A stretch of 58,916 bases of DNA from Octopus bimaculoides (lineage: Eukaryota). The stretch covers positions 37,557,092-37,616,007 of the forward strand of contig NC_069003.1 of the NCBI RefSeq assembly GCF_001194135.2, written 5' to 3'. Under the pieces are notes generated by a model. That model did not search any database, was not told the origin of the DNA, and was given only the letters and a program-made list of their open reading frames with translations. Position numbers and translations under genes: made by a program. Each line of letters begins with the position of its first letter. Position 1 is the stretch's first letter. Positions 1-58,916 of this stretch are shown here, piece by piece.

Positions 1-25598: not shown

Positions 25599-25698
25599 NN
25601 NNNNNNNNNNNNNNNNNNNNNNNNNNNNNNNNNNNNNNNNNNNNNNNNNNNNNNNNNNNNNNNNNNNNNNNNNNNNNNNNNNNNNNNNNNNNNNNNNN
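25599..25698. other. Exactly 100-N gap, a likely unsized scaffold join
   Basis: Run length is 100, unlike the irregular or 10-N gaps elsewhere in the window. Confidence 0.6.
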
Positions 25699-26186
25699 CT
25701 CGTGGGAGAAGGAGAGCAGTACAGTGGTGGTGGTCATATATGTGAGGGATTTGGTGGGAGCCAATAATGATGATGATGATTAAACTTCTCAGTCATTTGT
25801 TAATTAGTAAACAGTTTGATATATAAACAGATACTAGACATATATATATACAGGCGAAGGCGTGGCTGTGTGGTAAGAAGGTTTCTTATCAATCACATGG
25901 TTCCAGGTAAGTGCTTTCTACTATAGCTTCAGGCTGACTAAAGCCTTATGTGGGGATCTGGTAGGCAGAAACTGAAAGAAGCCCATTATGTATATGTTTG
26001 TCCTCCTACTATCACTTGACAGCCAATGTTGGTGTGTTTACATCCCAGTGACTTAGCATTTCGACAAAAGAGGTCAATAGAATAAGTCCTGGGGGTTGAT
26101 TTGTTCAACTAAAGGAGGTGCTCCAGTATGGCCGCAGTCTAATGACTGAAACAAAGTAAAAGATGAGACTTCAAAAACATACTTAC

Positions 26187-26450
26187 CAGAGTTTCCACGG
26201 CAACATGTTCCACATCGAAGCCTGACTCTTCATGAAACCGGAATGGTAAAGTGAAGACCTTGACGGTGGAAACGAGCACCTGATTAATCAAGCATGACAG
26301 GTCCAACTTCAGCTGTAGCTGCTCCAGACCGGGAGGGGAGCCTGGTTCAGTTTCATCATGGGGCACAAGAACTGCAACAGGGAGGTTGGGTTGCTGTGGC
26401 TTGGCCTGGAGGAGGGTCGATAGTCGGATTTGAGCATCGAGCCAGTACCT
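26187..26450 (-). CDS. MCM3AP: Single GANP/MCM3AP-like exon (88 codons, phase 0-0) with no partner exons found
   Basis: Pyrimidine tract plus cattcacag acceptor and gtaagt donor. RYWLDAQIRLSTLLQAKPQQPNLPVAVLVP resembles human GANP [29 protein letters not shown] (recalled, not searched). Confidence 0.7.
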
Positions 26451-26629
26451 CTGTGAATGAGAGAAAGAGAGAAAAGTAGACACGAGTGTGTGTGTGAGAG
26501 TGTGTGTGTGTGTGTGCGTGCGTGAGAGTGTGTGTGTGTGGTTCAACTTTACAGAAAACAAATAGACAAAGACAGGTGTAGGAACAACAAGCAAGTGTAT
26601 TAGTTTGACATTTGGGAAGAATGGAAAAG

Positions 26630-28845
26630 CCGTTTATACGAAACTGCGGCAGTATGTGCGTCGCTGCTGCAATAAGTACGTACTTGCGGCTGAAACAACA
26701 AACCTGTACACGTAGGTACGAAACAATTGCGACAAAAATAAGCTCCACAACGTAAATCTGTACCCGGCGACGCAACAGCATGCCTAGCGCCGCAAAAACC
26801 TGCCCAAAGCCGCAAATACATATTCCAAGCCATAAATACTAGCCGATGCCCGTTTATACGAAACTGCGGCAGTATGTGCGTCGCTGCTGCAATGAGTACG
26901 TACTTTCGGCTGTAACAACAAACCTGAACACGTAAATACGAAACAGTGGCGACAAAATTAAGTTCCACAACTTAAATCTGTACCCGCCGACGCAGCAGCG
27001 TGCCTAGTGGCGCAAAAACGTGCCCAAAGCCGCGACTACGTATTCCAAGCCGTATAAACCATCCGATGCCCGTTTATACGAAACTGCGGCAGTATGTGCG
27101 TCGCTGCTGCAACAAGTACGTACTTGCGGCTGTAACAACAAACCTGAACACGTAAGTACGAAACAATGGCGACAAAAATAAGCTCCACAACGTAAATGTG
27201 TACCAGCCGACGCAACAGCGTGCCTAGTGGCGCAAAAACGTGCCCAAAGCCGCGACTACGTATTCCCAGCCGTAAATATCAACCAATGCCCGTTTATACG
27301 AAACTGCGGCATTACGTGCGTCGCTGCTGCAATAAGTACGTATTTGCGGTTGTAACAACAAACCTGAACACGTAAATACGAAACAATTGCGACAAAATTA
27401 AGCTCCACAACGTAAATCTGTACCCGCCGACGCAACAGCATGCCTAGTAGCGCAAAAACGTGCCCAAAGCCGCGACTACGTATTCCAAGGCGTATATACC
27501 AGCCGATGCCCGTTTATACGAAACTGCGGCATTATGTGCGTCGCTGCTGCTATAAGTACGTACTTTCGGCTGAAACAACAAACCTGAACACGTAAGTACG
27601 AAACAATTGCGACAAAAATAAGCTCCACAGCGTAAATGTGTACCAGCCGACGCAACAGCGTGCCTAGCGCCGCAAAAACGTGCCCAAAGCCGCGACTATG
27701 TATTCCAAGCCGTAAATTCCAGCCGATGCCCGTTTATACGAAACTGCGGCATTATGTGCGTCGCTGTAGCTGTAAGTACGTATCTGCGGCTGAAACAACA
27801 AACCTGAACTCGTAAGTACGAAACGATGGCGACAAAAATAAGCTCCACAACGTAAATCTGTACCCGGCGACGCAACAACGTTCCTAGTGGCGCAAAAATA
27901 TGCCCAAAGCCGGAAATACCTATTCCAAGCCATAAATACTTGGCGATGCCCGTTTATACGAAACTGCGCAGTATGTGCGTCGCTGCTGCTATAAATACGT
28001 ACTTGCGGCTGTAACAACAAACCTCAACACGTAAATAGGAAAACGTGCCGACAAAATTAAGCTCCACATAGTAAATTTGTACCCGGCGACACAACAACGT
28101 GCCTAGTGGCGCAAAAGCGTGCCCAAAGCCTCGACTACGTATTCCAATCCGTAAATACCTGCCGATGCCCGTTTATACGAAACTGCTGCAGTATGTGCGT
28201 CGCTGCTGCTATAAGTATGTACTTGCGGCTGTAACAACAAACCTGAACATCTAAATACGAAACAGTGGCAAGAAAATTAAGCACTACAACGTAAATCTGT
28301 ACCCGCCGACGCAACAGCGTGCCTAGAGGCGCAAAAATGTGCCCAAAGCCGCGACTACGTATTCCAGGCCGTAAATACCAGCCGATGCCTGTTTATACGA
28401 AACTGCGCAGTATGTGCATCGCTGCTGCTATAAGTACGTACTTGCGGCTGTAACAACAAACCTGAACACGTAAATACAAAGACGTTGCGACAAAATTAAG
28501 CTCCACAACGTAGATCTGTACCCTCCGACGGAACAGCGTGCCTAGTGGCGCAAAAACGTGCCCAAACACGCGACTAGGTATTCCAAGCCATAAATACCAG
28601 CCGGTGCATGTTTATACGAAACTGCGGCATTATGTGCGTTGCTGCTTCTATAAGTACGTACTTGCGGTTCTAACAACGAACCTGAACACTTAAATACTAA
28701 ACAGTGGCGACAAAATTAGGCTCCACAACTTAAATCTGTATTGCCGTCGCAACAGCGTGCCTAGTGGCGCAAAAACGTGCCTAAAGACGCGTATTCCAAG
28801 CCGTAAATACCAGCCGATGCCCGTTTATACGAAATTGCGGCAGTA
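26630..28845. repeat. 220-bp tandem satellite, about 10 copies (11 x 20-bp higher-order repeat)
   Basis: gtttatacgaaa anchors at 26632, 26852, 27072, 27292, 27512, 27732, 27952, 28171, 28391, 28610 and 28823. Confidence 0.95.
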
Positions 28846-31800
28846 TATTCATACGTACGTACGTATATACGTACGTACGTTCGTTCGTTCGTTCGTTCTT
28901 TTCTTCGTTCGTTTCGTTCGTTTGCTCATTCGTACATACGTACGTTCGTTTGTTCGTTCGTGTGTACGTACCTTCGTTCGTTCGTTCGTTCGTACGTACG
29001 TACGTATGTGCGTACATTCCGTCGTTCGTTCGTTCCTCTCTTACGTATGTACGTACGTACGTACGTTCGTTCATTCGTTCGTTCTAACCTACGAACGTAC
29101 GTACGTTTGTTCGTTCGTTCCTTCGTTCTTACGTACGTACTTTCGTTCGTTCGTTCGTGCGTGCGTTCGTTTGTTCGTTTTTACGTACGTACTACGTACT
29201 TACATACGTTCGTTCGTTCGTTCGTACGTACGTACGTTCGTTCGTTCATCCGTTCGTTTCACTCGTTCGTTTGTTCCTCCTTCCGGACGTACTTACATCT
29301 ATACTTTCATTTGTTTGTTCGTTCATTCTTTCCTTCGTTCGTACGTACTTTCGTTCGTTCGATCATTCCTTCGTTCGATCGTTCCTTCCTTCGGACGTAC
29401 GTACATTCGTCCATTCGTTCTTTCGTGTGGTCATTAGTTCGTCGTTCGTACGTTCTTACGTACGTACGTATTTACTTTCGTTCGTTCGATCGTTCGTCCG
29501 TTTATACGTACGTAAGTTCTTTCGTTCGTTCGTATAAACGGACGAACGATCGAACGAACGAAAGTAAATACGTACGTACGTAAGAACGTACGAACGAGCG
29601 AACGAACGAAAGAATAAACGAACGAACGTTCGTACGTACGTATGTAACTACGAACGAACGAACGAATGAACGAATGTACGTACATACGATGTTCTTTCGT
29701 TCGCTCATTCTTTCGTTCGTTCGTTCGTTCTTACCTACGTTCATGCGGTCGTTCTTACGTACGTATGTAGGTACGTACTTGCGTTCGTTCGTTCGTTCGT
29801 ATTTTCTTTCGTTCGTTCGTTCGTTCGTTTGTTCGTTCTTTCTTTCGTTCGTGCGTACTTACTTGCGTACGTATGCACGTACTTTCATTCGTTCTATCGT
29901 TCGCTTGTTCGTTCTATCATATTTACGTTCGTACATACATTCGATCGTTTCTTCTTTCGTCGGTTCGTACGTACGTACCTGAGTTCGTTCGTTCGTAGGT
30001 ACGTGCGTACGTACATTCATTCGTTCGTACGTACGTACGTACATAACTACGTACTGATGTACATACGTACGTTCGTTCGTTTGTTCATTCCTTCTTTCCT
30101 TCGTTCGTTCGTTCGTTCATTTGTTCGTGCGTTTGTACGTACGTATGTTCGTTCGTTCACTCTTTTGTTCTTTCGTTCGTCTGTTCGGTCGTTCGTTTGT
30201 TCGTTTGTTCCTTTGTTCCTTCTTTCGTTCGTTCCATTGTTTCGTTCGTTCTTATGTACGAAATATGTACATACGTACGTTCGTTCTTTCGTACCTACCT
30301 ACGTTCGGACTTGCTGTCGTTCGTTCGTACATATGTACGTACGTTCTTTCGTTCGTTCGTTCGTTCATTCATTCTTTCGTTCGTTCGTTCATTCGTTCTT
30401 ACTTACTTCCGTACTTTCGTTCGTTCGTTTGTTCGTTCTCTCCTTCGTACGTACGTTGATTCATTTGTTTGGACGTACGTACGTTTGTACGTACGAACGT
30501 ACGTTCGACCTTTCGTTCGTTCGTTCGTTCGTTAGTTAGGTCGTTCGTTTGTACGTACGTACGTACGTTCGTTCTTTCTTTCGTTCGTTCGTTTGTACAT
30601 ACGTACATTCATTCGTTCGTACGTTCGTTAGTACGTTCGTATGTTCGTACGTACGCACGTATATACGTACGTTCGTTCGTTTTTTCGTTCCTTTGCTCAT
30701 TCGTACATACGTACGTTTGTTTGTTCGTTCGTATGTACGTACCTTAGTTCGTTCGTTCGTACGTACGGACGTATGTGCGTACATTCCGTCGTTCGTTCGT
30801 TCGTTCTTTCTTACGTATGTACGTACGTACGTATTACGTTCGTTCGTTCGTTCGTTCTAACCTGCGTACTACGAACGTACGTACATACGTATTTACGTTC
30901 GTTCGTTCCTTCATTCGTTCGTTTGTACATACGTACATTCATTCGTTCGTTCGTACGTTTGTTTGTTCGTTTTTACGTACGTACTACGAACGTACATACG
31001 TTCGTTCGTTCGTTCGTACGTCCGTCCGTCCGTTCGTTTCACTCATTCGTTCGTTCGTACGTCCGTCCGTCCGTTCGTTTCACTCATTCGTTCGTTCCTT
31101 CATCCGGACGTACGTACATTTATACGTTCATTCGTTTGTTCGTTGATTCTTTCCTTCGTTCGTACGTACTTTTGTTCGTTTGTTTGATCGTTCCTTCGTT
31201 CGATCGTTTCTTCGTTCGGACGTACGTACATTCGTTCATTCGTTCGTTCTTACGTACTTACGTGCGTTCGTACATTCGTACGTACGTACGTTCGTTCGTT
31301 CGTACGTACGCACGTTCATTCATTCATTCGTTCCTTTGTTCGTTCGTACGTACGTTCGTCATTCGTTCGTTCGTTCTTTTGTTCATTCGTTCTTTTGTTC
31401 GTTCGTTCGTTCTTTCGTTCGTTCGTTAGATCTACGTACGTACATTAGTTCGTTAGTTAGGTCGTTCGTTTGTTCGTTCGTTCGTTCATTCGTACGTACG
31501 TACGCTTTTTTCGTTAATTCTTTCGTTCGATCGTTCGTTCGTTGTTTCGTTCGTACGTTCGTTCTTTCCTTCCTATGTTCATTCTTTCGTTCGTTCGTTT
31601 GTTCGTTCATTCGTTCAATCGATCGTTCGTTCTTTCGTACGTACGTACATTCGTTCGTTAGTTTGTTCATTCGTACGTACGTTCTTTTGTTCGTCCGTAC
31701 GTACGTACCTACGTTTGTTCGTTAATTCGATTGTTCGATCGTTCGTTCGTTTGTTCGATCGTTCATTCGTTCGCACGTTCGTTCGTACGTATGTATGTAA

Positions 31801-34800
31801 TTACGTTCGTTTGTTCGTTCGTACGTACTTACGTTCTTTATTTCCTTCGTTCGTTCGATCGTTCGTTCATTCGTTCGCACGTATGTACTTACGTACGTAT
31901 GTACGTACGCTCGTTCTTTCGGTCGTTCATTCGTTCGTACGTACGTATGTACTACGTTCAAGCGTTAGTTCATTCTTTCGTTTGTCAAATTGTTCGATCG
32001 TTCGTACGTACGTACGTACGTAATTTCGTTCGTTCGTACTTTCATACGTACGTTCGTCCGTTTTTTCGTTTATTCGTTCGTCCGTTCCTTCGTTTCATTC
32101 GCTCGTTCGTTCGTTAGCACGTACGCTAATTCGTTCGTTTGTACGTACGTACGTTCGTTTGTTTGTTCGATTGTTCGTACCTACCGATGTATGTACGTAA
32201 GTTCGTTCGTCCGTTCGTTCGTACGTACGTTCGTTCGTACGTACGTTCGTACGTATGTACGTTCATTCGTTCGTTCGTACATTCGTTCCTTCGTACGTTC
32301 GTTCATTCGTACACACGTACGTACGTTCATTCACTCATTCGGTCGTTTGCTCGTTCGTTCGTTCATTCGTTCGTTTGTACTTACGTACGTTCGTTTGTTC
32401 GTTCGTTCATTCGTACGCACGTACGTACGTTTTTTCACTCATTCGTTCGTTTGCTCGCTCGTTCATTCGTTCGTACGCACGTTCGTCATTCGTACGTACG
32501 TACATTCGTTCGTTTGCTCGTACGTACGTACGTTCGTTGGTTCCTTCGTTCGGTCGGGCGTTCGTACGTACGTACGCACGTACGTCCGTTCGTTCGTTCG
32601 CTCGTTCTTTTGTTTGTTCGTTCCTTCGTTCGATCGAACGTACGTATGTACTACGTTCTATCGTTTGTTCATTCGATCGTACGTACGTATGTACTACATA
32701 TGTACTACGTTCAATCTTTATTCCGTTCGTTCGTTTTTATTCATTCGTTCGATCGTTCGGACGTACGTACGTTCGTTCGTTCTTTCGTCCGTTCGTTCGT
32801 TCTTTCGTCCGTTCGTACGTACGTACGTTGTTCGTTCGTTCGTTCGTTTGTTCGTTCTTTCTTTCGTTCGTTTGTTCGTGCGTACTTACGTACTTATGCA
32901 CATACGTTCATTTGTTCTATCGTTCGCTTGTTCGTTCTATCGTTCGCTTGTTCGTTCTATCGTACGTACGTTCGGACGTACGTTCGATCGTTTCTTCGTT
33001 CGTTGGTTCGTACGCACGTACGTGTGTTCGTTCGTTCGTTGGAAGGTACTATGTACGTACGTTCATTCGTTCGTACGCTCGTACGGTCGTTGGTAACTAC
33101 GTACGTTCGTATGTACTACGTTCAAGCGTTAGTTCATTCTTTCGTTTGTCAAATTGTTCGATCGTTCGTACGTACGTATGTAAGTTCGTTCGTTCGTACT
33201 TTCGTACGTACGTACGTTGTTCTTGCTTTCGTTCATTCGTACGTACGTTCGTTCGTTCGTTCGTTCGTTGGTACGTACGTAAGTTAGTTCGTTCGTTCGC
33301 TCGTTCTTTTGTTCGTTCGTTCTTTATTTCAATCGAACGTACGTACGTAATTACCTTCGTTCGTTCGTACGTACGTATGTCCTTCATTTCCTTCTTTTTT
33401 CGATCGTTCGTTCGTTCGTTCATACGTATGTACCTTCTTTCATTTGTACGTATGTACGTACGTTCGTTCTATCGTTCGTTCATTCAATCGTACGTACGTA
33501 TGTACTACGTTCAATCTTTATTTCGTTCGTTCGTCTGTTCATTCGTTCTATCGTTTGTACGTACGTACGTTCGTTCGTCCTTTTGTCCGTTCGTACATAC
33601 GTACGTTGTTCGTTCGTTCGTTCGTTTGTTCGTTCTTTCTTTCGTTCGTTCGTTCGTTCATGCGTACTTACTTACGTTCATTTTTTCTATCGTTCGCTTG
33701 TTCGTTTTATTGTACGTACGTTCGGACGTACGTTCGTTCATTCGTTCGTACGTACATACGTACGTACATTCATTCGTTCGTACGTACGTACGTAACTACG
33801 TACTGATGTACATACTAACGTTCGTTTGTTCATTCGTTCTTTCTTTCGTTCGTTAGTTCGTTCGTTTTACGTTCTTTCGCTTGTAGGTACGTAGTTACGT
33901 TCTTTCGTATGTAGGTATGTTCGTTCGTTACTTTGTTCGTTCGCCCATTCGTTCATTCATTTGTTTGTTCATTCGTTCGTTCGATCGTTTGTTCGTTCGT
34001 ACGTTTGTACTTACGTAAGTTCGTTCATTCGTTCGTTCTTTCGATCCTTCATTCTTTCGTTTGTTCGTTCTTTCGTTCGTTCGTATGTACGTACATTCTT
34101 TCGTTCGTCCGTTCGTACTTACATACGTACGTACGTACGTTCGTTCGTTCGTTCGTACGTCCGTTTATACGTACGTACGTTTCTTCGTTTGGTCGTTCTT
34201 TCGTTCGTTTGTTCATTCGTTCTTACGTACGTGCGTGCGTACGTACATTTGTTCGTTCGTGCGGTCGTTCTTACGTACGTATGTAGGTAGTACGTTCGTT
34301 CGTTCGTTCGTTTTTTCTTTCGTTCGTTCGTTCGTTCGTTCGTGTGTTCGTTTATCTTTCGTTCGTTCGTTCGCTCATACGTACGTACGTACTTACGTTC
34401 GTTTATTCGTTCGTATGTACGTACTTTCGTTCCTTCGTTCGCTCCTTCGTTCGTTCGTACGAACGTATGTGCGTATATTCCGTCGTTCGTTCGTTCGTTC
34501 TTTCTTTGTTACGTACGTACATTCGTTTGTTTGCTCGTTTGTTTGTTCTGTCGTCTGTACGTACGTACATACGTACGTACGTTCGTTCATTCGCTCATTC
34601 TTACCTACGTACTACGAACGTACGTACGTTTGTTCGTTCGTACATACGCACATACGTACGTACGTACAGACGTACATTCGTGTCGTTCGTTCGTACGTAC
34701 GTTCGTTCGTTTGTACGTGCGTACGTTCGTTTCTACATACGTACGTTCGTTCGTTCATTTCGCTCGTTCGTTTGCCCTTTCGCACCTTCGTTCTTTTGTT

Positions 34801-37800
34801 TGTTATTTCGTTCGCTCATTCGTACTTTCGTTTGTTTGTTCGTTCCTTCCTTCCTCCAGATGTACGTACGTAATAACGTTCATTCTTTTTTTCGTTCATT
34901 TGTTCGTTCGTTCGTACGTACTTACGTCCGTTCTTTCGTTCTGACGTACGTACGTTCGTTGGATATTTCGTACCTACTTACATACGTACGTACGTACGTT
35001 CGTTCATTCATTCGTTCGTTAGTTCGTTCTTTCGTTCGTTAGTTTGTTCGATCGTTCGTTCGTACCTAGTACGTACAGACGTTCGTACTTTCGTTCGTTC
35101 GTTCATTCGTTCGTTCGTTCTTACGTACGTATTTCGTTCGTTCATTCGTACGTACGTACGTACCTTCGTTCGTTCGTTTTTTCTTACGTACGTTCGTTCG
35201 TTCATTCATTCGTTCGTACGTACGTCCGTTCGTTTGGTCAGTCGTTTGTTCGGTCGTTCGTACCTATGTACGGCGGGAAGTTATGTTCGTTCGTTCGATC
35301 GTTCATCCGTTCGTACATACGTAAGTTCGTTCGTTCGTTTGTACGTGCATGCGTTCGTTCGTTCGTATGTACGTACGTACCTTAATTTGTTCGTTAGATT
35401 GTTTGTTCGCGCGTTCGATCTTTCATTCGTTTATTTCGCTCGTTCGGTCGTTCGGTCGTTCGTTCGTTCTTATGTACGTACGTTCGTTCTTTCGTTCGTT
35501 CGTTCTTTCGTACGTTCGTTCTTTCGTTCGTTCATTCGTTCGTTCGTAGGCACATACGTACATATGTACGTTCTTTTGTTAGTTCTTTCGTTCGATTGTT
35601 CTTTCCTTCGTACGTTCATTCGTTCGTTCGGACGTACGNNNNNNNNNNNNNNNNNNNNNNNNNNNNNNNNNNNNNNNNNNNNNNNNNNNNNNNNNNNNNN
35701 NNNNNNNNNNNNNNNNNNNNNNNNNNNNNNNNNNNNNNNNNNNNNNNNNNNNNNNNNNNNNNNNNNNNNNNNNNNNNNNNNNNNNNNNNNNNNNNNNNNN
35801 NNNNNNNNNNNNNNNNNNNNNNNNNNNNNNNNNNNNNNNNNNNNNNNNNNNNNNNNNNNNNNNNNNNNNNNNNNNNNNNNNNNNNNNNNNNNNNNNNNNN
35901 NNNNNNNNNNNNNNNNNNNNNNNNNNNNNNNNNNNNNNNNNNNNNNNNNNNNNNNNNNNNNNNNNNNTAGTACGTTCGTTCAATATTTCGTGCCTACGTA
36001 CATACGTATGTACGTTTGTTTGTTCGTTCGTTCATTCGTTCGACATTTCGTTCGTTCGTTCGTTTGTTAGGTCGTTCGTTTGTACGTACGTACGTTCTTT
36101 CGTTCGTACGTTCGTTCGTTCGTTCTTTCGCTCGTTCATTCGTACGTATGTACGTACGTACATAGGTTCGTTCGTTCGTTCATTCGTTTGTTCGTTCGCT
36201 CCTTCGTACGTACGTTCGTTCGTTCGTTCTTATGTACTTACCTTCGTTCGTTCGTACGTACGGACGGACGGACGTACTACGAACGTACGTACTTTCGTTC
36301 GTTCGTACGTAAGTTCGTTCGTTCGTGTCGCTCGTTCGTTCGTTCGTTTTTACGAACGTACGTGCGTTCTTACATTCGTACGTACGTACGTACGTGAGGT
36401 CGTTCTTCCGGTCGTACGATTGTAATTACCTACGTTCGTTCTTTCGTTCGTTCGTTCGTTCGTTCTTACGTACCTACATACGTTCTTTCGTTCGTTCCGT
36501 CGTTCTTTCGATGGCTCGTTCGTTCGTTCGTACGTACGTGCACACGTACGTACGTACGTTCGTTTATTCGTTCGATCTTTCTTTCGTACGTACGTAGGAA
36601 CGACCGAACGAACGTACGTACAACTGGAAGAACGAACCAACGAACGAACGAAAGATCGAACGAACATACGTAAGAACGAACGAACGAACGAATAAAAGAA
36701 CGAACGAACATACGTAAGAACGAACGAACGAACGAATAAAAGAACGAACGAACGNNNNNNNNNNNNNNNNNNNNNNNNNNNNNNNNNNNNNNNNNNNNNN
36801 NNNNNNNNNNNNNNNNNNNNNNNNNNNNNNNNNNNNNNNNNNNNNNNNNNNNNNNNNNNNNNNNNNNNNNNNNNNNNNNNNNNNNNNNNNNNNNNNNNNN
36901 NNNNNNNNNNNNNNNNNNNNNNNNNNNNNNNNNNNNNNNNNNNNNNNNNNNNNNNNNNNNNNNNNNNNNNNNNNNNNNNNNNNNNNNNNNNNNNNNNNNN
37001 NNNNNNNNNNNNNNNNNNNNNNNNNNNNNNNNNNNNNNNNNNNNNNNNNNNNNNNNNNNNNNNNNNNNNNNNNNNNNNNNNNNNNNNNNNNNNNNNNNNN
37101 NNNNNNNNNNNNNNNNNNNNNNNNNNNNNNNNNNNNNNNNNNNNNNNNNNNNNNNNNNNNNNNNNNNNNNNNNNNNNNNNNNNNNNNNNNNNNNNNNNNN
37201 NNNNNNNNNNNNNNNNNNNNNNNNNNNNNNNNNNNNNNNNNNNNNNNNNNNNNNNNNNNNNNNNNNNNNNNNNNNNNNNNNNNNNNNNNNNNNNNNNNNN
37301 NNNNNNNNNNNNNNNNNNNNNNNNNNNNNNNNNNNNNNNNNNNNNNNNNNNNNNNNNNNNNNNNNNNNNNNNNNNNNNNNNNNNNNNNNNNNNNNNNNNN
37401 NNNNNNNNNNNNNNNNNNNNNNNNNNNNNNNNNNNNNNNNNNNNNNNTTTCGATGGCTCGTTCGTTCGTTCGTACGTACGTGCACACGTACGTACGTACG
37501 TTCGTTTATTCGTTCGATCTTTCTTTCGTACGTACGTAGGAACGACCGAACGAACGTACGTACAACTGGAAGAACGAACCAACGAACGAACGAAAGATCG
37601 AACGAACATACGTAAGAACGAACGAACGAACGAATAAAAGAACGAACGAACATACGTAAGAACGAACGAACGAACGAATAAAAGAACGAACGAACGTATG
37701 AACAAAAGAACGATTGAACGAACGAACGTACAATCGAAAGTACGTACGTACATACGTACGTACGAACGAAGGAACGTACGAACGTACGAACGAACGGACG

Positions 37801-40800
37801 AACGTGCGTACGTAAGTAGGTAGGAAATAACGAAAGAACGTACGAATGTACGTAAGAACGAACGAACGAACGAACAAACGAATAAACGTACTACGTAATT
37901 ACGACGGAACGAACGTACGTACGAAGGAACGAACGAACGTACATACGTATTACGTAGGCAGGAAAGAACGAAAGAAAGTACGTATGAACGAACGAACGTA
38001 CGTACATTCGAACGAACAAAAAACGAATAAACGTACGTACGTACTTACGACCGAACGAAGGTTCGTAGGAAGGAAAGAACGAACAAACGTACGAATGAAG
38101 GAACGAACGTACTTACGTTCGTACGTACGGACGAACGAATGAATTTACGTACGTACGTACGTATGAACGATCGAACGAACGTACGTACGTATGTACGAAC
38201 TAATGAAAGGACGAAAGTACGTACGTAAGTACGAACGATTCAACGAACGAACGAACGTACGCAATTAAGAAATAACGAAAGAACGTACGTACGTACGAAC
38301 AAACGAACGTACAAACGAACGAACGTACGACCGAACGAACGTACGTATGAACGAACGAACGAACGTACGTACGAACGAATGAACGTAAATATATACATAC
38401 GTACGTACGAACGAAAGAACTTTCGTACGTACGTACGTACGTATGAACGATCGAACGAACGTACGTATGCAGGTAAGAAATAAAGAAAGAACGTAAGTAG
38501 GTACGAACAAACGTACGTACGTAGGCAGGAAATAACGAAAGAAGTACGAACGAAAGTACGTATTACGTAGGGAGGAATTAACGGTAGATCGTACGTACGT
38601 ACGAACGAAGAAACGAAAGAACGTACGTACGTACGTGAGTACGAACGAACAATCGAACAAACGTACGTATTACGTAGGCAGGAAATAACGAAAGAACGTA
38701 CGTACGAACGAACGTAAGTATGAACAAACGAATTAAGGAACGATGGTACGTACGTACGTACGTAAGAATGAACGAAAGAACGAGCGAACGAAAGAACGAA
38801 CGAACTTGCGTATGTACGTTGTTACTTTCGTACGAACAAACGAACGAACGAGCGTACATACGTACGTACGAACGACCGAACGAACGTACGTACGAATGGA
38901 CGAACGAATTGACGAACGAACGAAAAAATGAAAGATCGAACGAACATACGAACGAACGAACAAACGAACGAACGTACGAACGAAAGAACGATTGAACGAA
39001 CGAACGTACAATCGAACGAACGTACAATCGAACGTACGTACGTATATACGTACGTACGAACGAACGAAGGAACAAACGAACGTACGAACGATTGAACGTG
39101 CGTACGTACCTAGGAAATAACGAAAGAACGTACGAGCGAAAGAACGAATGAATGAACGTACGAACGAACGAATGAACGATCGAACAAACATACGAACGAA
39201 CGGAACGAACAAACGAATAAACGTACGTGCGTAATTACGATGAACGAACGAACATACGTACGTAGGAATGAACGAACGAATGAACGTACGTATTACGTAG
39301 GCAGGAAATAACGAAATAACGTACGTACCTAAGAACGAACGTACGTACGTAAAAACGAACGAGCGTACGTATGAACGAACAAACGTGCATACGTACAAAC
39401 AAACGAACGAACGTACGTGCGAAGGAGGGAAAGAACAAACGTACATACGTACGTATAAACGACCGAACGAACGCACGTACGTAAGTACGAACGAATGTAC
39501 ATATATACGTACGTTGGTACGAACGAACGTACGTAGGAACGAAGGTACGAACGAATGAACGTACGTACGAACGCACAATTGAACGAATTAATGATCAAAC
39601 GTACTTACGTAAATAAGAACGACCGAATTAACGAACGATCGTACGTACGTACGTACGAATGAACGAAAGAACGTACGAACGTACGTACGTACGTGCTAAC
39701 GAACGAACAAACGAACGTATGTACGTACAAAAGAACAATCGAACGAATTAAAGAACGAACGTACTTACGAAAGTACGAACGAACGAATTAACGAACGATC
39801 ATACGTACGTACGAATGAGCGAAAGAACGAACGAACGAACGTACGTACATAAGTAGTTACGGTCGTACGAACGAAAGACCACACGTGCGTACAAACGGAC
39901 GAACGTACAAACGGACGAACGTACGATCGAAAGAACGATTGAACGAACGAACGTACAATCGAACGTACGTACGTACATACGTGCATAGTACGTACGAACG
40001 AACGAACGTACGTACGTACGAATAGACGACCGAACTAACGAACGAACGAAAAAACAAACGATCGAACGAACATACGTACGAAAGAACGATTGAACGAACG
40101 AACGTACAATCGAACGTACGTACGAACGAACGAAGGAACAAACGAACGTACGAACGAACGATCGAACGTTTGTACGAACGTACGTAGGAAATAACGAAAG
40201 AACGTATGAACGAACGAATGAATGAACGAACGTACGAACGAACGAATGAACAAACATTCGTACGTACATAAGAATGAAGGAACGAACAAAAGAATAAACG
40301 TACGTACGTAATTACGACCGAATGCACGAACGAAGGAACGAACAAACGTATGTACGTATTACGTAGGCACGAAATAACGAAAGAACGTACGTACGTACGA
40401 ACGTACAAACGTACGTACGAACGGACGAACGTACGTATGATCGAACGAACGTACGTACGTACGAAGAAACAAACAAACGAATAAACGTACGTACATACTT
40501 ACGAACGAACGTACGAACGAACGTACGAACGAAGGAATGAACGAACAAACGAACATACGTACGTACGTAAGAAAGGACGATCGAACGAACGAAGGAATAA
40601 ACGTACGTACGTAATTACGACCGAACGAACGAACGTACGTACGAAGGAACGAACGAACGAACGTACGTATTACGTAGGCAGGAAATAACGAAAGAACGTA
40701 CGTACCTAAGAACGAACGTACGTACGTAAAAACGAACGAACGTATGTATGAACAAACAAACGTGCGTACGAACAAACGAACGAACGTACGTACGAAGGAA

Positions 40801-41468
40801 AGAACGGACATACGAACGTACGTACGTACGAACAAACGAACGTTCTTACGTACGTACGGACGGACGAACGAACGAACGAACGTACGTAGGAACGAACGTA
40901 CAAACATACGTACAAACATACGTGTGTACGTACGTTCGTACCAACAAACGAACGAACGAACGTACATACGTACGTAGGAACGACCGAACGAACGTACGTA
41001 CGAATGGACGAACAAACGAATGAACGTACGAACGAAAGAACGATTGAACGAACGAACGTACGTACGTACGTACGTACATACGTATGTACGAACGAAGGAA
41101 CAAACGAACGTATGAACGAGTGGACGTGCGTACGCACGTAGGTAGGAAATAACGAAAGAACGTACGAGCGAAAGAACGAATGAATGAACGAACGTACGAA
41201 CGAAGGAATGAACGAACAAACATACGTACGTAAGTACGAACGAACTAACGAATGAACTTACGTACGTACGAACTAAATATCGTACGTACGTAATTACGTA
41301 TGTACGATCGAACGAACGAACGAACGAACGTACGTACGTAAGTACGTAGGAACGAACGAACGAACGAAAGAACGAACGTAGGAACGTACGTTCGTACGAA
41401 CAAAATAACGAACGAACGTACTTACATACGTACGCACGAACGACCGAACGAACGAACGAACGAACGTA
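28846..41468. repeat. Irregular 4-bp-period TTCG/TACG satellite, about 12.6 kb including gaps, in two opposite orientations
   Basis: TTCG-rich up to ~36590 and CGAA-rich from there to ~41468, with a local inversion at 29531-29685. Confidence 0.95.
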
Positions 41469-42655
41469 CGTTCTTGCACATTGTTGCGGCAAAAGGTACA
41501 TTCTTCGCCGGGCACGTATGTACAGGCCGTATGTACGAGCCGTATGTACGGGCCTGGGGCCGTAAGTACGTGCTCGGCGCCGCAAGAAAGTGCCCGGTAC
41601 TCCAAGAACGTGCCCGGCGCTGCAACAACCTGGCCAGCACCACAAGAACGTGCCTGGATCCACAAGAACGTGCCTGGGGCCGCAAGAACATGCCTGGAAA
41701 TGTAAAAACGTGTCTGGCCCCGCAAGAACATGCTTTGGGCCGCAAGTATGTGCCTGTCTCCGCAAGAACCTGCCCATGGCTGCAACAATGTTCGTGGGCC
41801 GCAAGAACGTAGCTGGTTCTGCAAGAACGTGCCCAGGGCATAACTACGTTCCCGGGGCCGTTACTACGTGCCTGGAGCAGTAACTACGTGCCTGTGGCCG
41901 CAAGTACGCTTCCGGGGCCGTAAATACGTGCCCGGCGCTGCAATAACGTTCCCATCGCCGCAAGAACGTTCCCGGCACCACAAGAACACACCCGGAGCTT
42001 CAAGAATGTACCCGGTACCGCAAGAACGGGCCCGGCGCCGCAAGAACGTGCCTGGCGCCGCAAGAACATGTCCGGCGTCTCAAAAACGTGGCTCAAGTCA
42101 AAACTACGTGCCTGTGGCCGCAAGTACGTGCCTAGGGCCACAGGAACGTGCCTAGGGCCACAGGAACGTGCCTGGGGCCGTAAATATGTGACCGGGGCTG
42201 GAAGTACGTTCCTGGTGCCGTGAGTACGTGCCAGGCNNNNNNNNNNNNNNNNNNNNNNNNNNNNNNNNNNNNNNNNNNNNNNNNNNNNNNNNNNNNNNNN
42301 NNNNNNNNNNNNNNNNNNNNNNNNNNNNNNNNNNNNNNNNNNNNNNNNNNNNNNNNNNNNNNNNNNNNNNNNNNNNNNNNNNNNNNNNNNNNNNNNNNNN
42401 NNNNNNNNNNNNNNNNNNNNNNNNNNNNNNNNNNNNNNNNNNNNNNNNNNNNNNNNNNNNNNNNNNNNNNNNNNNNNNNNNNNNNNNNNNNNNNNNNNNN
42501 NNNNNNNNNNNNNNNNNNNNNNNNNNNNNNNNNNNNNNNNNNNNNNNNNNNNNNNNNNNNNNNNNNNNNNNNNNNNNNNNNNNNNNNNNNNNNNNNNNNN
42601 NNNNNNNNNNNNNNNNNNNNNNAAGATGCCTGGGTCCACAAGAACGTGCCTGGTG
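41468..42655. repeat. 20-bp minisatellite (consensus gcaagaacgtgcctggggcc), degenerate
   Basis: gcaag(a/t)acgtgcc recurs at ~20-bp spacing on both sides of the 42237-42622 gap. Confidence 0.92.
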
Positions 42656-42661
42656 CTTTCT

Positions 42662-43076
42662 TGCAGAAAAAAGTCCAATTGTCCTTTATTAGGATTTTGT
42701 TGCACCTGTAAACGTAGTGTACAGATGTATCATTAGTACTAGAACAGAGAATTATATTTATATAGGATGTAGTATTAACGTGAAACAGAGAATATATAAC
42801 CGTAGGTCCTCGTTTAGACTTAGACATAAGGCAAATAGTACGACATTGGCAAGTAAAATTTGGGAGTTAAAAGATAATGGTATTAATTTTAGCCTTAAAT
42901 GGGAAATTATAAGAAAAGCTCAACCTTATAGAAATAGTAGATATGGATGTGAATTATGTTCTATGGAAATATATGAAATTTTTAAACTTAGAAATAATCC
43001 TAATCTAACCAATAATAGATTAGACCTTAGGGTATCATGTGTACATTGCTCTACTCGCACTTTTAAATTTTTTTAA
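42662..43076 (+). mobile_element. Penelope-like GIY-YIG endonuclease domain, 5'-truncated and frameshifted (Naiad-like Cys pattern)
   Basis: CRKKSNCPLLGFC / NVVYRC...YIG...KQRIYN..SSFR...TLASKIWELK...WEII.KA..Y...CELCSME...NNR.DL...C.H, stop at 43074-43076. Confidence 0.88.
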
Positions 43077-44385
43077 AAATAGTTTTTATAAAGTAGCTAA
43101 AGTTATCAAATTATAGTATTTTAAATTCTACCATGGTCATCTAGGACTATCAATTAGCACATATTTTTAAATTGGAAATTGAACCTTTATAACATATATT
43201 CCTGATCTCTCACCTTAACATTTAATCTACTTGTGATAAATATGATTTCAACTTTACTCCATAGAAGATATTTTTTCACACCACTTCTGCTATTGCTGCT
43301 AGTTTTCTCAATGTGCATCTTAACCCTATCTAGCTTATAAGAATAGGAAATTCTCATAAGTTTTTACTTTATTTAATGCTTGACTTTAAAAGTATCATTA
43401 TTGTTGCTGTTATTACATTATTCCAGGGCTTACAGCAATAGTGTCTTGTTTTATTTTGTATTTTTAACTTAAATAATTATAATCCTTATGCCCTAAATTA
43501 ATCGAATCCTTATTCAATTAATATTCTTTAATTAGCCCAGGTTAACCTTGAAACAAATTCATGAATAATGAAACTTTTAATCAATTATCAGTTCCTGTAT
43601 TGAATATCCTTGTTATTTCCTAATATCTTTTTTCTTTTTTCAATCCCTTAAACCTTAGTAAACCCATTATTATGAACTAATATAAATCCTATACTAATTT
43701 TTTCTTCACATAAAAATAAAGCTTACCTATGTGTCTCCTAAATAGTATTATTATATATATCAGCTAAAATTTTTTTTAAAATAATTCAAAATAGTTTTCA
43801 TGAACCTAATATACTTAATACCCTTAGACTTTACACCCTATCTATAGCCCCTGAATTCAATACTGACATTACTTCATGATTTTTGTATAAACTAATTACA
43901 TCTCATTTTATTTTATTAACATACCTCTTATTGTGAAAATATTGGTTAAACTAATATTGATATCTGTAAAACTATACTGATACTCTATTCAGACTAAAGA
44001 AAAAAAACCTGTTTGACCCATATACCTAGGGTTTTAATTCCTCAACATTTTGATAGTAGTAAAATGACCTGGTGTCACTCTGACCAGGGAAACCTTTATA
44101 ATCTAATACATTTATAGCCTTGTCCATGCATACTGCTTACACCTTCCCTTTCCTTAGAAGTAATTGTCCCTTATGCTATCACCACTAGATAAGAGACAAT
44201 AAAATCAGAGACAGTTAGAATTTTTGCCTAGAATCAATTACTAGCCTGATAGACTCAGCTATGTCAAGATGGATTTATGTATTCTTCCTCCCACTTGGAT
44301 TTTTATGTATTCTTCCTCCCACTTGGATTTGAAATGTTGCCACAATTATAATATGTCTATTCTACTGTAATTTTCTGCATTTTCG

Positions 44386-44473
44386 TGCAGCTGAAGATTG
44401 CTCTACATATTGCATTTAATGTAATGCTCGCATTACTTAAATAAATGGAGTAGCATGAAACGTGCATACTGCA
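44386..44473 (+). ncRNA. Degenerate type I minimal hammerhead ribozyme (Penelope-type)
   Basis: Stem I tgcag/ctgca, CUGAAGA at 44391-44397, stem II tgct/agca with an internal gtaatg-ctcg-cattac hairpin, GAAA at 44457-44460, UA site. Mismatches at 10.1-11.1 (U-U) and 15.2-16.2 (C-A). Confidence 0.6.
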
Positions 44474-45337
44474 ATCATCTNNNNNNNNNNNNNNNNNNNN
44501 NNNNNNNNNNNNNNNNNNNNNNNNNNNNNNNNNNNNNNNNNNNNNNNNNNNNNNNNNNNNNNNNNNNNNNNNNNNNNNNNNNNNNNNNNNNNNNNNNNNN
44601 ATATATATATATATATATATATATATACATGCATACCTAGCAATCTATTTACTTATCTTTCTATCAATCGCTCTATCTTTTTTGTCTCTCTATCTATCTG
44701 TCAGTCTAGTTATGTGTCTATCTGTCTGTCTTTCTATTTATCTTTACATGTATCTCTCTATATGAATGCCTCTATTTATGTATGTCTATGTATACATCTA
44801 TCTATCTGTGTGTCTGTCTTTCTAGTTATCTATCGCCTTTTCTGTCTATCCCACTATCTATCCATCTCACCTACTATCTTTCAATTTATGTATCTTTATC
44901 TTTGTTTTTATCTATCTACACATCTATCTACCACACTATCTGTCAACCTACCTTTCTATGTGTCTATGTCACAAATAGGAAGAAGGTTTATTAACAATTA
45001 ATTATTCGTGACAGAAGCAGTATTAGTACAAAAAGATAATCATTAGATTAATACTGCTTCTATCATTAATACTTAATTTTTAATATGCCTGAAGGCAATT
45101 TATGACATTAGCTTCTGGAGAGATAATTGAAATTTGACAGGCAAGCAGCTACCTCATGCTTCCTGCTGAAGAGGTCCAAAAGACCAAAATTATGTGATAT
45201 GAAAATTCCAGTGTCCGTAGCAGCTGATTCTCACCTGCTTTGATCTATCTGAGTCCATTTATGCTTCAAGCACCTATATGAGAGGGTCCCTCAAGGCTAA
45301 TATTCAGTGTCCTATCATGGCAGCTATAATAAGTAGG

Positions 45338-45407
<70 letters not shown>

Positions 45408-45605
45408 NNNNNNNNNNNNNNNNNNNNNNNNNNNNNNNNNNNNNNNNNNNNNNNNNNNNNNNNNNNNNNNNNNNNNNNNNNNNNNNNNNNNNNNNNNNNN
45501 NNNNNNNNNNNNNNNNNNNNNNNNNNNNNNNNNNNNNNNNNNNNNNNNNNNNNNNNNNNNNNNNNNNNNNNNNNNNNNNNNNNNNNNNNNNNNNNNNNNN
45601 NNNNN

Positions 45606-45651
<46 letters not shown>

Positions 45652-46470
45652 TGTGTGTACATATGTAGATACATATGCATATACAAATGTGCACGGAAAT
45701 TGCACACGCAGGCAAATGCATACACACAGCCATTGCTTTAAAAACATTATTTTAAGATATTACATAAACAAACAACAATGCAATTTCATTAGGTTAGTTA
45801 TTAGAGTAACCTCACTTATATGAAGTTTAACATGTTTGGAATATTCTCACAAGAGTTAATTTTAAAAATGTGAGCTTAAAGGAGCTGTCCTTGTACATGT
45901 AGCTTACAAGGGCTTGTTTAAAGTTAAGCGTTTTCTTCAAAACTGTCAAATTATGTTTGACACATTCAAGCATGCAATATAAAAACAAACAAATTAATGC
46001 ATCTGATGCTTCATTGCTAGTGTTTTAAAGGGGAAAGACAAATAAACAAATACAAATAAATGAAAAGACAATATTCAAATATGTCCGCTTATGTTTATTG
46101 TGAAGTTTATTAACAAAGCCACACAAGAAGCTTGGATGTCTTTACAGATTGGAATCACATTTCACTCAGTAAAAATGCTCAGGTGTTGTCTTTTATACAC
46201 TTGTCTTTCACTCACTCACTCGCTCTCTCTCTCTCTCTCTCTCTCTTCCCTACTGTCTTGTTACATTTATGTATATGTGTATACATCCATAACCACACAA
46301 GAATGTGTTTGTGTATAAAGTCACACAGATATGTGTTTGCATAAGTGTATATTTATATATACATGTGGGCTTATATAATAAACACACATATATACAAGTA
46401 CACGAAGACAAACATATGTATACAAAGTCATATACACACACATTACATACAAGCATACAAACAAACATTT

Positions 46471-46517
<47 letters not shown>

Positions 46518-46700
46518 CTACAGAAATCAAATTCCAAAGTATTCTGGGTGTTTGGTGCTTCTTCAAAGTGGAATGTAATATAGCCAAGAGGTTTGAGAGG
46601 GTCTAGATTGGGAGGATGGCAAGTGAGAATTCCCAAAATGAAACAACTGGTTGTTTACCCATCAAATATTTGCTGATATCATTTGAAAAAGAAGCTGGAG

Positions 46701-46733
46701 TCACATGAAATCATCAGAGTCATTGCCAGAGTC
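46701..46733 (-). CDS. CCDC25: CCDC25 terminal coding exon (DSGNDSDDFM*)
   Basis: ttaacag acceptor; matches the conserved CCDC25 C-terminus GNDSD(D/E)FM. Confidence 0.9.
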   Translation of the reverse strand, partial: DSGNDSDDFM

Positions 46734-47005
46734 CTGTTAAAATAATAATTGTCAAATGAGTCACAATTATCATGTCATGGGGTAAGAAAGAAAACATGTT
46801 AACGCTAATTATTATACTTTTATAATAGGCACATGCATGGCTGTATAGCTGAGTAGTTTGCTTCCCCATCATATGGTTTTGAGTTCAGTCTCACTGCATG
46901 GTTCCTTAGGTGTCTTTTATTGTAGCCCTGAACTACTCGAAGTATTATGATTGCATTTGGTACATGGAAACTGAAAAAAACATATCATGTGTGTGTGTGT
47001 GTGTG

Positions 47006-48178
47006 TGCCGTAAAAACCCATATAATTTACACACTATTTTTTGCAAAAACAGAAATAAACTTTAGAGGGTGCGTAAATTACAGGAGTAGATTGTTTCCAG
47101 AATTTTTTAGAAATTTCTTTTTGTTGAAAAATGTCATACAAATGTAAACATTCATACCAGTATTTGACTCATTTAAGGTCAGAATAGGTTTTTACAGAAA
47201 AAATATAATGAAGTTAACTTTTATTTATGCTGGACGGTATAATGCTTGCTTTTTTCTGTATAAATTTACCAAAACCATTAAACGGTTAACTACTTTTTGA
47301 ATGGCCTGGGTCATATTTTACTGCATCTAGTGCTGACAACAACATCATAATTCATCCTTGCCTATGTAAACTCACTAATATGACTTAGCATTCCTACAGA
47401 AACTTTCATTTACCTTATATGGTGTTTAATGTTGTTTCACATTCATGTTGAATTATGCAGTAATTTTATGTTCTCTTCATAGAACATTTGTAATGTATAT
47501 ATTACCAGTTCTTTTGGTACAGATTTTGGCTATTCTTGTTTGTCTCCTCACAGACTTGTATATTCTAACAAGTTGCTTCTTAAATTTCACACCTCTCTTG
47601 TTCAATAAACACTGAGTTAAACTTTCAAAGGTGGAAAATCAGAGCTTGAGACAAGAAGACACTTTCAACTAATCAGAATTGTTTACATAATCAGTTTGAT
47701 TGGTCACCTTCCTGTGTCGGCTGAGTAAAGTGTCATCCAAGCTGATGTTTATTGGTAATTAAACTTATTTTGCAACACTTGTGCATATTTATCAGCTTTG
47801 TTTTTGTTGATAAGAATTATCAACAACTTTTCCTGTGATTGTGATTTGAGAAAACATACAAAAGTATGCTAAAGATCGGACCTCATCTCTTGTGGGCAAG
47901 AAATGTAAAATAAAGTTTATCATAAACAAGACAAACACTTTGTAATTTTATAGCTTTTATTTTTATTTAATGAAAATTTAATAAAATCTAATCATAAGTA
48001 AGTGAAATTATGCTAAATACAACTAAATTGAAAACCTTTTTCCCCTGGCCATATTGGTAATTCTGAAAACTTTGGGGTGTGAATTTTACACGAGTAGAAG
48101 CTTTTTTTAATAATTGTTATCCTGGAAATCACCTGTGTAAATTGCACAGGTGTGCAAATTACTTGGGTTTTTACAGTA
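47006..48178. mobile_element. Non-autonomous pogo/Tigger-like DNA transposon (~1.17 kb) with TIRs
   Basis: Left tgccgtaaaaacccatataatttacac versus reverse complement of right tactgtaaaaacccaagtaatttgcac. Confidence 0.7.
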
Positions 48179-48559
48179 TATACATTTATATGAGTGTGTT
48201 TGTGTAAGTGTGTCTTGACATCATGTGGAAATTGTAAATGAGTGCCAGTGTCACATAAGAAGTATCATACATTTCCAGTATTCTACGAAAACATTGGCCA
48301 TGGGGAAATATTACCTTGCTTGGAAACAGGTGATGGTTAGTGACAAGAAAGACATCAGGCCATAATACTTCAGTCTCAATAACTCCATCTAACCATGCAA
48401 GCATAAAGAAGTGGATGTTGACATGAACTTGAATGATTTATTTTCTAAGCAATTCTATTCTTCTCCCATTAATCAATGTACTACTTTGTACATAAACTTA
48501 TTTAGTTTTTTTCATTACTGTGACAATAATGAAGGAAATGCAAACATGTTATTTAGGGT

Positions 48560-49020
48560 AAAATGACACAAGCTGAAGATAAGAAAAATATCATTTGCTA
48601 TGAATGTTTTTTACATCAACAGCCTGGACCTTCTCATTTTGCAAGTAGATCTTCTGGTTCAGCTCTTTCATCATGTATACTGTTCATGAAGCCAAATCTC
48701 CTGGAAATAATCCAAATATGGACAAATGCCAAAGGAACTTGGCTCTATAACAATAAGTGGATAGAAACAGATTCTGCTGAATTTAGGAAGTTTATTGGAT
48801 TGATTATTCTTGTAGTTTACAAATGAAAGCATGAAACTGTTACATACATCCACATGTACATATATATTAATGATGTACACAAATACATCCAATATATAAT
48901 GATATTTGGACACCTAATTAAAGCTGGTCCTTTAAAATCAATACCTTTCATGCTCTTGATGAGCCCAGAGATATGGACACTTCCTATAAGGTTTCAAAAT
49001 CTATTAGATGATTGTTAAAC
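48560..49020 (+). mobile_element. piggyBac (PGBD-like) transposase fragment
   Basis: PGPSHFASR...LFMKPNLLEIIQIWTNAKG...WIETDSAEFRKFIGLIILVVYK, with RFQNLL downstream. Confidence 0.75.
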
Positions 49021-49332
49021 TTGATTTTTTATGTTGGCTACATAAATCTTGTGGAAAATACATTTGAAACTAAAAAAATTTACAAGACTTTAGCTCTCAT
49101 CTCACAAATAGAAAACATAAGAGTAAAATTTGTAATGCTCTGCTTTAGAGCAGAAGATGAACTAGTGTCATTGGTCAGCTGATGGAAAAATCACAAGTTT
49201 TCCTTTCTAAATGTCATCGCCAGAGATTTAGAATATGAAGTGTGAAACCTTGGGGCAGTAATACAGGATTGTGGGCCCCAGAGAGGAGATGTGATGTTTA
49301 CTTCAACTGGGGTAACCAGATGATGATAATGA

Positions 49333-49640
49333 ATCATCATCATCATCATCATCACCACCACGACCATCGTCATTTAATGTCCTCCTTCCATGCTGGCATG
49401 GGTTGAACATGGCAAAAGACTGCACCAGACTTCTGTATCTGTTTTGGCATGGTTTTTATTGCTGGATGCCCTTCTTAACACCAGTCACCCTGTAGAGTGG
49501 GCTGAGTGCTTTTTACGTAGCACCAGCACAGGCAAGGTCAGTTTTGACATGGTTTTTACAACTAGATGACCTTCCAAATGCCAACCACTTTACAGTGTGG
49601 ACTGGGTGCTTTTCAAGCGGCACTGGCACAGTCACCAAGT
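49333..49640 (-). mobile_element. (GAT)n-tailed retroposon
   Basis: catcatcat...catttaatgtcctccttccatgctggcatgggttg family motif. Confidence 0.7.
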
Positions 49641-49978
49641 AATTTTGCAAGACAAGAAGTCTTTGAGAGTGCAGGGAGCATTAGAAGAGGTGATCTTATG
49701 TTGGATGATGAAAAATTAGAGTGTGACGGAGAGACAGAAACAGTTGTCTTGCTGTAGAGAAGGTACATGGTTACCCAGCCAGAGAGAGAAAGGGTGGGAG
49801 TGAGAGTTAACAAGAAAGGGAGCAAAAACAGGTGCGCTGCTGTAAAGGAGATACATGGTCACCTAGCAGAAGGAAAGAGCAAGAGGAGAAAGAGAGAGGG
49901 AGTGATCAAGAATGAGGGCCAATGATAATGATTTACTAAAAACCTTGAGTTATACAAAAGTTAAAAACCACAACTTAC

Positions 49979-50024
49979 GAAATTTGATGTCATGTTTTCT
50001 GGTTTCATCAGAGACGCATAAGAC
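49979..50024 (-). CDS. CCDC25: CCDC25 exon (R/SYASLMKPENMTSNF)
   Basis: ctgcag acceptor, gtaag donor, 46 nt; homologous to SYSSLMKVENMSSN. Confidence 0.92.
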
Positions 50025-51154
50025 CTGCAGAAGAAAGAGAAATGAAGAGAGTCAAAGGTAAATAGAGATATTTGGGTTGATGGGTAGGTAGGTGGTTGAA
50101 TGAGAGAGAGAGAGAGCAACAAATGCATTAGTGGTTCCCAACTTGTGTCCATATGACTCAGGAGGCAGGGTCCATAGAAGATTTTTAAAATTTCTGTGGA
50201 ATGAATAGCTTATATTTTTACAATATAGAAAATATTTAAATTTTTTTAATACAATTCCTAATAACATTTAATTATAAAAATACAGTACAATGCACAAACC
50301 ATCCAACTTACACCAGCATGGAAAATGATGATGATCAGTAAAATATGAATCCAAAGGGTCCATGGGCAAAAAATGGTTGAGAACCAATCAGACAGACAGA
50401 CAAATAGATGAGACACAGACAGAGAGATAAGGCAGAGCTAGAAAGTTTTGAAGAGGAAGAGAAAGGAGATACATGAATTAGAACTAAGTAAAGGTAAAGG
50501 TGGCAGAAAATCTTCCAATAAAAGCAAGGGAAGTTTTCCACTGTTGGTTTCCATTGCAGATACTAACTGTTGGTCACAACTACTAACAGAGGTGTCCTCA
50601 TTCTTTTTAACAAAAAATAAGATTTGAACTCAGAAAGCAAGGGATAGGAACAGAGAACACAAGATGTCTCATTTAATGCTCTAAAAATTCCATCAATCCA
50701 CTGCTTTAGATTGGGATTTTATTTATTGATTCCAAAAGGACGAAAAGCAAACTTGACCTCAGCAGAATTTGAACCTCAAAAGGCAGTGACTTTGACAGTC
50801 CTGGTCAAACTGTACAATCCATGCCAGCATGGACAATGGACATTAAATGAAGATGATGATGATATACTCGTTACATGAATATATCCATACACACAAATAT
50901 ATAATTGTCTACTTCCCTTAAACAGTTAAAACATTTGGAGATAGCTTTTGGTTATACTAACAGTGTATTAAACATGAACAAATGACTATCAAAAAATTAA
51001 AAGTTCTGAATTTCATGGGGATGCAATGGGACTGATCTTGAAACCATGTACTTACAAAGTGATTTTAACCACACAGCCATACCTATACCAACACATTCAC
51101 AACAACATTGCAACACACTACCAAACTCTATCATACACACACACACACACAGAC

Positions 51155-51357
51155 CTTAGCTCTTCTTGTTCTTTCCGTCGTCTGATCTCCTCCTTCTCTC
51201 GCTGTTTCTCCAGGAGAATCTGCTTCCGTTTCTCAGCTTGCTCCTCTTTGTCTCGTTGCTCTCGTTCAGCTCGAAGGTCAGGTGATCTTTCTTCCTTGGT
51301 CTTTAGTAACCGGTTCACGATACTATTCTGTCTCTTTTCGACATGCACTCTGTGTAC
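51155..51357 (-). CDS. CCDC25: CCDC25 coiled-coil exon
   Basis: tgtcag acceptor, gtctgt donor, 203 nt. Encodes VHRVHVEKRQNSIVNRLLKTKEERSPDLRAEREQRDKEEQAEKRKQ...EELR. Confidence 0.95.
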
Positions 51358-52089
51358 CTGACATACAAAATGCAATAATATTAATGTTTCTGAACATTGG
51401 CAAAATACCACAAACATTGTAGGGAGAATTCAATCAGTTACACAGACTCGAAAGAAAGACAAATTTCTTCCGGCAAGAATTGAATTTAGAATCTAAAAGA
51501 ATACATACAATTACATATGCGCTACTGATTCTGCAAATTCAGTACCATACCACCACCACCACCACCACCACCTACTAGTAATAATGCTTGGTAATTATGT
51601 CCTAAGGCCAGCAATTCTGAGAAGCAGGAACAGTTGATTACACTGTCCCTTGTAATCCACTGGTACTTATTTTATTGACCCCAAAATATTTGACAGGCTA
51701 AGTCAACATTAGTTGCATTTGAATTCAAAATGTTAAAAGAGAGAAGAAATACTGCTGAACATGTCCAGGATGGTAACTATTCTGCAAGCTAACCACTTTA
51801 ATGCAAGCAACAATAATGTAGGATCAAATAAACAGTGAGAGAAAAATGACACAAGTCAATGACTTAGAGGTTTTGCGTTTTAGAATTCTGCAAACCACAT
51901 GGCTTCAGGTTCAGTCTAACTAAACAATACCTTGAGTGGCAAGTGTCTTCTACTATAAGGTATTCAGATTAAATTTGATTTTTTTAGGTCTCCATTTTTT
52001 TAAAAACAGTCTGATGTATTGTGAACAGTCAACAGCATTGGCGAGTGTAAAGATTAAAGTTGTAGTTAAGAGAAAATTATATGACATGG

Positions 52090-52745
52090 AGGACTGGAAG
52101 CCATCTGAATTTTGGAAAACAGTTAGCTGTATCATGACGATTCATGCCAGGTATCAAATGGCTGATATCATAACTGTTGTTCAATGTTCAGTGAACATTG
52201 TAAAGGCTGTAAAATGTGACATGAACAGCTGCAATGAAGACTATGAAACCATGGCTAGCAGGAGAGAAAACATTAGGTATTCTGTCTGCACACTGGAATT
52301 CATGCTCACATCTTTGAACAGGCCTGTGAATTCAATTCAGACTGTTATGTGAAGCTGCTAGAGACTGTGGTCAATACCTAGCTGGAAGACTATTTGAGTG
52401 ACAGTAAGATTCAGCCCCTGCCATACTGCCACAAAGTGCCAGAAGTGGTTGACAGAGATTTTCTATGACTTCAGCAGCCCAATTTCTGGTCACCTAATTC
52501 TCCCAATTCTACCAATATAATGTATGGGGATATGGCTGAGAAAGACGCCAGTTGCTCTGTTTTCAACACCAAGGCCAACGTGGTGGACAAGATCAAGGAG
52601 TTGTTTGAAGAATCTCCCAGGATCACAGTGAGGAATGTATCCACCAGGTTCCAGAGCCATCTTGAGGCTATGGAGGAAGCTGAAGGCAGCTACTTTGAGT
52701 AAACTGTTATCTCCCAACCATAATTTAGTTGATATTTTTGGATTT
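52090..52745 (+). pseudogene. Tc1/mariner (maT/DD37D-like) transposase relic
   Basis: DSAP(A)HTATKCQKWL, then WSPNSPN...RFQSHLEAMEEAEGSYFE*, with frameshifts and deletions. Confidence 0.8.
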
Positions 52746-52759
52746 TTTAAATTGCCAGA

Positions 52760-52975
52760 ACCGCCTGACTGGCCTTCGTGCCGGTGGCACGTAAAAGCAC
52801 CCACTACACTCTCGGAGTGGCTCGCGTTAGGAAGGGCATGCAGCTGTAGAAACTCTGCCAAATCAGATTGGAGCCTGGTGTAGCCATCTGGTTTCACCAG
52901 TCCTCAGTCAAATCGTCCAACCCATGCTAGCATGGAAAGCGGATGTTAAACGATGATGATGATGATGATGATGAT
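52760..52975 (+). mobile_element. (GAT)n-tailed retroposon
   Basis: Family consensus ending ggatgttaaacgatgatgatgat. Confidence 0.75.
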
Positions 52976-54209
52976 ACATATATATATACATATATATATG
53001 AGAGAGCGCACAAGACTAACCAATGTCTTGCAAGAGAATTCAGTAGCCAGAAACTGAAAGCTTGTGTGTGTGTGTGTGTGTGTGCGCACGTGCGTGTGAG
53101 TGCAAATTTGTGTCTGTAAGATTGGTAACAAAAATACACTAAGTTTTGTCTACAGTGACACAGCTACAGACAATAACATCTTTTTGTGGCTGGGCTGCAA
53201 CAAGTGACATTTGTTGACATTTCCAATCAGCTAATCGGAAGCCAACACTTTGCTTTCAAATTATTCTGAGATTAAAAAAAACATGCCTTCGTTAGAAAAG
53301 AAAAAACAATAATTGGTGACAAAGGGTGCATTCAGATTTAGAAATCCTATCTCAATGTTCATGTCTAAGACATGCTAGTATGGAAAAACAAAATTATAAA
53401 AATTGTGTGTGCATATATCATATAGTTAGGAGTATGTAGCAGTGTACTTGTGAGGAACTTTAGAAGAGTAAAATAGGGTCAACAAGCAATGAAAATGAAA
53501 GAATTGTTGATGACCAACAAATATTTTTGTTTCCATTTTCTGGCAAGGGACACAATTCTTGATCTATATTAAACATCAACAGAACTGTACCTTCACTGTA
53601 ACACACTGTGAGGTTAGGGTTAGTAAACAAATCGTTAAGTAAATTTACACAGATGTTGGTGATGTAGAATGTCAAAATTGCTTAAAAATTAAAATAATTC
53701 TATGACGCCATCTACATAATAATATATAGGATAAGCTGAGTTATTTCGCTTTGCTGCAGGAGGACATAAGGTTACTTAATATAATCAGAAATTTAAAATA
53801 AACAAAATATATAAAAAAGAAGAAAAGAGAGAGACATATAATCCTAACTCGCATAATCAAATTTAGAATTGAATTGTTAATAGAGTGGCTTCTCTTCTTC
53901 CAACTTAGTCGGAATCTTTGGCTCATCATTGAAATGCATCCTTTGTCAAGACCTTTAAATATGTCACCTGCTTCTCTTCTCATGTGCATCATTTCACTGA
54001 TGAGCTTTTTTGACATAAGTCCTTTTATTCAAAGAGGTTCTTTCCTGGAAATGCTGCTCTCTGTAACTCACTACCATCATCTTCTTTGATATTCAGTCCT
54101 TTAAACCTTCTGTCTATCAACATATTTTGAATCTGTAGGCCTGTCTTTCATCTCTTTACAGTGACCTCAAACCTTGTTTGGGACAAAATCATAGAAAAAA
54201 AATACTGAC

Positions 54210-54313
54210 CTCTTTTTCTGAATTAAATCCAACCTGCCCCACATCCATACTTGGTGTTTTCTTCAGGTTACTCCACATTGTATAAACTACATCTACATTG
54301 TTCATTTTGTTGC
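54210..54313 (-). CDS. CCDC25: CCDC25 exon ([35 protein letters not shown])
   Basis: tttgcag acceptor, gtcagt donor, 104 nt. Absent from the supplied ORF track. Confidence 0.95.
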
Positions 54314-55782
54314 CTGCAAATAAAAGACAACATCAGTACTAACTCACTTGATTCAAACCAATCAAAACTGCCCCTGGTTCTGTGATATAAATTTCTTATT
54401 TAAAGTTATCTAAATTAAAATATTTCATTTATGTAATTTGGTTTGCAAGGTTCTTGATGAAAGGACTTTGACAAATGTAGCTGATTGATTGATTAAATAA
54501 ATGATTAATCAAACAATCAAGTGGCATAATGACCCTCCCAAGATACAACAAAATTAAATAAAAATCTTTTATCAAAACTTTATGTTAATTTATGTTCCAA
54601 ATGAAAACTAAAAGTCCACTTTCGGTCATGAATGACCATGGGATTGTATCTAGAATGTTCCTTTCTTAAGCACAAGTCCAGGGGAGGCTGTTTATGGAAG
54701 ACCAGCAGTCGCCCATGCATACCAGTTTCCTTTCTCCATACCATCAATGTTATCCAAGAGAAAGGCAAAGGCTGATACAGCTTGGTACCAATGACGTCGC
54801 AACTCATTTCTACAGATGAATAGACTGGAGCAACATGAAATAAAGTGTCTTGTTCAAGAACGCAACACATAGCTCAGTCCAGGAATTGAACTGACAGTCT
54901 CCCGATTGTGAGCCTGATGCTCTAACCATTGAGTCATGCACCTTCACTATATTCCAAATACCAGCTTAATAATGATAACGTTATTTTACTACATTCTCCA
55001 TTATTTCTTTTCAAAATTAATTGAAATATAGACTCATGCTAGCATGGAAGGCAGACATTAAACAATGATGATGATGAATGTGCAATTCAGTAGAAATTTG
55101 GAAACAAAAGAGTTAAGGATTTCCTAAGTAGCAGAGAGGGAGAGAAGTGCTGATACTAATATGACTCCCAATAACAATTATGAAAGTTCATTGATATTCG
55201 AATTTGCCATTAATGGTAACAAATTATCTGCGGTTGCCAAAGAAAAGATTGTTGGGTGAAAGGTATATGGCAATGGCGATTATCCTAGAGAATTAGTGTT
55301 CATAGTGGTTAACTCTGACAAAAAAAACCCCACAAAACTGTTTATTGTGACTGCCATAAATGGGAGTAGCCATATTGAATAAAACTGGTTGAGTCCACCA
55401 TAGACATTGTATAACATCTTGGCTCAGTGAAAGACTATGCCATTTATTTAGAACTAATATTTGAGAAAGGCTTTATAACAAGAATAAGGGCCACCATGAA
55501 TGATATAAATTTACCAGAAACACAACCACTGATGACAACTGGCACATCCATATGAGATGGTATCAAAAATTTCCAGACTAATTTTGTAGCATACCAACAG
55601 ATGGCAGCACATGGTTGCATGCACAGTGAGAGTTAGTAGTGACCTTCATGTGCCAGCTTAACCACATGACCATGCATGTGCATATATGAATTCTCTTATA
55701 AAATAGATATAGCTCTAGTTATAATGCTGATTCTGAAATGAAAAAAACAAACAAAAGAAGATGTTACCAGCTGGCTGCTCAC

Positions 55783-55858
55783 CTTGAATGCTGTTTGCTT
55801 TGACTAACTGAGCACAGTCATCAATCACAGTCTGTGGGATATCATCTATTGAGTCTCC
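55783..55858 (-). CDS. CCDC25: CCDC25 exon (GDSIDDIPQTVIDDCAQLVKANSIQG)
   Basis: ctcaacag acceptor, gtgagc donor, 76 nt; DCAQLVKANSIQG signature. Confidence 0.95.
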
Positions 55859-58100
55859 CTGTTGAGAACAATATGAAAAGAGAAGACACACGAGATAAAG
55901 TATAGATTCTAGCAGAACAAATGAGACGGTGTCTATGTTACATTTCAAGGTTTAAAAAGGGCAGTGGATTGAGGGTTGAACAAAAGACCTTGCAATTTTC
56001 AGTTACCACTAAGTTCTGAACTGAAATCCTACAAATTATAACAGTACTATGATAACCACTACACCACGAAGAAACTTTACAGGACTGCTTGGCTTGATAG
56101 AAACAACAGCATTTGTTACCTCACACAAATACACTTGGATGAAATGAGGGAGTACAGTGTTATTGCAACATAAGAAAGAAAAAAAGAGCAAAAGAAGGAA
56201 AGGAAGGAGAAAAAGAAAGAAAGTAGGAGAAACATTGAGCAGTAATCGATATCTCCAGTATACCAAGAAGAGAGCCTTTACAACAGGGATAAGGGAACTC
56301 CTCACCTGTGTGCAAGATGTTCTTACCTGTATTCAAATTTGAAAGAGCCTACTGAATGAAAGAGTCATTAAAATCCAATATGAAATGAAAAACTTTGAGA
56401 TCCAAGACTTAAACAGAAATTGACCACAAGTTCCAAAACTATGAATTGGTAAGATTAATGATTAATTAACCATTTATGTATTATACTTCACGTATATACA
56501 CCATTGATAGGTCAGTTGCTGCAGTATTCATCCAGAGACAAGAGTTCTTATGGGCATGCTGTATTAAAAACAATAAATACAGGAGTAAGACAAAAAATTA
56601 CCCCAGCAGCAGCAGCAGCTGAGGCTCAAAAAGACTGACATGTATCTGACATTCTCACTCACCAATTCTTGAGTGATTTTTGTCTCCCTCTGATAGTTAT
56701 TTTTTAACATATCACATCCATAAGAAATGTTATTTTAACACAAATACCATAGTAACTGGCCTATCAATAGCGAATATATGTTAAGTATAATACATAGATG
56801 GCTATTTTAATTTAATATTGCCTTGATTGCATAATGTTAATTATTTTCCTGAGCATGAATGAATCCTTTCAAGTCATTATACACCTGCAATTTAGTCTTG
56901 TAATGCAAAGATAAATAAGGGTCCAAACCTCTGTTCTATGTTGTCACTTGACCAGCTAGAAATGGAAGTAAGATTTTCTTTAAATCACATAGTTTATTGT
57001 CTCAAAAAAAAAAAAAAAAAGGGCAATATTCAAGGCTACATGGGATAACAAAATATTAGAAATACAATATCTAAATAAAAAACAGGATGGCTGTGGTTGA
57101 AAAATTTTTTGATTATCTACAAAAGCAGCATTGCACCAAGGGCTACACAATAACAAATACCCAGTCATTATATCTCATAGCATATAGGGTAGAGACAAGA
57201 TGGCAAAATGGATTAAATATTGAGTAGCCAACTCATTGGTCATTGAGTTCAAAACCCACAAGAGAGATGTCTGTTTGTGTTTCTAGGTAGAACACTTCAT
57301 TCTGCACTGCTCTAGTTCATCTATCCCTCTGAGAATGTTACCTATCATGGAACTGGTTTCACATATTTTGTGATGAAGATTTATGTCCTATATACTAAGT
57401 TCCAATCTCAAATCAACAGTCACACACTTCCCTACTTACCCATCTTTTCTGTTCCTCTATCTCTGTTCTCTCTCTTCCGTTCACCTTTGTATTCATCTCT
57501 TCAACAAAACCCCTTTCCCTATCCCTCTATCATACTTTCACATCCTTCAATAATATATCCTACTCAGCTGAGGTCTTGTCTTATGAGTACTTGATGACCT
57601 CATTAGTGCTGGGGCCATGTATAAAGTGGTACTGTATAAAGTGGTAAGCATTAGGAAGGGCATTCAGCTGCAGAAACCATTCCAATGCAGATGTTGGTGC
57701 TTAGTATAGCACTCTGGCTCATTTTCTGTTGAAACTATCCAACCCACACTTGCATGGAAAAAATGGAAATTAAATGATGATGATGATAATGATGACTTCA
57801 TGCTAACCTTAAAAGCCAAAACGGAGCACTTGCACTCAGAAGCATCCCTTACCATTATCAAAGATTTTCAAAGGTATTTAGATTGGAATCTTTTTTTTAA
57901 TGGTTCAGTTAAGAGGAAGGAGCTGTGCCTATCTCTGCAGGCAAATAGTAAAATTGATATTATTGGTGTTCCTCTCAAATGAATGCAAGTTTAATAGCTG
58001 TAGGAAAATCCAGGAGTTGATATTCAGGGAGAAGAACTCAAAGTGGTTAGGGCAGATATGGAAATGAGGACACAATATGGAAAAATACAAAGGGAGTTAC

Positions 58101-58152
58101 CTTATGTAGACGTAGGTAGACATGGGCAGAGGAAACTTTATCAACATGAAAC
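58101..58152 (-). CDS. CCDC25: CCDC25 exon (W/FHVDKVSSAHVYLRLHK)
   Basis: tttgtttcag acceptor, gtaact donor, 52 nt; FHVDK.SSAHVYLRL signature of the NFACT-R domain. Confidence 0.95.
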
Positions 58153-58574
58153 CTGAAACAAAAAAAAATGATATGCTGTTGTGACTATTTAGACAAAAAA
58201 TTCTTCAGTAACCACAGGGCCCAACTCTGGCATTTAGGCAGGATTCTTTAGCTTATTTACAGCTAGCTACCTCATTTATCTACAACCAGTTACCTTGGCC
58301 ATTCTCGAATGGAGTAAGTGGAGCAAGAACACAAATGGAAACGAAAAGTGTCACTGAAGAGGTCACCAATGTGTGATGAAAGATTTCTGGACAATTGACA
58401 GGCATTAAAATAATACAATAAGAACAGTAATAAACAAGTGAAGAAGAAAAAAAAAGTCTGTGCTTATTAGGCAGAAAATAAATGAATAATAAATAAAATG
58501 ACCCTCTCAAAAATACAACAATATTTGTTTCAATACACAATTTCATATTAGGAATCTTGTAAAATGAATTTATA

Positions 58575-58614
<40 letters not shown>

Positions 58615-58693
58615 NNNNNNNNNNNNNNNNNNNNNNNNNNNNNNNNNNNNNNAAATAAATGGAGTTAAATGCAGATGTTATTCAAATTCTTTT

Positions 58694-58780
58694 ACTTCCG
58701 ACATGTTTCGAAGATATCACTGGTATTATTCCAAAGGAATGAAATGGGGTAAAACAATGTAATCTTCTCTTCAGGGAAAT
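58694..58780 (-). ncRNA. Type I minimal hammerhead ribozyme (Penelope pLTR type), core intact
   Basis: Minus strand reads auuucc-CUGAAGA-gaagau...aucuuc-GAAA-CAUGUC-ggaagu: 6-bp stem I, 6-bp stem II plus extension, palindromic ACAUGU stem III, GUC cleavage triplet ending at 58700. Confidence 0.85.
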
Positions 58781-58916
58781 GAAGAAATGAAACTCGTCAA
58801 TAAGACATCTTAACAGAATATGATGGAAATGTAAAGTGATTAACTGAACGCTATTAAGTTTGTTTTAAAAAAACGTTAGAGGATATAACGTCAAAGGTAG
58901 CCTATAGAAGGAGGGG

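What the first reader, a model, noticed from the sequence alone, without database searches (positions are those of the whole stretch)
28846..41520. Giant inverted architecture pivoting on self-complementary (TACG)n runs
The left arm reads 20-mer repeats then TTCG array (to ~36590). The right arm is the mirror image: CGAA array then reverse-oriented 20-mers at 41468-41515. The switch falls in tacgtacgta (36587-36596). Because (TACG)n is its own reverse complement, a nascent strand can fold back or switch template there without losing register, giving a built-in inversion mechanism. The result is a multi-kb quasi-palindrome with modular repeat arms. It is reminiscent of Foldback-type elements or fold-back/breakage-fusion scars, and it could form cruciform DNA or long dsRNA. 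I know of no description of this satellite system, but I cannot search to confirm novelty.
Basis: partly seen in the sequence, partly recalled or inferred. Interest (0 to 1): 0.72.

Follow-up and report, generated by a model that had tools for sequence, protein, structure and literature searches.

The report
Head-to-head tetranucleotide satellite blocks, draft assembly
Two blocks of one degenerate TTCG/TACG satellite meet in opposite orientations inside a 16-kb repeat island of a cephalopod draft genome; this arrangement is already known from other satellites, the blocks are not a sequence palindrome, and the centre is partly a scaffolding artefact.

Summary
The orientation switch is in the sequence. 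TTCG:CGAA is 621:26 at 28870-36584 and 8:331 in the right arm (36597-36754 plus 37539-41470), and the change falls at CGTACGTACGTA (36585-36596).

The larger reading does not hold up:
- **Gap artefact.** The 249 bases before gap 36755-37447 are identical to the 249 bases after it. This is an unmerged contig overlap, so the pivot is written twice.
- **No palindrome.** Inverted identity between the arms is about 71% on every antidiagonal, the same as direct identity within an arm. The pivot flanks are no more palindromic than random arm pairs.
- **Flanks not mirrored.** The 220-bp satellite on the left and the 20-mer array on the right are one family, both on the + strand.
- **TACG is not a special pivot.** It is the second commonest unit: 214 runs, 18.5% of array bases, median spacing 31 bp. 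Thirty-five perfect palindromes of 16-28 bp carry no switch inside the array.
- **Not a Foldback element.** Its defining features are not met.

One true fold-back signature exists: exact 67-bp inverted arms at 29442-29508 and 29531-29597.

The island lies upstream of an MCM3AP/GANP-like exon, probably in its intron, in an octopod-like genome. The closest known kind is a satellite array with inversely oriented subarrays ("macro-dyad symmetry"). Interest is low.

The parts
26630..28846 (+). 220-bp satellite, 10.1 copies at about 88% identity. Each unit is a higher-order repeat of 11 diverged 20-mers. It forms the left flank of the tetranucleotide block.
   Evidence: TRF; self-BLAST; 20-mer profile hits at phases 10/30/.../190, 45 on + and 0 on -; 22-mer anchor found 9 times on +.
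28853..28880 (.). 28-bp perfect palindrome ACGTACGTACGTAT|ATACGTACGTACGT at the boundary between the 220-bp satellite and the array. It is the longest palindrome in the block.
28870..36584 (+). Left arm: degenerate compound satellite (TTCG)n(TACG)m with about 70% matches. TTCG:TACG units are 341:205, CpG is about 16 per 100 bp, and the longest pure TTCG run is 6 units. It contains gap 1.
29442..29597 (.). Exact hairpin: 67-bp arms 29442-29508 and 29531-29597 with a 22-bp spacer TACGTAAGTTCTTTCGTTCGTT. This is the only sequence-level fold-back signature. The next-longest exact inverted match anywhere in the block is 36 bp.
29531..29690 (-). 160-bp island of CGAA orientation inside the TTCG arm (CGAA 15, TTCG 1). 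Its first 67 bp are the right hairpin arm. The switches are at 29533/29542 (no TACG run) and 29666/29696 (contains gtacgtac).
35639..35967 (.). Assembly gap 1 (329 N). The same TTCG orientation lies on both sides, with no dovetail. Continuity is unknown.
36506..36754 (+). End of a 787-bp contig (35968-36754). These 249 bp are exactly repeated at 37448-37696 and contain the pivot.
36585..36596 (.). Pivot cgtacgtacgta, where TTCG orientation changes to CGAA orientation. The longest perfect palindrome here is 10 bp. The pivot is written a second time at 37527-37538.
36755..37447 (.). Assembly gap 2 (693 N), flanked by a 249-bp exact dovetail. It is a spurious gap from an unmerged contig overlap. 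About 942 bp of scaffold (gap plus one copy) should probably collapse.
37448..37696 (+). Second copy of the 249-bp block at the start of the 4.8-kb right-hand contig. The pivot lies only 80 bp from this contig's start.
37539..41470 (-). Right arm: the same compound satellite in the opposite orientation, reading (CGAA)n(CGTA)m on +. It is richer in TACG than the left arm, with TTCG:TACG units 197:161.
41468..41547 (.). Transition zone: about 50 bp with weak minus-strand resemblance to the 20-mer (best hit 9.8 bits), followed by 3.5 copies of a 13-bp repeat CGGGCCGTATGTA.
41548..42655 (+). 20-mer satellite with consensus near ACGTGCCTGGGGCCGCAAGA, in + orientation and of the same family as the subunits of the 220-bp satellite. 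It is interrupted by gap 3 (42237-42622) and continues for 2 units after it.
26187..26450 (-). Context: an internal exon of an MCM3AP/GANP-like gene. On the minus strand it has a polypyrimidine tract plus CAG acceptor and a CTG|GTAAGT donor. The satellite island starts 180 bp upstream of the acceptor, which places it in the upstream intron.
   Evidence: Pfam PF16769, E 6.7e-10, 38.3 bits against a cut-off of 25, profile positions 211-307; splice sites read directly.

Best explanation
This is a roughly 16-kb composite satellite island (26630-42655) in an octopod-like cephalopod genome. It most likely sits in the intron upstream of an MCM3AP/GANP-like exon on the minus strand.

**Anatomy.** A 20-mer repeat family forms both outer flanks in the same orientation: a 220-bp higher-order repeat on the left and plain 20-mers on the right. 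Between them lies a CpG-rich, degenerate compound tetranucleotide satellite, (TTCG)n(TACG)m. It is split into two subarrays of opposite orientation, about 7.7 kb and about 3.9 kb, which abut head to head.

**Origin (inferred).** The subarrays share motif and composition but no collinear sequence. The orientation change is therefore best read as one old inversion, or an inverted insertion, inside a tandem array. Slippage and unequal exchange would since have turned both sides over independently.

**Function (inferred).** The structure has no dedicated function and is selfish or neutral satellite DNA. Its only predictable consequence is that the single-stranded DNA or intronic RNA can form a long mismatched hairpin.

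**The pivot.** The TACG run at the pivot is incidental, because TACG is a co-dominant unit of the array.

**The centre.** The doubled pivot and the 693-N gap are a scaffolding artefact from overlapping contig ends.

**A separate small event.** An exact 67-bp hairpin (29442-29597) shows that small inverted duplications do occur in this array, or in its sequencing.
For: - Motif polarity.
- Equal identity of about 71% on every direct and inverted diagonal.
- Pivot flanks not palindromic, z 0.5-1.5; ungapped 11-20%.
- Flanks are one family on the same strand: 45 plus and 0 minus profile hits, and BLAST plus-strand hits to unit positions 122-186.
- The arms differ in composition, TTCG:TACG 341:205 against 197:161.
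- TACG runs are ubiquitous and nearly always without a switch.
- 249-bp exact dovetail across gap 2, with similar dovetails at other gaps.
- Hairpin energy is the same for artificial joins.
- GANP exon with canonical splice sites 180 bp from the island.
- Cephalopod origin: an MFS exon is 83% identical to an Argonauta hians protein.
- Satellite arrays built of two inversely oriented multi-kb subarrays are documented elsewhere. In Tribolium freemani the median array is 11.8 kb and 71.8% of arrays have two inverted subarrays (bioRxiv 10.1101/2024.12.02.626372).
Against: - The junction is attested only by one 249-bp stretch at the ends of two contigs of a gap-rich short-read-style scaffold, so the inversion could still be a contig-level chimera.
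- No second copy of this satellite system could be retrieved from any collection, so neither recurrence nor age could be checked.
- "Old inversion" is inferred only from the lack of mirror identity. Rapid array turnover could erase a younger event.
- No upstream GANP exon was found at 42.7-58.9 kb, so the intronic placement rests on one exon and its splice sites.
Confidence: 0.6

Rival explanations
1. The orientation switch is an assembly artefact. A chimeric read or path joined two array fragments of opposite strand at a short TACG microhomology. The real locus would then be a single-orientation array, or two separate loci.
For: - The pivot lies 80 bp from the start of one contig and 158 bp from the end of a 787-bp contig.
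- The only support is the shared 249 bp.
- The scaffold has 15 gaps in 59 kb, nearly all at repeats, several with unmerged dovetails.
- The gap-size estimate of +693 conflicts with a true overlap of 249 bp.
Against: - The self-complementary stretch at the pivot is only 10-12 bp. That is too short to make a de Bruijn graph switch strands at normal k, so reads containing the junction must exist.
- Two contigs agree on it base for base.
- The 4.8-kb right contig runs uninterrupted from the pivot through 3.9 kb of CGAA into +-oriented 20-mers that match the left flank's orientation. A consistent local layout therefore requires the switch.
- The arrays are degenerate enough to assemble: the longest internal exact repeat is 71 bp.
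Confidence: 0.25
2. Self-complementary (TACG)n runs act as built-in pivots where a nascent strand folds back or switches template. That would recurrently create inverted subarrays and a quasi-palindrome.
For: - Both the main pivot (36585-36596) and the array's left boundary (28853-28880) are TACG palindromes.
- The R-to-F switch at 29666/29696 contains gtacgtac.
- The exact 67-bp hairpin has its right arm starting with CGTA, complementary to the TACG ending the left arm, and a TACGTACGTA run straddles the arm/spacer border. This is compatible with self-priming through a TACG unit.
Against: - There is no mirror-order identity at the main pivot.
- Only 2 of 214 TACG runs coincide with a switch, and the chance expectation of a nearby run is 50-70%.
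- The longest palindromes inside the array (16-26 bp, 34 of them) have no switch.
- The F-to-R switch at 29533/29542 has no TACG run.
- The hairpin's symmetry centre (29519.5) is 10 bp away from the TACG palindrome centre (29509.5).
- There are only 3 independent switches.
- 65 metagenome loci with (TTCG)3(TACG)2 showed no switch within 60 bp.
Confidence: 0.1
3. The structure is a Foldback-type transposon (like FB, Galileo or Tetris) whose long terminal inverted repeats are built of tandem subrepeats.
For: - The arms are made of modular tandem repeats in inverted orientation.
- Foldback elements with satellite-bearing inverted termini are known: Tetris (PMC4079207), Galileo (PMC3573991) and Rehavkus in Tribolium.
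Against: - The arms are not more similar to each other than to themselves.
- No unique mirrored termini and no target-site duplication were seen at 28846/41475 or at 26630/42655 (read).
- The arms meet without a loop or coding middle.
- The outer flanks are the same satellite in direct orientation.
- Arm lengths are 7.7 kb against 3.9 kb.
Confidence: 0.03

Closest known systems
Satellite arrays composed of inversely oriented subarrays ("macro-dyad symmetry"), e.g. TfSat01/TfSat03 of Tribolium freemani (bioRxiv 10.1101/2024.12.02.626372). Strand switches and inversions inside human centromeric satellite arrays are a related case (bioRxiv 10.1101/2021.07.12.452052).
   Same: - One continuous array of about 10-15 kb of a single satellite family.
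- It is split into two multi-kb blocks of opposite orientation that meet at a short inversion segment.
- A second satellite lies alongside.
- A single strand across the junction has the potential to form a hairpin.
   Different: - The unit here is a 4-bp compound microsatellite rather than a monomer of 100-170 bp.
- Only a single locus is seen, so recurrence and conservation of the inversion point are unknown.
- The location is probably intronic rather than shown to be centromeric.
- The sequence comes from a draft assembly with gaps.
Foldback transposons (Drosophila FB, Galileo, Tetris)
   Same: Inverted arms built of tandem subrepeats of several periods.
   Different: - No arm-to-arm identity, no mirrored termini and no target-site duplication.
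- No loop or transposase region.
- The flanks are direct repeats of the same satellite.
Fold-back inversions and inverted duplications from template switching or breakage-fusion-bridge cycles; quasi-palindrome-templated mutation
   Same: The small exact hairpin at 29442-29597 (67-bp arms, 22-bp spacer) has exactly this signature.
   Different: The 12-kb architecture does not. There is no mirror-order identity around the main pivot.
Self-complementary, alternating pyrimidine-purine microsatellites, such as (TA)n, palindromic AT-rich repeats and (CG)n. They can adopt hairpin, cruciform or Z-form structures and are fragile. This comparison rests on my own knowledge, not on a test here.
   Same: (TACG)n is its own reverse complement and alternates pyrimidine and purine.
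   Different: The runs here are short, at most 5 units or 20 bp. Within this window they are not associated with rearrangement.
Unmerged overlapping contig ends flanking N gaps in short-read scaffolds. This is a known scaffolding and gap-closing artefact (my own knowledge).
   Same: An exact 249-bp suffix equals the prefix across gap 2. Smaller dovetails occur at other gaps in repeats.
   Different: This explains only the doubled pivot, not the orientation switch itself.

Membership tests
Satellite array with inversely oriented subarrays (macro-dyad symmetry) | One continuous array of a single repeat family | tested here: met
   The same compound TTCG/TACG unit set, GC content (0.43) and CpG density are found in both blocks. 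TRF period 4 holds throughout.
Satellite array with inversely oriented subarrays (macro-dyad symmetry) | Two or more multi-kb subarrays of opposite orientation | tested here: met
   TTCG:CGAA is 621:26 on the left and 8:331 on the right.
Satellite array with inversely oriented subarrays (macro-dyad symmetry) | Recurrent at many loci, with conserved inversion segments | not testable with these tools
   No other copy of this satellite was found. The satellite ORF gave no protein hits. Metagenome and viral DNA scans returned only short unrelated microsatellites. The genome of origin is not in the collections.
Foldback-type transposon | Long terminal inverted repeats that are sequence-similar to each other | tested here: not met
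   Inverted identity of 71% equals the within-arm background, and no preferred antidiagonal exists.
Foldback-type transposon | Mirrored outer termini and a flanking target-site duplication | tested here: not met
   The outer ends share only the generic ACGTACG(TTCG)4 motif. No duplication was seen at 28846/41475 or 26630/42655 (read). The flanks are one satellite in direct orientation.
Foldback-type transposon | Multiple dispersed copies, or an autonomous partner with a transposase | not testable with these tools
   The source genome is not available.
Fold-back inversion or inverted-duplication scar | Near-identical arms in mirror order starting at the junction | tested here: not met
   Main pivot: z is 0.5-1.5 against random arm pairs. 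The feature is met only by the small hairpin at 29442-29597.
Fold-back inversion or inverted-duplication scar | Microhomology or a short palindrome at the junction | tested here: inconclusive
   A 10-bp palindrome lies at the pivot. Such runs cover 18.5% of the array, so this is expected by chance.
Scaffolding artefact (unmerged contig overlap) | The sequence before the gap is exactly repeated after the gap, edge to edge | tested here: met
   36506-36754 equals 37448-37696, 249 of 249 bases.

The most novel reading that the evidence does not exclude
In this cephalopod, short self-complementary (TACG)n runs inside a CpG-rich compound tetranucleotide satellite would act as recurrent self-priming or template-switch sites. 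The exact 67-bp hairpin with a CGTA/TACG junction would be a fresh event and the 12-kb head-to-head arrangement an old one. Because the island sits in a GANP/MCM3AP intron, it would be transcribed into a multi-kb imperfect hairpin RNA that could feed small-RNA pathways.
Probability: 0.07. Interest if true: 0.5.

Novelty: new member of a known kind. Interest (0 to 1): 0.18.

Why it matters
It matters little beyond assembly quality control and repeat annotation.

- **Assembly.** A 693-N gap flanked by 249 identical bases should be collapsed. A striking "giant palindrome" read by eye from motif polarity is not a sequence palindrome.
- **Repeat annotation.** The 20-mer/220-bp family and the TTCG/TACG compound satellite may be undescribed cephalopod repeats. 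No cephalopod satellite survey turned up in the held library.
- **If confirmed by long reads.** The locus would add a microsatellite-scale example to the known phenomenon of satellite arrays with inverted subarrays. It would also be a possible source of intronic hairpin RNA.

Tried and rejected
- **Rfam scan of the whole window:** no family matched.
- **Protein search with a 220-bp-satellite ORF, to fish out other copies:** no hits.
- **Protein search with a 533-aa ORF through the TTCG arm:** five weak hits. I fetched the loci for four of them, a sea anemone and metagenome contigs. They hold TTCG tracts of about 1 kb or less, some in both orientations, but no TACG-compound multi-kb array.
- **Orthologous MFS locus in Argonauta hians (long-read assembly), +-10 kb:** no TTCG/CGAA array.
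- **DNA scans for (TTCG)3(TACG)2-3:** 0 viral contigs. The 65 metagenome contigs all carry microsatellites of tens of bp, and none switches orientation within 60 bp.
- **Profile search of 1.84 billion representatives with the GANP exon, to get a full-length relative for exon mapping:** only 2 weak low-complexity hits.
- **Pfam on 10 open minus-strand frames at 48-58 kb:** no further GANP exons.
- **Literature searches for cephalopod satellites or AACG/TTCG repeats:** nothing relevant.
- **A de Bruijn strand-switch artefact at a palindromic k-mer:** rejected, because the palindrome is only 10 bp.
- **A single simple inversion that also carried 20-mers:** rejected. It would place the reversed 20-mers next to the pivot, not at the outer end.
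Full report
**What the window is**

The window is eukaryotic draft scaffold sequence: GC is about 36%, microsatellites are very frequent, and there are 15 N gaps in 59 kb. An MFS-transporter exon at 21069-21554 (+) is 83% identical to a protein of the octopod Argonauta hians. The source is therefore a cephalopod, probably an octopod. Rfam finds nothing.

**Anatomy of the region**

- 26630-28846: a 220-bp satellite, 10.1 copies at about 88% identity. Each unit is made of 11 diverged 20-mers.
- 28853-28880: a 28-bp perfect TACG/TATA palindrome.
- 28870-36584: a degenerate compound satellite (TTCG)n(TACG)m on the + strand. TTCG 621, CGAA 26.
- 36585-36596: the pivot, cgtacgtacgta.
- 36597-41470: the same satellite in the opposite orientation. 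TTCG 8, CGAA 331.
- 41468-41547: a short transition zone.
- 41548-42655: a 20-mer satellite.

Three gaps lie inside: 35639-35967, 36755-37447 and 42237-42622.

The array is not a TTCG array with occasional TACG. TTCG and TACG are co-dominant units, 341:205 on the left and 197:161 on the right. Pure runs never exceed 6 and 5 units. CpG density is about 16 per 100 bp.

**The gaps, tested first as the scan's program asked**

- The 249 bases before gap 2 (36506-36754) are identical, base for base and edge to edge, to the 249 bases after it (37448-37696). This is an unmerged overlap of two contigs. The 693 N are spurious and the pivot is written twice, at 36585-36596 and 37527-37538.
- After collapsing, the arms measure about 7.7 kb and 3.9 kb.
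- Smaller dovetails occur at other gaps that sit in repeats: 54 bp at 19803-19812 and 33 bp at 4987-4996. This is a habit of this assembly.
- Gap 1 has TTCG orientation on both sides and no overlap. Nothing more can be said about it.
- The pivot lies 80 bp from the start of the right contig and 158 bp from the end of a 787-bp contig. All the evidence for the junction is that shared 249-bp stretch.

**Is it a palindrome? No.**

- Self-BLAST gives inverted alignments between the arms at 71% identity on every antidiagonal. That equals the 71-73% of direct alignments within each arm, and no diagonal centred on the pivot stands out.
- Reading outward from the pivot, ungapped identity is 11-20%.
- Semi-global alignment of the pivot flanks scores z = 0.5, 0.8 and 1.5 for 100, 200 and 400 bp against 300 random left/right arm pairs.
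- The longest exact inverted match between the arms is 36 bp.

The mirror is one of motif polarity only.

**Are the modules mirrored? Mostly not.**

- A 20-mer profile built from the right flank hits the 220-bp satellite 45 times on + and never on - at 8 bits or more.
- BLAST aligns the right flank to unit positions 122-186 on the plus strand. The two large flanks are therefore one family in direct orientation.
The neighbouring CGAA arm yields five such minus-strand hits (>=8 bits) in 3.7 kb. Support is weak.

**Is the pivot special? No.**

- TACG-type runs of at least 8 bp number 214, cover 18.5% of array bases and have a median spacing of 31 bp. A random position lies within 10 bp of one 51% of the time and within 20 bp 71% of the time.
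- There are only three independent orientation switches: 29533/29542 (no TACG run), 29666/29696 (gtacgtac) and the main pivot.
- The pivot's run is 12 bp against a mean of 10, and its longest palindrome is 10 bp.
- Thirty-five perfect palindromes of 16-28 bp exist in the array. Apart from the one at the array boundary, none marks a switch.

**The one true fold-back signature**

Positions 29442-29508 and 29531-29597 are exact reverse complements, 67 bp each, separated by 22 bp. This is far beyond anything else in the block. They open a 160-bp CGAA island in the TTCG arm.

The right arm begins with CGTA, which is complementary to the TACG that ends the left arm. That is compatible with self-priming through a TACG unit. 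It is a single case, and the hairpin's centre (29519.5) is not the TACG palindrome's centre (29509.5). It may be a recent template switch or a library artefact.

**Hairpin potential**

Folded as RNA, the pivot +-200 nt gives -191 kcal/mol, with 132 of 150 pairs spanning the pivot. Single-orientation controls give about -109. Artificial head-to-head joins of unrelated arm pieces give -188 on average. Any orientation switch in this satellite confers the same potential, so it says nothing about origin.

**Context**

- On the minus strand, 26187-26450 is a textbook internal exon, with a polypyrimidine tract plus CAG acceptor and a CTG|GTAAGT donor. Its product matches Pfam MCM3AP_GANP: E 6.7e-10, above the curated cut-off, profile positions 211-307.
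- The island starts 180 bp upstream of the acceptor, so it most likely fills the upstream intron and is transcribed. This is an inference: no upstream exon was found at 48-58 kb.
- Just right of the island, 42717-43076 (+) has a weak GIY-YIG match, as at the 3' end of Penelope-like retroelements.

**Search for relatives**

- Nothing comparable was retrieved. The satellite ORF has no protein hits.
- The A. hians orthologous locus has no such array.
- Viral contigs gave 0 hits.
- 65 metagenome contigs carry only short (TTCG)(TACG) microsatellites without nearby switches.
- Translations of the arm hit TTCG tracts of about 1 kb or less in a sea anemone and in metagenome contigs, without the TACG compound structure.

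**Best explanation (confidence 0.6)**

This is a composite satellite island in which one compound tetranucleotide satellite exists as two inversely oriented subarrays between direct-oriented flanks of a 20-mer family. The switch is best read as one old inversion or inverted insertion inside the array. Independent slippage and unequal-exchange turnover has since erased any collinearity and shifted composition. No function is implied, and the doubled centre is a scaffolding artefact.

Shown: the polarity, the lack of palindromy, the direct flanks, the dovetail and the ubiquity of TACG. Inferred: the age, the inversion origin and the intronic location.

**Rivals**

- Contig-level chimera at the pivot: 0.25.
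- Foldback transposon: 0.03.

**Comparison with what is known**

- The closest known kind is satellite arrays made of inversely oriented multi-kb subarrays ("macro-dyad symmetry"). In Tribolium freemani the median array is 11.8 kb and 71.8% of arrays have two inverted subarrays (bioRxiv 10.1101/2024.12.02.626372). Strand switches within human centromeric arrays are a related case (bioRxiv 10.1101/2021.07.12.452052).
- Two defining features are met here. Recurrence cannot be tested.
- Foldback elements with satellite-bearing termini are known (Tetris PMC4079207, Galileo PMC3573991), but their defining features (arm identity, mirrored ends, target-site duplication) were tested and not met.

**Verdict**

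This is a new member of a known kind, with an assembly artefact at its centre, and interest is low.

Noticed in passing
window 26187-26450 (-): Internal exon of an MCM3AP/GANP-like gene (Pfam PF16769, E 6.7e-10) with canonical acceptor and donor sites. The satellite island begins 180 bp upstream of its acceptor.
   Followed up: partly
window 21069-21554 (+): Open frame with an MFS_1 transporter match. It is 83% identical to an Argonauta hians hypothetical protein and 73% identical to two Logan-assembly proteins. This is the only clue to the organism, a cephalopod.
   Followed up: yes
window 42717-43076 (+): Open frame with a weak GIY-YIG endonuclease match (E 0.015), immediately after the end of the 20-mer array. 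It looks like the 3' end of a Penelope-like retroelement.
   Followed up: no
window 25860-26130: A stretch that resembles the abundant tRNA-derived SINE of octopus genomes. This is recalled from memory only and was not tested.
   Followed up: no
window gaps 19803-19812, 4987-4996, 3890-4635, 6668-7136: Other N gaps are also flanked by exact dovetail duplications (54, 33, 25 and 25 bp) inside tandem repeats. Nearly all 15 gaps sit at microsatellites, so unmerged overlaps are systematic in this assembly.
   Followed up: partly
window 41509-41554: 3.5 copies of a 13-bp repeat CGGGCCGTATGTA between the CGAA arm and the 20-mer array. It looks like a truncated derivative of the 20-mer.
   Followed up: no
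window 28870-41470: The tetranucleotide block carries about 16 CpG per 100 bp at only 43% GC, and CpG-decay variants (TTTG, TTCA) are only modestly represented. This may mean the array is unmethylated or rapidly homogenised.
   Followed up: partly
window 19720-19899 and 11901-12017: Two further minisatellites, 32 bp x 5.6 copies and 18 bp x 6.5 copies. They were not compared with the 20-mer family or with the TTCG/TACG satellite.
   Followed up: no
L068 (Actinostola sp., GCA_033675265.1) 18001-19000, 23001-24000, 25001-26500: A sea-anemone locus has TTCG tracts of about 1 kb in both orientations a few kb apart, inside a gene model annotated with UTP20_C. Kilobase-scale (TTCG)n arrays are therefore not unique to this cephalopod.
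   Followed up: partly
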